The notes: generated by a model from the sequence alone, not told the origin. A stretch of 64,000 nucleotides of DNA from a virus (IMGVR_UViG_3300014697_000001:1-64000), one strand, 5' to 3'; counted from the stretch's first letter, positions 1 through 64,000 are shown. Numbers and translations: made by a program.

Positions 1-90
1 TGGGCATTGCCCTGGCTCTATGCCCGATTCGAATTGACTGTAGTGATACATGATAGTCGTGAATAATCCAGTATCTAAAGGAGATACATC

Positions 91-1182
91 GTGGCAAAAT
101 TCATGAACGCTGAACTTATAGCCATTAGAGACTCACTCAGCTGTAACTGCTGTGGCACGGTATTTAAAGGGTCCGACTCCCAGGCATGGAAAGTCAAGTA
201 CGAAAAAGCCGCGGTTTACTGCTCTCGACAATGTCGTTCAACTGGCCACAGTAAGAAACTGAGTAAGCCGGTTCCGTTGGTTGGGAATTGTAGGCACTGT
301 AAAGCCGAGATATATTCGAGGAATAAAGACAAGCTCTACTGCTCGAGGGTATGTTACCATAGTTCTCGTCAGTTTACAGAAATGATCGAGAGTAACCTTG
401 AGGTGATAACAAACCATAGTCCAGTGAAGGCGGCTATAAGACAGTTAAACTTAGCCGTGGGCAATATAATCCTAGGCAAGGACCAGACCTTACTTGGACT
501 CCGTGCAAAGGGTTCTGGGGTACTCTTCGCTAAGACCTATAATCGAACAGGCAAAGTGGTACATTGTCTAAACTGTCAAAAGCCGAAATATGCGAGAGGG
601 AGCGACAAGAGAAAATACTGTAGTCATAAATGCTACATCGACTACCGGGCTAAACGCTTTGAGCGTTGGCGAGATAACCCACAACCATTAGTCGTCATAA
701 GCGACTACGAGGCGTTCCTAAATAGAGATGCATTGACGTGTATTGTTGAAGGATGTGACTGGTCAGGTAAGCACCTCTCCCTACATGTTAATCAGGTACA
801 CGGTATCACCGCGGAAGAATTCAAGAAGATGTTCGGGTTCAACCAATCGACAGGGGTTATAAGTAAGGAACTGTTTACCCGTTACAGTGCCAGAAGTCCA
901 GTCGGTGTGGCTCGGTTTCCAGAACTATGCGGACTTGAAAAAGCAATGGAATCTGTCAAGGGCGCGCCACGAAAACCACTCACCCCTCAAGCAGTTGAGA
1001 ATGCGTCAAAGGGACGCTTGAATACCACAGTGCCCAATCCAGTGAGGATCTGTACAGGTTGTGCATGTAGCTTTGAGCAGAGCACTCCATTTGGCAGAGC
1101 TAAGTACTGTACCAAGACCTGTCGCAAAGAACACTACTCGAAAAAATATAAGTATAAACCAAAGATACAGTCCCCACATTAA
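91..1182 (+). CDS. Multi-zinc-finger putative DNA-binding protein (four CxxC...YC(S/T)xxC repeats plus a MucR/Ros-like C2H2 finger)
   Basis: Motifs CNCC..YCSRQC, CRHC..YCSRVC, CLNC..YCSHKC, CTGC..YCTKTC, and CIVEGC..HLSLHVNQVHGITAEEFKKMFG; SD AAGGAG before the GTG. Confidence 0.6.
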   Translation: MAKFMNAELIAIRDSLSCNCCGTVFKGSDSQAWKVKYEKAAVYCSRQCRSTGHSKKLSKPVPLVGNCRHCKAEIYSRNKDKLYCSRVCYHSSRQFTEMIESNLEVITNHSPVKAAIRQLNLAVGNIILGKDQTLLGLRAKGSGVLFAKTYNRTGKVVHCLNCQKPKYARGSDKRKYCSHKCYIDYRAKRFERWRDNPQPLVVISDYEAFLNRDALTCIVEGCDWSGKHLSLHVNQVHGITAEEFKKMFGFNQSTGVISKELFTRYSARSPVGVARFPELCGLEKAMESVKGAPRKPLTPQAVENASKGRLNTTVPNPVRICTGCACSFEQSTPFGRAKYCTKTCRKEHYSKKYKYKPKIQSPH

Positions 1183-1226
1183 ACCTGTAAGCTCAATCCA
1201 CCTCCCCCGATCTAAGGAGATACACC

Positions 1227-1562
1227 ATGGCTAAGGTGAATAAAGCACTTCTCGTTAAACAGGTCATGCAGGTGGCCACAGGAGACAAAACAGCTTTCGA
1301 GTATATAGGTGAGGACTTTAAGAAGTTCCCTAATTTCAGGAAGGTCACCTTGACACGAAACCTGATTGGCTTCACTGTCGAGTTGGGTTCTGTCTTGTTT
1401 GCAGGTGAGGTCTATGCTGACTACAACGAGGTGATCAACTACATTGAAAATAACAAGGACACCATCCTTGACGGATATCGCGTGGAAATTGATCCGATCA
1501 ACAAAGACACTGCGCTGTTGAAATTCACTGTCGGTGATAAGAAAAGCCGAACCAAGACTTAA
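1227..1562 (+). CDS. hypothetical protein
   Basis: 111-aa ORF with SD TAAGGAG. Confidence 0.75.
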   Translation: MAKVNKALLVKQVMQVATGDKTAFEYIGEDFKKFPNFRKVTLTRNLIGFTVELGSVLFAGEVYADYNEVINYIENNKDTILDGYRVEIDPINKDTALLKFTVGDKKSRTKT

Positions 1563-1572
1563 GGAGTCTATC

Positions 1573-1959
1573 ATGTCAGTTATCAAGAACGGCCTTAACT
1601 ACGGCAACCTGGTCCAAGTGACTCTGGATGGGGTAGTCATCGTAGGTAGTCACGATTACTTTCGTTTCTACATCTTCAAGAACTCGGACTTCGTCTTCGA
1701 GCCGTATGAAGATCATTACTGCGAGTTGACCATTGAGTTGGAGACCCCCATGCAGCCGTACTTCTACGCACGGTGTCATGAGGACGTCGTCAAGGTGGCA
1801 AAGAAGCTCAGTGAGAGCCATCCGGCCCGTATCCAGGCGATGGCACGGATACTGGCCCGCTATGAGAAGGGGGAGCTTATAGGGGATGTACGGAGCCTTG
1901 AAGATTTCTATACGGGGCTCACCCCCGCACAGATCGCATCGCACCGTCTGATCCAGTGA
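1573..1959 (+). CDS. hypothetical protein
   Basis: ATG at 1573 follows AAGGAG; start trimmed from 1534. Confidence 0.7.
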   Translation: MSVIKNGLNYGNLVQVTLDGVVIVGSHDYFRFYIFKNSDFVFEPYEDHYCELTIELETPMQPYFYARCHEDVVKVAKKLSESHPARIQAMARILARYEKGELIGDVRSLEDFYTGLTPAQIASHRLIQ

Positions 1960-1994
1960 TGGGTCATACATCGTCGCTCTAACCTAGACAACAT

Positions 1995-2035
1995 AGAGAC
2001 TGACATCAGGCTATTACGGCCTGATGTCAGTCTCT
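1995..2035. terminator. 17-bp stem hairpin followed by a T-rich tract
   Basis: AGAGACTGACATCAGGC / GCCTGATGTCAGTCTCT; T-run at 2042-2058. Confidence 0.75.
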
Positions 2036-2119
2036 TGAGCGTTTTCTTTTTTTTCTTTGGTTAGGCTTGCGCTGGAATCATATGTGAGGTCCCCTATCCA
2101 CCGCATTGGCAGACTAATT

Positions 2120-2785
2120 ATGCAGGCATTACTCCTGGCCTCGGCCACCACCCGACTCAAGGGCCGTGCCCTAGCGTTACTAAACAGACAGTTGATCAAG
2201 GGCACTCCCGAACATGGTTACTACGGGGAATTTGCCGCTGCTGATGTCGCCACATCTGGTGAACTCGTAGCGGCTATTAACGGTCTGTCGGTGTCGATCA
2301 CCAACACAAACCCCGAATGGCTAGGGTTCTCCCTAAACGGCAAGTCAATGCTTGTGACCAAACGCCCAATCGGTCAAGTGACTTGGAACGAACTAAATGC
2401 CCGTGGTCTGGTGACTGGTAAAGAGATAACGATTAAAGGCAATCGATACATGATCAGACTGATGCGTGGAGCGGGCATTGACCCACTGCCCAGCGTGCCA
2501 GATCAGCTTGATCATCCATATTCTCACGGTTCTGAATGGAACAGATTGATGTACCACGTTGCTGCCACCGGAACCATGACGTCGGAGGACCTGACAACTG
2601 GAGACTGGGCACAGCTAACGAATGCTGAGCTTGGAATTACTACTGCCTGGGAAGATGGGACCTGGTGTCTGGAAATCGCAGGCGGTATAGCAGTCCAGCG
2701 TAGTGTTCTGGGTGACATCGGCCGATTCTACGGCAATTATCCTCACAACAACGCCATGTGGCGGCCTGTATTGGAACCTATCTAG
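2120..2785 (+). CDS. Putative virion tip/receptor-binding protein (GSEWNRL...WRPVLE family), paralogue of 43773 and 45130
   Basis: Shared motifs GYYGE, IKGNRYMIRLMRGA, GSEWNRLMY, WCLE, WRPVLE; ATG 2120 chosen because its N-terminus resembles the paralogues. Confidence 0.65.
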   Translation: MQALLLASATTRLKGRALALLNRQLIKGTPEHGYYGEFAAADVATSGELVAAINGLSVSITNTNPEWLGFSLNGKSMLVTKRPIGQVTWNELNARGLVTGKEITIKGNRYMIRLMRGAGIDPLPSVPDQLDHPYSHGSEWNRLMYHVAATGTMTSEDLTTGDWAQLTNAELGITTAWEDGTWCLEIAGGIAVQRSVLGDIGRFYGNYPHNNAMWRPVLEPI

Positions 2786-2794
2786 TCGACATAG

Positions 2795-2832
2795 AGACTG
2801 ACACCTGGACCGTCAAGTCCAGGTGTCAGTCT
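2795..2832. terminator. 16-bp stem hairpin, sequence-related to the 1995-2035 hairpin
   Basis: AGACTGACACCTGGAC / GTCCAGGTGTCAGTCT. Confidence 0.75.
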
Positions 2833-2839
2833 TCTGTGT

Positions 2840-2968
2840 TTATGCATACTCGACAGTCAGGTCGTCTATGTACATAGGGCTATAGGAAAACCCGCCACGC
2901 CCCCCAATATACACATACAGCATGTCCTCATCAATCGGCGTAGCAAAGGTCTTCTTCAAGACACTAAC
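2840..2968 (-). pseudogene. Orphan 3' end of a beta-sandwich/lectin-like gene
   Basis: Open frame VSVLKKTFATPIDEDMLYVYIGGRGGFSYSPMYIDDLTVEYA* lying between two hairpins, with no credible 5' start/RBS. Confidence 0.45.
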
Positions 2969-2983
2969 GGGGCCGAAGCCCCG
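2968..2983 (-). terminator. C(UUCG)G hairpin downstream of the polymerase gene
   Basis: CGGGGC-TTCG-GCCCCG on the minus strand. Confidence 0.6.
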
Positions 2984-2990
2984 CCTATGA

Positions 2991-4754
2991 TCAGACCACT
3001 GAACTCAGCCGAAGGGCTTTCTGTCCAGCAGTCTCCTCACCGCCTAACTCCTTCTCGAACGCATCCAGCAGTTGCCACGGATCAGGGGCTTTCATCGTCC
3101 CTGTCATGATCTCGATGGCGTTCACCGGACCACCTGTCAAGTTAATTCCCACCAAGCGCTGGTCGCTGGCTGTAACCCCCGCAATACGCCCCACCTCATA
3201 CATCGTGGTCATCTTCGAGAGGTTCATGATTACTTCGCCTGTCGGGTATGTCGAACCGATGTCAGCGTCCGAGGTGTACCGTCTAACGAAGCTCCTCACC
3301 GAAGGCAAGTCCTTGATCATGTACGAGCCATTCGGGACTACGGCATGGGTCGGTAACGTAACGATCCAATCTGCAATAGATAGCAGGCAACTGTCCAGCT
3401 CAGTGATCATCTGATCCGATAGTGTCCCAGCCATCATCCCTTCTTTGAGCATGTCAAAGTAGAAGGCATTGACGTTACGCTTCGGGTTGGAGTTGAAGAT
3501 GTTGTACTCCGAACTCCCCGACAGAATCCCGATCTGGGTGTTGAGGTCGGTGACCTTCTCATCCAGCAGCTCCACACCCAAGCAGTCATACACGTTATAG
3601 ATCACGTAGTTGACTTTGTAGTGCTTTTGCATCTGCATGTGCCATTCGGCACTACCTGGCGAGGCTGTCGAATCGCCGGTTGGGAAGTACAGCTTACCGA
3701 AGTCTTCACCGAGGTTCTTCTTGAGGATCTTGTCCAACGCGTAGCTAGGCTCCTTACCCTTGGCGCGTCGAATGTTGCGGTACACTGCCGCCGAGTCGAT
3801 CCAGAAGTGCGATGAGGGTGTCTCCACCACGTGCCAGCGGTCATACCAGGCCAGGTTCTCAGACTTACCGTCCGCTTTGACCTTCTGGTCGGGACCGCGC
3901 TTGTAGCGGAAGAAACGAAACTCAGGTGGCACTTCCGGAGCACTGAAGACATCGGCGAGGTTGTACCCAGACCGCTCCAGTTCACGGATCATGACGGTCA
4001 TGTCGAAGTCCATGTTCCAGAAACTGACAAAGTCTGGCATCCATTCATGACAACGGTCGATGCACGTCTTGACCATCTCACCGCCCGACTTCAGGATCTT
4101 GATCTCGAACTCAATGCCGCGTGGTCGAGTGATATGACCCAGATGTTTGTCCAGAGCCTCGAGGATGGTGTTGACTGGATCAGGGATGCCTTCAATCCAG
4201 GTATCGAGGATGGTGATAATCGCCTTCTTCTTGAAGGTCACGGTCGAGATAATGACATCCTTACCGTCACCATTCCACATGTCGGTCTCGGTATCGAGTA
4301 CAGCCACCTGGTTAGAATGGAACAGCCCTGGCCACTTATCCATGTACTGCTGCTTGATAAGCGTTGCGGGGGTGATATCGGCCCCGTAGATGTACTGGTT
4401 ACGGCACAGGGTGCGCAAACCTTGCTTAGGATTACCATACCCAAGCCGACGGACAATCTGCTGATTCAGCTCACGCTGGGTGCTTTCACAAAGCACCAGC
4501 TTATCCAGATACTCGACTTCTTTCTTGTCGGTGTGGTTGCGGTACTTTTCCTTGGTGATGCCAAAAGGTCGCAGACGATTCTTGTAGAACCTCAGGCGAG
4601 GGACCTTGCGGCCATCTTTCAGGTGAACCAGTTCCTTTACAGTGAGCAGGTCATCGGTGTCATTCAAGGCACTGGGGGTGTAGACAGCATGCTTGCACTC
4701 GAGACCGAGTACTTCCTCTTTATCGAACAGAGGGGCTTTACTTACTGTAGTCAT
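2991..4754 (-). CDS. Family-B DNA polymerase N-terminal half (3'-5' exonuclease plus palm motif A), split phiKZ-type polymerase
   Basis: ExoI LDTETD, ExoII WNMDFD, ExoIII YNVYD, motif A DADIGSTYP; no motif B or C. Confidence 0.85.
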   Translation of the reverse strand: MTTVSKAPLFDKEEVLGLECKHAVYTPSALNDTDDLLTVKELVHLKDGRKVPRLRFYKNRLRPFGITKEKYRNHTDKKEVEYLDKLVLCESTQRELNQQIVRRLGYGNPKQGLRTLCRNQYIYGADITPATLIKQQYMDKWPGLFHSNQVAVLDTETDMWNGDGKDVIISTVTFKKKAIITILDTWIEGIPDPVNTILEALDKHLGHITRPRGIEFEIKILKSGGEMVKTCIDRCHEWMPDFVSFWNMDFDMTVMIRELERSGYNLADVFSAPEVPPEFRFFRYKRGPDQKVKADGKSENLAWYDRWHVVETPSSHFWIDSAAVYRNIRRAKGKEPSYALDKILKKNLGEDFGKLYFPTGDSTASPGSAEWHMQMQKHYKVNYVIYNVYDCLGVELLDEKVTDLNTQIGILSGSSEYNIFNSNPKRNVNAFYFDMLKEGMMAGTLSDQMITELDSCLLSIADWIVTLPTHAVVPNGSYMIKDLPSVRSFVRRYTSDADIGSTYPTGEVIMNLSKMTTMYEVGRIAGVTASDQRLVGINLTGGPVNAIEIMTGTMKAPDPWQLLDAFEKELGGEETAGQKALRLSSVV

Positions 4755-4878
4755 GGGTCAGTCCTACTTATACGGATCGGAGGGTTCAAGTCCTCTAGGC
4801 AAATGGATATAACGATGGAGTAACAATTTACGCTAAATGGTATGATCGTTACTCACCGCCCGGACGCGCAAACGGACT

Positions 4879-6246
4879 ATGACCATGAACAAAGTACTTA
4901 TCGCCTCGATGGAAGCGATCGATTTTCAACGAGATTCCATTTTTATCAAGGAACTCGCCCTGCAGTTTGCCACTGCCCGAAAGGACCCGTCGAAAGACAA
5001 CCTCATTAAGGTCGAACAGGCCATCAACGGCATTGTCAAGCGCACTGTCGGCATGACGATCAAGTTTCATTTCGTCAAGACGGGTGGCATTGATGCCTAT
5101 GTCATATGTGCCTCCACCGATGGAGCACATGCCATGAACCCAGACCGTGTCGTGGAGCGTCTTTCGACGTTCTCAGGTCCGGTGTCGGAAAAAGAACTGT
5201 TCAAAGGTGAGATTAACCTTGCCAAGGGCACTGTCAATGGGATTCTCGGCGAACTGCCGATGGATGTCGGCTTTGCCATTGAGTTCCTGACCCTTCCCAG
5301 TATGCAGCATGTGACACCTGAGGAAATGGCGGCCGTCGCCCTGCACGAATTCGGTCATGCGTTTTACTTCCTACGGTATCTGGGCAAGATGGTCGTCTCG
5401 AACGTCGTGGTCTCCGAGATTGTCAAGAAGCAGCAAGAAGGCGCACCCTCCTCCGAGATCGTCGAGGTGGTTAAGGTCGCCGAGAAGAAGACGGGCTATC
5501 GCCTGAAGGATCTTAAGACCGTTGATCAGTCAACCGACCCTGTCGTTATCCAGCAAATCGTCCTGGCCTCGACCATCGACAGCATTCGCTCGGAACTGGG
5601 GACGAAGTTCTACGACATTCGCACCTTTGAATTTGCTGCCGACCAGTTCGTGGCCCGTCACGGCGGTGCATCGCTCATCGTATCTGCACTCGATAAAATG
5701 AACCGCGCATATGCCAAGTACACCCCCGAATACCGCAGTGGCTATGACAACCTCATGATGTCGCTGACCAGTTACATGAAGATGTTTATCTCACTCAGTT
5801 GGAGGAGCATCGTGGCTGTGGGTTCGGGTGTCGGGGTATATGCCGCCACTGCATCGGTCGTGGGTTCTCTCGTTGTGGCAGTTCCGCTGATGGCTTACGG
5901 CGTCTACAAGGTTGCCTCTCGTTTCTGGGGTCAACTCGATGAAGGGATCTATGACCCCATCCCCAAGCGCTTTGAAGCCATGCGTCGGGAGTTGATTGCT
6001 TCCTCGAAAGCGGACTTCCTGACAACCGTTCAGCGTGCCGACATCATTCGTCAGATCGACGACATCGATAAGATCTTGGGTGACCTTACCAAGCTTACCG
6101 ACTTCGGTCCTGACATGATCCGTCCGTGGCTAGACAGAATCTTCACAGGCAAGAACACCGAACAGAAATTCCAACTCAAGCTCGAGAATCTGGTCAACAA
6201 CCGGCTCTTCGAACTCTCCAACAAACTCCAAACCAAAACGGTATAA
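4879..6246 (+). CDS. Virion protein with a zincin metallopeptidase motif
   Basis: LHEFGH plus a downstream EFAADQF; hydrophobic segment; N-terminal ASME motif; sits in the structural block. Confidence 0.7.
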   Translation: MTMNKVLIASMEAIDFQRDSIFIKELALQFATARKDPSKDNLIKVEQAINGIVKRTVGMTIKFHFVKTGGIDAYVICASTDGAHAMNPDRVVERLSTFSGPVSEKELFKGEINLAKGTVNGILGELPMDVGFAIEFLTLPSMQHVTPEEMAAVALHEFGHAFYFLRYLGKMVVSNVVVSEIVKKQQEGAPSSEIVEVVKVAEKKTGYRLKDLKTVDQSTDPVVIQQIVLASTIDSIRSELGTKFYDIRTFEFAADQFVARHGGASLIVSALDKMNRAYAKYTPEYRSGYDNLMMSLTSYMKMFISLSWRSIVAVGSGVGVYAATASVVGSLVVAVPLMAYGVYKVASRFWGQLDEGIYDPIPKRFEAMRRELIASSKADFLTTVQRADIIRQIDDIDKILGDLTKLTDFGPDMIRPWLDRIFTGKNTEQKFQLKLENLVNNRLFELSNKLQTKTV

Positions 6247-6681
6247 GTGATGAAAATCCAACGCCTGCTCCAACTCCTCGAGTGTGTCGACAACGCCGCC
6301 CTGAAGAAGCCTTTCCTTGAGGCAGCCCTTGCCATCGAACTGGCTTACCAATTCGAACTCCCCAATGCCAAAGTCGACTCGGTAATCGGTTACTTCGAAC
6401 AGTTCCATGCCGAGAACGCCAAGCGTGTGATCGCCGAAGTCAACGAACTGTATCCGTTCTCTGTCAACGTGACGTACAACATGGCCGTCGACGCGTACAA
6501 GAACCGTTACACGCTGTGCTTCGAGCCGCGCCTACTCACCAGCCAGGACATCGCAGCCCAACTCGCCCGCCCAGCCTTTGAAGCCTCGGTGGACAAGCTT
6601 CACCTCGAAGCCATTGGCGGCAAATACGGCTCCATGCTTCGCAGTGACCTGTCGGACTTCATCCGCCGCTTCGTCGTTTAA
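6247..6681 (+). CDS. putative virion protein
   Basis: 144 aa, abuts the preceding gene in the structural operon. Confidence 0.7.
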   Translation: MMKIQRLLQLLECVDNAALKKPFLEAALAIELAYQFELPNAKVDSVIGYFEQFHAENAKRVIAEVNELYPFSVNVTYNMAVDAYKNRYTLCFEPRLLTSQDIAAQLARPAFEASVDKLHLEAIGGKYGSMLRSDLSDFIRRFVV

Positions 6682-6736
6682 CCCACTCACACCAGAGGAG
6701 TGTCTATAGACACTCCTCGCCTATGAGGATTACCTG

Positions 6737-8104
6737 ATGACCCTGATTAATGACAGTGGCGCTATCGTTGACCCCGCTGAGCTGGCCGCAGCCCTGGACA
6801 TGACGCCGGAGCAGATCGAAGCCGAAGACGCCCAGATCATGTCCGCCTCGCTGGAAGACCTTCTGGATGCCATCTCCACACAGGTTGAGACGGCCGAACA
6901 GGAAGAGCTCCCGCTTGACCACCTCGAGCCCGCCATGGAGTCGATCCTGAACGTCGTTTCCGACATCCAGGCTTCGGGCGCCATCTCGCGTTCGGATGCA
7001 CAGACCCTGCGCCAGATGACAGCTTCTCTGGAAAGCTTTGAAGGTACCTTCGACAAACTGCCCATCAACTCTTTCACCGAAATGCCTTCGAAAGTCAACT
7101 TCGAACCGGCGATGGAAAGTATGCTTGGCAACCTTGGTCGCAAGTTGATAGAGATCATCAAGGCCATCGTCAAATGGATCAAGGACAAGGCGAAGGCCTT
7201 TGTCGGCCTGTTCCGTAACAACCGGGTGAAAGCCAAGCAGACTGAAGAAGCGGCCAAAAAGGTCAGCGAGGGTCTGGATGCTTCAGCCAAGGCCCAGGCG
7301 AGTGCCAACTGGGATGAGATCATCAGCAACTATGCACAATCCGGTAAGAACATTCAGGACACCCTGGATGCCATGAAGGCTAATCAGTCCGAGTGGGATA
7401 AGTTGCGCTCCAAGCTGGGCGAGAACAACATGAACAGCTGGGCGAAAGGTGCTGGCAGTCGGGCATCCATGAGCAAAGTCCAATTGGACCTGCCCATGCT
7501 CGCTACTGCGGTGGCCGGAGAAGGTCGAGCGCGAAACCTGAGCGTTATCACGGTCTCTCTGAACACCCTCGCATTCTCGATGCAGTTCAAAGGCGAGGCT
7601 CCACCTGCAACAGCAGTTGAGCAGATCATCCGGCTGGATAAGGCACTGTTTGAAGACGGCCATATCGAAAAACCAGAAGTGACTGTTGGCGGGTGTGCTA
7701 AAGCACTTCGTCAGATCGTCACCCGACTCAACAACGAAGCGGCTGACATCGACATCCTCACGGTGGAAAACCCTGAGCGTGAGGTGGATCTGATCATCAC
7801 CACATTCAACAGGGCAGGTATGTCCAAGTTGGCTGACCAGCTGGTCAAGCCTCTGACGACGGTTCCTCAGAACTGCGCCGCTGAATCTGAAAAACTGCAG
7901 CGTGAGATCGAGGCCGATCAGCAGAAGGGTATGGCGATCGCTCAGAACGATCCTCGCGTACTCAAGATTCGGGAAAACCAGGAAAAGGCCAAGATCTGCG
8001 AGGACATCGATGCGGTGTATCGTGCGGTCATGAACGCCTACGCCAAGGTGACTCGGATCGGCGCCAGCTTGGCGAAGAACCCCGCTTCGGTTAAAGTGGC
8101 ATAA
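6737..8104 (+). CDS. Internal head (ejection/inner-body-type) protein
   Basis: Acidic N-terminus with SLE/AME motifs followed by the amphipathic segment LIEIIKAIVKWIKDK, as in phiKZ-like inner head proteins. Confidence 0.7.
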   Translation: MTLINDSGAIVDPAELAAALDMTPEQIEAEDAQIMSASLEDLLDAISTQVETAEQEELPLDHLEPAMESILNVVSDIQASGAISRSDAQTLRQMTASLESFEGTFDKLPINSFTEMPSKVNFEPAMESMLGNLGRKLIEIIKAIVKWIKDKAKAFVGLFRNNRVKAKQTEEAAKKVSEGLDASAKAQASANWDEIISNYAQSGKNIQDTLDAMKANQSEWDKLRSKLGENNMNSWAKGAGSRASMSKVQLDLPMLATAVAGEGRARNLSVITVSLNTLAFSMQFKGEAPPATAVEQIIRLDKALFEDGHIEKPEVTVGGCAKALRQIVTRLNNEAADIDILTVENPEREVDLIITTFNRAGMSKLADQLVKPLTTVPQNCAAESEKLQREIEADQQKGMAIAQNDPRVLKIRENQEKAKICEDIDAVYRAVMNAYAKVTRIGASLAKNPASVKVA

Positions 8105-8115
8105 GAGCCAACATA

Positions 8116-8147
8116 AGAGAGCAGCCCGAGGGCTGCTCTCTATGCCG
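8116..8147. terminator. Bidirectional hairpin between convergent genes, with a TATGCCG tail
   Basis: AGAGAGCAGCC-CGAG-GGCTGCTCTCT. Confidence 0.8.
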
Positions 8148-11063
8148 TTACACCGAGTGTTGTGAGAACAAGATGTCGATGGCATCCTCGACGCCGTATG
8201 TGGCGTTAGGTAGGGCCACCAGCTTCTTACCGATGCAGAGTCGGGCTGATTCATTGCTCATGCTGATGACGCTAAAATCACGCTCACCACCAAGATTATT
8301 GACATTGACCCCAATGACATACCCACCCATGACGTCCTTCAAGGTTTCGCTGATCCCGTTGCGGGTAACCTGCATCTCCTTGAACAGCTGAGCGACTGTC
8401 TTTCGTGTGCTCTTGCGAATCTCTTCCTTGAGGGCTTCATCACGGTAGACCATGGGGCTGACAAAGTATTCAATCCGCAGGCGTTGCGCCGCTTCAAGCG
8501 ATACAGTCAAGCTACCGTCAACAATGGCATCGACCAGACCCACAGTCGTCTTAGGATGGAACCACAATGTGGTATTCTCCAGCAACTTATCGCGAATCGG
8601 TTTCAGGGTAATGTTGACCCACTCTACCACCTGTGTCGGTACGGTTTCTCGGTAAGCCAAGTCCGTGCCGTTGGTGACAAAGTAGTAAGCCCCATCGAAC
8701 AGTACCAGTTCCACCTGCCGCAGGATCGAACGAGGTGATTTTACAATCGGCGCACCGTTTTGGATGATCACATCACCCTTGCGATGCAGGTACACAGTAC
8801 GATTGTCTTCTACCACGATGTCTCCGACCCGATGATCGTACACCATGGCAGGTTTACCCGAACTGTAGTCAATGACCACCGCGCCGGTTTCAGTATCCCG
8901 TGCCGGGATGTTGGTGGTGTACAGCAGAGGTACGTCTTCTTCGTACCGTAGGTACTGCTCTTCGCCGATGGTCGAACGTGCCCGTGCCCACAGCCCTGTG
9001 AGTTCGTGACCCAACTTTACAGTCAGCTGTTCGTGGTACAAACCCGTCACCGGATAGGGCACCATGAAGTGTCCAAATCGCTCATCGATGATGCTGCTTT
9101 CACCGGCGGGCACAAGGTCGTTGCGCACACCGTAGAACACGTCAAAGACGGTTGACAGTTCAGCAGGGTAAGGGTGTGGTGAGATACCTTCGCCCTCAAA
9201 TCCATCGAGGTAGACGCGGTCTTCACGGTCCACATCCCACGTTGAGTCAAAGCGGAATTCAAAGATCCATTCCTTGGTCTTCGGGTCCCGACCCAGTAGC
9301 TGACCATTCAGGTAGACCCGTGTGACTTCACCCGGAGGGGTGTAAGCCAGTTGAGCTACCAGTACTTCCTCATCCATGTCCTTCAACGCATCGGTACTGG
9401 CAGTCATGATGCGCAATACCCAGCCGGTCTCAGTGCGTTCGAACTGATGGGTATTGACATCGACACCAACGCCCATGGTCCCGTTGTCGTCCACGAAGAA
9501 CTTACGGGTGATCTCGGGTGCACCGAAGTAATACGGCCTGACCTTGAACACGCCATCGGTGATGTCGTAGACATAGTGGAACGGGGTGTAGAAGAAGGTG
9601 CTGTTGTTTACCGTGTCAGCCAGCAGATCAGAAGGCAGTGACATGATCGATTCGCGTTCTTCCCGATCGACAATCGACAGGTAACCGCCCTCGTCCCGAT
9701 ACAGCGTGGTAGGAAGGATGGTGATGCGCTGCCCATTGTCCATGACATCGGCACTGTTCAGGATCTGTTCAATGGTCTTACTGAGTGTCACTACGTTCGA
9801 CCCTGCACCCGAAGAAATTTCCTTAATCTCAGGTACTGGCATCTCACGACTGGCGGCGTACAAACGACGGGTGGCATTGTCGATATCCGTCACGCAGCTA
9901 AAGCCTGCATCTGTCAGACGGTCCAGTTGAGTCTGGATCTGGACGTTGGTGATCGGCAGGTCAATCGAACCCAAAGCGTTGTGGATCACACGCTCCTTGA
10001 GCTTGTCGAACCCGATAGCATTCGAGCCACCCGTCGCTGGCAATGACGCCATGAACCGACTTGCCGTCAGCCGCTTCACTGGAGCGGTGTACTTGCCTTT
10101 GTCGTCGTTGTCGTAATCCTCGTACGTGGCCGTGAACATGTCCGCACTGTAACCCTGAATAGCCAGCTCCAGTGCCCCACGGGTGGTGTAGATGTCGATC
10201 CGCAACGTACGGTTGAGTAGTCCACTGCTGTAGTAGATCTGCGGGATACTCACATTGAGCATGCCGTCATCGAGCAACTTCAACACAGCGGTCGGAGTAC
10301 CTGGATCGTAAACCAAGTCACTGTGCGTGGTCTTGATCTCTTTCCAACCATCGTCACCTGTGCTGGTGTAGACACGACAGTGATGGAATTGATCGGCGTA
10401 CTTATACGACTTGTTGAATGTCTTGGCTGCCGACATCGGTGCGGTGTAACTCTTGATCTCGATCTGCTGAGCAGGAACTTCCAGTTGCAGGTATTCTTCA
10501 TGCCCGATGTTGTAGTTCAGGATAGAGAACGCGACCTTGTTGGTCTCAAGCGCCTGCAGGGGCGAGGGACGACTGTTGTCGTACACCACTTGAATGCCCT
10601 GGTGCGGTAAGACCCGGATCTCGATGGGGTATTGCAGAGTAAACGGTACGTCGCCTGCCATGACCTTGGTATGGCGTGGGATGACGAGCTTGCGCACACC
10701 GGCATTGCCAGTATCGACCGCCTTCTCAATGATCTCGCTGAGGCTGTACACTAGCAACAGTTCGGTGGTGGACGGAATGGAGAAGACGTTGAGGTAATCG
10801 ACATCACTCATGTGGTGATACAGGTCCTCACGTCCCTGTGCCAATTCAGGGTACTGACGCAGGTTGAGAATTTCATCCTTGCGGGCCAGGTTACTGAACA
10901 GGGTGGAGGCAAACTCCATCACATAGACGAACGCATTGGATGCGTCGACGATTTCGACTTCCCCGCCGCGCACTTTCTCCAGGTATTCAATCCCCTGGCG
11001 CTGGATGGCCATGGGGTTCAATCGTGCCGCATCGATCATGCGGGACAAATCAGAACGAGACAT
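8148..11063 (-). CDS. Large virion structural protein, probable baseplate wedge subunit
   Basis: 971 aa; position and size fit the conserved phiKZ-like structural block (recalled, not searched); PATGGSNA segment resembles wedge proteins. Confidence 0.6.
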   Translation of the reverse strand: MSRSDLSRMIDAARLNPMAIQRQGIEYLEKVRGGEVEIVDASNAFVYVMEFASTLFSNLARKDEILNLRQYPELAQGREDLYHHMSDVDYLNVFSIPSTTELLLVYSLSEIIEKAVDTGNAGVRKLVIPRHTKVMAGDVPFTLQYPIEIRVLPHQGIQVVYDNSRPSPLQALETNKVAFSILNYNIGHEEYLQLEVPAQQIEIKSYTAPMSAAKTFNKSYKYADQFHHCRVYTSTGDDGWKEIKTTHSDLVYDPGTPTAVLKLLDDGMLNVSIPQIYYSSGLLNRTLRIDIYTTRGALELAIQGYSADMFTATYEDYDNDDKGKYTAPVKRLTASRFMASLPATGGSNAIGFDKLKERVIHNALGSIDLPITNVQIQTQLDRLTDAGFSCVTDIDNATRRLYAASREMPVPEIKEISSGAGSNVVTLSKTIEQILNSADVMDNGQRITILPTTLYRDEGGYLSIVDREERESIMSLPSDLLADTVNNSTFFYTPFHYVYDITDGVFKVRPYYFGAPEITRKFFVDDNGTMGVGVDVNTHQFERTETGWVLRIMTASTDALKDMDEEVLVAQLAYTPPGEVTRVYLNGQLLGRDPKTKEWIFEFRFDSTWDVDREDRVYLDGFEGEGISPHPYPAELSTVFDVFYGVRNDLVPAGESSIIDERFGHFMVPYPVTGLYHEQLTVKLGHELTGLWARARSTIGEEQYLRYEEDVPLLYTTNIPARDTETGAVVIDYSSGKPAMVYDHRVGDIVVEDNRTVYLHRKGDVIIQNGAPIVKSPRSILRQVELVLFDGAYYFVTNGTDLAYRETVPTQVVEWVNITLKPIRDKLLENTTLWFHPKTTVGLVDAIVDGSLTVSLEAAQRLRIEYFVSPMVYRDEALKEEIRKSTRKTVAQLFKEMQVTRNGISETLKDVMGGYVIGVNVNNLGGERDFSVISMSNESARLCIGKKLVALPNATYGVEDAIDILFSQHSV

Positions 11064-11075
11064 TGACAGGCTCCA

Positions 11076-12263
11076 TTAAACGACGATGAGTCCAGACTGA
11101 GCTGGCGTGGTTGTGGTAGGACTTGGGGCTGTGGCCGGCATGGGCTTATTCAAATCGCCCCGTGTTACTTTCACGTAGTCGTCTTTATCGACCCACCACT
11201 CCAGTTCGTTGTTGTTCATCAGATTGATCCACGGGAAGCCTTTATAGTTAAACAGCTTCCGTTCTTCTGGCTCAATGCGCTTCATTTTCTTTTCGCGTTC
11301 ACCGTCACCCATCAACGGGTTAAAGATGACCACCAACTTATTGAACTCCCACAAGGTGATGGGGTCGTTATATTCAGCGATGGTACAGGCGAAGCTTGCT
11401 TGAACACTCTTGTTACTTTCGTTGTACGGCGTGTCACGACTGTAGTTAAACGAGGTGCCGATTGACAGACCTACCGGGAAGGCTGCCCCGCAGGCTGCCC
11501 ACTTCTGGATATACCGTCCTGACCAGTCTGTCACAAAACGATAGATCCGAGACATGTAGTCGATCTCGTTCTGCACAATCGAGTAACCAGCAGGCTGAAT
11601 CTTCGTGCCCAGATAGACACCGCCGATGTACAGTAGCCACGCAAACAGCGTCAATGATATAGGATCACCTAGGGTGTTTTCGAAGGTACAATCGAGTTCG
11701 AATCGACCATTTACCTCGGCGATCGAGTCGTTCATCATCCAGACTTCTTTAGCCATCCCTTCGTTACTGCTGTATGCATGGAGCATCAGGTCAGGCCAAC
11801 CACTCATGTTGGTCAGCGTGTTACTGAGAAGGGGCATAAAGGCTTGACGATTGTCAAAAATGACGTTGTCGTTTGCAATTCCCTGGTCATGTTTACTGCG
11901 TTGATTGTCGTGAATGATACTGTCCGGCCAAAGCATCCGACGGATGATTCGACTGTATGACCGTGGATTTTCACTGGCCAAAACGGACAATTGACGCACT
12001 GCCATCACGTTATCGTATGACAGGTTTAAATTTGGACGTGTGAAAAACGTCAATCCCTGCATGTCGGTGTTAGCCGGAACCGCAGAACCCTGTTGTGTCC
12101 TGTTATAACCGGCCAGAAGATCATGGAAACGGGCTCCCACCGCACCGGTTCCTTGCTCGCGGGTCAGACGTTGCATCAGTGCATCATCGCTGTCGAAACC
12201 TCCGTGCTTGGCGACTGTGTCAAGCACTCGTTTCATCAACTTATGTTGGTCGTTCATCTCCAT
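11076..12263 (-). CDS. Virion structural protein (baseplate/tail-tube associated)
   Basis: 395 aa; GLTFFTRPNLNLS motif and synteny with the phiKZ-like block. Confidence 0.55.
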   Translation of the reverse strand: MEMNDQHKLMKRVLDTVAKHGGFDSDDALMQRLTREQGTGAVGARFHDLLAGYNRTQQGSAVPANTDMQGLTFFTRPNLNLSYDNVMAVRQLSVLASENPRSYSRIIRRMLWPDSIIHDNQRSKHDQGIANDNVIFDNRQAFMPLLSNTLTNMSGWPDLMLHAYSSNEGMAKEVWMMNDSIAEVNGRFELDCTFENTLGDPISLTLFAWLLYIGGVYLGTKIQPAGYSIVQNEIDYMSRIYRFVTDWSGRYIQKWAACGAAFPVGLSIGTSFNYSRDTPYNESNKSVQASFACTIAEYNDPITLWEFNKLVVIFNPLMGDGEREKKMKRIEPEERKLFNYKGFPWINLMNNNELEWWVDKDDYVKVTRGDLNKPMPATAPSPTTTTPAQSGLIVV

Positions 12264-12290
12264 TATGCCTTTTCAATAGGAAGTCGTTTC

Positions 12291-13661
12291 ATGAACAAAA
12301 AAGTCTCGCAAGAGAGCTTGGTTGGCATCGGTAGCCTGATCGTCTCAGGCGTTGGCCTACTTGCTAAATACAGTCCCCAGATCGTCGCCGCACTGAAGAA
12401 CAAGTCGGATGACTCCGCAGGTGGCAAAGCCATTCAAATGGCCAAAGACGCCCTGCGTTCTTCGACGACCTCCGATCTGGTTCGCTTCACACAATCTGCC
12501 AGGGTTGAGCCCATCTTGCTGATGGACAAGCGTGCAGTCAACACCCCATTCATTCAGGATGTGGTCCATTCTCTGTATAACATGTTCACTGGATACTGGC
12601 TTCTGGCAGTCTCGCTTGACACCAAGATCAATGGGGTCTCCGTCGGCCGTCGCCTTGACAAGTTTGCCACTGACCGTGATCTGGCTGAAGCCACTCTGAC
12701 CCTGTTCGGCGAAGATACCAATCCGTCGATGGAGTCTTTCGGCCTGCCATTCATCAAGGAAATCATCGAAGAGCAAGACCGTGTCTCGATGGAATCGGTG
12801 GATCTGGACCCGGCTGAATTGGCTGCTGAAATCCAAAAGGCCATCGACCGCGTTACTGATCAGCGGCTTAAGGAAAAGCTGGCTCGCGAATACGAGAAAG
12901 TAAAAGCCGGTACCGACAAGGCTGCCTCGGCCAAAGCCAAAGAAATGCTGGAAGAGTTCAAGAAGCGTAACTTCGAGAACAAAGGCCAGAGCGTTCAGGG
13001 TGCCTCCAAGTATGTCGAGAAGATCAACAACCTCGCCGTCGGCAACGTCATCGATGTGACTATCAGCGAAGACGGTAAGACTGCTGTCGTGCCTGTGACC
13101 ATCCGTCTGCGTGTTGCCGGTATGCCGTCCGAGACCATGGTGCAGACCCTGGCCGTTGGTGGTAAAGACGCCACCATGCGCAGTCGTTGGAGAGCATGGC
13201 GTGCAGGCGAAATCCGTTTCTGGGCCGACTTCGTTCTGGCCATGGACCGTGTTGATGCACACCGCGCTGCCATGATGAATGACGAGTCTGGTTATTACAA
13301 GACTGTCTACGGTCGTGCACAAAAGAACACGATTGCAGAAGGTCTGGCTCAAGGCCCATCGCTGTCCAGCGCCAGCTCCCTGCTTGTCCTCGACAGCAAG
13401 ACTGCTGCCGAACTCGAACGCCGCGTCAACGGCCGTCTGGACAACTTCAAGACCCGTCAGGGCATCTTCGGTCATACCTACTCCATGCTGATGGCAGTGG
13501 TTGATCCGGATTGGGAATCGGTCACCATTTACACTCGCGGTATCGAAATGCCGACTCAACTCACGGCGCGTGATATCAAAACTGCCGGCAAGTCCGACAG
13601 CAAAGAACTGATGGACATCCTCAAGAGCTACCAGCTTGGGAAAGCCCCTGGCCGTATCTGA
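12291..13661 (+). CDS. Head protein with a proteolytically removable propeptide
   Basis: ATG 12291 after AGGAAG; SQE and two SME motifs. Confidence 0.65.
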   Translation: MNKKVSQESLVGIGSLIVSGVGLLAKYSPQIVAALKNKSDDSAGGKAIQMAKDALRSSTTSDLVRFTQSARVEPILLMDKRAVNTPFIQDVVHSLYNMFTGYWLLAVSLDTKINGVSVGRRLDKFATDRDLAEATLTLFGEDTNPSMESFGLPFIKEIIEEQDRVSMESVDLDPAELAAEIQKAIDRVTDQRLKEKLAREYEKVKAGTDKAASAKAKEMLEEFKKRNFENKGQSVQGASKYVEKINNLAVGNVIDVTISEDGKTAVVPVTIRLRVAGMPSETMVQTLAVGGKDATMRSRWRAWRAGEIRFWADFVLAMDRVDAHRAAMMNDESGYYKTVYGRAQKNTIAEGLAQGPSLSSASSLLVLDSKTAAELERRVNGRLDNFKTRQGIFGHTYSMLMAVVDPDWESVTIYTRGIEMPTQLTARDIKTAGKSDSKELMDILKSYQLGKAPGRI

Positions 13662-13690
13662 TCTCACTCACCCTCAAGGAACATTCCGCC

Positions 13691-14578
13691 ATGCGCATCC
13701 TGGATTACCTGCGACGCCTGACCGCGTCGCTGACTAAAGATGAATTTAAGCAGAGTCTGCGGGTTTTCACCCAAGGCCTGCGGAAAGCCATCGAAACCTA
13801 CTTCAATGCTGAAAACACGGTCAAGGTCTTCAGCTCGAAAGCCGGTAAGGAATTCGAGTCTGCCCTGACCAAAGCTGTTCGCATCCCAGCCAAGGTAACA
13901 GCCTTCTCCTACATCCGTCAGGTGTTGGCGAACATGGTGGTTACCACCGAACTCCTGACAGCAATTGCTGAAAAGAGTTACGGTCGGGACATCGTCATTG
14001 AGGGCATTACCTATAAGCGCGCTGAATTGCTGCGTACTCTTGGGTACATGGACTTCGTGGTGGCTTACTCCATGCAGTTGCTGCATTACATTCTGGTGGC
14101 TGAAGCCTCGGTGACTTCCAAGGAACATCCGGAAGGCAAGGAGCGTCCGAAACCTGAACTGGAATGGCTCAAGCGTAACCAGCCGGCGTTCTTTGCGCTG
14201 TTGACCACCTTCTCCAAACCCAGTCGCGAAATCGCCCAACTGCTCGAATCCATTCCGGACATCGAGATCGGCGAAGATGACGAGAAAGTCATCGTTCCTC
14301 AGGTCGGCATGATGAAGCTCGACCCACTGAAGAACAACTTTGTTCCCGGTGTGACCAACATCGCCATGGGCATTGGTATCTGGTGGGCTCAGCTTCAAGT
14401 AGCCCGTTACGAGCGACTGAAAGAAGATGCCCGCTCCATCCAACTGCGTCTCGAGCAGCTGCGCCTTCAAGCAGAAGGCAAGAACGATGCTCAGCTTGAG
14501 CGGACCATTGAGAAGTATGAAACCTTCCTCAACAAGACCGCCGAGAAGATCTCCAAGATGGAGGAGGGCTATAAATGA
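13691..14578 (+). CDS. virion structural protein
   Basis: 295 aa; SD AAGGA; C-terminal coiled coil; structural operon. Confidence 0.65.
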   Translation: MRILDYLRRLTASLTKDEFKQSLRVFTQGLRKAIETYFNAENTVKVFSSKAGKEFESALTKAVRIPAKVTAFSYIRQVLANMVVTTELLTAIAEKSYGRDIVIEGITYKRAELLRTLGYMDFVVAYSMQLLHYILVAEASVTSKEHPEGKERPKPELEWLKRNQPAFFALLTTFSKPSREIAQLLESIPDIEIGEDDEKVIVPQVGMMKLDPLKNNFVPGVTNIAMGIGIWWAQLQVARYERLKEDARSIQLRLEQLRLQAEGKNDAQLERTIEKYETFLNKTAEKISKMEEGYK

Positions 14579-15102
14579 GCCGAATCCAAACTCACCGTGG
14601 CTTTACGGTGGAGCATTCGGACATCAGTGCTGCAGGGTACCTTGACTTTCCTTTGGTCGATACCCTGTACCACCGTATGGAAACTACCCATGACTGGGTG
14701 GAGAGTTTCGAATACCTGACCGATGTAGCCAAAGCAGCCAAGCAGGTACTCTTCAACAGCCGGGGTCAGTTCATTCTGGCCCAGCAGCTGAAAGAGCCAT
14801 CCTCACCTTGGGTCCTGCATTTCACGTTGTCCACCCTGCGTTTCCTGGCAGGCGAAGCCCGCGCCATCTCGCTTGAGAATTACCGCGACCTGATGTTGTA
14901 TCACCCCCGTGAAGCTGTGGTGGTTGATCACAGTGCACTGATTCGCGAGTTGAAACTACAGTGGGTATTTTCCACTCATCCAGGTCAACTGATCAGTCGC
15001 TGGCTCTGCCAAGAGGACGGGCTGACTGATTTGGTTATGAGTCTTCAGTTGATCGGCGGCGGATTGCCCGAAGGTTGGCACGATCGTTCAGAGGCTGTGT
15101 AA
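14575..15102 (+). CDS. putative virion protein
   Basis: 175 aa; start overlaps the upstream stop region; SD GGAGG. Confidence 0.65.
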   Translation: MSRIQTHRGFTVEHSDISAAGYLDFPLVDTLYHRMETTHDWVESFEYLTDVAKAAKQVLFNSRGQFILAQQLKEPSSPWVLHFTLSTLRFLAGEARAISLENYRDLMLYHPREAVVVDHSALIRELKLQWVFSTHPGQLISRWLCQEDGLTDLVMSLQLIGGGLPEGWHDRSEAV

Positions 15103-15207
15103 ACCACAGCCTCCGGCAAAGAAACACCTTCCTATGGTGTGCGGAGATATGACCTCCTAGGTAAGGGCATATCTCTTTTCCTGTTTGCAAACAATGGAGT
15201 TATCCAA

Positions 15208-16446
15208 ATGCGTAGCATCCTGCAACAAGCACTGGCTGTATCCATGGAATCGGCTGACCCGCTCGAGAACGAAGAGCTGAACCCGGTTACCGAAACCACT
15301 ACCGTCGCTGTCGACGAGATCCTGGAAGAAGTCCGTGATCAGTCCGACGTCGTTGAAGAGCATGACGAAGCTGTCGACGAACTCGCTGGCGCTGCTGAAA
15401 GCCTCGAGTCGCTGATCACTTCCCTGGAAAGCGCCATCGCCGACGGCGGTCTGAGCCCGCAAGCTGCCGACATCCACAGCCGCGCCCTGGCCATCGCCAC
15501 TCGCCGTCTGCCGGTCGATGCTTCCGATTACACCGTTTCCACCGAATCCTTCGGCGGCACTGGCGACAAGCTGGTAGCGTCCATGGAAGCTCTGGAAGGC
15601 GCCAAGAAGCTCCTGGCTGACATCTGGAATGCCATCAAGACCACCGTGATCAATGCCTACAAGGCCGTGGTCAACTTCGTGCGCACCATCGGCAAATCCT
15701 CGGCCGCTCTGACCAAAGCTGGCAAGATCCTGATCGCTCAGGCCGGCAGCATCAGCGGCAATGCCAAGACTGCAGAAATCGACGCCACTGGTGTTGCCAA
15801 GTTCCTGCACAAAGACGGCGCCCTGAAGACCTCCGTTGGTGCCGGTCTGATGGAAATCGTCAGCAAGTACGCCGGTGTCGCTCAGTCGGCTACCATCGCC
15901 AAGGACGAGATCATCAAGCTGGCCGGCGCTACTGCCAGCGGCCGCCTGGAGAAGAACGAGTCCCAGGAAGCTCACGACAAGATCATCAAGGCTCTGCCGT
16001 CCGAAGAACTGCCTGGCGGTCGTTTCATCGACACCGAAGGTGAAATGCCCAAGCTGGTCGTCAAGACCAACCTGAAGGCTGACACCAACAATGTCAAGAC
16101 CCCGTCGGCGCAGGAAATCAAATCCATCGGCCAAAGCATCATCAAGGTCGCTGAGAAGATCGGCGAGTACGACAAGAAGCACTTCACTGCTCTCGAGAAG
16201 GCCATCGACAAGGCCATCGCCGAGCAGGACAAGCTCGTCAAGAAGATCGACTTCGAAGACGACAAGAAGACCATGGGCGTCAAGCACGCTGGTGATTCGA
16301 AGAAAGCCGTTCGTGAAGCACTGAACGATTTCCGCAAGATCTCCCAGATCGCTCGCGCCGTCGGCCCGGCTTACATGAGCTACGCCGCCAGCGCCGCCAA
16401 GGCAGCATTCTCCTTCGGCAAGAAGGCTGTTGCTGCGTACAAGTGA
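15208..16446 (+). CDS. Abundant internal head protein
   Basis: ATG 15208 after GGAG; SME/SLE/STE/ALE motifs in an acidic N-terminus; strong codon bias. Confidence 0.75.
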   Translation: MRSILQQALAVSMESADPLENEELNPVTETTTVAVDEILEEVRDQSDVVEEHDEAVDELAGAAESLESLITSLESAIADGGLSPQAADIHSRALAIATRRLPVDASDYTVSTESFGGTGDKLVASMEALEGAKKLLADIWNAIKTTVINAYKAVVNFVRTIGKSSAALTKAGKILIAQAGSISGNAKTAEIDATGVAKFLHKDGALKTSVGAGLMEIVSKYAGVAQSATIAKDEIIKLAGATASGRLEKNESQEAHDKIIKALPSEELPGGRFIDTEGEMPKLVVKTNLKADTNNVKTPSAQEIKSIGQSIIKVAEKIGEYDKKHFTALEKAIDKAIAEQDKLVKKIDFEDDKKTMGVKHAGDSKKAVREALNDFRKISQIARAVGPAYMSYAASAAKAAFSFGKKAVAAYK

Positions 16447-16471
16447 TCTTGATCGCTTGTTAGGCTAGTAG

Positions 16472-16513
16472 ACACCACCCTGGGCGTTACGCTCCGGGTG
16501 GTGTTTTATGCCG
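16472..16513 (+). terminator. hairpin + TTTTATGCCG
   Basis: ACACCACCC...GGGTGGTGT followed by a T-tract. Confidence 0.75.
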
Positions 16514-16571
16514 GTAGTCGGCAATGGTATGACTAGCTTTGTCTATTTTCATTGCCCCACGAGAATCCCCT

Positions 16572-17819
16572 ATGTCCGATGAAGCATTGCACGACCCTGT
16601 GCTCGACGAGCCTTACAGTGCCCTCCTCGATACAACACAACAATTGCAAAGTAGTCAGGTTCAGCTAGAGGCGCTCCTGTCTGCCACCGATTCTCTGGAA
16701 TCACTGATTCGCCACCTCGATCAACACCCCGTCGCCACCGACGCTCATCGCGATGCTCTGGTAGTCAGTGTTGAATCACTGCTCCACGGGACTGGGATGG
16801 ACACTGATGAGTTTCTTCCAGAACTTGATGGGGTTGTCTCCACCGAATCTTTGAAGGACCGTCTGAAGGAACTGTGGAAGCGCCTGGTCAGTATGGTCCT
16901 TACAGTGTTGCGCATGGTGCGCACGTACTGGCAGAAAGTCAGTACCTACCGGGGTCAGTTGAGACTGAGTGCTGACATCCTGATCAAGCGTGCTGCTGCT
17001 AAGCGCCTGGCCACTGTTCGCCATCCGAACATCGACCTGGGGATGGAGATCAAGACCTTCGTCGTAGGTGGTAACCTCATTACCGATCCAGACGCCCTGA
17101 TTCGCTCGATCAGTTCCGCACTGGAGCAGTACAAGGTCATGACGACCCATTACGGCAAGCAGACCCTGGAGCTGGGTAAGGCATTCGAGAACCTGTTGCA
17201 GAACAGTAACACAGGTCTTGACATGCTCAACCAAGTCAACCGCCTGTTTACCGAACAATTGCCGACTGAAGACATTGCTAAGAAAGTCAAGGCGATGGTC
17301 TACCGTGATCCGCGCTTTGGTCGTCGGCTGGCACTGGTGGCACCTCCTACTCTGGGCGGTTGGTCTCTCTTCTGCCTGTTGCTGGAAGATGCTCAGCGCA
17401 GCAAGATCGACACCGATCCTCTGGCATACGCACAATCACTGCGCACCACCGGGGTGAAGTTCGTCCTGAGCAACGTCAACCTGAGTAACACTACGCAGGG
17501 GACCGTTCGCACCGCCAGTGGCATGCAGATCCAGACGTTGGCCAAGCGAGTGATCGAGATTTTGGACATGATCGATACACAAGAGCGGACCATGGTCAGT
17601 AATCGTTTGGAGAACCAGATCAAAAATGTCCTGCGGGCCGGTGAACGGTATCAGAATTCCCTCGGGGGTTTGAGTACGGTTTACGATGAAGGTGTCCTTC
17701 GGTTTGTTCGCAACTACTCGAACTGGGCGTTTGGTCCGGTGGATCAGATGACCACCAATCTGCTCACTGTCTCTCGCAACATTCTGACTTACGGCCGCAA
17801 GTGCTTGGCCACTCAATAA
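16572..17819 (+). CDS. Internal head protein paralogue
   Basis: SLE/SVE/STE motifs followed by LKELWKRLV. Confidence 0.7.
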   Translation: MSDEALHDPVLDEPYSALLDTTQQLQSSQVQLEALLSATDSLESLIRHLDQHPVATDAHRDALVVSVESLLHGTGMDTDEFLPELDGVVSTESLKDRLKELWKRLVSMVLTVLRMVRTYWQKVSTYRGQLRLSADILIKRAAAKRLATVRHPNIDLGMEIKTFVVGGNLITDPDALIRSISSALEQYKVMTTHYGKQTLELGKAFENLLQNSNTGLDMLNQVNRLFTEQLPTEDIAKKVKAMVYRDPRFGRRLALVAPPTLGGWSLFCLLLEDAQRSKIDTDPLAYAQSLRTTGVKFVLSNVNLSNTTQGTVRTASGMQIQTLAKRVIEILDMIDTQERTMVSNRLENQIKNVLRAGERYQNSLGGLSTVYDEGVLRFVRNYSNWAFGPVDQMTTNLLTVSRNILTYGRKCLATQ

Positions 17820-17844
17820 TCCGTTTACAAGGAAATCGCTTCTC

Positions 17845-19251
17845 ATGAAAACAAGTCTCGAATCTATCCTGGCAGCGTCCCTCGGCGCACTGAAGGATTT
17901 GACTCCCTCTATGGAATCGGATATCGGTCCAGTGGAAACCCTCCAGACCATCGAGCTGGAACAGATCCAAGCCGATGCTGTGGCTCACATTCAGAATGAG
18001 CGGTACGGTGATGAGCAAAGCCTGCGTGAAGTCGTCGAGTCCTACCTCGAAGAAAACGAACAGGCCCATGCACAGATGCGCAATGACATCGAGTCGGTAC
18101 GCACTACCGTCCAAGGTGTGGTCAGCTCCATGGAAATGCTGGCTACCATCGCCTCGATGGAATCGCTGGATTCTGGCGCGGTGGTCACTGCCAACGCTGC
18201 GTTGGCCAACATCGCCACCACCGTCGGCGAAGAAGCTCCGGTTGTCGTGACTGAAAATGATCAGATCACGCACGTATCCATGGAATCGGTAGTCGACTTC
18301 GTTAAGAAGACCCTGGCCGGCCTGAAGAAGTGGATCAAGGAAAAGTTCGACAACATGGCCCTGCACTTCCGCCGCGGCGCCATCACAACCGAATCGATCC
18401 GCAAGCGCATCGGGGCTGTTCAAGAACGTCTGTCGAGCATCCCGGAAGAATACGGCATCCCCGCCAAACCTCTGCGCTACGCCCCAGAACAGGCGGTCAT
18501 GCTCTACGCGGCTGGTGCTCCACTACCGCTGGACAAGAAGAGTCTGCAAGAGGCCGCGGCTACCTGCATGAAGCTCCTCGAAGGTGGTATCGAGACGCTG
18601 GCACCTGAAGCAACCAAGCGGTCGGCTGTCCTGGCCGATGCATTGGGGCGGGTGATCATGGCAGTTGACTCCAACGTCGCCGAAGACATCCTGAAGAAGG
18701 CGTTCAAGGAAGCGTCAGCAGAATGGCCCGTCGAAAAGCTCATCAAGCGTGACATCGAGGTGCCTGGTGGTATCACCTTCATCGACCCGTCGACCTCGTA
18801 CCGTACCCGGTATCGTGATGCCGAATGGATCATGGAGCTGGTGCGTCTGCTCGAGCTGAATCAGGCGATGATCAAGTACCGTCGCACGGGTAACCTTTCC
18901 ACCAAAGCTGATGACATCGAGACCCTGAAAGGCATGCTCGATCAAGTCATCGCGATCTTCGAAGATGCAGCTCTGTCCAACTACAGCTACTACACCGAGT
19001 TGTCCATTGCTTGGCGCGAAGCCAGCAAGGTCTACAACCGTCTTTCGGCTGTGGTCCAGACATCCTCGATGCCTCAGCTCAACAACGAACTGTGGCGTGG
19101 TCTGGATGTAGGTGTGAGCGGCATGTTCATGATCCTGGACAAGGCGTTCTACCAGATCAGCACCCTGCGGGCACCGGTGTTCCGTTTGATGCACGGTCTG
19201 CTGTACGTGGTTGAGGAGCAAGCCAAGGCTTACGCTGCGGTCAACCGCTGA
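17845..19251 (+). CDS. Internal head protein paralogue
   Basis: SLE and four SME motifs followed by VVDFVKKTLAGLKKWIKE. Confidence 0.7.
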   Translation: MKTSLESILAASLGALKDLTPSMESDIGPVETLQTIELEQIQADAVAHIQNERYGDEQSLREVVESYLEENEQAHAQMRNDIESVRTTVQGVVSSMEMLATIASMESLDSGAVVTANAALANIATTVGEEAPVVVTENDQITHVSMESVVDFVKKTLAGLKKWIKEKFDNMALHFRRGAITTESIRKRIGAVQERLSSIPEEYGIPAKPLRYAPEQAVMLYAAGAPLPLDKKSLQEAAATCMKLLEGGIETLAPEATKRSAVLADALGRVIMAVDSNVAEDILKKAFKEASAEWPVEKLIKRDIEVPGGITFIDPSTSYRTRYRDAEWIMELVRLLELNQAMIKYRRTGNLSTKADDIETLKGMLDQVIAIFEDAALSNYSYYTELSIAWREASKVYNRLSAVVQTSSMPQLNNELWRGLDVGVSGMFMILDKAFYQISTLRAPVFRLMHGLLYVVEEQAKAYAAVNR

Positions 19252-19259
19252 TGTATACG

Positions 19260-19289
19260 GGGAGGGCTTCGGCCCTCCCTTTATGCCCG
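19260..19289 (+). terminator. UUCG hairpin + TTTATGCCCG
   Basis: GGGAGGGC-TTCG-GCCCTCCC. Confidence 0.8.
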
Positions 19290-19322
19290 ATCTTATGACT
19301 TTATCTACTCTCTGGGGATACC

Positions 19323-20963
19323 ATGCCCAATCTACTGATTCCTATTCCGCACTCTTACGATGCGGTCTCCCGCCGGGTTGCCAAGTCGGTGATCAGCAAT
19401 CTACTGCGCATTACCCGGATGGAGGAAACCACACGGGTTGAGATTCGAGGCGATAGCCAGACGGCTGCTCAGCCTGGGTCTGAATTGACGGATGATAGGT
19501 TGGTTAACCGCCTATCGAATGATGGTCGAGTCATGGTCAGTTTCCGTGAAACCTATTCGGATTCTGAAGTGATCAACGCCGAGGTTCGTCATCCATACGC
19601 ACAACCGATCTTTGCAGACCCCATGATCGGGGTCCACATCAAACCGGTCTACAGTGCCACAGACATGGAATTGAATTTCACCTACCGGGCCAAATCCAAG
19701 CAAGAGGCCATGATCTGGCGTGACGACATCAAGATCCGGATGGCTGACAATCGTCAGTCTCACCTGCATGAGGTCGACTACCATTTCCCGGTGCCGAACT
19801 TCTGTGCAGGGTTGTTGATCCACATTCACGAACTGCGTGAAAGTGTGGCCGGGTACGGCGATAGCCTCGGCCAGTACCTCAAGAAGCATTACACCAAACG
19901 CGCTACGGTCCTCACCAATCAGGCAGGCAGTGATGTCAATACCTTGTTGGTGATTGCCGAGAAGCAACTGGGTGTCCAGGGGTGGTTTGACTTTGATCTT
20001 CCAGTTGAGGAAGAAAAGAACGAGGACGGGCCGAGTTACCTGATTCAGTTCAACTATCGCTTCAACTACCACAAGCCGGTCGAACTGAATGTGGTTTATC
20101 CGCAGGTTGTGCACAATCAGTTGATCTCATCTGACTACTTGGTGGTCAAGCCAAAAGAAGAAGACCCGCTGCGTCTACCGTCGTACAAAAGTGATTACCG
20201 GTTTGCACTGGACCACTTCGACCTGCTGGCCCGTATCCCGCCAAGAGCCTTGGGTGGTATCAGCATCCCAGACTACGATGAATGGATACCTAAGTCTGTT
20301 CTGCCTTATACCACGTCGCTGATCAACTGGATGGTGGTGTTCGAACCCAAGGACCTACATTTGATCCTGGGTGAGCAGGATGTCCTGAACACCGGGCTGA
20401 TGCCTGAAGTGATTGCATACATGCGTGATGCCGGAGACGCCTTGGTGCGCCTGGGTCATGCGGGTCTGCATTTCACTCTCTTCCGTGACCTTGAGCCTAT
20501 TACCGACGGTGACCTTGAGATCATAGTGACCGACAAGGCGTTCGAGGTACGTTGCAAGACGCCTGCCGACTTGCGCCAGCGCTACCACCTGCGTTTGGAT
20601 TTCTGCACCGAGCTGTCCAAGTACCGGGAAGAGACACTGATGTCCCTGCACGAGAACGGTCTACTGACCCTCAGGTTGTTTCAGTCGGTCGTCAATCGAC
20701 TGGACGTGGAAGATGCAGTTGCCAACCACCTCGACAGCGAAGGTCGTCTGAGCATCCCGTACATCAAACGCTTCTTTGGCTTCATGCGCCAGCAGCGGTA
20801 CGGCAATACAAGCATCAATGGCGAACAGGCTGAAGACGGTCAGGGCATCAACAATGATCGCCGCGACCACGAAAGCTGGTACGGCAATGAAACCAACTTT
20901 GGCTTCCGGATGGACACCCCGTACGTTGAGTACCTGACCATCATCGCCGACAACCGTAATTGA
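19323..20963 (+). CDS. virion structural protein
   Basis: 546 aa; synteny with the phiKZ-like structural block. Confidence 0.6.
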   Translation: MPNLLIPIPHSYDAVSRRVAKSVISNLLRITRMEETTRVEIRGDSQTAAQPGSELTDDRLVNRLSNDGRVMVSFRETYSDSEVINAEVRHPYAQPIFADPMIGVHIKPVYSATDMELNFTYRAKSKQEAMIWRDDIKIRMADNRQSHLHEVDYHFPVPNFCAGLLIHIHELRESVAGYGDSLGQYLKKHYTKRATVLTNQAGSDVNTLLVIAEKQLGVQGWFDFDLPVEEEKNEDGPSYLIQFNYRFNYHKPVELNVVYPQVVHNQLISSDYLVVKPKEEDPLRLPSYKSDYRFALDHFDLLARIPPRALGGISIPDYDEWIPKSVLPYTTSLINWMVVFEPKDLHLILGEQDVLNTGLMPEVIAYMRDAGDALVRLGHAGLHFTLFRDLEPITDGDLEIIVTDKAFEVRCKTPADLRQRYHLRLDFCTELSKYREETLMSLHENGLLTLRLFQSVVNRLDVEDAVANHLDSEGRLSIPYIKRFFGFMRQQRYGNTSINGEQAEDGQGINNDRRDHESWYGNETNFGFRMDTPYVEYLTIIADNRN

Positions 20964-20973
20964 AGGTAAGTCC

Positions 20974-22371
20974 ATGCCTATCCCAACTCCCCGCAATATC
21001 GACACGGTCACTTCGACCCCGAAAGTTGAACCTGTCAAGGTGCAGCCTAAGGCGTACGTCAGCGCCACGGTCGATACGAAAGAAGTCCGCTTCGACCAAC
21101 TCCTGACCAACATCGCCGGACAGTCATGGACCGTTGATTGGTTCTCATTGGTTCGTGGTCGGGACGATGATAATCGTCAATTTGAACTGGACAGTCATCC
21201 GGTCTACCAGCAATACAAACTGATTCAGGGGTTTGAGCTTAAGGTCACCAGCCCGCTGGCATCCTCTCAGGCAAGTGACAGCAAGGACATTACCCTGAAA
21301 GGCAGTGCCAATGTTTACGGGGTCCTGATCCCCAAGGAAGGTGATTGTTTCTTGGCGGACATCGGCGATGGACGTGAAGGGCTACTGTCGGTCATCAGTT
21401 CTAACCGCTTGAGTCATTACGCCTCCACCATCCATGAGATCGAGTATCAACTGATCCAGTTCAGTACCCAGGAACTGCGCGATAACATGGAGCGTAAGGT
21501 TGTCGAGCGGTCGGTCTTTCACAAGGACTTCCTCGACACCGGCAACAGTCCGTTGCTGAGTGATGAGCAGACAGGTCTGGTCAATCGGATGAAGGAGCAT
21601 TACGGGCGTTTGATTACGCTGTACTTCCATGACTTTTTCTCCCGTGACCGAAAGACCCTGCTGGTGCCCAATCAGCCCCGTGTAACCTACGATCCATTCA
21701 TTGTCCGTTACCTGAAAACCATCCTGACCACCGATGATCATCCGGTCATTCGACAGATCACCGAGTTCAACGTGCAGGGCGATCAGACCATGTACGAGTT
21801 CACCTTCTGGAATTGTCTGGAAGCCATGGATGAGAACCTACTGAGCATGAGTGTGCATCAGGCAGGCCTGGTTGACATCAAGCAGTTCTGGAATGGGCGC
21901 CCTACCCTGAACAGTGTCTATTACAGCGGCGTGGAGACCATCGTTTACCCGGACATGGCCCCCACCAACGTCGATGCCGGATACAATGGCATGTACGACC
22001 CTGCCCTGACCCAACTGGTTCGAGGGTGCGCGCGCTTTAGCGAACTGAATCGACTGATCAAGAACACATTGGTCGATGAACCTGTTCTTGACCTGTACGA
22101 ACAGGAAGATCCTGACCGGGCACCTAAAATCAAACGGGTGACGGTGGATGATTACTATGTGCTCAGCAAGGACTTTTACCTGCACACACCAGATCGTCGT
22201 CTGAGCAAGCTCGAGACACTGACCTTGGCCGCCATTCGTGGTGATGCCATCGACCTGAAGACACTGGATGAACTGTGCACCGACGCGATCCGTTGGGATA
22301 ACGTCGAACGGTTCTACTACATCCCGATCCTGTTTACATTGCTGAAGGTCTATCAACGGAGAATCAAGTAA
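20974..22371 (+). CDS. virion structural protein
   Basis: 465 aa; PKEGDCFLADIGDGREG segment; structural operon. Confidence 0.6.
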   Translation: MPIPTPRNIDTVTSTPKVEPVKVQPKAYVSATVDTKEVRFDQLLTNIAGQSWTVDWFSLVRGRDDDNRQFELDSHPVYQQYKLIQGFELKVTSPLASSQASDSKDITLKGSANVYGVLIPKEGDCFLADIGDGREGLLSVISSNRLSHYASTIHEIEYQLIQFSTQELRDNMERKVVERSVFHKDFLDTGNSPLLSDEQTGLVNRMKEHYGRLITLYFHDFFSRDRKTLLVPNQPRVTYDPFIVRYLKTILTTDDHPVIRQITEFNVQGDQTMYEFTFWNCLEAMDENLLSMSVHQAGLVDIKQFWNGRPTLNSVYYSGVETIVYPDMAPTNVDAGYNGMYDPALTQLVRGCARFSELNRLIKNTLVDEPVLDLYEQEDPDRAPKIKRVTVDDYYVLSKDFYLHTPDRRLSKLETLTLAAIRGDAIDLKTLDELCTDAIRWDNVERFYYIPILFTLLKVYQRRIK

Positions 22372-22949
22372 TGGCCCTCGACACCGATCCTAAAGCCATC
22401 TCCCACCACATCTTTCACCAGACGTACCTGTACGCCATCCCGGCCTATCACCGGTACTCTAAGCAGTACAACACAGTGGTGGGTCATCTGTCCTCAGGCG
22501 ACAAGGTCCTCGACCAGAACCTGATGAACGAGTATGTCAATGTCGGCGGCACCATTGCTGACATCCTGAGACTGTTCGAAAAAGGCGCCGATGTGCGCTT
22601 TCAGACCCCTCAGGATCTGGTTACGATCTATGAGGTACTGGTCTGTCACCTGAATAACTGGCTGACGTACATCGACCGAGACCCCAACATCAAGGATGCG
22701 CCTCTGGAATCGCTTGGTCTGATGGCCGAGTTTGCAGAGTCCATCCGCCCAACCGTGATCGGCTTCAAGCCCAAGGTTGAAGATGTTCCTCGTCTCAAGA
22801 TGGTGTCGTCGTTGTTTGGCGGGATCTTTGGAGCAGAGGCATTGTTCAACCCAACAGGTGTGGGGATCGACGTGCAGGAGACCAGCCCATTGGTCGATCG
22901 TATCGAGAGGCTGCTCAGTCAGCGCAATGCCACTCCCACCCGCCGCTGA
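22371..22949 (+). CDS. conserved hypothetical protein
   Basis: 192 aa; TAATG coupling to the upstream gene. Confidence 0.7.
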   Translation: MALDTDPKAISHHIFHQTYLYAIPAYHRYSKQYNTVVGHLSSGDKVLDQNLMNEYVNVGGTIADILRLFEKGADVRFQTPQDLVTIYEVLVCHLNNWLTYIDRDPNIKDAPLESLGLMAEFAESIRPTVIGFKPKVEDVPRLKMVSSLFGGIFGAEALFNPTGVGIDVQETSPLVDRIERLLSQRNATPTRR

Positions 22950-22966
22950 CCCAATGAGGTGTACAA

Positions 22967-24328
22967 ATGGAGTTCACCCAAACAACTCTAGGTAATGAAT
23001 ACCGGCTGGTCGAACTGGAGGGGATGGGGCGCTACTACACGTACACCGCCATTCTGGTCACGGCCAAGGAAGAGATCGAAGCCATGTCCGTGGTGAGCAT
23101 GGACTGGATTCGGGACTACCGCAATGCGGCTGGCGATGAGATGCTGATCCAACTCACCGTGCGCTGGGGTCAGTACCTGAACCGTATCTTGCCGTTCAAG
23201 GAAGCCCTGAAGCTCACGTTGATTCGGACCCCAGTGGATTCCACTGGGGCGATGCTTGCCGATCCCATCCTCGAACAGACCTTTAACGCCTACCTTCAAG
23301 CGGAAGCAGAAACCGATTCGATTGCCCATCGACCCGAAACGGCTGATGAGGAATCCTCCGACTTGGTGGGACTTAAGACCTTCAGCGTTCAGCTGCAGGA
23401 CCCGGCGTTTTCACTGATCCGTTCCGAGATGGTTGGTGGGGTCTTCCGAGACAGCCGGCCGTTTGACATCCTGATCTCGCTGTTGAACCGGTCGATCCAG
23501 ACCATGGAGATGGATCAGGAGAATGCGGTACTAGGCATCAACAGCATCCCACCGAATAATCAGACACCCCGTACCACTGTCATCCTGCCTCACGGTATCC
23601 CGCTGGTCAGCGTCGCCCAGAAACTCCAGCGACAATACGGCGGGATCTACACAGCTGACATTGGATGTTACCTGCAGAAAGGGTACTGGCACGTCTGGCC
23701 ACTGTATAACCACAAGCGGTTTGACACAGCCGAACACACCGCCTCGTTCATCATTGCACCCAGCAATAAAATGCGCGGGATCGAGAGAACCTATCGCGTG
23801 GTGGATAAGCACCTGACCGTGGTGGTGACTGGGGGTATCCAGCGGATCGATCCGTCGGAGACACGGCTGCTTAACGAGGGCAATGCCACCCGCTTCGTTA
23901 ACACCGAGAACTTGATCGAGGGGTTTTTCGAGACGGGCGGGAATCGCGCCGTGGCAAAAAGAACTAACAACGCCAATGAATACGAGGCAGTCAGCCGTCA
24001 AGCAAATCCCATGTCACGGGTGACGGATGACATGCTTCACTCCAACGCCTTTCACGAAGCCAGCAAGCTTGTCGAGCGCAATGGTGCCTTCTTCATGATG
24101 GCCTGGGAAAACAGTGATCCGGATCTGATCACCCCTGGGCTTCAATGTGAAGTAGGTTTCATGGTCAATGACGAGCCAGCGTTTGTGAATGGGGTGGTGG
24201 TCCATGCCCATGGGTATTCGGCACTGGCAGGTACTGGGTTGCATCAGAAAGTCCATCAGATCACCACGCAAGTGGTTGTGATGGTGGATCGGCACGCCCC
24301 CGCCTACCAGCAATACTTAGCGCAGTGA
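22967..24328 (+). CDS. Virion protein, possible baseplate hub
   Basis: 453 aa; SD GAGG; last gene of the structural block; hub call is from recalled synteny only. Confidence 0.5.
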   Translation: MEFTQTTLGNEYRLVELEGMGRYYTYTAILVTAKEEIEAMSVVSMDWIRDYRNAAGDEMLIQLTVRWGQYLNRILPFKEALKLTLIRTPVDSTGAMLADPILEQTFNAYLQAEAETDSIAHRPETADEESSDLVGLKTFSVQLQDPAFSLIRSEMVGGVFRDSRPFDILISLLNRSIQTMEMDQENAVLGINSIPPNNQTPRTTVILPHGIPLVSVAQKLQRQYGGIYTADIGCYLQKGYWHVWPLYNHKRFDTAEHTASFIIAPSNKMRGIERTYRVVDKHLTVVVTGGIQRIDPSETRLLNEGNATRFVNTENLIEGFFETGGNRAVAKRTNNANEYEAVSRQANPMSRVTDDMLHSNAFHEASKLVERNGAFFMMAWENSDPDLITPGLQCEVGFMVNDEPAFVNGVVVHAHGYSALAGTGLHQKVHQITTQVVVMVDRHAPAYQQYLAQ

Positions 24329-24349
24329 CCATCAGCCCAAGGCAGCCAT

Positions 24350-24390
24350 ACTAGACATCCCCGCCCGTGAATGGGTTGGGGATGTCTAGT
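24350..24390 (+). terminator. hairpin closing the structural block
   Basis: ACTAGACATCCCC...GGGGATGTCTAGT. Confidence 0.75.
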
Positions 24391-24397
24391 AGAACTG

Positions 24398-24420
24398 TTT
24401 TTGACCCTACATTATCGAGT
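24398..24420 (+). promoter_or_regulatory. Putative early promoter (TACATTATCG)
   Basis: Motif recurs at 47, 46143, 58388 and 59091, each time at the head of a + strand unit. Confidence 0.6.
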
Positions 24421-24452
24421 TGATCATCGATACCACCAATGGAGTACCAGCT

Positions 24453-25196
24453 ATGAGCCATGAACATACGCTGGGGAGGCTGTCTGTTAAAGCAGGAGAA
24501 ATACTTACTTTTACGTACCGTGATAACACTCCCCAGGAACGACACATTACCGTTGTCGCCATTGCTGACATTGATCTTAGCCGGGAGATGGCTCTCTTTT
24601 GTGAACAGGCTGATCGTCACAGTCATGCCATATTCACTGAAGAAGCGTTGCCTGCCTTCATCGAACACCTGGCGCAACGCCAGTTGCTCCATGTGGGAAA
24701 TGAGATCAATATCGACTTCGGCCGTTTGGGAAGACCTGCATCAAGACTCATGAATGAGTACCGCTTCAGGATCAATCCTGAGGCCTTCTGGGAGGCGAAG
24801 TTACTTCACCGCTACCAGCATAACGCATTCACGCTTTTGAGTCACCAGAACCACTTGCTGACGCTTATGGCCGGGGTAGATGCCCCCTTCAGTGTCTTAG
24901 CCAATGTCTTGGACATCCAAGGCAACCCGCTTGGGACTTTGAGGCTGGAATTGCTGTCCGATAACCGCCACACCTTGATTAACGACGAAGATATCGAACG
25001 TATCCGTCTGGCCCTGCAGGCTGACATCACTCTCACCGTGCAGGAACTCAGCGTGATGATCGATTCAATCAAAGTCATCTCTAACCCCGAATTTGGAATC
25101 AACTCGTTTACCCGTCACGTTACACCCACCCCTACCTCTCTATCCAAACCCCATTCTTCCACTGAGGAACCAGTAAATGAGTCAGCTGAACCTTAA
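24453..25196 (+). CDS. hypothetical protein
   Basis: ATG 24453 after GGAG. Confidence 0.7.
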   Translation: MSHEHTLGRLSVKAGEILTFTYRDNTPQERHITVVAIADIDLSREMALFCEQADRHSHAIFTEEALPAFIEHLAQRQLLHVGNEINIDFGRLGRPASRLMNEYRFRINPEAFWEAKLLHRYQHNAFTLLSHQNHLLTLMAGVDAPFSVLANVLDIQGNPLGTLRLELLSDNRHTLINDEDIERIRLALQADITLTVQELSVMIDSIKVISNPEFGINSFTRHVTPTPTSLSKPHSSTEEPVNESAEP

Positions 25197-25461
25197 ATCT
25201 TCATATTCCACCAACCTGTCCAAGCTCAAGGACCTTTATCAGGACAAGGGTGTCGAATTGCCAGAACGTCCACAGCCTGCCCCGATCGTCTTCAACGGTC
25301 CGTGCAACGCATGGTATTCCAGCGTCCGTCATGGTAAGGTCACCAAGGTCTGGTTGATCGAGGTGCGTAAGGACACTGTGATCTTTAAAGATCAGCCAAC
25401 CGACAAGCACAGTCAGAGTCTTTCACTGGCCAAGTTTGTCAAGTTCTACAAGGCCGTTTAA
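25177..25461 (+). CDS. hypothetical protein
   Basis: 94 aa; SD GAGG; followed by a hairpin at 25474-25495. Confidence 0.65.
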   Translation: MSQLNLKSSYSTNLSKLKDLYQDKGVELPERPQPAPIVFNGPCNAWYSSVRHGKVTKVWLIEVRKDTVIFKDQPTDKHSQSLSLAKFVKFYKAV

Positions 25462-25565
25462 ATCGCGCACATACAGGGAGGCTACGGCCTCCCTGATCTA
25501 TTTTGCTGAGTGAATTTAAACAAATCCATTGAATGCTATAGTTACCAAAACCAAAAGGACAGTCC

Positions 25566-25745
25566 ATGAAGCCCGTTATTCGTGAATTCGAAACACGGGA
25601 TGCTTTGGAACTCGCTTACCATGGCGGTAAGTTGAATCAAACCGAATTATACCGTGTAGTGAACTCGCCTTTTCAATATCGATTAAGCCCCATCCGAAAG
25701 GGCCTGATCCAGATCCCTCTAACCTTGGATAAAGACCATGCATAA
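25566..25745 (+). CDS. small hypothetical protein (59 aa, absent from the ORF track)
   Basis: MKPVIREFETRDALELAYHGGKLNQ...DKDHA*; SD AAGGA; overlaps the next start. Confidence 0.6.
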   Translation: MKPVIREFETRDALELAYHGGKLNQTELYRVVNSPFQYRLSPIRKGLIQIPLTLDKDHA

Positions 25746-26100
25746 CACCTACATCTGGTGGCTAGACAAATGGGCCCTGATGATGGTCGACAGTCTCGAT
25801 GAGATGGCCTATCAGGGCCATCCTGACTATCCGCCCTTACCGGGTCATCTGAAGATGACGTTGCGCGGCCTTGCCAACACCCAGCAATTTACCGGCGAAA
25901 TCCTGACGCCAGTGACCTTTGATCGCAATGACCTGTTGAATCAGATGACCGAACACTGGGAACGGGTTGACCTGTTGAAGCAGCACGAAGGCATTGCGTT
26001 TGAAGCAGCGCATTTAGACATCGTTTCAAAGTACCCCGGTATCATCACCGACGTCAATTTCCAGCTGGTGACGACCCGAGGCAATCACCCTAAATTCTAA
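25738..26100 (+). CDS. hypothetical protein
   Basis: 120-aa ORF within an operon. Confidence 0.65.
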   Translation: MHNTYIWWLDKWALMMVDSLDEMAYQGHPDYPPLPGHLKMTLRGLANTQQFTGEILTPVTFDRNDLLNQMTEHWERVDLLKQHEGIAFEAAHLDIVSKYPGIITDVNFQLVTTRGNHPKF

Positions 26101-26119
26101 CTCACCCTAAGGGGGAAGT

Positions 26120-26797
26120 ATGGACCTATGGAAATCGTTGGGATATGAGTGGACGTTCACGTGGTGTGGTGTAGGCTCGCGGGAAGTTCCTGAAGACGTC
26201 GCACCAATACTGGTCTGGATAGGTGAAAGTATGGCGCTGCTGGGTGGGGTTCTCTGTACAGGTGATGCCACCGGTTCAGACGAACTCTTCTATCGAGGTT
26301 ATCTCAAGGGGCTGGAGAAGAAGCCGTCATTGCCACCTGCCCAGATCTACTTCACCAGGCTCAAGAACCAGCGTGGTCTCCAGCACGATCCAGTTAAGGG
26401 GTACCATGAAGCAGAACGCTACGACACCATCGACGAGGCCCGTGCCATAGCTTTCAAAGCCCGTGGGAGCTTCGAGGGACTGTTTCCGTCTGGGATTGGA
26501 CTACACACCCGCAATGCGTTCCAGGTCCTCTCAGAGACGCTCCAGGACCCTCGCTGGATAACGGTGTTTTATGCCGAACCGGCCAACAAAAAGAACACCC
26601 GTTGGAAGGGAGGAACAAACACAAGTATTCAGATCTCTATCGGGCACTTGATCAAGAAAGTCAACCTGTACATTGAAGACGAACGCAATAAGTTTGTCGA
26701 CTGGATAAAACAACAGCTTATCAAGCGGGGGATTGAAATCCCTCCCATGCCGCAGGAGCCTGTCCGTGCGCAAACAGAAGATTTACATCGGTCGTAG
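26120..26797 (+). CDS. SLOG/DprA-like (Smf-type Rossmann fold) protein
   Basis: GVGSREVP, LCTGDATGSD, RNAFQVL and GGTNT match SLOG/DprA motifs. Confidence 0.7.
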   Translation: MDLWKSLGYEWTFTWCGVGSREVPEDVAPILVWIGESMALLGGVLCTGDATGSDELFYRGYLKGLEKKPSLPPAQIYFTRLKNQRGLQHDPVKGYHEAERYDTIDEARAIAFKARGSFEGLFPSGIGLHTRNAFQVLSETLQDPRWITVFYAEPANKKNTRWKGGTNTSIQISIGHLIKKVNLYIEDERNKFVDWIKQQLIKRGIEIPPMPQEPVRAQTEDLHRS

Positions 26798-26951
26798 GAG
26801 AAAGAATCGTCGCCGTGGCACACCCTGGTTCAGGAAACGAATCGTGATGACATTTACCGAAACCACATCCAGCCCAGTTCGAGATTTTCTGAACCGGTGG
26901 CTCAATCTAGTTAATGAAGGAACATCGAGTGACAACCTCAATCCCGTCTAA
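26766..26951 (+). CDS. small Arg-rich hypothetical protein
   Basis: GTG 26766 after GGAG; GRRRKNRRR; fills the gap before tmk. Confidence 0.4.
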   Translation: MRKQKIYIGRRRKNRRRGTPWFRKRIVMTFTETTSSPVRDFLNRWLNLVNEGTSSDNLNPV

Positions 26952-27609
26952 CGCCCCTGGATTCTTCATCGCCCTAGAAGGAATCGACGCCACTGGCAAA
27001 AGCACCATTGCTAACATGGTGACTGAGTTCATGCAGCGTCAGGAAGTCGACTTCATCCGAACCCGCGAACCGGGTGGTACGCCATCAGCCGAAATCTTGC
27101 GTGAACTGGTCATCTGGGGCACCGGTGAAGGCAAGGATGACTGGACTCACATGACCGAAGCCCTGCTTTATCTGGCCAGTCGTGTTCAACACACGGAAGT
27201 CCTGATCAAACCCTCCTTGCAAGCGGGCAAGATGGTCTTCTGCGAGCGTTACTACGATTCGACGTACGCACATCAAGGCGGCGGTCGAAAGATCGATGTA
27301 CCCACTCTCAAGGCGCTCCATGAACTCACCATCGGTGATTTCAAACCTGACCTGATTATTCTGCTTGACGGCGAACCCGAGGTGCTGAGGGAGCGTATGG
27401 TCAATCGGGGTAATCTTGACCGCTTAGAAAAGGAAGGCATCGACTTCCAGCACCGCAGTCGTGAGATCCATCTCCAGCAGGTAATAGACGATCCAGGCCG
27501 TTACATCGTTGTGGATGTTAACCGCTCACTCGAAGAGGTCTTTGCCCAGATCGAGCCGGCGCTTCAGAACATCCTGAAGTACAAGTTCAAACACGCAAAC
27601 GTCGTTTAA
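26914..27609 (+). CDS. tmk: thymidylate kinase
   Basis: P-loop EGIDATGKST, TREPGGT, ERYYDSTYAHQG; true start may be the GTG at 26929. Confidence 0.95.
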   Translation: MKEHRVTTSIPSNAPGFFIALEGIDATGKSTIANMVTEFMQRQEVDFIRTREPGGTPSAEILRELVIWGTGEGKDDWTHMTEALLYLASRVQHTEVLIKPSLQAGKMVFCERYYDSTYAHQGGGRKIDVPTLKALHELTIGDFKPDLIILLDGEPEVLRERMVNRGNLDRLEKEGIDFQHRSREIHLQQVIDDPGRYIVVDVNRSLEEVFAQIEPALQNILKYKFKHANVV

Positions 27610-27689
27610 CTCTTGAAGCGGTGGGATTACCCCACCGCTCTATGCGCTTATTAATTCGCACCATACCCACCACCACAGGATGTTCAACC

Positions 27690-28373
27690 ATGACTACCAC
27701 CGATAAAACCGGCATCGAATACGACACCCTCGAACAGGAATCGGCCATACTCGATTTGTTTGAAGCCATCAAGAACCCTAACGCCAAAAAGGTCAAGAAG
27801 TTCGCTGCCAAGATGTACAATGAATGTCAACTTGACATCCAGAAGCGTCTGTGCCGTGACATCTACCGCGCTGACGATCCGGTCAAGTACATGCGCACCT
27901 GTATCGAAAAGATCCGGGACTGTGCCATGTTGGTCGAGCAGTTCATTGCTGACGGTTGCCATGGGATGCTCTTCACGGGTCGCGATGGCCTTGAGGTCTG
28001 GCCCATCAAACTGAACACCGTACAGACCTGGTTGACTGAAGACAAGCGCTGGGACCCCGAACAGGAAATGATCATCGCTCACGATTGCGCCAACAACTGG
28101 ATGAAGGAGCATGATAAAGGCTACTTCTTTGGTAAAGTGGTCCTGTTCCCCAAGTTCGGTTTCAGTGGTGAGCCCCGCATCATCGAGATGCAATGTGGTG
28201 ACACTGAGGGCATGATCAAATACCCCGGTACCGATTACTACGTCAGGCCACAGACCCAGATTCAACTGACTCGGGCACATGACGTCGTGGTCGGTGAAAT
28301 CAAAGACCGGGTCGCTGCTGGAAAAGGAGTGACCAAGGACCTGCGTGAATTGTTCCATCTTTCCCATCGTTAA
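27690..28373 (+). CDS. hypothetical protein
   Basis: ATG 27690 after AGGA; phage-like codon bias. Confidence 0.7.
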   Translation: MTTTDKTGIEYDTLEQESAILDLFEAIKNPNAKKVKKFAAKMYNECQLDIQKRLCRDIYRADDPVKYMRTCIEKIRDCAMLVEQFIADGCHGMLFTGRDGLEVWPIKLNTVQTWLTEDKRWDPEQEMIIAHDCANNWMKEHDKGYFFGKVVLFPKFGFSGEPRIIEMQCGDTEGMIKYPGTDYYVRPQTQIQLTRAHDVVVGEIKDRVAAGKGVTKDLRELFHLSHR

Positions 28374-28389
28374 TAAAAGGAGTTTTACC

Positions 28390-28977
28390 ATGAGTGCCAT
28401 GTTGTTTATCCGTAAGTCTGATGAAATTGATACTCGCCTTACAGCAGCTCAATTCCAGCGTAACGAGAACGGCAGTTATAAAGTGGATGCGGTGGAATTC
28501 GAAGACTTGGATGTTGACACCGAGTGTCCTGAAGGGTTCCGCCCAGTCGCAGTGCACATCGTTCCCATCCGCACCATCGAGGGGCGTAAATTCTACAGCA
28601 TCTTCAAAACCAAAGATGCCCCACCCACCCTGTATGTCAGCCTCCCCATCGGTCCTGAGGACTTCCTGTGTGAAAGCGCGGAGAACCCCACCATGTCCCT
28701 GGCAGTAACGGTGGTGGGTAAGCTGGCGGCGATGATAAAGACTGTGCAGAGTAAGTTCGACATTACGTTGTCTGCAGGATCATTCACCTACCCCAAGATC
28801 ATTAACGGTGAGTTCATCTGGCCGTTGGTTCTTGAGGGTGACGACTATCACGTCATCGACCAGTGGCTCGAGACGTTAGGTGAAGTCATTGGTCATGCGC
28901 CAGCCATTGAGCTTCGCGATGACCCTGAAGGATTGAACGAACTCTCCATTGCTGTGCTTGCACACGAGGCGAATTAA
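28390..28977 (+). CDS. hypothetical protein
   Basis: ATG 28390 after AAGGAG. Confidence 0.7.
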   Translation: MSAMLFIRKSDEIDTRLTAAQFQRNENGSYKVDAVEFEDLDVDTECPEGFRPVAVHIVPIRTIEGRKFYSIFKTKDAPPTLYVSLPIGPEDFLCESAENPTMSLAVTVVGKLAAMIKTVQSKFDITLSAGSFTYPKIINGEFIWPLVLEGDDYHVIDQWLETLGEVIGHAPAIELRDDPEGLNELSIAVLAHEAN

Positions 28978-28978
28978 A

Positions 28979-29743
28979 ATGATGAACACCGACACCCTGA
29001 TCATGCACCAATTTCTCCGGGAAGTCCTGATGTCTCCTGACTGCCTGATTAAAGCGCTGAAAGATCAATGCATGCGCCGACATTCGCCCGAGTCCTGGAT
29101 CTCTGCCATTCATGCCATCAACGTCCTGTATAAAGCAGGAATTGAGTTGCCGTGTGTTGATCGTCAGGGTGACGGTTGGTCTTTCTACCTTCCCTTCGAC
29201 ATCGAGACACCTGATGGAAACGTCAGTGGCGAACTGGATTTTAAACTCAATACCGACCTAGCGGTTACCGATATGTTGGTTGTCTTTAATATCCGGGGTC
29301 ATAAACTTCTTACCCGCTTACACGAGTGGAACCTGTGCAGCCCTGTGACAGTGGGCCAAGGTCTCGAGTCGATCTGTCTCAAGGATGTTGAATGGGGCGC
29401 CTTCGGTAGCAATGGCGTGTTGCTGGACATCGTTGTCGAAAGTGTCCTAAGCGGGCTCCTGAACACAGCTGACCTGGACTCCCTCATGGTACTGTATGCG
29501 ACCACCAATGCGCGTGAACATGACTTGGTGGTGACGGTCAATGAGATACCTTACCGGACCCTGACTCCCAACCAGTCCTTGGCGTTACCGTTACTGCCAG
29601 GCACCGTGATTGACTTCATCGCCCTAGCAGCTGAGCTCTTTTCAGCACAGCAACCAGAAGCGCGCCGGATAGACTTCCGGCTGGATGAGGGGGATTCGAC
29701 ACTGTCCGTGTCCATCGAATCTACTGATCTTATGCGTGGTTAG
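28979..29743 (+). CDS. hypothetical protein
   Basis: ATG 28979 directly after the upstream stop; SD GAGG. Confidence 0.7.
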   Translation: MMNTDTLIMHQFLREVLMSPDCLIKALKDQCMRRHSPESWISAIHAINVLYKAGIELPCVDRQGDGWSFYLPFDIETPDGNVSGELDFKLNTDLAVTDMLVVFNIRGHKLLTRLHEWNLCSPVTVGQGLESICLKDVEWGAFGSNGVLLDIVVESVLSGLLNTADLDSLMVLYATTNAREHDLVVTVNEIPYRTLTPNQSLALPLLPGTVIDFIALAAELFSAQQPEARRIDFRLDEGDSTLSVSIESTDLMRG

Positions 29744-29771
29744 TAAGCTTCTCCTTGCGAGGTAAATCACT

Positions 29772-30254
29772 ATGTTACCAACCAAACACCCACTGTGGGC
29801 ACGGTACCTAGTCCATGCCGCCATTGAGTATTTCAATAACCGGGCGGTCAAGGTCTGCCTGCTGATCGACAACACGATCCTCAAAGACGGCGTCCTCGAA
29901 GCTCAAAACCCCAACGGATCATCTGAGTTCATCGTCTGTGTGGCTCCAGGCTACACTACACAGATGGACTATGGGGATCAGGATCTGACGATCTCCATCA
30001 GGTTTGCTCACCTGATCCACACCCTGACCATTCCTTATGAAGCGATAAGGGCGGTACTTGGGGCCGATACCGGTGGTGTCCTGACCGATGATGGTCACAT
30101 CAACATCATCGAGGTGCCTCCGGTTATCTATCCGCCAGGTGCCCCTTATCGTCGACGGTCAACTGACCCTAAACCAGCTGAATCGCTGATGATCGATGAG
30201 ATTCAGGCACAGCCCCGCCAGTTCGAACTTCGCCTGGTGGGTCATCGTGGCTGA
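29772..30254 (+). CDS. sspB: Divergent SspB-like ClpXP adaptor (copy 1)
   Basis: YLVHAAIEYF..LLID, IVCVAP, RFAHLIHTLTIPYEAIRAV align by eye with the SspB core; flexible tail containing LRLV. Confidence 0.65.
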   Translation: MLPTKHPLWARYLVHAAIEYFNNRAVKVCLLIDNTILKDGVLEAQNPNGSSEFIVCVAPGYTTQMDYGDQDLTISIRFAHLIHTLTIPYEAIRAVLGADTGGVLTDDGHINIIEVPPVIYPPGAPYRRRSTDPKPAESLMIDEIQAQPRQFELRLVGHRG

Positions 30255-30268
30255 ACCAGGAAAGAATA

Positions 30269-30589
30269 ATGGACGTTGTTAAAGTATGGGGCATCACCTT
30301 CCGTCATCTTGAGACGTTCACTCAAGACCTTGAGCGGGTGAAGTCCTTCGCTGCCCTGCAGGGTGTCAAACCCCTGTGGCGCATCCTTAAGAGTATCCAG
30401 CTGCGCTATGTCCCAACCCTCCAGGCCGATGTAGACCTGGCCTTGGTTGGGGCATTGTCGCGGCTGAATATCCGGGACGTATCGCCGAGTGACTTCACCG
30501 AACTCGAAGCAATCGACATCATGATGCGTTTCGGTTCGACCTGCGCGCTGGACGATATAGAAGAATTAGAAGAACCAGTCGAAGAATGA
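30269..30589 (+). CDS. hypothetical protein
   Basis: 106 aa; SD AGGA. Confidence 0.65.
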   Translation: MDVVKVWGITFRHLETFTQDLERVKSFAALQGVKPLWRILKSIQLRYVPTLQADVDLALVGALSRLNIRDVSPSDFTELEAIDIMMRFGSTCALDDIEELEEPVEE

Positions 30590-30628
30590 CTGCGATACCA
30601 ACACTTACCATCAACGAAGGGGTAGTTC

Positions 30629-31288
30629 ATGACAACTAAAACCATTGCTATACCACGCACTCTGTTCAGTCAACCCATTGTCTTTGTCGATTCGTTCGAA
30701 CAAGCAGTGGAAACCGTACAGGCGTATAGCGCTGTTGAAGAATTCATCATCATCAGTGACAACACCCGTCGGCCGAGCGACACCTGTAAGAACCTCTTCA
30801 AGCAACGCAACGCCCAAGTGTTCCGTATTCGTCCTTCCGGCGTCTGGAATACCCTGCTGCGCTCGATTGGTGAGGTCGAAGCCGCTCGGGCTAAAGGGGG
30901 CTATCCTGAGTGCCATTCGTTGATGTTCATTTCCCTGATTTCTCCACAGGACATTGCTTCAGCCCTGAAACGCCATCGTGCCGTCGCCAATCTCAGTAGC
31001 CGGGAGATGTTCTGGCTGGATACGCTGAAGTTTGGACAGGAGAACGACGATGTGATCGAACTGGCCCTGCGGACCATGCCCACTGTACCGGCACCGGTTC
31101 ATTATAAGAACCTGACCGTCCAACAGGTCTTTGACCTGTCTGGGTTTGAATTCTCACGGTTTACCCGCCCCATCCATTGCGTCACGTCTGTCACCAACAT
31201 GTTGGAGGCTTACCCGTTTTACACGTCGGATACTTTTGGTGAAACCTTTAAGGAAGTCGGCACACTTAAGTTGAAGAGCGTCGCCTAA
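30629..31288 (+). CDS. hypothetical protein
   Basis: 219 aa; SD AAGGGG. Confidence 0.7.
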   Translation: MTTKTIAIPRTLFSQPIVFVDSFEQAVETVQAYSAVEEFIIISDNTRRPSDTCKNLFKQRNAQVFRIRPSGVWNTLLRSIGEVEAARAKGGYPECHSLMFISLISPQDIASALKRHRAVANLSSREMFWLDTLKFGQENDDVIELALRTMPTVPAPVHYKNLTVQQVFDLSGFEFSRFTRPIHCVTSVTNMLEAYPFYTSDTFGETFKEVGTLKLKSVA

Positions 31289-31302
31289 TTGGCTGTCAAC
31301 AT

Positions 31303-31333
31303 ACGGGAGGGGTCAGCCCCTCCCGTTATGTCG
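31303..31333 (+). terminator. hairpin + TTATGTCG
   Basis: ACGGGAGGGG...CCCCTCCCGT. Confidence 0.75.
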
Positions 31334-31404
31334 TCTCACCTGTTCTTTTGAAACAAACCACCTCTATCAGATGTCTAACCAAACCTTTTATTTTGGAGTC
31401 CACT

Positions 31405-32148
31405 ATGGCCGTTAAAGATGAACAACTCGAAGCCGTACTGAACACCCTCAATCCTACCCAATTGAATAACCTAACCAAAGCCATGGTTGAAGGGGCTCTG
31501 GATCATTATCACAGCATTATGATCTCTATCCCGGATGACTCGTTAAAGTCGCCGCTCGATACCTGGGTCATTCGAAAGGAGATCAGACGCAGCTGGGATG
31601 CGTTATCAGGTCTGTTCATGTGGAAATGGCTGATGGATAATGCGATCATTGACCGTGAACATCCTGGACTGCCGCCCGTTGTCCAAAGACTGATGACTCA
31701 AAATCCCGAATTGCACCGAGGCGCAGAGAAGAATGAACATACCCACTCTACCTCTGGTCCGAACACCCAGGACAAATCCGATCTCGAGCGAGAGTATCGG
31801 AACACCTGGGCTAACCTCAGGATTCATGACATGACAATAGAAGATAATCAACCTCTGTACAACTGGAAGGAAGATGTCTTACTCAAACAGGCCTGTACTC
31901 ATCTCATCGAGCGCCCTATATACGAACCCATGTCACCGGATGCGTCTTCGGCTTTGACCACCTTCGGCCATGCATTGCGCAGAGCTCTGATGTGGGTCAA
32001 CGAGGCTCCGGTTAGCGATCGGTTGGGGCGGTTACTCGATCTCAAGCAGACCTACGGTTTCAGTGCGATCACCCGGGACTACCTTCGGTATCACGTTGAG
32101 GTCCATGGGTATACGTTCACCATGATCCTAGGGATCGAAGGGGAGTAA
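31405..32148 (+). CDS. hypothetical protein
   Basis: ATG 31405 after GGAG. Confidence 0.7.
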   Translation: MAVKDEQLEAVLNTLNPTQLNNLTKAMVEGALDHYHSIMISIPDDSLKSPLDTWVIRKEIRRSWDALSGLFMWKWLMDNAIIDREHPGLPPVVQRLMTQNPELHRGAEKNEHTHSTSGPNTQDKSDLEREYRNTWANLRIHDMTIEDNQPLYNWKEDVLLKQACTHLIERPIYEPMSPDASSALTTFGHALRRALMWVNEAPVSDRLGRLLDLKQTYGFSAITRDYLRYHVEVHGYTFTMILGIEGE

Positions 32149-32251
32149 CGTGATGAAACCCGAGACATCGGCGTGCTAGACGCAAAACGATAACCGTCTA
32201 CCTGAAATTGTTCACCGATGCGGTGACAGAGGCTTTATAAGGAGCAGTACC

Positions 32252-32662
32252 ATGCAATCACCGACGCTTGAATTTCTCTCCCAGCACTATGGTCTGATCA
32301 TCACAATTCACCAGCACCGTTACGGAGACGTTGTCATTGCGTTGATCACCCCGAGCGATGCCGCCGACAAAGTGATCAGTTCCATTGAAGATTGCAATGG
32401 AGAGTACGAATGGGAGCTCTGGGGACTACGAGATAGCTGGTGGCCGATAGTCACAGGAGGCACCATCCCTGATGCCCTGGATCGCCTGGATCGTTTTCTC
32501 TACGACCACAAACCTGACTGGTACTCGATACAAATCGGGATACAGCAGACCATCGAACAGGCGATTAGTGATCGTCATGAGAAATGCAAGGTGAAGTCCT
32601 TCGATGAATTGCGCGATGCTATCTATCGCTGGAATCAGGGTGATGAAGTCGGCTTCTTCTGA
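32252..32662 (+). CDS. hypothetical protein
   Basis: 136 aa; SD TAAGGAG. Confidence 0.7.
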   Translation: MQSPTLEFLSQHYGLIITIHQHRYGDVVIALITPSDAADKVISSIEDCNGEYEWELWGLRDSWWPIVTGGTIPDALDRLDRFLYDHKPDWYSIQIGIQQTIEQAISDRHEKCKVKSFDELRDAIYRWNQGDEVGFF

Positions 32663-32855
32663 AAACACCGTAGCTGACGATCTGGTGGAACACGCCCGGA
32701 AGTGTCTAATACCGTTGAACAACAACTGGTCGCGCAAACGCAAGAACGCGCACCGCCGTACCCAATGTAGGATAGTGTCGATTGCCACGACGATCTCGGA
32801 CATGCTGGTTGACGAGGTCCTCAAGCCACAGGAGATGGAACATGTTGAACAGTGA
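32643..32855 (+). CDS. small hypothetical protein
   Basis: 70-aa ORF overlapping both neighbours. Confidence 0.45.
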
Positions 32856-34632
32856 CCCGCGTCTAGTCGGAGTGCCCCAAGCCAAGATCGACCCCATTGT
32901 AGAGGCTCTGTACGCTGAATGGGAACCTGCTTGCCAAGGTGAGGCAGTTCTTCAAGTGGTCCATAGTGTCTCCAGAAAGCTTCTCGAACAATGGAGGGGT
33001 TCTTACATCCGGCCTGGCGATATCGAGCTGTTCAATTACAGTATCCGCCAAGAGGTCGACGCGTGGATTGCAGAGAAGCACATAAAAGGCTTTACCGAGC
33101 TTAAAGCCGAAGACTTCTACTGGACAGTCACTCAGTCAGGTGACAGCTTTAACATCCAACCAACAGAAGCCCTCAGGCAACTGGATAAGGGTGTGTATCC
33201 GGTCAAGTTCTTCAGACCGAGTACTCAGACCCTTGCGGGTATGGTGGCAGAAGAGCTTGAAAAGATCACTCAGAAAAAGAAGGAACAACTTAAGATGAAC
33301 CACCAAGTAACTGATGAGCAACAGTACCTCGACCTACTGGAATCTATTGTGGACACCGGCCATTATAAGGGCGATCGTACTGGTACTGGAACCTATTCCA
33401 AGTTTGGTCAGCTCATGCGGTTTGATCTGACCGATAACAAGCTACCTTTACTGACCACCAAGCAGATGTATCACAAGAGTTTTTGCCATGAGACCCTGTG
33501 GTTCATCTCGGGCAGTACTGATGTCAAGTACCTGAAGGATCATGGAATCTCCATCTGGGACAGCTGGGTCAATCCCAAGACTGCGGTCTATACCGATAAG
33601 GAATATGATCGACTCGATGCCGATATCCGCAAGAAGATGGCCTGGGGCGGTGAGTCCATTCAGTTTGAAGTCTTTGATGTCAATGATCCCTCGTATTCGG
33701 CATTTGCCATGTCCTCTGCAAGTTACCACGTGGATCTGGGTTTTGCAAACCCCGTGGTTTTCTTCGACCCAGCTGTCTGGACAGTCTTTTCAGAAGAGGA
33801 GACGGCGTATCACGCGGTTATTCTTAAGGCAATGCAGTGGCTCGCGACTCAATGTGACATCAATACCAAAAGGCTCGTTTCGGGCTCCATCGGTCCAGGA
33901 GCCTACGGGGCCATGTGGCGTAACATCGAAGACATCCGCTCCATCGCACATGACGAGTTGGACGAACACCTAGATAAAGGGTTCCGTCTAAAAGGTGAGT
34001 TGGAAGGTGAATTGATCGTCACGCGTAAAATCGATCAACTCCAGAGCGCGATCAACCTACTGCGCACCAATCCTGACAGTCGGCGGATCATCGTCCACGC
34101 GTTCGATAACCGGATGGTGGACTTCTGTGAACTCCCACCGTGTCATTCGTTCTTCCAATTCCTCACCCGTGAGCTTCGACTGCACGAGCGAGCGAAGTGG
34201 TTCGAAAACAACGTTACATCGAAGACACAAGTGGGGTCGGGTAATGGTCCTGCTGGTGACGATCTCCACGCGTTCTACGATAAACACGGTGTCCCGCGTC
34301 GGGCATTGACTTGCCTACTGTATCAGCGTTCGATGGACGCGCCAGTGGGCGCGCCGTTCAACTTCTCCCAGTACTCACTCCTGACACACATGGTGGCGCA
34401 GGTCACTGGGATGGTGGCTGAAGAATTCGTTCACTTCGCAGGCGATGCTCACGTGTACGCCGACCAGGTGGATCTGGTTGAAGAGCAGATCAAACGTCCG
34501 ATTATCGAACAGACTGCTCGTCTGGTATTGAATCCTGAGGTCAAGGAGATCGATGGTTTCACCTTTGATGACATCTCGATCGTTGGCTACGATAACCATC
34601 ATCCTGCGATCAAGTACCCTGTCGCAGTGTGA
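32842..34632 (+). CDS. thyA: Thymidylate synthase with a ~150-aa N-terminal extension and large internal insertions
   Basis: DRTGTGT, PLLTTK, PDSRRII, LPPCH, YQRSMD..PFN, GDAHVY, C-terminal PVAV; second in-frame ATG at 33295 after AAGGA. Confidence 0.93.
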
Positions 34633-34650
34633 CAGAACACGAGGAGTGAA

Positions 34651-35019
34651 ATGATGGTCAAAGACTTCACCCTGATCGATACCCGCAACCTCACCGGCAT
34701 AGCACTTCGCTATGCCGTGGCCAAAGCTTTGGGGCTGGACTTTGTCGTCCACCCACCCGAGTACGGCCTCGGACATCGGATTCTGATCAAGGGCCAACCC
34801 AACTACTTCCGCCCAGAAGCAGAGTGGGCTGAGATGGCATTCATCGAACCAGCGTGGCGAGAAGTGACAGGTTGGTTGATAAATGAACTGGGGCCAGACT
34901 GGTACAGTGAGATCGACGCCCGTCAAGGCGACCTTCAGCGCTGGTTCTGTCGAGGACTGGTGGGGGCGCGTCTCGGTAACGAGGTGATGATTCCATCCTA
35001 TCTTGTCGTGTCCAGCTAG
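34651..35019 (+). CDS. DUF2591/NinX-like phage protein
   Basis: LTGIALRYAVAKALG...YFRPEAEWA pattern. Confidence 0.55.
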   Translation: MMVKDFTLIDTRNLTGIALRYAVAKALGLDFVVHPPEYGLGHRILIKGQPNYFRPEAEWAEMAFIEPAWREVTGWLINELGPDWYSEIDARQGDLQRWFCRGLVGARLGNEVMIPSYLVVSS

Positions 35020-35030
35020 GGAGTTAAGCA

Positions 35031-35189
35031 ATGCGTATTCATCTTGATCCGGCCATTAAGGATCGCATGACCAGGACTGAGGTCAGGGACGCCTGCTACT
35101 ACCACCATGGTCGCGGTCTGGCGGTAGGGTTTCTGGCAGGAATGGCAACGGCAGGGATCTTCACTTTAATCATCCGTTTGTTGGGGTAG
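35031..35189 (+). CDS. small membrane protein (52 aa, absent from the ORF track)
   Basis: MRIHLD...GLAVGFLAGMATAGIFTLIIRLLG*; SD GGGAG. Confidence 0.6.
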   Translation: MRIHLDPAIKDRMTRTEVRDACYYHHGRGLAVGFLAGMATAGIFTLIIRLLG

Positions 35190-35234
35190 GCATATACCCG
35201 AAATTGTGCCTTATTTAAAACAGGAGTGTTGAAC

Positions 35235-35531
35235 ATGACAGTAGAATTCAAGCCTGCAGCTGAATCGCCCTTACAAGGGTTTAAGATGTCCGACAAACAA
35301 CGGCTCAAAATGGTAGTTGGGATTCTGGAAGGGGTACTGAAGATCGACGTAAGTCGATTTAAGGTAGGGCGTGTCTACCATATCCGAAACTCCGACAACC
35401 TGATGATGATCAACGACATTGGACGCCATCCAATTAGCCAAGTCCCGACAGCGTATGGTTTCCAGATCAGCACTGAAGGTCACAGTCCTCATTGCATCGA
35501 ACTTTACGAACTAGGCAAAGAGTTCGTGTGA
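35235..35531 (+). CDS. hypothetical protein
   Basis: ATG 35235 after AGGAG. Confidence 0.65.
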   Translation: MTVEFKPAAESPLQGFKMSDKQRLKMVVGILEGVLKIDVSRFKVGRVYHIRNSDNLMMINDIGRHPISQVPTAYGFQISTEGHSPHCIELYELGKEFV

Positions 35532-35758
35532 TGGCATTGTTCACCCTCACCCCTCCTGATCAGGTGATATATGCGGAATATACAGTCATTACCAAGTACA
35601 GGTTAATCCACCTCGATACAGGGTTCTGGCACCGTCTCATGTATCGGTACGTGCCGTCCGGGGCAGACCATCAGCTAATGCAGTATCTGTACAAGAACTA
35701 CAAGATCAAGCGCCATCAGATCAAGTCCATTCAACGGAGGGTGAGACCTCCATTTTAA
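35531..35758 (+). CDS. hypothetical protein
   Basis: TGATG coupling; 75 aa. Confidence 0.6.
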   Translation: MALFTLTPPDQVIYAEYTVITKYRLIHLDTGFWHRLMYRYVPSGADHQLMQYLYKNYKIKRHQIKSIQRRVRPPF

Positions 35759-35778
35759 CTACTCGAGGAGGCAGTATC

Positions 35779-36105
35779 ATGCCCACGGCACGAACCCTCA
35801 ACCATCTTTATCAGCTACAGCGAGAACTCCACGAACGTCTACAGGGAGTGGATGAATGCATTCACCGTATTGCAGCCTTATTCAAGGACATCGATGAGGA
35901 CCTGCCTGCGTTGACAGAAGACTGGGAAGGATTGGTGAATTCGAACGAGGCGATGCGGATACTGTCTGTCTCCTCCACAACACTTAACAGGTACAGGAGC
36001 GGCAACTATCCTGCCGGCCGGGCTGCATTCCCCACCCCTGTTAAGTACAAAGGCAGGTCGCCATACTGGCACCGGGATGATCTGATTCGCTGGTGTTCTA
36101 CCTGA
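35779..36105 (+). CDS. AlpA/excisionase-like HTH DNA-binding protein
   Basis: EAMRILSVSSTTLNRY...FPTPVKYKGRSPYWHRDDLIRW; SD GAGGAGG. Confidence 0.75.
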   Translation: MPTARTLNHLYQLQRELHERLQGVDECIHRIAALFKDIDEDLPALTEDWEGLVNSNEAMRILSVSSTTLNRYRSGNYPAGRAAFPTPVKYKGRSPYWHRDDLIRWCST

Positions 36106-36113
36106 CTGTGACT

Positions 36114-36146
36114 AGGAGATGCCTTCGGGCATCTCCTTATGTCCGA
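36114..36146 (+). terminator. UUCG hairpin + TTATGTCCG
   Basis: AGGAGATGCC-TTCG-GGCATCTCCT. Confidence 0.8.
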
Positions 36147-36222
36147 CTCGCCTTATTTTTTCGTTCGATATCGTTATGTATAAGCCGTCTCGGCATTCTC
36201 ATTCTTTATCTGGAGGTGGAAA

Positions 36223-36291
36223 ATGCCACCTAGTCTCGCATTACTGTTAAGCAAAATAACACAGGTCTTTGTAATTATCCGTTATCTTTGA
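36223..36291 (+). pseudogene. Truncated N-terminus of a fibre gene (22 codons)
   Basis: Strong SD GGAGGTG; MPPSLALLLSKITQVFVIIRYL* is in register with MLINLPQIKTSITVLLTNIR of 38901. Confidence 0.4.
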
Positions 36292-36343
36292 ACGGATAAC
36301 CATATGTACCGATCCTTCCCAGCCTTTCAAGAGATGCACAACT

Positions 36344-37084
36344 ATGGTCATTGTGACTCAGCTTAAAGAAAGTATGACTGCCTTGTTCACCGCTATTCGA
36401 TCCCATATCGACACCAAGCTGGGTAAAACCGAAAACGCTGTCTCAGCCACCCGTCTTAAAGACCCCTTTACCCTCACCTTAGAGGGTGACGTCCATGGAA
36501 GCGTGAGCCTGCGAGGTGATGCCCCTGCCATCATGGTGGTTAGGCTCCCTATGGCCTCCGTGGCGCCAGGTAGCTACTCGAAAGTATCCTTGGACGAGAA
36601 GGGACGCATTGTCGCTGCTGAACTGCTCATGGCGGCCGACATCCCAGCTCTCGATGCCAGTCAGGTTACTACTGGTACCTTCAGGGTCACTCGGATTCCT
36701 GGTTTGGACGCCAGTAAAACGGTCAGTGGTCAATTTCAGGAAGCCCGCATCCCTAACTTACCGATCTCCCATGTGACCGGACTTCAGACGGCGCTGGACA
36801 GTAAAGCGGCAGCAGACAGCCTCCCCTCGCGGTGGTATAGTGAGTTCAGCCTGCTGGCCGATACGCCGGTGGTATTCGACATCGCATCTATTTTTGGTCG
36901 ACCTGTTGATGGCGCTTCGTTGGTAATTTCACTCCGGGTTCTCGACACTGACGATACATCCCCTACCTACAACAAATACATCAACGCTGAAGCAGTCGCT
37001 ACTGTGGCAGTATCGGACAGTGAGGTAGTTGTGTTTAATCACTATACATCTACATTGATGTTCACGTTGGCATTGATTGCTTAA
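36344..37084 (+). CDS. Short tail-fibre-like protein
   Basis: N-terminus shared with 38901; GSYSKVSLDEKGRI and IPxLDAS shaft repeats. Confidence 0.75.
   Translation: MVIVTQLKESMTALFTAIRSHIDTKLGKTENAVSATRLKDPFTLTLEGDVHGSVSLRGDAPAIMVVRLPMASVAPGSYSKVSLDEKGRIVAAELLMAADIPALDASQVTTGTFRVTRIPGLDASKTVSGQFQEARIPNLPISHVTGLQTALDSKAAADSLPSRWYSEFSLLADTPVVFDIASIFGRPVDGASLVISLRVLDTDDTSPTYNKYINAEAVATVAVSDSEVVVFNHYTSTLMFTLALIA
36407..36449 (+). repeat. 43-bp direct repeat, copy 1 (copy 2 at 38967-39009)
   Basis: ATCGACACCAAGCTGGGTAAAACCGAAAACGCTGTCTCAGCCA; 41/43 identical to copy 2. Confidence 0.9.
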
Positions 37085-37099
37085 TGCGAGGTGATTTAA

Positions 37100-38773
37100 A
37101 TGGCTAACTACCAACACGTATCGCTCGTTCGGGCAGGTTATCTGAACGAGGTCATTCTCGAAAACGAATACATGAGCGTTGGTATCAGCTCTAACGGCAC
37201 ACATGGTACTAACGTTCCAGCGCCAGCTGGTTTCCACCCCATTACCAGTGTTCGTCAGACCGTTGGCCTGAGTATTAATCAGGAGGGCTTTAGCAGCGGA
37301 CAGCCGCCCACCGTTGGCGATTTCTTTCTACCCGGTATGCCAGAAGAGAGATTTACGGTAGGTATTAACGGCACCTCGTCGTTTTATAACACTCGGGATG
37401 GTGCGCAGGCCATCACCCCGATCAGTATCAGGGATGATTCGACAGCGTCACAGTTAAAATGCACCTGGACAGGCGCTGTTGCAGGGGTGTTTGACCTGAC
37501 GCTGTCATATTCGATTAACCCGTTGGATAAATATTTCAGCTGCACCGCCACCATTACGAATCGCTCTAACGCGGTCCAGTCCAGGGTTCGGTTTGTACGC
37601 TCCTTCGATCCGGATCAGGACCACGACCTCAGAGGTAGTTTCAACACCACCAATACCATTGAACTCCAGGGACCTACCGACGGCCAATCCTATATCCGTG
37701 CCAACGGCGTGGTTACAGGTGCGCCTTTTTCATTCTACTCGGACGATCCTCGCTCGTATGTCGGCACGGACTTTGGTGGTATAGCGCCAGCGACAGCCTA
37801 TGTAGCCAACGTAACAGGCCTGCCTAAAGGTTACTCGAGCACCGGGGACGCGGGGATATGCATTGCGTTTGAAGAACCATCCCTCGCGCCAGGTCAGTCC
37901 GTTACATTCACATACTACAGTAGTTTGGCGGCGACAGCTCAGGAAACCATCAACGAGATTCGTTCAGGTTTCACCCTATCTGTGCCTTCGGGATCGACTG
38001 TCACCCCTAGTGTTGATGTAGACAGATCCGTCGTTATTCCTGTCTCAGTTGCAACGCTCAGTGGGGTGCGTGACGGGCCGATCACCGTCAAGTACAGAAC
38101 GATCAACGACACGGCACTGGCTGGAACAGATTACACGAGCACTACAGGGACGATAACCTTCCCGGTAGGGACGGACTTGGTAAACATACCGATCACCGTG
38201 CTTAAAACCTCCCAAACAGGAGGCAGTAAGGCTTTTAACTTAGAGCTTTACGATGTCACTGGCGGTCGATTACTGAACAGTCTCTGTAAGGTGACGCTGG
38301 CGTATAACGCCATCCCGGCACCGGATGTGGTTGTACGCAGTCCTCAGAATTCCTTATTCGCAGATTCGTATAAGTTAGAGCTTTCGATTACCCCCCGCTC
38401 CCCTGTCCTCCATTCCGGGACTGTCACCAAGTCAGGCGTCACTGTAGCCACCTGGTCCACTGAAGACGGACTGACAGCCATAGTACCGTGTAGTTCAGTA
38501 CAACTCGCCAAAGGAGTCAACACGTTCTACCTCAACTTCACCACCCCTTCATTTGCCCCCGTTGCAGTGCTGGCGACGCGGCTAAATATCACCAACAGCA
38601 ATAACTTTAGGCTAAGTAAAATTGCGACCAGTCTCATGGTGGGTGAACTAGGGGGGCGAATAGTAAGCGCTGCTCGACTATTGCGACTGGCACGACAATA
38701 CGACGCCACATTAGTCAAGCGATCGACGTCAGGTGCTTTTCAGCACCTGTTCAATAAGTTCAGGGATATTTGA
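37100..38773 (+). CDS. Adhesin-like protein with a Calx-beta domain
   Basis: TVKYRTINDTALAGTDYTSTTGTITFPVG...AFNLEL matches Calx-beta; Ser/Thr-rich beta N-domain containing GDFFLPG.PEE and SFDPDQD. Confidence 0.7.
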   Translation: MANYQHVSLVRAGYLNEVILENEYMSVGISSNGTHGTNVPAPAGFHPITSVRQTVGLSINQEGFSSGQPPTVGDFFLPGMPEERFTVGINGTSSFYNTRDGAQAITPISIRDDSTASQLKCTWTGAVAGVFDLTLSYSINPLDKYFSCTATITNRSNAVQSRVRFVRSFDPDQDHDLRGSFNTTNTIELQGPTDGQSYIRANGVVTGAPFSFYSDDPRSYVGTDFGGIAPATAYVANVTGLPKGYSSTGDAGICIAFEEPSLAPGQSVTFTYYSSLAATAQETINEIRSGFTLSVPSGSTVTPSVDVDRSVVIPVSVATLSGVRDGPITVKYRTINDTALAGTDYTSTTGTITFPVGTDLVNIPITVLKTSQTGGSKAFNLELYDVTGGRLLNSLCKVTLAYNAIPAPDVVVRSPQNSLFADSYKLELSITPRSPVLHSGTVTKSGVTVATWSTEDGLTAIVPCSSVQLAKGVNTFYLNFTTPSFAPVAVLATRLNITNSNNFRLSKIATSLMVGELGGRIVSAARLLRLARQYDATLVKRSTSGAFQHLFNKFRDI

Positions 38774-38780
38774 CACCCAC

Positions 38781-38826
38781 CACCTCCTGTCAGGCAACTT
38801 TAGCCTGACAGGAGGTGTCTATGTGA
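38781..38826 (+). terminator. hairpin + TATG
   Basis: CACCTCCTGTCAGGC...GCCTGACAGGAGGTG. Confidence 0.75.
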
Positions 38827-38900
38827 CGTCACATGTCATCCGCCATTAAGCAAAATACTATGTATCCAACCCCGTCCATTCCCGCACGAGATATTCTGCG

Positions 38901-41201
38901 ATGCTAATCAATCTGCCACAAATCAAAACCAGCATCACGGTATTGTTGACCAACATCCGTAATGCCATCGACACCAAGCTGGGTAAGACAGAAAACGCTG
39001 TCTCAGCCAGCCGCCTGTTGACACCCCGTAAAATCGCCCTGACCGGTGACGCCACTTGGGACGTAACATTTGATGGCGGTGCTGATGTCACTAATGTCCT
39101 GACACTTACCAAAACAGGCGTCAATGTTGGGAGCTACGGATCTGACCTGGAAACCCCTGTCTTGACCGTGGACAGTAAAGGACGGATCGTCTCCGCAGCA
39201 AGTACAGGTATCCGCCTCGCCAGTCTTACGAAAACCGGAGTGGTGCAATTATCGTCTGCTGTCAATAGTACCAGCGAGACACAGGCCTCCACCCCTAAGG
39301 CTGTTAAGGCCGCCTACGACCTTGCAGCGGCTGCTGTTCCAGCCAGTGAAAAAGGAGTGGCCTCCGGTGTTGCTACCCTGGACAGTAACGGTAAGCTCAC
39401 TGCTGCGCAGATGCCAACGACGGCTGCCAAAGCAACCGATGCCGAGAAACTGGGAGGTAACCTGCCAGCATTCTATCAAGACGCATCCAACCTGCTGGCA
39501 GGGACCTTGCCAACTGACCGCTTAGGTGATTCGGGGGCTGTCCCCGGAGACTACACCAAAGTCACCATCGATGCCAAGGGGCGGGTAGTCTTTGGGAAAA
39601 ATCTGGCCGCTGCAGACATCCCGACACTGGATGTCAGTAAGATCGGCAGTGGGGTGTTTCCAGCCGCTCGCATCCCGACCCTAAACCAGAGCACGACCGG
39701 AAATGCCGCCACAGCAAGTAAGGTGGTCGCCACGGCAAGTGATGATGGGACTGCTGAACTGCTGTTGGGGACCATGGGGGCCAATGACAAGTTTCGCATC
39801 CTCATCGGCGGCGCTAATGATTTAGGGTATGCTGAGATCGCCACGGCCGACAATGGCGGCGAACCGATCTATGTACGTCAGTATTCAGGTGTCTTCACTG
39901 ACCTGCGTCGTGAAGCAGTACTGCTCGATGCCAACGGTAACACTTCATTCCCCGGAAACTTGCGTGTCGAGGGAGGCATGACCTTCGATACGATCAGGCA
40001 TGTCAACTCGTACACCCAGCGCTTTTCACAGTCCTATGTCCCGACCAGTTACATGGTCGATGGTGAATACCAGGAAGTCCTGACTATCACGCCTTCGTCT
40101 TCGTCCCAGAACTACGTCATCAAAGGGCGGGTGGTGACGCAGGTCTCAATGACCATCCAGATCATCGACTTCACCGTCACATTGCGTTCCAACACCTTGC
40201 CTGACCTTGCCTGGGAAGCCAGCTATTCCGAGGAATTATTTGGCGGGATTTCGTTTGTCACCCCAGTCATTTGGGCCAAAGAAACCGACGCCGCCGTCTG
40301 GAAACTGGCCCTCAAGCACAATTCGGGCACTATCCACAACATCACAGTCGATGTTGAAGTGATTAACCGTGGCAATTACGACGATACGCGGATGAACACG
40401 GTGGTGACCTCCGAAACAACCGTGGTACCTACTGGCTACGTTGAGCATTCGATATCCAGGATGGCGACGGTTGTAAACCGGGCGATTAGCTTCGTTAATA
40501 ATGTCACCGCCCCATCCTTTACTGGCAACCTGGCTGGCAATAGCAACACTGCAACTAAGTGGTTAACTCCTCGCAGTATCGACATGACCGGCGATGCGAC
40601 CTGGACAGTGTCGATGGATGGTAGCGCTAACGCTTCAGCTGCGCTGACATTGTCAGACAGCGGTGTGGTCGCTGGCAGTTACAGTAAAGTCAGCGTTGAT
40701 GCAAAAGGCCGTGTATTGGAGGGCCTACCCCTTCTGGCCAGTGACATCCCTAACCTTGCCATCGGTCAGATCGATGGCCTGCAAGCGCAGTTAAACAACC
40801 AGGCTCCTGACAGTATCCTGGTCAGCGATACCCTGATCGCACCCCTGAATGGTGGCGGATACACCTACCGCAACCTTCAGCCTGTCATGATCAACCACGG
40901 CAATCGTTCCGGCGCCCTGCAACTTGACCTCGCGCTGGGCAGTGTCCACCGTGTCAGTGTTGTCGGTACGACCACGTTTACATTCGCCAACTTCTCGCAA
41001 CAGGCAGATGCATTCACCATCTTTGAAGTCATTCTGCAGGGTGCTGGCAATTACAGCATTATGTGGCCGACATCCGTCATCTGGGAAAACAACACCCCGC
41101 CACCGTTGGCCATGGGAACCAAGAAAACCATCTTGAATTTCCAAAGCCCCGACATGGGCGTTACGGTTTACGGTTCAGTCCAGGTAAGTGAGGTGGCGTG
41201 A
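38901..41201 (+). CDS. Long tail fibre protein
   Basis: Fibre repeat GVVQLSSAVNSTSETQASTPKAVKAAYDLA, GVATLDSNGK, repeated YxKVxxDAKGRV; C-terminal domain shared with 44545. Confidence 0.85.
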   Translation: MLINLPQIKTSITVLLTNIRNAIDTKLGKTENAVSASRLLTPRKIALTGDATWDVTFDGGADVTNVLTLTKTGVNVGSYGSDLETPVLTVDSKGRIVSAASTGIRLASLTKTGVVQLSSAVNSTSETQASTPKAVKAAYDLAAAAVPASEKGVASGVATLDSNGKLTAAQMPTTAAKATDAEKLGGNLPAFYQDASNLLAGTLPTDRLGDSGAVPGDYTKVTIDAKGRVVFGKNLAAADIPTLDVSKIGSGVFPAARIPTLNQSTTGNAATASKVVATASDDGTAELLLGTMGANDKFRILIGGANDLGYAEIATADNGGEPIYVRQYSGVFTDLRREAVLLDANGNTSFPGNLRVEGGMTFDTIRHVNSYTQRFSQSYVPTSYMVDGEYQEVLTITPSSSSQNYVIKGRVVTQVSMTIQIIDFTVTLRSNTLPDLAWEASYSEELFGGISFVTPVIWAKETDAAVWKLALKHNSGTIHNITVDVEVINRGNYDDTRMNTVVTSETTVVPTGYVEHSISRMATVVNRAISFVNNVTAPSFTGNLAGNSNTATKWLTPRSIDMTGDATWTVSMDGSANASAALTLSDSGVVAGSYSKVSVDAKGRVLEGLPLLASDIPNLAIGQIDGLQAQLNNQAPDSILVSDTLIAPLNGGGYTYRNLQPVMINHGNRSGALQLDLALGSVHRVSVVGTTTFTFANFSQQADAFTIFEVILQGAGNYSIMWPTSVIWENNTPPPLAMGTKKTILNFQSPDMGVTVYGSVQVSEVA
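38967..39009 (+). repeat. 43-bp direct repeat, copy 2
   Basis: ATCGACACCAAGCTGGGTAAGACAGAAAACGCTGTCTCAGCCA. Confidence 0.9.
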
Positions 41202-42304
41202 TGTTAGTCGGACATGCAGGTGGTCGATCAAAGTGGAATGCCGCCAGTCTCATGGCGGGTACCAAGGTAACCACCCCCGGCGTCTGGTCGACGATTGAAA
41301 TTCCGTTTGGTGACGGTGGCTACGCGTTACTCATCGGTGGAGGGGGAGGCAGTGCCTATAACCCGGGATATAAAGGTCAGTTAGGGGGTGCTGGGGCGGC
41401 CGTAAAGGTCTGGCTCGGACCTGGTCGGTACCGGGTCTGGATCGGACTTGGGGGATTGTCGCTGGGTGCTGCTGCTGGACGGACTGACAATTCTGGATAC
41501 GCCGCTCACGGCGGGAAAGGTGGAAAAGGCGGAACTGAATCAAGCGAAGGGGGATCGGGAGGAACCCCTACCATCCTTGAGAAGCAGGCCAATGACGGCA
41601 GTTGGCAAATGGTCGCCGTCGCAGGGGCTGGGGGTGGCGGAGCCGTCCATGTCAACAGCTCTACATCCAGGGGCGGTGGTGGCGGCACCTGGTCCAAACA
41701 CACGTTAGACAACCAGTTACTGGTGGTCGATGGCGGTCACCAGGGGACGCTGGGTGGGGGCTACGGTGCTATCGCGGATCGCTTGGCAGGGGCTGGGGGA
41801 AGTAGTTTCTATCTAGGCGCAGTGGGGTTCACTGTGCCTGGTCTAGCTGCAGATGTACTTAACCAGTGGTCAGGTGGCCATGGCGCTGACCACCCGAGCG
41901 GATACACCCCAGGCGGTGGTGGCGGTGGGGGTTATGGCGGCGGGGCTGGGGGCGCTCCTGGAGCGACTACCACCACCACTGCCACCCGAGGCGGTTATAT
42001 CCTCGATGTCAACAATGTACGCTGGGGCGGCACCGGCAGTGGTGGTGGCCATTCCAATAGTTGTGGCGGTGGCGGAGGGGGTGGCGGTAGCTTCTATCCG
42101 CTCAATGATTCTCGCTCAGGTGAAGTTGTGGGCAGGGCCCGTGCACTGACGGCATATGGCACGTCTTCAACCACCTACCGTGCAACGATCTCCCCTGTCG
42201 TCAACCTCAACGGCCTCGATCCACTGACTGGCGCCGGCGGTATTCAGAACCAAGCAGGTGCAGCTGGAGGGTTTGTCTTCTGTGGTGTCACGGCTCCGTT
42301 TTGA
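41198..42304 (+). CDS. Glycine-rich adhesin (polyglycine type, reminiscent of T-even gp38)
   Basis: Many GGGGG/GAGGGG runs separated by variable loops; start overlaps the fibre stop (GTGA). Confidence 0.65.
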   Translation: MMLVGHAGGRSKWNAASLMAGTKVTTPGVWSTIEIPFGDGGYALLIGGGGGSAYNPGYKGQLGGAGAAVKVWLGPGRYRVWIGLGGLSLGAAAGRTDNSGYAAHGGKGGKGGTESSEGGSGGTPTILEKQANDGSWQMVAVAGAGGGGAVHVNSSTSRGGGGGTWSKHTLDNQLLVVDGGHQGTLGGGYGAIADRLAGAGGSSFYLGAVGFTVPGLAADVLNQWSGGHGADHPSGYTPGGGGGGGYGGGAGGAPGATTTTTATRGGYILDVNNVRWGGTGSGGGHSNSCGGGGGGGGSFYPLNDSRSGEVVGRARALTAYGTSSTTYRATISPVVNLNGLDPLTGAGGIQNQAGAAGGFVFCGVTAPF

Positions 42305-42334
42305 TCCATCTACTGAACAATCAAGGAACACATC

Positions 42335-42991
42335 GTGAAATATTCCCATGTCGTAAACGACATCCCAATGGAACCAAGCGAACTGCCTAGGTGCTTTGCC
42401 AATGTCAGTGGCTTTCATCATCTTGACGATGTCTCGCTGGCTACATATAACTGGTACCCGGTGAATGACGCACCACCCCCGCTCACTGACGGACAGGTCC
42501 TGCAGCGCGGCGGTTTGTCGTTTGACCGAGAAGCAGGGGTTGTAACCATTGACTACCTCGTAGAAGATCGGCCGGCAGAGTCGATAGAAAACCTAAGGGC
42601 GCGCAAGATCGAGGCAATCAATAGCCTATACAGTGCGGTCATGGCGCCGATTGCTCGTGAGTTTCCTGAAGAAGAGCGCTTCGGCTGGCCGACCCAAGAA
42701 GCTGAGTCCAAGGCCTATCTGAAATGGGTCGTGGAAGGTCAGGTCGGCGAACCGCCTGCAACACCTATGCTCAATGCACTGCTAGAAGGGCGTAACGCAG
42801 ACGGCGGCAATGAGACCCTTGAACACCTGGCGCAGCGGATCGAGACCAATGTGAAAACATTGATTCAAACACAGGTATACACCGGACACCGCCACCGTTT
42901 GGAGCAGTTGGCAAAAAATGCCGCCTCAGTAGAGGAGCTCGATCTGATCGATCCTTCGGTGGTGTTTGTTGTCAGTACGGCAACAGGCTAA
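42335..42991 (+). CDS. Tail fibre assembly chaperone-like protein
   Basis: LRARKIEAIN...EERFGWPTQEAESKAY...TPMLNALLEGR pattern; located after fibre/adhesin genes. Confidence 0.65.
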   Translation: MKYSHVVNDIPMEPSELPRCFANVSGFHHLDDVSLATYNWYPVNDAPPPLTDGQVLQRGGLSFDREAGVVTIDYLVEDRPAESIENLRARKIEAINSLYSAVMAPIAREFPEEERFGWPTQEAESKAYLKWVVEGQVGEPPATPMLNALLEGRNADGGNETLEHLAQRIETNVKTLIQTQVYTGHRHRLEQLAKNAASVEELDLIDPSVVFVVSTATG

Positions 42992-43101
42992 CGATCCAGA
43001 ACGCAGGACAGTTGTCTGTCCTGCGCACGGGTCAACGTTCGGTTTGGCAGGTCCCTAAGAATCTTATGTAGAACCATCCATTTCCCAAAGGGCTCCTGGC
43101 A

Positions 43102-43712
43102 ATGCTCACCAACCTTCTTCAATTCAAAACAGTGCGATGTCGTCTATACCACCAGCGCCTCGGAGATGGTTATTACTGGAACAGCCCTGGGGAAGACGGT
43201 GGTGAACATGTCAAACTTCTTCTACGAGGGCAGCGGAGCGTACCACCCAATCAGCCGACTGCTATTCAAAGCTCATCGCGACCACGGTGTGCGTCAGGCG
43301 CAACATGTGCTAGGAACACTGATCAATAGTCCGAAGAGCGGCATAATCTTCCCTTGGCAAAGCGACATTGATGATCGACTGGTGGGGCACTGGTGATGTT
43401 TCAGACAAAGCACCGATCGTATCTGGCTGGTATTTCATCCGAGCAACTGATCGCACTACAGGTCGGGTTTACTACGGGTATCGTTACGTTATTGCCAATC
43501 GAGATAACCGAGGTATCCGGTTACAATTAGCAAAACTAACAGTCGCCTTACAGCAGCGCATGGGACAGAAAGATCGCACGGTGGACAATACTGTCTATAA
43601 TGCGGTAATCGGGTTTAAGATCAGGCCCAGTCACGCGCGGTCTACTCAAAACAAAGATGATCTGGATAAAGCTTTTACTACGCGCGTTCAATTTGCAAGT
43701 GAGCCAGATTGA
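43102..43712 (+). pseudogene. Decayed fibre/adaptor gene split over three frames
   Basis: Starts MLTNLLQFKT (cf. MLINLPQIKT of 38901); later fragments resemble the adaptor domain. Confidence 0.45.
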
Positions 43713-43772
43713 AGGAGTTCTAACCTCCTTGATTCTAGGTTGATGAATATAATGCTTTAAGAAAGGATTATA

Positions 43773-44459
43773 ATGAATACCCTGATATTAAGTGCCTCCA
43801 TGAGGCGCCTTAAGAATGTTGCCGTACCGAGTCTGCTCGGCAAGCCAATGCTTGCCGGGACGATGGAATTAGGGTATTATGGATCTTTCACCAGCACTGA
43901 GGTGATCACAGGTGCTTCTCTAGCCAGCCTGGCTAGAGTGACTTCAGGTACGTTGATCAACTCGAATACCGTCTGGGATGGATTTGCTATCGGTGGCAAA
44001 CGTCTATTGATAGCACGTCTACCGATCCGTCATACCGTCAGTTGGAACGTGTTGAGTAACGCAAACGTGGTGACCGGCGACAAAGTCGTGCAGATCAAAG
44101 GTCAGGCCATGCGAGTCCGTCTACTGCGCGGCGCCGCTACAAGCCCGACCAACAGTCCGACTGACGTCGACGATCCGACAGCTACTTGGGGTTCTGAATG
44201 GAACCGTCTATTGTACCGTCTAGCTGCCACGCCCTCAAACGGCGTGTCTGGAGAGGGCATTCCCTTCGGTGAATGGGCGAAACTTAGCGATACTGCGTTG
44301 GGCCTTAAAGATTACTGGACGTTCTGTCAAGAGACTCACACTGCATCCGGAAGTCGCGTCATACGAGGTGCTGCTGGAGTGAGGCGTATAAGTCGTATTC
44401 CGCCGACAGCGGCAATATCAAGTACCGTTTGGAAACCAGTGCTTGAATTAGTCGACTAA
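43773..44459 (+). CDS. Putative tip/receptor-binding protein (GSEWNRL...WKPVLE family)
   Basis: Paralogue motifs; SD AAGGA. Confidence 0.7.
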   Translation: MNTLILSASMRRLKNVAVPSLLGKPMLAGTMELGYYGSFTSTEVITGASLASLARVTSGTLINSNTVWDGFAIGGKRLLIARLPIRHTVSWNVLSNANVVTGDKVVQIKGQAMRVRLLRGAATSPTNSPTDVDDPTATWGSEWNRLLYRLAATPSNGVSGEGIPFGEWAKLSDTALGLKDYWTFCQETHTASGSRVIRGAAGVRRISRIPPTAAISSTVWKPVLELVD

Positions 44460-44544
44460 CTAACCGATTCGCTGTTTTAGCCAAATCCTATGACGTACTA
44501 CATCGTCATTGGTATTATCTGTTTATCCGCCCTGAGAGATCGAC

Positions 44545-45057
44545 ATGCAAGAAGCTCAAATACAAGCGCTGTTAGCGTCGCTTAACAACTACACCGGTAA
44601 AGTAAAAACCGCCATCGAAGATGGTGATGCTCACGGCATCGCTGAAACCGAGCGTCTGATCGATGAGCTGAGCACTCAGCTTGCCGCAGACACCAGTGCC
44701 ATGAGTTCTCCTGAGACTGGCGAGCAGCGCGTTGCTGTCACCGAGCGTCTGGTTGACCTGGGTGCTGACTCTGCTCTGGATTGCTGGCTGGGTAACCACT
44801 TCAACAAAACCATCACTGCACCGACTACCTTCTCCCTCCTGCGAGTGCCTGAAGCCGGTCGCGTCTACACCATGGCGCTGTACCTGACCAACGCTGGTGC
44901 ACATGCCATCACCTTCTGGCCGAACGTCTACTGGAACGAAGGTGTCAAGCCTGAGTTCTCAGCAGCTGGTCGTGACGTGGTTGCCATGTCGACCCGCGAT
45001 GGCGGTCTGACCTGGGATGCTTACCTGCTTGGTAAGGCGATGGCTCTGGCTGTCTAA
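44545..45057 (+). CDS. Short fibre-like protein: N-terminal helix plus adaptor domain
   Basis: LDCWLGNHF..TTF..WPNVYW..STRDGGLTW is similar to the C-terminus of 38901. Confidence 0.7.
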   Translation: MQEAQIQALLASLNNYTGKVKTAIEDGDAHGIAETERLIDELSTQLAADTSAMSSPETGEQRVAVTERLVDLGADSALDCWLGNHFNKTITAPTTFSLLRVPEAGRVYTMALYLTNAGAHAITFWPNVYWNEGVKPEFSAAGRDVVAMSTRDGGLTWDAYLLGKAMALAV

Positions 45058-45067
45058 ACCGTAAATA

Positions 45068-45100
45068 GCCGACACGTCCCTTTAATCGGGACGTGTCGGT
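45068..45100 (+). terminator. hairpin
   Basis: GCCGACACGTCCC...GGGACGTGTCGGT. Confidence 0.65.
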
Positions 45101-45129
45101 TTAATCCGTTTCGACGAGGGGTAAGAAAG

Positions 45130-45783
45130 ATGAGAATCATCAGACAAGCCGCAGCAATAAGAAGAGCGTTCAAGCGGGGAGGATGGTTCTACGGTGAGGT
45201 CCCAGTCTCTGAATTAATCACTGGGAATGCTTTAGCTAGTGCCATTGGCCTCACCGCAGGTACAGCACAGCACAGTAATGAACCTTGGTTGCACTTTGAG
45301 TTAGACGGTAAGACACTTTATGTGGCTAAGAAGACCTATCGCTTCTACATCAGCTGGAACCACATTCAAGCCGTGAACGCCGTCTACGGCTCACGCACGA
45401 TTGTGATAAACGGTAAGACCTATAAGGTCCGTTTGTTGAAGGGCTCCGCGACCGACCCGTATGTGGGCGGGAATGGGTATGACCCTGTCGGGGCCTACGG
45501 TTCCGAGTGGAATAGACTTATTTATAGTGTTCACAATGGGGTACATAGTAGAGCCGGTAATGTTACCCCACCGGGGACTTGGCCGTTATATTCTGATACA
45601 GATTTACTAATAGATAATACGGTGGGCGATGGTAGCTTTAGTTGGTGTCAGGAGACAAGTGCGTCAGATTCCACATTGCGGGTGAGGAGAGGTAGTGGTG
45701 GTCTGACCTTCTTGGGTTTAAATCGAGCTTCTGAATTTAGTACATATAGCGGCTGGCGCCCAGTACTGGAACTCGTCGAATAG
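45130..45783 (+). CDS. Putative tip/receptor-binding protein (GSEWNRL...WRPVLE family)
   Basis: FYGEV, GKTYKVRLLKG, GSEWNRL, SWCQET, GWRPVLEL. Confidence 0.7.
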   Translation: MRIIRQAAAIRRAFKRGGWFYGEVPVSELITGNALASAIGLTAGTAQHSNEPWLHFELDGKTLYVAKKTYRFYISWNHIQAVNAVYGSRTIVINGKTYKVRLLKGSATDPYVGGNGYDPVGAYGSEWNRLIYSVHNGVHSRAGNVTPPGTWPLYSDTDLLIDNTVGDGSFSWCQETSASDSTLRVRRGSGGLTFLGLNRASEFSTYSGWRPVLELVE

Positions 45784-45843
45784 TCAACCGAATATAGGAA
45801 TTGCCACGGACTCAATTATCACCATTTGTCTGGCGACCCTCTT

Positions 45844-45875
45844 CAGGAGATCCTTCGGGATCTCCTGTTATGTCG
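45844..45875 (+). terminator. UUCG hairpin + TTATGTCG
   Basis: CAGGAGATCC-TTCG-GGATCTCCTG. Confidence 0.8.
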
Positions 45876-46132
45876 TCTCGTTAATTATTCCTCCTCTATC
45901 CAATTCTCTGAATAAATTCAAAAGACTATAAAGAGCGAAGCTGGAGGAGTGGAACGAGGGAAGCTGAGCACAAGCGGAGGAGCTAAAGGCGACGACATCC
46001 CTAGTGCTTTTTGAGAGGCGAAGCCTCTCTATAGGGTAAAATAATCCTGACCAAACCAATCTTATATCTGACAATTACCAGAGAGGGTCATCCTCTCTTT
46101 TATGCCGTCACTCTAAAATTCGATTCGAAATA

Positions 46133-46155
46133 ATTTCAACAATACATTGTAGTGG
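46133..46155 (+). promoter_or_regulatory. Putative early promoter (TACATTGTAG)
   Basis: Recurrent motif, located after the hairpin at 46081-46107. Confidence 0.6.
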
Positions 46156-46219
46156 TGAGTACGCAGAGTAATCCATCAAGGACTGCTCTACACATACCCC
46201 AATCGTAGGAGATACACCC

Positions 46220-46321
46220 ATGAAAACCTTTTTCGGAATCGTTGTTGGTTACATCGTAGTCGCGGCCATCACTGCACCTGCCCGTCAAAAGAAAATCGCT
46301 GAAGTAATGGAGAGCATCTAA
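46220..46321 (+). CDS. 33-aa membrane peptide (absent from the ORF track)
   Basis: SD AGGAG; MKTFFGIVVGYIVVAAITAPARQKKIAEVMESI*. Confidence 0.7.
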   Translation: MKTFFGIVVGYIVVAAITAPARQKKIAEVMESI

Positions 46322-46444
46322 ATGAAAAACTTTCTGATCGGTACAGTCATCGGTGCAGCCATCGCTTACGCAGGTCATCGCGTTATCATGACTCAGATGA
46401 AAGCGGTAGAGAACCTCGGTAAAGCCGTGAAAGACAGCGAGTAA
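46322..46444 (+). CDS. 40-aa membrane peptide (absent from the ORF track)
   Basis: TAA-ATG coupling, SD GGAG; MKNFLIGTVIGAAIAYAGHRVIMTQMKAVENLGKAVKDSE*. Confidence 0.7.
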   Translation: MKNFLIGTVIGAAIAYAGHRVIMTQMKAVENLGKAVKDSE

Positions 46445-46451
46445 ACATAAG

Positions 46452-46484
46452 GCTAGGTATAGGGTATTCGCCCTATACCTAGCT
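46452..46484 (+). terminator. hairpin closing the two-peptide unit
   Basis: GCTAGGTATAGGG...CCCTATACCTAGC. Confidence 0.75.
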
Positions 46485-46583
46485 AATTTTATGAGTCTTT
46501 CTTTTTTCTTTGTTGGCATACTTGCTGTATAAGTATGACCCAGCCTCACCCGCAGTCTATCTATCTGTAGAAGGAATTTAAAC

Positions 46584-46829
46584 GTGAGCACTATCAGCAA
46601 CGTCATCCAGTCCTTGTCCAACTTTACCTCCAAGGTCAACAGCCTGTTGACAGGTAAGGTCGATAAGGTCAACGGTAAGCAACTGTCCACTGAAGATTAC
46701 ACCACCGAAGACAAGACCAAACTGTCGACTGTCAAATCCATGGCCATGCGCGACCTCCATGTTAGCACTTCCCTGCCAGATAACCTTCAGGGCACCGACG
46801 GTGACATCTGGTTGGTTGTCAAGCCTTGA
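46584..46829 (+). CDS. Mini fibre-like protein
   Basis: GKVDKVNGKQLSTEDYTTEDKTKL fibre motif; GTDGDIW C-terminus. Confidence 0.65.
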   Translation: MSTISNVIQSLSNFTSKVNSLLTGKVDKVNGKQLSTEDYTTEDKTKLSTVKSMAMRDLHVSTSLPDNLQGTDGDIWLVVKP

Positions 46830-46844
46830 TAGAGGGGAGTTGGC

Positions 46845-47063
46845 ATGCTAATCAAAGATGGTGTATGGCCTGGTAGTACACAGGTCTTCGTGAAGCTAGA
46901 CGGGCAGTATAAAGAGGTCGTCAGCGGCTATTCCAAGATTGATGGGGTCTGGGTGCCATGGGACTTTGCTCCCGATGGTGACGTTGAAATAGGGGTTGCA
47001 GTGACAAACAAAACCCTGAACGGACTGACGCTGATCCTTTCGAAAGTATTACCAGAGGCATAA
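46845..47063 (+). CDS. small virion-associated beta-hairpin protein
   Basis: KDGVW, VKLDGQY and KIDGVW repeats; SD GAGGGGAG. Confidence 0.55.
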   Translation: MLIKDGVWPGSTQVFVKLDGQYKEVVSGYSKIDGVWVPWDFAPDGDVEIGVAVTNKTLNGLTLILSKVLPEA

Positions 47064-47178
47064 CGGGAGGGCTTCGGCCCTCCCTTGTTATTTTTAAATA
47101 ATATATGGTTTTTTCGGTGAACCTATACTATGAGGAAGGGTGATTTCCACTCTTTCCCACTGCGTCTGGAGACACAGA

Positions 47179-47715
47179 ATGATCATCGATCCCCTCAAGA
47201 GTTCCATCCAGAATATTCTGGACCTGATGAATGCTGACAACGCCCGTTCGTTGACTCTGGCACAAGTTGCCATCAGTGCCCCGTCTGAGTTCGTTGATCC
47301 GGAAGGCATCAACACCCGCAACACCCAGATCGTCGTATCTGCTGTTGAAGGTAGCACCGAGTTCAAGGGTTCTCAGACCCTGCGTTACACCCGTCTGGAG
47401 CTGGCCACCGTTGGTGCTGCCGTTTCCGAATTCCAGACCACTGCTGAATCGACTCTGGCTGACGTCAAAGCAGCTGTTGTCGCTGAGCTGGGCCTGATCG
47501 CCGAAGACGTAGACTTCGTCGAAACTGTCATGCCGACTTGGTCTGACGAAATGGTTGACGGTGAAACTGCACCGCTGACCCTGCGCGCTGCAGCTGGCTC
47601 GCACGCCTACGTGGGCGACCTGATCGTGACTCTGGTTGAGCCGGTAGACGGCCGTGAGCGCATGAGCCAGGTATACGCCACTAGCGACCTGAGCGGCTTT
47701 GATTACGCAGTCTAA
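47179..47715 (+). CDS. Virion paralogue-array protein (N-domain only)
   Basis: ILDLMNADN...FKGSQTLRYTRLEL...SHAYVG. Confidence 0.7.
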   Translation: MIIDPLKSSIQNILDLMNADNARSLTLAQVAISAPSEFVDPEGINTRNTQIVVSAVEGSTEFKGSQTLRYTRLELATVGAAVSEFQTTAESTLADVKAAVVAELGLIAEDVDFVETVMPTWSDEMVDGETAPLTLRAAAGSHAYVGDLIVTLVEPVDGRERMSQVYATSDLSGFDYAV

Positions 47716-47735
47716 CTCGTAATCTAATGTCAAGG

Positions 47736-47810
47736 GCCACTGCACCTTCGGGTGCAGTGGCTTTATGCCGTCGGACATAAAACAGGGAGGGCCGAAGCCC
47801 TCCCTTATGC
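47736..47810. terminator. Back-to-back hairpins between convergent genes
   Basis: GCCACTGCACC-TTCG-GGTGCAGTGGC-TTTATGCCG, then CGGACATAA...AGGGAGGGC-CGAA-GCCCTCCCT. Confidence 0.8.
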
Positions 47811-47813
47811 TGG

Positions 47814-48830
47814 CTACATCGGAAGATCAAAACCAGAAAGATCAGTCACTGCGTAAACAGTTTTCAGATCCGGCAATCCAGAGAAGTGGAATTTGCTGCC
47901 AGGGACGTAGAACCAAGCATTCTCAGATGCCACCAAATCAAAGCTCGTAATGTTCGGGCCTTGAGGGATCATCGGGGTGGCGACTATTTCGACCGGTGTC
48001 AGCTTGAGGCCGAAGAATGCATTGATCTGCGGTAGCAGGTCGTGCGAGGTTGTAACACCTGTGAAATCAAAGACCGGATGAATGTCCTGGAACGACAACT
48101 CAATAGGGTATCGCTCGTAGTACACTGTAACCTTGCCAGAGTAACCTGACGATGGTTGGGCTGTGATTTCAAGTTGTGTATTCCACGTACCTAACTTTAG
48201 GCTGCGTGTAGGCAGGCCTGGCAGCACGTCACCGAGTTTGAACTTGGTACCGTTGTTGTTGTTGATGATCTCCAACAACCGCGTCCACGCATCGATGGTA
48301 AAGTTAGGTGGGGTGTTCTCTAGCGTCAGGTACTGAGCACGCATCCCCTTTAGGTAAAGGGGGTCTTTCTGAACCATCAAGACCTGACTCAGGATTCGGC
48401 GAACTGTCACCGGGTCCCGAGTCCGCTCCAGGTACTGGAGACGAGCGTCCCGTACGTTAGCAGGCGCCTTATCGATCACCATTGCTTGCGCCAATACACG
48501 TCGTAACGAGACAGGGTCTCGGGTCGATTCAATGTACTGGAGGCGTGTATCACGTACGTTAGCAGGGCCCTTGTCCACAACCAGTGCCTGCGCTAACACT
48601 CTTCTCAGTGAGACAGGGTCTCGGGTCGATTCGAGGTATTGCAGACGCTGGTTACGCAGGTTGGCAGGATCTTCAGACACGGTCAGCATTTGTGCATTGA
48701 CCCGACGTACTGAGACGGGGGCCTTGTCTACTGCCAAGTAATCGACCCGGATATCCCGTAGTGCTGCATCATTCTGATCTACGTAGAGGTACTGGATGCG
48801 AATACTTCGCAGGTTAGCTGACTCGGTCAT
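47814..48830 (-). CDS. Virion array protein with ten 17-aa N-terminal repeats
   Basis: DPVSLRRVLAQALVVDK / xPANVRDxRLQYxExTR repeats followed by the array domain. Confidence 0.75.
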   Translation of the reverse strand: MTESANLRSIRIQYLYVDQNDAALRDIRVDYLAVDKAPVSVRRVNAQMLTVSEDPANLRNQRLQYLESTRDPVSLRRVLAQALVVDKGPANVRDTRLQYIESTRDPVSLRRVLAQAMVIDKAPANVRDARLQYLERTRDPVTVRRILSQVLMVQKDPLYLKGMRAQYLTLENTPPNFTIDAWTRLLEIINNNNGTKFKLGDVLPGLPTRSLKLGTWNTQLEITAQPSSGYSGKVTVYYERYPIELSFQDIHPVFDFTGVTTSHDLLPQINAFFGLKLTPVEIVATPMIPQGPNITSFDLVASENAWFYVPGSKFHFSGLPDLKTVYAVTDLSGFDLPM

Positions 48831-48835
48831 GATGT

Positions 48836-49882
48836 TCAGCTTCCTGTTTTGGAGTTGATGAGGACCTCAAGCTGATCGATGGAATCGACCGTCCAAGGCT
48901 GGTTGTTCAGGTCCTTGTTGAGACACCCGATGCGGTTGGCGTTAGCACCCTCACGCAGCACACTGGTGTTAAGGGACTGAGTCTTCTTAGCCGAGACTGC
49001 CTCGCCCTGACGCAGCTGCGACTCGATGACAGGTACGGTACCGGTATCCCGATAACCATACATCTCAATTGAGACAGCCCGAATCGGGAAGGCAGTGTCT
49101 GGCTTGGCAAAGCTGAACGAAGCCACAGACTCGGCCGGTGAGGTACGAATGACAGGAGACACTTCACCGTTAGGGCCGAGGGTGGTGGTGTCCAGTACAG
49201 TGGACGGTGTGGCCCCTTCTGGCACGACCCAATCGGTAGGCACGACTGAGGTATCGACCTTGACAGCACCAACCTTGACAGGCCCCAGGCGCGACGACGG
49301 AGTGTCATCGAGATCGGAGGTGTCAACCAGCCAGTAGAAGTCGTTGTAGTAGTGCATTTCACTCGTTGGACTGTTTCCAGTCTGTCCGTAGTACATGAAC
49401 CCTTCGTTCGTCGAAGTCGTTTCGGCGGTGTTGAGTGGCCCACTGTTACGCATGACCCCATCGACCCAGACTTTGAATGTCAGGTTGGGGATGTCGATCA
49501 TGTACTCGATGTAGGCCTCACCCTGCACTGACGTTAACTGTGAATCTGTCAGCAGGGTGTACCCTGTCGCCCGAGAGAAGTACAGGATAGTAGCACCTTC
49601 AAACGCTGCGTTGTTGGTGATAGCGTACCGAAAGCCACCGTAAATTTTACGGGTCTTGGCCTCGGTGTTAGTGATCCCGACATTCTTGAGATCCATCCGG
49701 AGATAGGGTCCGGCCGCACCATAGATCCTCAACCAGCGTCGATTGTTGTATTGCACGCAACTAACATTCGCTGCGGTGGCCCCTGGGTTAAGTGCCGAAA
49801 TGATACCTTTACCCAGCAGCTCAAGTGTCGGGTAGCGGGTATCGGCCGGGAAGTCAGCGAACCCTAGAATTTCTTTGATCAT
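48836..49882 (-). CDS. Virion protein with a ConA/LamG-like beta-sandwich
   Basis: YIEYMID..VWVDG..DFYW..RLGPV; paralogue of 49885. Confidence 0.6.
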   Translation of the reverse strand: MIKEILGFADFPADTRYPTLELLGKGIISALNPGATAANVSCVQYNNRRWLRIYGAAGPYLRMDLKNVGITNTEAKTRKIYGGFRYAITNNAAFEGATILYFSRATGYTLLTDSQLTSVQGEAYIEYMIDIPNLTFKVWVDGVMRNSGPLNTAETTSTNEGFMYYGQTGNSPTSEMHYYNDFYWLVDTSDLDDTPSSRLGPVKVGAVKVDTSVVPTDWVVPEGATPSTVLDTTTLGPNGEVSPVIRTSPAESVASFSFAKPDTAFPIRAVSIEMYGYRDTGTVPVIESQLRQGEAVSAKKTQSLNTSVLREGANANRIGCLNKDLNNQPWTVDSIDQLEVLINSKTGS

Positions 49883-49884
49883 GA

Positions 49885-51480
49885 TCAGGCTTCCCCTGTC
49901 TTGGATTTAACGATGAGCTTCAATTGACCGACGGTGTCTGCTGTCCATGCATCGCCGGTGTGACTGACTGCCAGGTTCTCAAGTATAGGACCCATCCGGA
50001 AATCAGTATCCATGCGAAGGTTTTGTTCAGGACCCTGAACATCACCAACTTCACTGCGGACAATGAGTCGTTCTTCGGTACCAGGATCGCGTTTACCCGT
50101 CAGGCGCAACTGCACCATCTTGATATCAGCACTACCTACCACCGGAGTAGCAAACCGGAATGCAGCTTCAGATTCACTGATCGAGGTCCGAAGCACTGGC
50201 GATGCAGTATCAACCATGTTGTGGTTATAAGACATGTTTACCAGCGACGTAGGGTCGGTGTTGATCCGTACATCTGCAGGATCTCCCAGCAACTGGAAGT
50301 GCTGCATGCTCACGTACCTACTTGCGCTGCTGCCGATTACCTGTTTGGTTGACACCAGTCGATAGAACTTATAGGCGCCGACCTTGTCGACCGGAAGACT
50401 ATGGACGATTGTCGCCCCCGATGCATGAGCGGTGGCCTGGTTTGTCTTGGTGTCGAGTACAGTCCATTGCACACCATCCGAACTGGCTTCGAAGGTCCAA
50501 TCATCCATGAATCCGTAATCAGTCCCTACAGGCCGTTTGAGTGCATAGGCAGTCACTTTCTTGGCGGAGACAAAATCTACACCGAGGGTGTTCTTGCTAT
50601 CGGTCTGCTGGTTGCTGAACCCGGTTATGCCTGTGCCAAGAGGATCGGCGGCGGCGAAGAATGAACCCACGCGGGACCCGACAGTGGTCGACAATGTCAG
50701 CTTGATAGACCCTTCCTTGACATTGCTTTCAAGGTAACGGGGAATCAGGCCTTGGTACGTCTTGTCGACACCATCGACCTGGTAGGTGAGCCGTGGCTCG
50801 TCCAGGTACCCCCAGTCTTCTGGGAATGTTGTTTCGGCCACCGGAAGCCACTTGACCTGCACCGGACCCAACCGGTCGCAGGGGGTGTCATCTTCCGTAT
50901 CCCAGAGGACGTACAAGTCCGAGAAGTCCATGACAACACCTGGGTTTCCACTGGGAACTGTGTTGAAATACTGCCAGATACCGAAGGTTGACGCCATGGT
51001 CATAGTCCATGCCCCACTTGCCTTCATTTCGCCGTTAATCCACAGTTCCAGGACCTTTTTGGCCACATCGATTACATACTCGACGTAATGCTCGCCAGGC
51101 GTTAGCTTGGAAATGATATCGATCGACGGACTCCATCCAACGCCATCGATAAGGACCATTGGTGCGGAAGGGTAATTCGCTACTATGGAATTGATATGGA
51201 TTCGGTACCCGATCACACCTTTTGTAAGTTTGGTCTGATTACCAAACCATGTCGACAGGGGTAGATTTTCGGTAAATCTGAAGACTCGGTTACCGGAATT
51301 GTTGTAGTAAACCAAGGCTGCCTGTAACCGAACCCGGCCATCGCGTTTAACCGTGTTCCACTGCATCGCAGTGGACGTTGATCCATCCAGTAGATCGAAG
51401 CCTTCGTGCCTAATGCGCGTTACACTGATGCCACTGATCAACGGCATCTGATCAAACCCGATCATGTTCACAATAGCCAT
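49885..51480 (-). CDS. Virion protein with a LamG-like domain and an inserted F5/8-type-C (discoidin) domain
   Basis: VTAYAL..WTFEASSDGVQWTVLD..YKFYRL. Confidence 0.65.
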   Translation of the reverse strand: MAIVNMIGFDQMPLISGISVTRIRHEGFDLLDGSTSTAMQWNTVKRDGRVRLQAALVYYNNSGNRVFRFTENLPLSTWFGNQTKLTKGVIGYRIHINSIVANYPSAPMVLIDGVGWSPSIDIISKLTPGEHYVEYVIDVAKKVLELWINGEMKASGAWTMTMASTFGIWQYFNTVPSGNPGVVMDFSDLYVLWDTEDDTPCDRLGPVQVKWLPVAETTFPEDWGYLDEPRLTYQVDGVDKTYQGLIPRYLESNVKEGSIKLTLSTTVGSRVGSFFAAADPLGTGITGFSNQQTDSKNTLGVDFVSAKKVTAYALKRPVGTDYGFMDDWTFEASSDGVQWTVLDTKTNQATAHASGATIVHSLPVDKVGAYKFYRLVSTKQVIGSSASRYVSMQHFQLLGDPADVRINTDPTSLVNMSYNHNMVDTASPVLRTSISESEAAFRFATPVVGSADIKMVQLRLTGKRDPGTEERLIVRSEVGDVQGPEQNLRMDTDFRMGPILENLAVSHTGDAWTADTVGQLKLIVKSKTGEA

Positions 51481-51481
51481 C

Positions 51482-51832
51482 TCACACCTCCATCAGGTTG
51501 TATTGTAGGCACACTTTGCCAGTCGGTGCCATTGACCCTTCAGGGAACATCAACATCAAGACATGGCTGTATTTGGAGTTAGTGGGCAAGTCAGGTGTGT
51601 TAACGCCGTTGTAGCAGACATGGACATTGGTCAGGTTCCACTGAACACTTACGTCATCTGTCACCCAACTGTCTTTACCCTCGCCCTTGTCGATTTCCTG
51701 AAGAAGCGCCACCATACCCAGCGCGGTATCGTCTTTCAGGACAGTGTCAACTTGGATGGTCTTCAGCGCTTCTGCCACCGGAGTGAAGTCCGTACCAAAG
51801 AAGTAGTTGATCCATTTACGTTCAGTCATCAT
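51482..51832 (-). CDS. Array protein (C-domain only)
   Basis: YNGVNTPDLPTNSKY matches the C-half of 53237. Confidence 0.7.
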   Translation of the reverse strand: MMTERKWINYFFGTDFTPVAEALKTIQVDTVLKDDTALGMVALLQEIDKGEGKDSWVTDDVSVQWNLTNVHVCYNGVNTPDLPTNSKYSHVLMLMFPEGSMAPTGKVCLQYNLMEV

Positions 51833-52311
51833 TACCACCTGAGGCTGGTGTCAGTCACCGCCAGTGAAAGGGGTGGTAGATCCCGGAAAGTGAAGACTCC
51901 GGTCCCATACCAACCATGAGATTCAGGTTTAGCAGTCAGTGTCACCTGGAAGGTCCCATCCTCGAGCGCCACGACAGGCGAATCTTCCACCGCCTCATCT
52001 GTCAGATTGACACTGGTGGCATCGCGGAAGTTATCGAGCATCTCATAGAGCGTGGCTCCTGGACTGATGTTCGGGAGTACAGGGAACTTAGCAGCCAACT
52101 CAGCGAAGGGAAGACGGTTATACTGAATGACCGCCGTCCCCCGATACTGGTATGCGGGCTGACAGGTAATACGCACCTTGACTACTTTGCCTGAGGGATC
52201 GTCTACTGGAACCACCGGACTCATGTGAAGTCCTGTGTGATCCAGTGTTGCCAATGTTTCTCGGTTCAGTCCCGAGATGACATCAGCCTTGGAGCCTTGT
52301 ATCAGCGCCAT
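51832..52311 (-). CDS. Array protein (N-domain only)
   Basis: YRGTAVIQYNRL...SHGWYG. Confidence 0.7.
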   Translation of the reverse strand: MALIQGSKADVISGLNRETLATLDHTGLHMSPVVPVDDPSGKVVKVRITCQPAYQYRGTAVIQYNRLPFAELAAKFPVLPNISPGATLYEMLDNFRDATSVNLTDEAVEDSPVVALEDGTFQVTLTAKPESHGWYGTGVFTFRDLPPLSLAVTDTSLRW

Positions 52312-52326
52312 GGGTCACCTCGACCG

Positions 52327-53187
52327 TTATACGTTGTAATGCATAATGATTTTTCCTGCAAACCAGCTATCGTCTCGACTGGAGATTAGGATCACGCGGT
52401 TGAACCTGCTAGCATTCCCTTCAGGGGCGTTGATGTTCGGTAAACTGAACCGAGTGAACACCAGCCCACCTATCCCTCCAACTTCCGTATGAGGTTTGTT
52501 GGTGTCTAGCATGATGCCAGAGACCTGCCGGTACCAGCCTATCAACTGGTTAAGTCCAATGTCGAACCTGTTGATGGTCCAATTGTTGGATATGTTCCCG
52601 GCCACTGCTGCATACGCACTGAAATCAAGCCCGACGTTAACCAACGACAGCAGGGGTTTACCTTCCACATAGCGACTGTCCCAGAAGCGACTCTGAAAGG
52701 TCTCCACGTTGGCTGGAAGGATCTGATCGAGTGCTCGCTTACCACGGGTATAGGTGAACCTGAACCGACCCTTGTACGTCAGCGATGTCGGTAAGATGTC
52801 GACGGTGTAGGTGGTTCCGCCCCAAGTTGTATTGGGAAGATCATCATCTACCAGCGTCAGACCAAACAGTTGGTTTATCTGTTCACGCAGAATCGTCCGA
52901 TCGATGGAGCCAGACGGCGTCCAACGGTCTATCTTAATCGTCATGTTGGCAAATAGCCTACTGACGTCGATTCGACGATAGTGGACAATCTGTTTCCCGA
53001 TGTAAAACGACTCTGGGGTAGCATACAACTCGAGGGAGGTGTCTGCGATCTCGCCGGCGGCGGGCGTTCGGTTAAAGGGTAATCCGAGCCGTGTATTGAC
53101 CAGATCCCTCGGTTCCAACAACCCAGGGTTGGACTCATTGATCAGGTTGTACAACAGGTCTATCTGAGGTTTTGAGTAATAAGACAT
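52327..53187 (-). CDS. Virion array protein
   Basis: LYNLINESN..YRRIDV..FNRVI..MHYN. Confidence 0.75.
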   Translation of the reverse strand: MSYYSKPQIDLLYNLINESNPGLLEPRDLVNTRLGLPFNRTPAAGEIADTSLELYATPESFYIGKQIVHYRRIDVSRLFANMTIKIDRWTPSGSIDRTILREQINQLFGLTLVDDDLPNTTWGGTTYTVDILPTSLTYKGRFRFTYTRGKRALDQILPANVETFQSRFWDSRYVEGKPLLSLVNVGLDFSAYAAVAGNISNNWTINRFDIGLNQLIGWYRQVSGIMLDTNKPHTEVGGIGGLVFTRFSLPNINAPEGNASRFNRVILISSRDDSWFAGKIIMHYNV

Positions 53188-53236
53188 TGTGAGTTCCGCC
53201 CATGTCAGGTCCCTGGCCTAGGCCAGGGACTTATGC

Positions 53237-54112
53237 TCAGACTGCGTTAGGATCGATTGGATCGTCGTAATGCAGGTAGAAGACACCGGGCGGCGTGATC
53301 ACGGTGTCACGCATCTTGATTCCTACCACGTACTTGTAGGACGAGTTGGTGGGCAGCAGCGGACTGTTGATGCCGTTATACACCACCTCAGCACCCCCAA
53401 GCGCCCATGTGGTCGCCGCACCGTCCAATGTCCACAGGCTCTTGCCGACGTTGGTATCGAGTGCCTTGATAGCATCCAGAAGCGTTGTATCTGTGTCGTC
53501 GATGAACTGACCTACCGTCAGGACGTCAAGCAGATCCTTGTACGCGGTAAAGTCGTACGGGTACAGATAGGTCAGTGCAGACCCCTGCGCACCGTCACCC
53601 TCGACCGGGTAGTCAAAGCCTGGGAGCTGAGTAGTGGTCAGGTGATCGGCCAGGACGGCATCACCCTGCTGGACCATGATCTCAACCTGACCGATCCAAC
53701 CGACTGCATGTGGTTGAGCCCGGAGTACGCACGCCACTGGCACGTCGCCGATTTCGGGCAGGGGTTCATCGATGAACTCATCGGGGTCCAGGACGATGCC
53801 GTAACGAAGCCTCAGGGGCTTGATGAGGTCATGGGTCGTGTCCGGCAAGTAGTTCTTGATGGACAGGGGGATCAGCTTGTTGAAATCGTCCAGCTTCAGA
53901 CGGTCGTAACAGATGACCCTGCTGCCTTGAAAGGAGGACGCCTCTTTGGCGGTGATCTTGATTGCGGTATTGCGGTCGATCAGACCTTCACGCCACGTCC
54001 CTGCAATAGGGGTGGGTAGGCCAAAATCCAGTTCAGCTACAGTCAGAGCGGCGCTGTTGGCGCTGTTGATGTAATCGACCAAGCTCTGTTTGGCGGTACG
54101 ATGAATACTCAT
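53237..54112 (-). CDS. Virion array protein
   Basis: LVDYINSAN..YDRLKL..YLHYD. Confidence 0.75.
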   Translation of the reverse strand: MSIHRTAKQSLVDYINSANSAALTVAELDFGLPTPIAGTWREGLIDRNTAIKITAKEASSFQGSRVICYDRLKLDDFNKLIPLSIKNYLPDTTHDLIKPLRLRYGIVLDPDEFIDEPLPEIGDVPVACVLRAQPHAVGWIGQVEIMVQQGDAVLADHLTTTQLPGFDYPVEGDGAQGSALTYLYPYDFTAYKDLLDVLTVGQFIDDTDTTLLDAIKALDTNVGKSLWTLDGAATTWALGGAEVVYNGINSPLLPTNSSYKYVVGIKMRDTVITPPGVFYLHYDDPIDPNAV

Positions 54113-54123
54113 ATTCAGTGCCC

Positions 54124-55122
54124 TTAGACGTTATAGTGGAAGTAGAGCTTACCCGCACCCCATGGGCAATCGTCTGGCAGTGTCAGAACAAGTACCCGGT
54201 TAAAGAACTCGGAGTTTGCCTCAGGTACTGCGGCATGCGGCAGTATGTACCGGTTGATGCGTGCGCCCGTCATCCCCAGTTCCTTGACGAGATAACCGGT
54301 TGTTGGATCGCTACCATCGTACGCGACCCCGTTGGTAGAAGCGGAGCGACCGACGTAGCGTGTAGCGGTGATCCGCGGGCCATTTCTGGGAATGACCATC
54401 GGGAAGACTTCGTTGATCAGTTGTGTGTGTAATAATGATACGTTGGTGCCAGCCCACTGGCCCAGGAAGGAAGCGCTCGTCACCCAGCTACTGTCAAGTA
54501 TGGCCGACTTATTGGAATAATCGGTGTTAAAGCCGTCTGGGGTGATCCAGTACTTGCGCATCGGATCGTCCTGGTCGTTACCGCCCGGATATAGACGTCC
54601 GCCCATCACATCCACTGGCAGCAACGATTCCAGTGTTCGTTCGCCTACGAACCATTTGGCCTGAATGGTTCCGATAAAAACCAAGTTACTGCTCGTGGGA
54701 GAAAGGATAAACGCGTCTCCCCGGATACCGTTATAGCCCGTCAACCACCCGTTATTCCACTCACCCACTGTGAACGGTATGCCGTACTTTTCAGAGTACA
54801 GTGGCAGTAAGGTATCGATCTGGATCAGGTTGCCGCTCGCCTGACCGCCATTCGCCACCCACTTCTGTACTTCCAGCGTCATGTTGCGGAAAAGAAAGCC
54901 CACATTCAACCGCCGGTAAGTCACTACAATGTTGCCAATGTAGTTGGTGTTCGGTTTGGCGATCACCCGGATCTTGGTGTTGTGGCCATTGCCTGGATCG
55001 GTGATCGTCTCAGGCAGGGTGAAATCAAAATCAGTGTCATTGATCGGGAAGGGGAGGTTGGGATTCCCTTCGTTAATCAGATCGACCAGCATCTGCTTGG
55101 CCGTTTTGGTATAGATAGCCAT
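54124..55122 (-). CDS. Virion array protein
   Basis: LVDLINEGN..YRRLNV..FNRVL..YFHYN. Confidence 0.75.
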   Translation of the reverse strand: MAIYTKTAKQMLVDLINEGNPNLPFPINDTDFDFTLPETITDPGNGHNTKIRVIAKPNTNYIGNIVVTYRRLNVGFLFRNMTLEVQKWVANGGQASGNLIQIDTLLPLYSEKYGIPFTVGEWNNGWLTGYNGIRGDAFILSPTSSNLVFIGTIQAKWFVGERTLESLLPVDVMGGRLYPGGNDQDDPMRKYWITPDGFNTDYSNKSAILDSSWVTSASFLGQWAGTNVSLLHTQLINEVFPMVIPRNGPRITATRYVGRSASTNGVAYDGSDPTTGYLVKELGMTGARINRYILPHAAVPEANSEFFNRVLVLTLPDDCPWGAGKLYFHYNV

Positions 55123-55157
55123 GCGCTAACCCTTTCATGAAAAGTAACTGGGAGACT

Positions 55158-55961
55158 TTACCAGTCCAGATCGTAATGGAAATACAGCGGTCCCATTACC
55201 CCACCGGTGGCGTACGTCTGGATCATCACACGTTGGAACTTCGGATTGGCGTTAGCGATCTCGCTCGTCGCCCGATCCACCACGGAGTTATTATTCCATG
55301 ACGGCAGTCCGGCTTTGGCACCGATTTCAAGTACGCGGCTGAAGTTCGCCCAGCGGCCTGTTTTCGGGTCAATCTGAAGATCTTTCTTATAGCCGGTAAA
55401 GTCGAAGTTATACGTGGACATGTACCCATACCGACGGTTCGATCCTAGAATCGTGAGGTCGGTCGGATGATCAAGCAGAGGCAATAACCGAACCAGAACA
55501 ACGGTTTCCAGCAGAGGGTTACCGTACGTGGTCTCGACCACCACCCGACCCATCCAGTTCCACGAGTTGTCCTTGACCTGGATCTCAATCAATTGAGTGG
55601 TTTCAAGGGTATCGAACTCAGGGATTACCGGTTCCTGGATATCGACTGGCTCGAGGTACAAGCCGTACTTGTTATTCAGGTGACTTAGCAGCCAGTCTCG
55701 GTTGATGGTTCCGTTGGTCCGGGCTTTCGCCGCGACTCCGTCACCACTAAACAAGGCAGAAAGGTCATGCCGATCAAAGAGGATCTCTACCTCGCCCTTG
55801 TATCCCTTCCCTACGATGCCTGAGAGCACCACACCGGTATTTCTCACTCCACCGCTGGCCTTAGCCATGGGTGTTGCCATCTCGACGTTATCGAGCCTTA
55901 CAGGGATGCGTAGATCGTTCTGCTCATTGACCAGTTGCAGAACTTTAAGACGTCCGTCCAT
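55158..55961 (-). CDS. Virion array protein
   Basis: LQLVNEQN..YKG..DRHDL..YFHYD. Confidence 0.75.
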   Translation of the reverse strand: MDGRLKVLQLVNEQNDLRIPVRLDNVEMATPMAKASGGVRNTGVVLSGIVGKGYKGEVEILFDRHDLSALFSGDGVAAKARTNGTINRDWLLSHLNNKYGLYLEPVDIQEPVIPEFDTLETTQLIEIQVKDNSWNWMGRVVVETTYGNPLLETVVLVRLLPLLDHPTDLTILGSNRRYGYMSTYNFDFTGYKKDLQIDPKTGRWANFSRVLEIGAKAGLPSWNNNSVVDRATSEIANANPKFQRVMIQTYATGGVMGPLYFHYDLDW

Positions 55962-55974
55962 CAGATCACCTCAC

Positions 55975-56820
55975 TTAAGCTTGAGCGAACGGGTCGACCG
56001 GATCACTGAAGTGGATGATAAGATCCCCACTGATTCCGAATGCATCGTTGTGGTCAAGACCCACAATCAGTCCGTAATCGTAGTTGTCGTTGAACAGACC
56101 GTTCTCTGCAGTAGGACCTGCAAACTTGATGATTGCACCCCCCAGACTGAACTGACTGTAACCGGTATGGGCCCAAGTGTCGCCCGTGATGTCGGTCAGG
56201 ATCGTCGCCAGCTCTACCGGGATGGCCTGACCTGCGACCAGGGTCTTCAGATAAGCGGCGTGCTCGGAAAAATCACGCCAGTAGCTGTAGAACTGCGCAA
56301 AGGGCAGGGTGGCGTACTGAGTCGGGTATTGGAACCCAGGTAGCGCCGTGTTGACCAGGTAGTTCTCCAGTGGGATGTCACCCTGTTTGACAGAAACATC
56401 CACTGTCCCGATCCAGCCCAGACTGGTTTCCTCAGCCGTCAATGTGACGGTCTTATAGGTCACCATGTCCACCGCATCTACCAGCACGATATCGGTCGGC
56501 TCGAGGTTCAGACCGAAACGCTCATTGATGTATGGCAGGATATCGTGAGAGTTGCTGAACTCAGGTGCCTGAATGCTCAGCGTTACAAGCTTTGGAAGGT
56601 CAGCCAGGCTCAACCGGTTATAGAAGATCTGTACCGAACCCTGATAAGGGGCGACGTTGTTGTTGGCGGTGACGGTGACGTAGGTGTTTTGCCCTGGATT
56701 GGTTCCGGTGTCGTTGACCGTCGGATTCTCAAAGTCATAATCTTCAGGACTCAGCTGAATCCCGTTGTTTTGGGCAATCACACCCAGCAGGGTTGTTACT
56801 GGGTCCTTATAAAGAGACAT
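55975..56820 (-). CDS. Virion array protein
   Basis: YQGSVQIFYNRL..SLGWIG..IIHF. Confidence 0.75.
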   Translation of the reverse strand: MSLYKDPVTTLLGVIAQNNGIQLSPEDYDFENPTVNDTGTNPGQNTYVTVTANNNVAPYQGSVQIFYNRLSLADLPKLVTLSIQAPEFSNSHDILPYINERFGLNLEPTDIVLVDAVDMVTYKTVTLTAEETSLGWIGTVDVSVKQGDIPLENYLVNTALPGFQYPTQYATLPFAQFYSYWRDFSEHAAYLKTLVAGQAIPVELATILTDITGDTWAHTGYSQFSLGGAIIKFAGPTAENGLFNDNYDYGLIVGLDHNDAFGISGDLIIHFSDPVDPFAQA

Positions 56821-56834
56821 GAGTAAAACTCCGA

Positions 56835-57674
56835 TTAGATGTTGTAATGAAAGTACGCGGTACCAGAAAAGCCGTTACTTCGAATGCCAGTCTGTACAGC
56901 AACGTGCGAGAAGTTACGGTTAGCATCTGGTAGAGACTTGGTCTCGTAGACCTTGACCGAATCGGTGGAGGTCGACGATGCGTCAATGGCTGGCCAGTCG
57001 GCAATGTTGTACAGCTCTTGCAGTTTGGCTCGAAGCCCAGCATGGTCTGTCCAGTTTCCACGGTAATAGGCCCCGTTAGGACTGACTCTTAACTGAGGGC
57101 GAATAAGGGTAAAGTCCAACCCCCACGTGGTCAACCCAGCGCTCCGGTACCCGTCCAACACTGGATCTGGATGGGTAAGCTTGGCCACTGCACGCGTATG
57201 GATGACATCTGTTAACATCAACTGCCTGCGATTGAACAGGACTGTGGTGTATCCTTTATAGGCAATCGAACCCGGTTTTGCTTCCAGTTCAATCAGAACC
57301 TGCTCACCGGTACCGAGAAGCTTGAGGTCAATGTTGACCAGATCGTCTTCAGTCAGGGTGATGCCCAAGGCTTTACTGATTTCAGGCAACAGCCTGTGCA
57401 GAGATGACTGTCCTAGGGCACTGAACTCGGCGCGGTAATTGCCACCAAACAGGACGCCCAGATCAAGGCGGTTGTAGTAAACTTTGACCTGCCCCTTGTA
57501 ATCTTCGCCAGCCACACCTCGAACATTCAACTGAGTGTTGGCATTACCGAATCCCAGTAGATCACTTGGTTTGCCCAAAATGAGGTTAGTGGGCGTGAAT
57601 TCGATTTCAGGGGTGTTGGTCTGGTTGAGGAGATCCCTCAATTGCTGTTCGGGACGTTGTTGATATTGCTGCAT
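56835..57674 (-). CDS. Virion array protein
   Basis: YKGQVKVYYNRLDL..YFHYN. Confidence 0.75.
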   Translation of the reverse strand: MQQYQQRPEQQLRDLLNQTNTPEIEFTPTNLILGKPSDLLGFGNANTQLNVRGVAGEDYKGQVKVYYNRLDLGVLFGGNYRAEFSALGQSSLHRLLPEISKALGITLTEDDLVNIDLKLLGTGEQVLIELEAKPGSIAYKGYTTVLFNRRQLMLTDVIHTRAVAKLTHPDPVLDGYRSAGLTTWGLDFTLIRPQLRVSPNGAYYRGNWTDHAGLRAKLQELYNIADWPAIDASSTSTDSVKVYETKSLPDANRNFSHVAVQTGIRSNGFSGTAYFHYNI

Positions 57675-57744
57675 GATAGACTCACCTTAAGAGGAAGCTA
57701 TAACCGCTGGGAAAGGAAGACCTAACCCAGCGGTAAGCAGATGC

Positions 57745-58254
57745 TTACATCGTCAGGGTCAGACCATCCAGTACAGGCTTGGTGACGGCAACTGCCAGAT
57801 CCACGTCAGCGGCCTGGATGCTGAGAACGACTTGACCACGGTAGGCATAGGAGCCAGCAGCAGCGATCATGGTCCACTGCTGAGGGGTGCTGGTCAGCTC
57901 CGCCGGCATGGTCAGGTCGTTACGGATGTCATCCAGTTGCAGGTTGGAGCCGTAGAAGGCATTGAAACCATTCAGGATGTTCTGAAGGGTGATGTCGCCT
58001 TCGACCTGGATGGCCGATGGGACAGCGTCTTCGAACGCCTGAAGTGGAATACGGTTGTACAACAGGGTGGTGGTACCCTTGTACCCCTTACCGGGGATAC
58101 CTTCGATTACCAGTTCGGTATCGCGTTCTGGTGCCTCACCCGGAGCAGCAGTCGGCACACCGAAGGAAACACTGTCGAATGTGAGGTTGAGTAGGTTTTC
58201 ATCATTGATCAGGGCCAGGACCTGATCTTTTGCGAGCATCGATACGTTATACAT
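57745..58254 (-). CDS. Virion array protein (N-domain only)
   Basis: LALINDEN..YKGTTTLLYNRI..SYAYRG. Confidence 0.75.
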   Translation of the reverse strand: MYNVSMLAKDQVLALINDENLLNLTFDSVSFGVPTAAPGEAPERDTELVIEGIPGKGYKGTTTLLYNRIPLQAFEDAVPSAIQVEGDITLQNILNGFNAFYGSNLQLDDIRNDLTMPAELTSTPQQWTMIAAAGSYAYRGQVVLSIQAADVDLAVAVTKPVLDGLTLTM

Positions 58255-58377
58255 GTCAAGGTACCTGATGGGGAAGGATTGGTGGACGGTCCAACGAGAC
58301 TCAGTAAAAAGCTTCGTATAGTTAACCGGTCACACATCATTTGACCCCACAGTCGCGTATTTTCACAATTCAAAAGA

Positions 58378-58400
58378 ATTATAGCCCTACATTGTAGAGG
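58378..58400 (+). promoter_or_regulatory. Putative early promoter (ATTATAGCCCTACATTGTAG)
   Basis: Recurrent motif. Confidence 0.6.
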
Positions 58401-58580
58401 TGATGAACACAGCAATTTCAATCCCATTATATGTACAGGTACTTTCGAGTACACGTAAGGGGGTGATCCAGCCTAGTTCCTTCCCGGATCAGTGAGCCTT
58501 GTCGGGAGACATTGCATCTGTTCCAACGGCGCCTGTGCATCAGACCACATCGAAGGGCAATTCCCTCGATGTGGTCTTTT
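58400..58580 (+). ncRNA. Candidate small RNA (or 30-aa sORF at 58403-58495) with an 18-nt element complementary to the 16S rRNA 3' end
   Basis: Bounded by the promoter motif and a terminator; TAAGGGGGTGATCCAGCC at 58456-58473. Confidence 0.5.
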
Positions 58581-58586
58581 ATGCCG
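58543..58586 (+). terminator. hairpin + TTTTATGCCG
   Basis: GACCACATCGA-AGGGCAATTCCC-TCGATGTGGTC-TTTT. Confidence 0.85.
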
Positions 58587-58626
58587 CCTGCCAATCATTT
58601 GACCATTGCCTCAAGGAGGTAACACC

Positions 58627-59010
58627 ATGCGTAATGTTGGTATCAACTTGATCCTGGCTGACTCGATGTCAGCTGTGGATGCCATCGCCGTAGAACTTGA
58701 TATTGAGGAAGTCTACCCGGTAGAGGAGCTTATCCAGACCTACCGTACCAGTCCTCATGCCACCTATTTCGCCCTGGGTGATTCGGTTCCAGAGCTGGAG
58801 CAACTGGCTACCTATTTTACTGTCCGACGTGGAGTCATTCGGGTAGACGGGAAGGATAAATTTCTCGGCTCCAATGTCGACTGGATGACTAAACTGCTGG
58901 TCAAGACTTCTAAAACAGCCGCGGCCGGGAAAGTTCAGACCATCCGAAGCTTCACAGTCCCTGAAGAGAAAGACGACCCGTTCGAAGAATTGGGATATGC
59001 CCGACGTTAA
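58627..59010 (+). CDS. hypothetical protein
   Basis: ATG 58627 after a near-perfect SD AAGGAGGT. Confidence 0.75.
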   Translation: MRNVGINLILADSMSAVDAIAVELDIEEVYPVEELIQTYRTSPHATYFALGDSVPELEQLATYFTVRRGVIRVDGKDKFLGSNVDWMTKLLVKTSKTAAAGKVQTIRSFTVPEEKDDPFEELGYARR

Positions 59011-59015
59011 ATTAT

Positions 59016-59065
59016 AGAGGCCGGGGACATCCCCGGCCTCTATGGTCTCTCTTTTTTTTTCTTTT
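59016..59065 (+). terminator. hairpin + TATG + T-tract
   Basis: AGAGGCCGGGGA...TCCCCGGCCTCT. Confidence 0.75.
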
Positions 59066-59080
59066 CCCGTAATCAAAAAC

Positions 59081-59102
59081 ATTACAGCCGTACATTATCG
59101 AG
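59081..59102 (+). promoter_or_regulatory. Putative early promoter (ATTACAGCCGTACATTATCGAG)
   Basis: Recurrent motif. Confidence 0.6.
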
Positions 59103-59132
59103 GAGCACACACAACCAATAGGAGTATTACCC

Positions 59133-59711
59133 ATGACTGTATCAGTTGACAGCACTACCAATTCGAACGACGCACCCCTCATGCGTGCCGAGGACCTCGT
59201 GAACAATTTTCTGAGCGATCAGAAAAATGAATCCTCTGATGCGGGTCGTCAAGCCCGCGAAAAGATCCAGGCCCGATCTAAATCTGTAGGTGCGGCCCTG
59301 CTTCGCACCTATCTGCTAATCAGTGGTCTTTTCTTTGTGGCAGTCGGTGGCGCAGCGTGGTACCTGTATACGCAGATCAAGATGCCTGGGGTCATGGTCA
59401 CTGACACTCGACCGTGCGAGTTTGTCGATGAAAGTCGAGGTATCCACCTGACGGGCCGTCGGCACTACTCCTACATGGAGCGTGAACTCTTCGGCATCCA
59501 GTATAAGGACACTTCGAAAGTCCGTGAAGAAACCGAACTCGATGTCAAAGGCACCAGCATGAACGTCGTCGGTTTGAGTAACGATAACTGGTGGGGTGTC
59601 TTCATCGGACAGGGTGAGAAAGGTATTCAACTTTTGAAACCTGCCAGTGTCTTCGTCTTCACCATCGGTCCTAAGAACGTAGTTGTCAACGACCGCGACT
59701 TTTGCAAGTAA
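59133..59711 (+). CDS. single-pass membrane protein
   Basis: Hydrophobic segment YLLISGLFFVAVGGAAWYLY; SD AGGAG. Confidence 0.7.
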   Translation: MTVSVDSTTNSNDAPLMRAEDLVNNFLSDQKNESSDAGRQAREKIQARSKSVGAALLRTYLLISGLFFVAVGGAAWYLYTQIKMPGVMVTDTRPCEFVDESRGIHLTGRRHYSYMERELFGIQYKDTSKVREETELDVKGTSMNVVGLSNDNWWGVFIGQGEKGIQLLKPASVFVFTIGPKNVVVNDRDFCK

Positions 59712-59717
59712 GGAGCG

Positions 59718-60128
59718 GTGGCGTTAAACCGCCTGAATCTTTCCGCACCACAGTCCCGATCCCTAAAGAAGGTTGATATGTCCGACACCCCGAACGCAGT
59801 CATCAAGTGGCTGCATTCGCCCTCAGGACGCAGTAAGCGCTCAGGTATCGTGAATCAGGGGTGTTATATCCTTGAACACGATGCCACCGGGCGCTTTTAC
59901 ATGGGTGAGTCTACCCACGTCAGTCAGGAGGTCGATAAACAGCTAGGCCTCCTGACAGTCAGCAAACACCCCTGTAAGCTCCTAAATGGCCTGTACGAGC
60001 GAGATAATGCCATCCGAGTACACGAGTACCCGTGCGCCTCCAAACGCGATCGGAAGAAGCTTCTCAAAGAACAGATCGACAATCAGGTATACGACTACCT
60101 CTGCCTCAATCCAGGTGTTATTAAATGA
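59718..60128 (+). CDS. GIY-YIG nuclease-domain protein
   Basis: GCYILEHDATGRFYMGES, plus a C-terminal CLN. Confidence 0.65.
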   Translation: MALNRLNLSAPQSRSLKKVDMSDTPNAVIKWLHSPSGRSKRSGIVNQGCYILEHDATGRFYMGESTHVSQEVDKQLGLLTVSKHPCKLLNGLYERDNAIRVHEYPCASKRDRKKLLKEQIDNQVYDYLCLNPGVIK

Positions 60129-60604
60129 TCCTACCCCCGACTGCTGAAATTGCATTCCGTTACATCCAATCCACCCGCGACTACATCATGGAGACCGCCC
60201 GCGCCTGTCACATGCAGGTTTTTGCTACACCTGAGTTCTTGGAACAAAATCCTCACCTTACCCCTTACGTATTCACCACCCACGTGGGCGACGATGTAGT
60301 TATCTTGAACATCAGTCCCATGGCCATTCGTGACTTCCGGCTGGAAAACACCAACATCATCTTCAAGGCACGCTACCAGGGCGTTGAATACGTCCATACC
60401 GTCAGCCTGCACGGGGTGATTGGTGTATATGACCCTGCCATGCCGCAGATCATTCATACCTGCATCCCAACGACCATCCTCGTGTCCGAAACCGCGATGC
60501 ACATGGTACATGGTGTAGCCATTGAGGTGGTGGATGGTGCACCTACAGTCGAAGTCAGGAAAGAAGAACCCACCCGCCCCTCCTTCCTTACTGTGGTGAA
60601 ATGA
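60125..60604 (+). CDS. sspB: SspB-like ClpXP adaptor (copy 2) with an intact ClpX-binding tail
   Basis: VILNISPMAIRDFRLENTNIIFKARYQG matches the SspB core; ends RPSFLTVVK (cf. E. coli RPALRVVK). Confidence 0.8.
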   Translation: MILPPTAEIAFRYIQSTRDYIMETARACHMQVFATPEFLEQNPHLTPYVFTTHVGDDVVILNISPMAIRDFRLENTNIIFKARYQGVEYVHTVSLHGVIGVYDPAMPQIIHTCIPTTILVSETAMHMVHGVAIEVVDGAPTVEVRKEEPTRPSFLTVVK

Positions 60605-60607
60605 ATC

Positions 60608-61054
60608 ATGAACCAAGCTACCCTTAACCTGTTTCAAGCGCCGACCGATACCTACCATCACACCTCGCTCCACGCCCTACCGATTGCTTACAGCGAAGGG
60701 CTCTCCACCGAGGAGTGTGCCCATCTGCTTGAAAATACAATTCCGGTGTATTCCAAGTGGCCAGACCGCACGGTTACAGGCAACAATCCCGACCTGGTTG
60801 ATATCTATCGGTACCGAGCGCCCTTCAAGGTTGGATACCTTAAGCCGCTTGGTCTGATTATTGAAAACAAATCTGTCGTATTGCATGCCCAATTGCTTTA
60901 CGGTAATCCCGATGGTTTGGCCAGTGAAGTGTTTCTATCATTGGAGCTGATGACATTGACCGTGGATAAAGTTCTGGGTGACCAGAATTCCGGTCGCCGT
61001 ATTGTTGGTCTGTCTCGCGCTATTCTCACCCCACGACCTGAAGTCATCGCTTAG
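60608..61054 (+). CDS. hypothetical protein
   Basis: 148-aa ORF within an operon. Confidence 0.65.
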   Translation: MNQATLNLFQAPTDTYHHTSLHALPIAYSEGLSTEECAHLLENTIPVYSKWPDRTVTGNNPDLVDIYRYRAPFKVGYLKPLGLIIENKSVVLHAQLLYGNPDGLASEVFLSLELMTLTVDKVLGDQNSGRRIVGLSRAILTPRPEVIA

Positions 61055-61071
61055 GTCATAGGAGCCTGCTT

Positions 61072-63120
61072 ATGGACACCCGTATCGCCACCCTGCGTGC
61101 TGAACTGGCGCGACTCAATGACCTGTACTACAACCAGGGTCAATCGGATGTCTCTGACGAAGTCTATGATTCCCTTAAACAGGAATTGAAGGCTCTTGAA
61201 GGGGAGACCGACGATCCGCTTTCCCCTTTGAATCAAATAGGGGCTCCGCCCGGCGGCAGTTTCGATAAGGTCAAGCACCTGTCGCCCATGCTCAGTCTGA
61301 TGAACGTCTACAACGAAGAGGAGCTGATCGACTGGTGTGTGGGGCTTGACAGTCCTATTTACGCCGCTCTGGAATACAAGCTCGACGGTGCCAGCCTGAA
61401 TGTCCGTTACACCAATGGCAAACTTGTCTGTGCAGTTACCCGCGGTGATGGTTATGTCGGCGACGACATCACCGACAATGCCGTGTTCTTTGAGGGTATC
61501 CCTGCTGACATCGGTCCAATTCCGGGCGACATTGAATTCCGTGGAGAATGTATAATTCCCCACGCCCAATTCAAGAAAGCCTGCGAGCGCCGTGAAGCTC
61601 AAGGCAAGAAACCCTATGCCAACGCCCGTAACATGGTTGCTGGCCTGATGCGCAGAAAGGAGGGTGAAAGTCTGCTGGGCATGGGCATTCGTTTTATTGC
61701 ATACGACGCGGTGATATACGGTGATGGCATGTCAAGGTCGGTGTCGTTGGCTGATGTCGACGATACTGTACTCCAGGCCTTCTACAAAGTTGATGCCCTG
61801 TGGACTGGCCTGAGTACCTCGATTGATCAGATCATGGAGACGGTCAACCGAGTGGCTGAAGAACGCCATAGCCTCGAGTACGACATCGACGGCCTGGTAC
61901 TTAAGGCCATTAACGGTACAGTGCGTTCCTCGCTGGGTCAGCGTTCGACCTCACCTCGCTGGGCAGTGGCCTATAAGTTCGAAGCCCAGTCGACCACTTC
62001 GATCTTGGAGCGGGTTGAGGTACAAGTCGGCCGGACGGGAGTGCTCACCCCTGTCGCCAAGATTCGTCCCGTGAAGCTCTGCGGGGTAACTATCAGTAGT
62101 GTGACCCTTCACAACTTTGAAGAAGTCAAGCGCCTGGATCTTCGCATCGGCGATACGGTTGTGGTTTCACGTCGAGGTGACGTTATTCCCAAGATTGAAT
62201 CGGTCATCACCTCACTGCGCACCGATGAACACGGTATCATTCAGGTTCCAACGACCTGTCCTTGCTGTGATTCGCCGGTAGAGAGCCGCGGTGAGGGCGG
62301 TGAGTTGTTCTGTACCAATGACGAAAGCTGTGCAGCTCAGGTGGTCAACCGGATGAGCTACTTCGTCAGCCGTGCAGGCATCGACGTTAAGAACCTTGGC
62401 CCTGCGGCAGTCGAAGCCCTCATTGAAGCCGGATCACTCGGGTCGTACAGTTCGCTGTTCCACCTGTCGGAAGAGGACTTTTATCTGGCAGGTATCAGCA
62501 CCAACATGGCCGAGAAGATCCTGACCAGCATAAACCGCTGCCGAGTCCTACCGTTCTACAAGGTACTGCGCGCGGTCGGTATTCCTGAGGTAGGCGATAG
62601 CACTGCACGGGCGCTGGCCAGTCAGTTCCATAACTTCGAAGCCTTGGGACAGGCCATTCTATTGGAGCTTCAGGAGGTGGATGATGTTGGTCCAACTGTG
62701 GCCCAATCGATAATCAATGCGTTCCTTACCAACGGATACGACTTGTTGGCCCTGGATAAGATCCTGACCTACACCGATGAAGTGGTCAAGAAAGCTGAAC
62801 ATCAGGATCTAACCGGATTGACAGTCGTGGTCAGTGGATCGTCGTTTGATGGAAAGTCACGCAAGGAGATGGAAGATGAAGTCATCTCTCGTGGCGGTAA
62901 GCTCACCAAGAGTGTCAGTAAGAACACTGACATCGTGTTTCTAGGTGTCGGGCATGGTCCTGATAAGGCCAAGACCGCTAAGGAACTTGGGTTTACCGAA
63001 GTCGGGGCGATGCTCGTCAACCCCAAGACCCTGAATAAAGCCAATAACTTCCATTCGAAATTGGTCGTCATGCCTGTTTCGGACACGACTAAACCTCAAG
63101 GAGAAACAAATGAACAATGA
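61072..63120 (+). CDS. ligA: NAD-dependent DNA ligase
   Basis: YY..SD.VYD, KLDG, RGE, DGLVLK, QVGRTG.LTP, Cys4 zinc finger, HhH repeats, BRCT. Confidence 0.97.
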   Translation: MDTRIATLRAELARLNDLYYNQGQSDVSDEVYDSLKQELKALEGETDDPLSPLNQIGAPPGGSFDKVKHLSPMLSLMNVYNEEELIDWCVGLDSPIYAALEYKLDGASLNVRYTNGKLVCAVTRGDGYVGDDITDNAVFFEGIPADIGPIPGDIEFRGECIIPHAQFKKACERREAQGKKPYANARNMVAGLMRRKEGESLLGMGIRFIAYDAVIYGDGMSRSVSLADVDDTVLQAFYKVDALWTGLSTSIDQIMETVNRVAEERHSLEYDIDGLVLKAINGTVRSSLGQRSTSPRWAVAYKFEAQSTTSILERVEVQVGRTGVLTPVAKIRPVKLCGVTISSVTLHNFEEVKRLDLRIGDTVVVSRRGDVIPKIESVITSLRTDEHGIIQVPTTCPCCDSPVESRGEGGELFCTNDESCAAQVVNRMSYFVSRAGIDVKNLGPAAVEALIEAGSLGSYSSLFHLSEEDFYLAGISTNMAEKILTSINRCRVLPFYKVLRAVGIPEVGDSTARALASQFHNFEALGQAILLELQEVDDVGPTVAQSIINAFLTNGYDLLALDKILTYTDEVVKKAEHQDLTGLTVVVSGSSFDGKSRKEMEDEVISRGGKLTKSVSKNTDIVFLGVGHGPDKAKTAKELGFTEVGAMLVNPKTLNKANNFHSKLVVMPVSDTTKPQGETNEQ

Positions 63121-63571
63121 GCTGGTAAAGCTCCCTGCACCTTTGACTGTTGAGGAGGTGGTAGCCAAGCTACCGCCTTTCGACTGCAGTCTGGGCTGGG
63201 GCGTACAGTCAATGACTGCCGACACAGTCCGTGCCATGGTGTTGTTGGCCAGTAGCCGCAGCGAACATTACCGCTACGCCCTGGCGGCCTCCATCGGTAT
63301 CGCACAGTACCTCTTCGATATGCCGGAAGGATCGGTCACCTCGCGTGCCCACTTCGTCCGTGCCAAGCAAGACGGTACGCGGATCGGCCTGTTCGATAAT
63401 CTGGACCTCCATGTCATTCAGGAACCTGTACCTGAAGAGATCGAGGAAGAGTACCTGATGCTATTGATCCTGAATGACGACCACTTGGTAGACAGCTACA
63501 TCGTCTCCAGGCTTCGTCTTCCGAGCGATCACGTGGTTCAGACCATCAAGCTCCCGACGGCGCTCAGTTAA
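63110..63571 (+). CDS. hypothetical protein
   Basis: 153 aa; SD AAGGAG. Confidence 0.7.
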   Translation: MNNELVKLPAPLTVEEVVAKLPPFDCSLGWGVQSMTADTVRAMVLLASSRSEHYRYALAASIGIAQYLFDMPEGSVTSRAHFVRAKQDGTRIGLFDNLDLHVIQEPVPEEIEEEYLMLLILNDDHLVDSYIVSRLRLPSDHVVQTIKLPTALS

Positions 63572-64000
63572 TGGATATCTTTGATCTGGTGGTCAGTGCG
63601 CAGAATCAGCGCATCCAATCCCCGGCTGATTTGTCCATTACCTGCTTTGGTAAGAAGGGCCATGGAAACCGAATCCTGAGGATGCACTATCACCAGAAGC
63701 ACCTGGTGATGAAGTGTACCCAACGCGATGACCTGAGCAAGTATCCCGAGGTCATGGCCGAGTACATCCAGGGCCTTGAGGCTACTCAGGAGTATCCGTG
63801 GGTGGTGCTGAAGGATCAGGCGTTCGTGGACCTTAAGACACTTCCGACTATCGCTGAGATTCAGCCTAAAGAGCACCTTACCTGTTCGTTGCAGACAGGG
63901 CAGGTGCTTTGGGAGACACTGGCTGAGGTGCCGCGTGAAAACGCTTACCTTCGACAGTGGAAGGCTGCCAATGGCGGTGTGGGGATTGAGCTGATCCTTG
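63571..64000 (+). CDS. hypothetical protein (runs off the window)
   Basis: TAATG coupling; frame MDIFDLVVSAQNQ... stays open to the window end. Confidence 0.65.
   Translation, partial: MDIFDLVVSAQNQRIQSPADLSITCFGKKGHGNRILRMHYHQKHLVMKCTQRDDLSKYPEVMAEYIQGLEATQEYPWVVLKDQAFVDLKTLPTIAEIQPKEHLTCSLQTGQVLWETLAEVPRENAYLRQWKAANGGVGIELIL

Follow-up and report, generated by a model that had tools for sequence, protein, structure and literature searches.

Gene layout and architecture of the RNA

The window, that is, the whole 64,000-nt stretch of viral DNA that was analyzed, comes from a genome (G000) that encodes homologues of chimallin and of the non-virion RNA polymerase (RNAP), and we therefore regard it as a relative of the nucleus-forming chimalliviruses. 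A gene of about 148 nt for a small RNA (sRNA) runs from 58433 to about 58580 on the plus strand. It lies in a divergent intergenic region of 373 nt, flanked by a minus-strand DUF7941 gene (57745-58254) and a plus-strand gene starting at 58627. The predicted fold is a three-way junction, composed of the helices P1 and P2 and a P4/P5 arm with a GNRA loop, followed by an intrinsic terminator (Table 1). The strand that joins P2 to P4 holds a stretch complementary to the 3' end of 16S rRNA.

On the minus strand, the genes adjoining the sRNA are four tandem DUF7941 (PF25613) paralogues (55158-58254), one of which is truncated to 169 aa. The region 59718-60604, on the other side, holds a GIY-YIG-type gene with 61% identity to a gene of Pseudomonas phage pPa_SNUABM_DT01 (hereafter DT01) that bears the annotation putative homing endonuclease, and then a gene for a weakly SspB-like protein (Pfam E 0.004), the DT01 homologue of which is annotated as a ClpXP specificity-enhancing factor.

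Table 1. Elements of the sRNA gene and its immediate flanks (window coordinates)
Feature	Position	Strand	Remarks
Promoter-like motif, early type, CCCTACATTGTAGAGG	58385-58400	+	optional
Start region ATTATATG	58426-58433	+	TATG at 58430-58433; inferred transcription start G58433
P1, 5' strand GUACAGG	58433-58439	+	partner 58532-58538
P2 hairpin UACU-UUCG-AGUA	58440-58451	+	longer in phiKZ-like copies
Joining strand, P2 to P4	58452-58485	+	holds the motif
16S-complementary stretch	58456-58473	+	invariant core AGGRGGUGAUCCA at 58458-58470
CCC, doubtful weak P3 partner of the G run	58483-58485	+	
P4-P5 arm	58486-58524	+	P4 and P5 with an internal loop between them
P4 GGAUCAG/CUGUUCC	58486-58492 with 58518-58524	+	
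P5 UGUC-GGGA-GACA	58500-58511	+	GNRA tetraloop 58504-58507
Junction J4/1 AACGGCG	58525-58531	+	consensus AC-GG-Y
P1, 3' strand CCUGUGC	58532-58538	+	partner 58433-58439
Intrinsic terminator	58542-58580	+	12-bp stem with 3-bp extension, then UUUU
Start cassette of the next unit, TATGCCGCCTG	58580-58590	+	outside the sRNA; serves the gene at 58627-59010

Distribution, covariation and transcription of the RNA family

A blastn search with the intergenic spacer matched one diverged phage, DT01, at 75% identity; in the 5 kb around the element, there was just one other match to DT01 at the DNA level, of about 200 nt. Two covariance models were built, R1 from three copies and R2 from 10 sequences. R1 identified a further copy in a 266-kb UViG, and exactly one copy per genome in all six complete DT01-like genomes that we reached via their DNA polymerase. 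R2 identified copies in phiKZ (NC_004629, 212850-213009, between PHIKZ203 and PHIKZ204), PhiPA3 and Noxifer, together with weaker matches in RVTF4, 201phi2-1 and Phabio. The copies in PA1C and phiHQ were found by blastn and then positioned by R2. Over its full length, the window copy reaches 197 bits under R1 and 146 bits under R2, and it has the features of the family, namely P1, P2, the P4/P5 arm with its GNRA-type loop, the motif strand and the terminator. The copy in Psa21 (NC_062581, about 221,490-221,740; L085:1430-1680) was found via the 12-mer GGRGGTGATCCA and has the same architecture by eye. It had been missed in two covariance-model searches (one with strict filters, one of five records), and model-based absences elsewhere therefore need caution.

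The 12-mer is present once within the element in each of seven named Pseudomonas chimalliviruses scanned for it (phiKZ, PhiPA3, 201phi2-1, Phabio, Noxifer, RVTF4 and Psa21), and RVTF4 has one extra copy within coding sequence; an 11-mer is present once each in PA1C and phiHQ. The motif was found neither in EL nor in the 12 non-Pseudomonas chimalliviruses scanned, which are phages of Klebsiella/Serratia, Xanthomonas, Erwinia, Ralstonia, Vibrio, Pectobacterium and Salmonella. Likewise, R2 returned nothing in seven carrier-free genomes (six non-Pseudomonas phages and EL; one of the scans was run under strict filters). Exact two-block pattern scans of viral, metagenome and genome contigs gave, beyond near-identical relatives, chance matches only, which fell within coding DNA rich in GC or within an unrelated phage. 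In a quick polymerase tree with a poorly resolved deep node between carriers and non-carriers, the carriers form two fully supported clades, so their distribution may reflect plain descent.

The phiKZ copy matches 57 records by blastn, all of them Pseudomonas phages, and none of these records has any annotation of the region. In Rfam 15, the window copy has chance-level matches only, all with E above 1 over the element and located on the terminator, and the copies in phiKZ, Noxifer, Psa21 and 201phi2-1 have no match at E up to 0.1. Altogether, these copies constitute a new and well-supported family of structured RNAs, which is found in neither Rfam nor any deposited annotation that we examined. 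The best sub-threshold Rfam match nearby, to McaS at 59006-59080 (26.9 bits versus a gathering score of 42), was rejected as a second sRNA; it corresponds to the terminator hairpin of the gene at 58627-59010.

In the alignment of 16 sequences, which was fitted to the model and hence is biased towards the structure, 94.7% of the cells are paired and changes on both sides occur at 32 of the 39 pairs. None of 500 shuffles matched the observed pairing and covariation, and the slid controls were 32-41% paired. Two-sided changes affect five of the seven pairs of P1, in which all cells are paired in the 16 sequences, all four pairs of P2, six of the seven pairs of P4, both inner GC pairs, all four pairs of P5, and 11 of the 12 pairs of the terminator. 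RNAalifold, run independently on the 10-sequence set, gave the same helices. The exchanges in P1 are exemplified by GUACAGG/CCUGUAC, by AGCAAGG/CCUUGCU in phiKZ and by AGACAAGG/CCUUGUCU in RVTF4; in the DT01-like copies, GTACAGGC on the 5' side pairs with GCCTGTAC on the 3' side. The loop of P5 is GGGA, GUGA or GAGA in most copies. Conservation of J4/1 is seen in the DT01-like and phiKZ-like copies and weakens in Noxifer, RVTF4 and Phabio. The terminator, in which 58542-58553 pairs with 58566-58577 ahead of the UUUU, had already been called from the window alone and is upheld by its covariation across relatives. The G-U pairs (five at a single terminator pair) and the U tract are compatible with the plus strand only, which assigns the RNA to that strand. 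From these comparisons, we regard the sRNA gene and its fold as near certain to be real.

A further helix, P3 (GGG/CCC), was rejected: it shows no covariation, its changes being one-sided only, its CCC strand reads CUU in PA1C and CAU in phiHQ, and in the latter the helix is broken. With P3 set aside, the motif most likely occupies the joining strand of the three-way junction in single-stranded form. Two helices by which the motif had been suggested to hide itself (TGATCC with GGATCA and AAGG with CCTT) are not retained in the relatives.

The description of the element in the first-pass annotation as a stand-alone, non-coding transcript is borne out by its own start motif, a covarying terminator and non-homologous neighbours. 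The locus thus has the properties of a separate sRNA gene with a putative transcription start. The first gene downstream in the window is a homologue of the third downstream gene of DT01, where two extra genes intervene, and it is unrelated to both the first downstream gene of DT01 and gp204 of phiKZ; in PA1C, the next gene lies on the opposite strand. With such variable downstream genes, and with no conserved alternative pairing in the alignment, the features expected of a riboswitch or attenuator were not found. Nor did the copies share a reading frame with a Shine-Dalgarno (SD) sequence and start codon. The ORF of 30-31 codons at 58400/58403-58495, from which a short or stalling peptide had been proposed, is specific to the window: its frame is not conserved, and what lies 5' of the TATG in DT01 is the final part of another gene. 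Indels of 1-2 nt directly after the motif distinguish close relatives. The related claim that no start codon lies at SD spacing was correct and extends to the whole family, since none of the 17 sequences has ATG, GTG or TTG 4-12 nt downstream of the motif.

TATG or TATAG stands directly before P1 in each copy and is itself preceded by about 10 conserved bases. In all DT01-like copies and in Noxifer, the sequence immediately 5' of P1 is CCTATTGTATG or ATTATATG, and in the phiKZ-like copies TATAG directly precedes P1. In phiKZ, TATG is the consensus of the late promoters of the non-virion RNAP, with transcription starting at the G (PMC4666361). An AAAnTAC-like box was also noticed by eye about 20-25 nt upstream, near -24, in phiKZ, PhiPA3, Psa21 and one UViG; it resembles the middle-promoter motif of phiKZ named in the same study (PMC4666361).

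The promoter proposed in the first-pass annotation lies farther upstream, at 58385, and is one of a family of motifs of the form (T-rich)CAA-CCCTACATnnTAnnGG-TGA, which is found upstream of genes at least eight times in the window's genome. These sites are at 24405, 46140, 58385 and 59088 of the window and at 119351, 195319, 198739 and 247495 of the genome, and they are a candidate early (virion RNAP) promoter of the clade. The same hairpin as at 58385 is also present upstream of the copy on L054. The proposal therefore stands in part: the motif does recur before genes, and it is absent from many homologues of the sRNA, among them DT01, L027 and L055, for which reason we treat it as optional. 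The associated idea of early expression was not retained, as the universally conserved element at P1 is the TATG/TATAG of the phiKZ non-virion RNAP type. Given that the early-looking motif belongs to another family and is missing from many copies, we infer that the sRNA is transcribed in the middle or late phase.

At the other end of the gene, the terminator is followed by TATGCCGCCT, an instance of a genome-wide intergenic cassette of a hairpin plus TATGCCGYCT, from which the next gene obtains a start of its own. Most intergenic regions (e.g., 59011-59050 and 58566-58590) contain such a GC-rich hairpin followed by (T)TATGCCGYCT, often readable on both strands. The arrangement resembles a terminator merged with a TATG start cassette of the phiKZ type, in which the initially transcribed GCCGYCU is conserved.

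Complementarity to the 3' end of 16S rRNA

The 16S-complementary stretch at 58456-58473 of the plus strand reads TAAGGGGGTGATCCAGCC, or UAAGGGGGUGAUCCAGCC in RNA form. In a Pseudomonas genome with a full Rfam SSU match (L059), the 3' end of 16S rRNA reads ...CUGCGGCUGGAUCACCUCCUUA, and the two sequences form 18 contiguous pairs, one of them G-U. Since this end is the one on which the first-pass annotation had relied, its Pseudomonas reference was right, and its count of 17 identities to the 16S complement in 18 positions, the sole difference giving a G-U pair, was reproduced on the 16S sequence of L059. Outside the 18 nt, any likeness to the antisense of rDNA is weak by eye.

The chance of 18 pairs in 18 positions (Watson-Crick or G-U, at the base composition of the phage) is 8.7e-9 per site, which corresponds to 1e-3 expected sites per window and 4e-3 per 250-kb genome. 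The runner-up site in the real 250-kb phage genome has 14 pairs with the 16S end, and the longest run across 20 shuffles of the genome was 16. The computed energy of the duplex between the motif and 16S rRNA is -35 to -38 kcal/mol, compared with -15 kcal/mol for the strong SD of the next gene, and opening the motif costs a computed 3.6-8.9 kcal/mol. In single-sequence folds, the motif is partly paired, but the partners are not conserved.

Conservation of the GATCCAGC extension in relatives, which the first-pass annotation had named among the tests of its proposal, was strongly borne out. The core AGGRGGUGAUCCA is identical in 17 sequences (the 16 aligned ones and Psa21) from about 11 lineages, while elsewhere in the RNA divergence has brought the model scores down to 17-59 bits. 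Its one variable position, R, lies opposite U1537, with which either base can pair; Noxifer, RVTF4, Phabio and Psa21 have A there, and most copies have G. Beside the core, almost all substitutions retain the pairing with 16S rRNA. The base opposite U1541 is A or G in every lineage but Noxifer, and the one opposite G1526 is C or U in every lineage but Phabio. By manual count, contiguous pairing with 16S nucleotides 1524-1542 amounts to 14-19 in every lineage. For comparison, pairing of an arbitrarily chosen 13-mer with this part of 16S rRNA has a probability of 1.1e-6. This pattern of variation makes it very likely that selection acts on the 16S-complementary sequence.

We also searched for other partners of the motif. 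In a partial Pseudomonas genome, the perfect targets are the three 16S ends only, and the search of the phage genome for a complementary target of the sRNA gave nothing convincing. A perfect 12-nt complement of the motif lies at 54539-54550, within the mRNA of the minus-strand gene 54124-55122; it is in the coding region, about 570 nt from the start, and was rejected as a target at chance level, the number expected by chance being about 0.15. A 12-mer within the upstream gene of another relative was rejected on the same ground of chance level. Outside the window, the exact 14-mer GGGGGTGATCCAGC is present at 209421-209434 of the genome (L011:3422-3435), inside the gene for a family-B DNA polymerase (codons M-G-V-I-Q). 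As a second site it was also rejected: it is retained in DT01, and in another relative synonymous changes destroy it, which marks it as a coding coincidence.

Possible functions and relation to known RNAs

The data on conservation and complementarity lead us to a working interpretation, in which the conserved phage RNA may grip host ribosomes. That the sRNA acts in trans, forming base pairs with the anti-SD tail of 16S rRNA and with the base of its helix 45, seems to us slightly better than an even bet. According to this scheme, the phage non-virion RNAP would transcribe the sRNA from TATG/TATAG in the middle or late phase, and the largely unpaired conserved strand between two helices would present an extended SD-like sequence, AGGRGGUGAUCCAG. 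This sequence would pair with the anti-SD tail (1530-1542) of the host 16S 3' end and, beyond it, with the 3' strand of helix 45 (1525-1529), so that the sRNA would occupy 30S subunits. The most likely consequence would be a competitive blockade or re-programming of SD-dependent initiation, with the sRNA serving as a mimic or decoy for a ribosome binding site (RBS); less likely, ribosome binding would stabilize or localize the sRNA itself. The strongest form of the proposal, a dedicated RBS mimic that invades helix 45 and captures or re-programs 30S subunits in trans, and that would be the first natural RNA known to target the anti-SD, is offered tentatively, as a possibility that we consider doubtful.

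Several facts complicate this scheme. SD sequences are used by the phage itself (a 4-nt SD core is found for at least 46% of its genes, versus a background of 16%), and a global block of the anti-SD would therefore also affect phage translation. In the mature 30S subunit, nucleotides 1525-1529 of 16S rRNA are paired in helix 45, so full pairing of the sRNA would need strand invasion. Transcription of chimalliviruses takes place inside the phage nucleus, which is free of ribosomes, and the sRNA would consequently need export. The anti-SD is, to our knowledge, universal, yet the motif was absent from EL and the 12 non-Pseudomonas chimalliviruses scanned, which counts against the 16S reading unless plain descent accounts for it.

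This last point favors the alternative that we take most seriously, in which the invariant stretch of a structured RNA binds a protein or forms a tertiary or catalytic core, and the complementarity to 16S rRNA is incidental. A complex fold with a three-way junction, a GNRA loop and conserved junction nucleotides would suit a scaffold, ribonucleoprotein or ribozyme-like molecule; ChmC, a nucleus-associated protein of chimalliviruses, is reported to bind phage RNAs; and a restriction to Pseudomonas phages would be easier to understand if the universal anti-SD were not the target. Against it stand the chance of about 1e-6 that an arbitrary invariant 13-mer would be complementary and the kinds of variation in and around the motif, which preserve the 16S pairing with few lineage exceptions; for a ribozyme in particular, there is also no Rfam match to a ribozyme or any other family. 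We judge this alternative unlikely. Improbable, in our view, is a 5' leader that controls read-through into the downstream operon in cis, as a riboswitch or attenuator, with the short RNA arising as a by-product of premature termination. The element does head a plus-strand module, from 58627 through a ligase gene, that is syntenic with DT01, and many ncRNA candidates of phiKZ and 201phi2-1 are products of premature termination derived from 5'UTRs. However, the downstream genes are unrelated in the window, DT01 and phiKZ, with two extra genes in DT01 and an opposite orientation in PA1C, the TATGCCG cassette straight after the terminator provides the next gene's own start, and no alternative antiterminator pairing is conserved.

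We give an equally small chance to the idea that the SD-like stretch binds ribosomes just to stabilize or localize the RNA, in the manner of STAB-SD, and that the real function resides elsewhere in the molecule. It draws on the same complementarity data as the preferred reading, and the copies do contain an SD-like sequence that no start codon follows at initiation spacing. A stabilizer would hardly need 14-19 nt of complementarity, though; the short J4/1 is the one other evident conserved single-stranded seed, and no mRNA target was found in the phage genome. The cis arrangement of STAB-SD is also not reproduced, as the strong terminator and the new start cassette separate the sRNA from the next gene. 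The remaining options, a translated micro-ORF or ribosome-stalling peptide on the one hand and a functional minus strand that mimics the 16S 3' end on the other, appear very remote. The window does contain the 30-31-codon ORF at 58400/58403-58495, and its minus strand would read GCUGGAUCACCCCCUUA; but the ORF is not conserved, frame-breaking indels separate close relatives and no start codon is suitably spaced, and on the minus strand the G-U pairs would turn into A-C mismatches and the U tract would be out of place.

The trans-acting interpretation bears on the question of how nucleus-forming jumbo phages seize host translation. If true, it would introduce a new kind of host-takeover factor, a natural RBS mimic. 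It can be tested directly, since phiKZ, PhiPA3 and 201phi2-1 are tractable models for which transcriptome and gradient methods have been published. Were the 16S idea to fail, a new structured RNA family, absent from Rfam and the examined annotations, would remain. In the takeover of translation by jumbo phages, we know only of proteins that have been implicated so far, such as the ribosome binders of phiKZ, and our search found no literature linking a jumbo-phage RNA to 16S rRNA or the anti-SD.

Among known RNAs, the closest by origin are the ncRNA candidates of phiKZ and 201phi2-1, which are likewise short terminated transcripts from intergenic regions or 5'UTRs of the same phage group. Those named in the texts of the published accounts (the PHIKZ298/297 intergenic RNA, the p40 5'UTR, an RNA upstream of gp182 known as sRNA005, and 17 that are derived from 5'UTRs) are all at other loci; the supplementary lists may include the present locus as an uncharacterized entry. 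Identity with the published gp182-leader sRNA of phiKZ was rejected, as the locus is different. In mode of action, the archaeal valine tRNA fragment, which is reported to compete with mRNA on the 30S subunit (PMC5711459, PMC11009984), is similar: it too is a small ncRNA for which binding to the small subunit and competition with mRNA at initiation have been proposed. It differs in being a host-derived processing product that acts near the decoding site without anti-SD pairing, whereas the sRNA has a dedicated phage gene and complementarity to the anti-SD.

The STAB-SD of the cryIIIA leader of Bacillus thuringiensis, an SD-like sequence without a start codon reportedly described by Agaisse and Lereclus in 1996, resembles the sRNA motif in that it is thought to pair with 16S rRNA without initiating translation. 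STAB-SD works in cis from within an mRNA leader, has a length of about 9 nt and is found in Gram-positive bacteria. The sRNA, in contrast, is separate, terminated and phage-encoded, and carries 14-19 nt of complementarity in a conserved three-way-junction scaffold.

In its proposed logic, the sRNA is comparable to 6S RNA, which sequesters RNA polymerase by imitating an open promoter, and to CsrB, RsmY and RsmZ, the RBS-like GGA motifs of which sequester CsrA/RsmA: a structured ncRNA would mimic a normal ligand, here the RBS, and thereby occupy a central machine. It has no sequence or structural similarity to these RNAs and no Rfam match, and the GGA-in-loop motifs of the Rsm RNAs are not conserved in it. 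Its proposed target is also of a different kind, being not a protein but 16S rRNA, which would be recognized by base pairing. Should the RBS-mimic reading be true, the phage RNA would represent a translational counterpart of 6S RNA.
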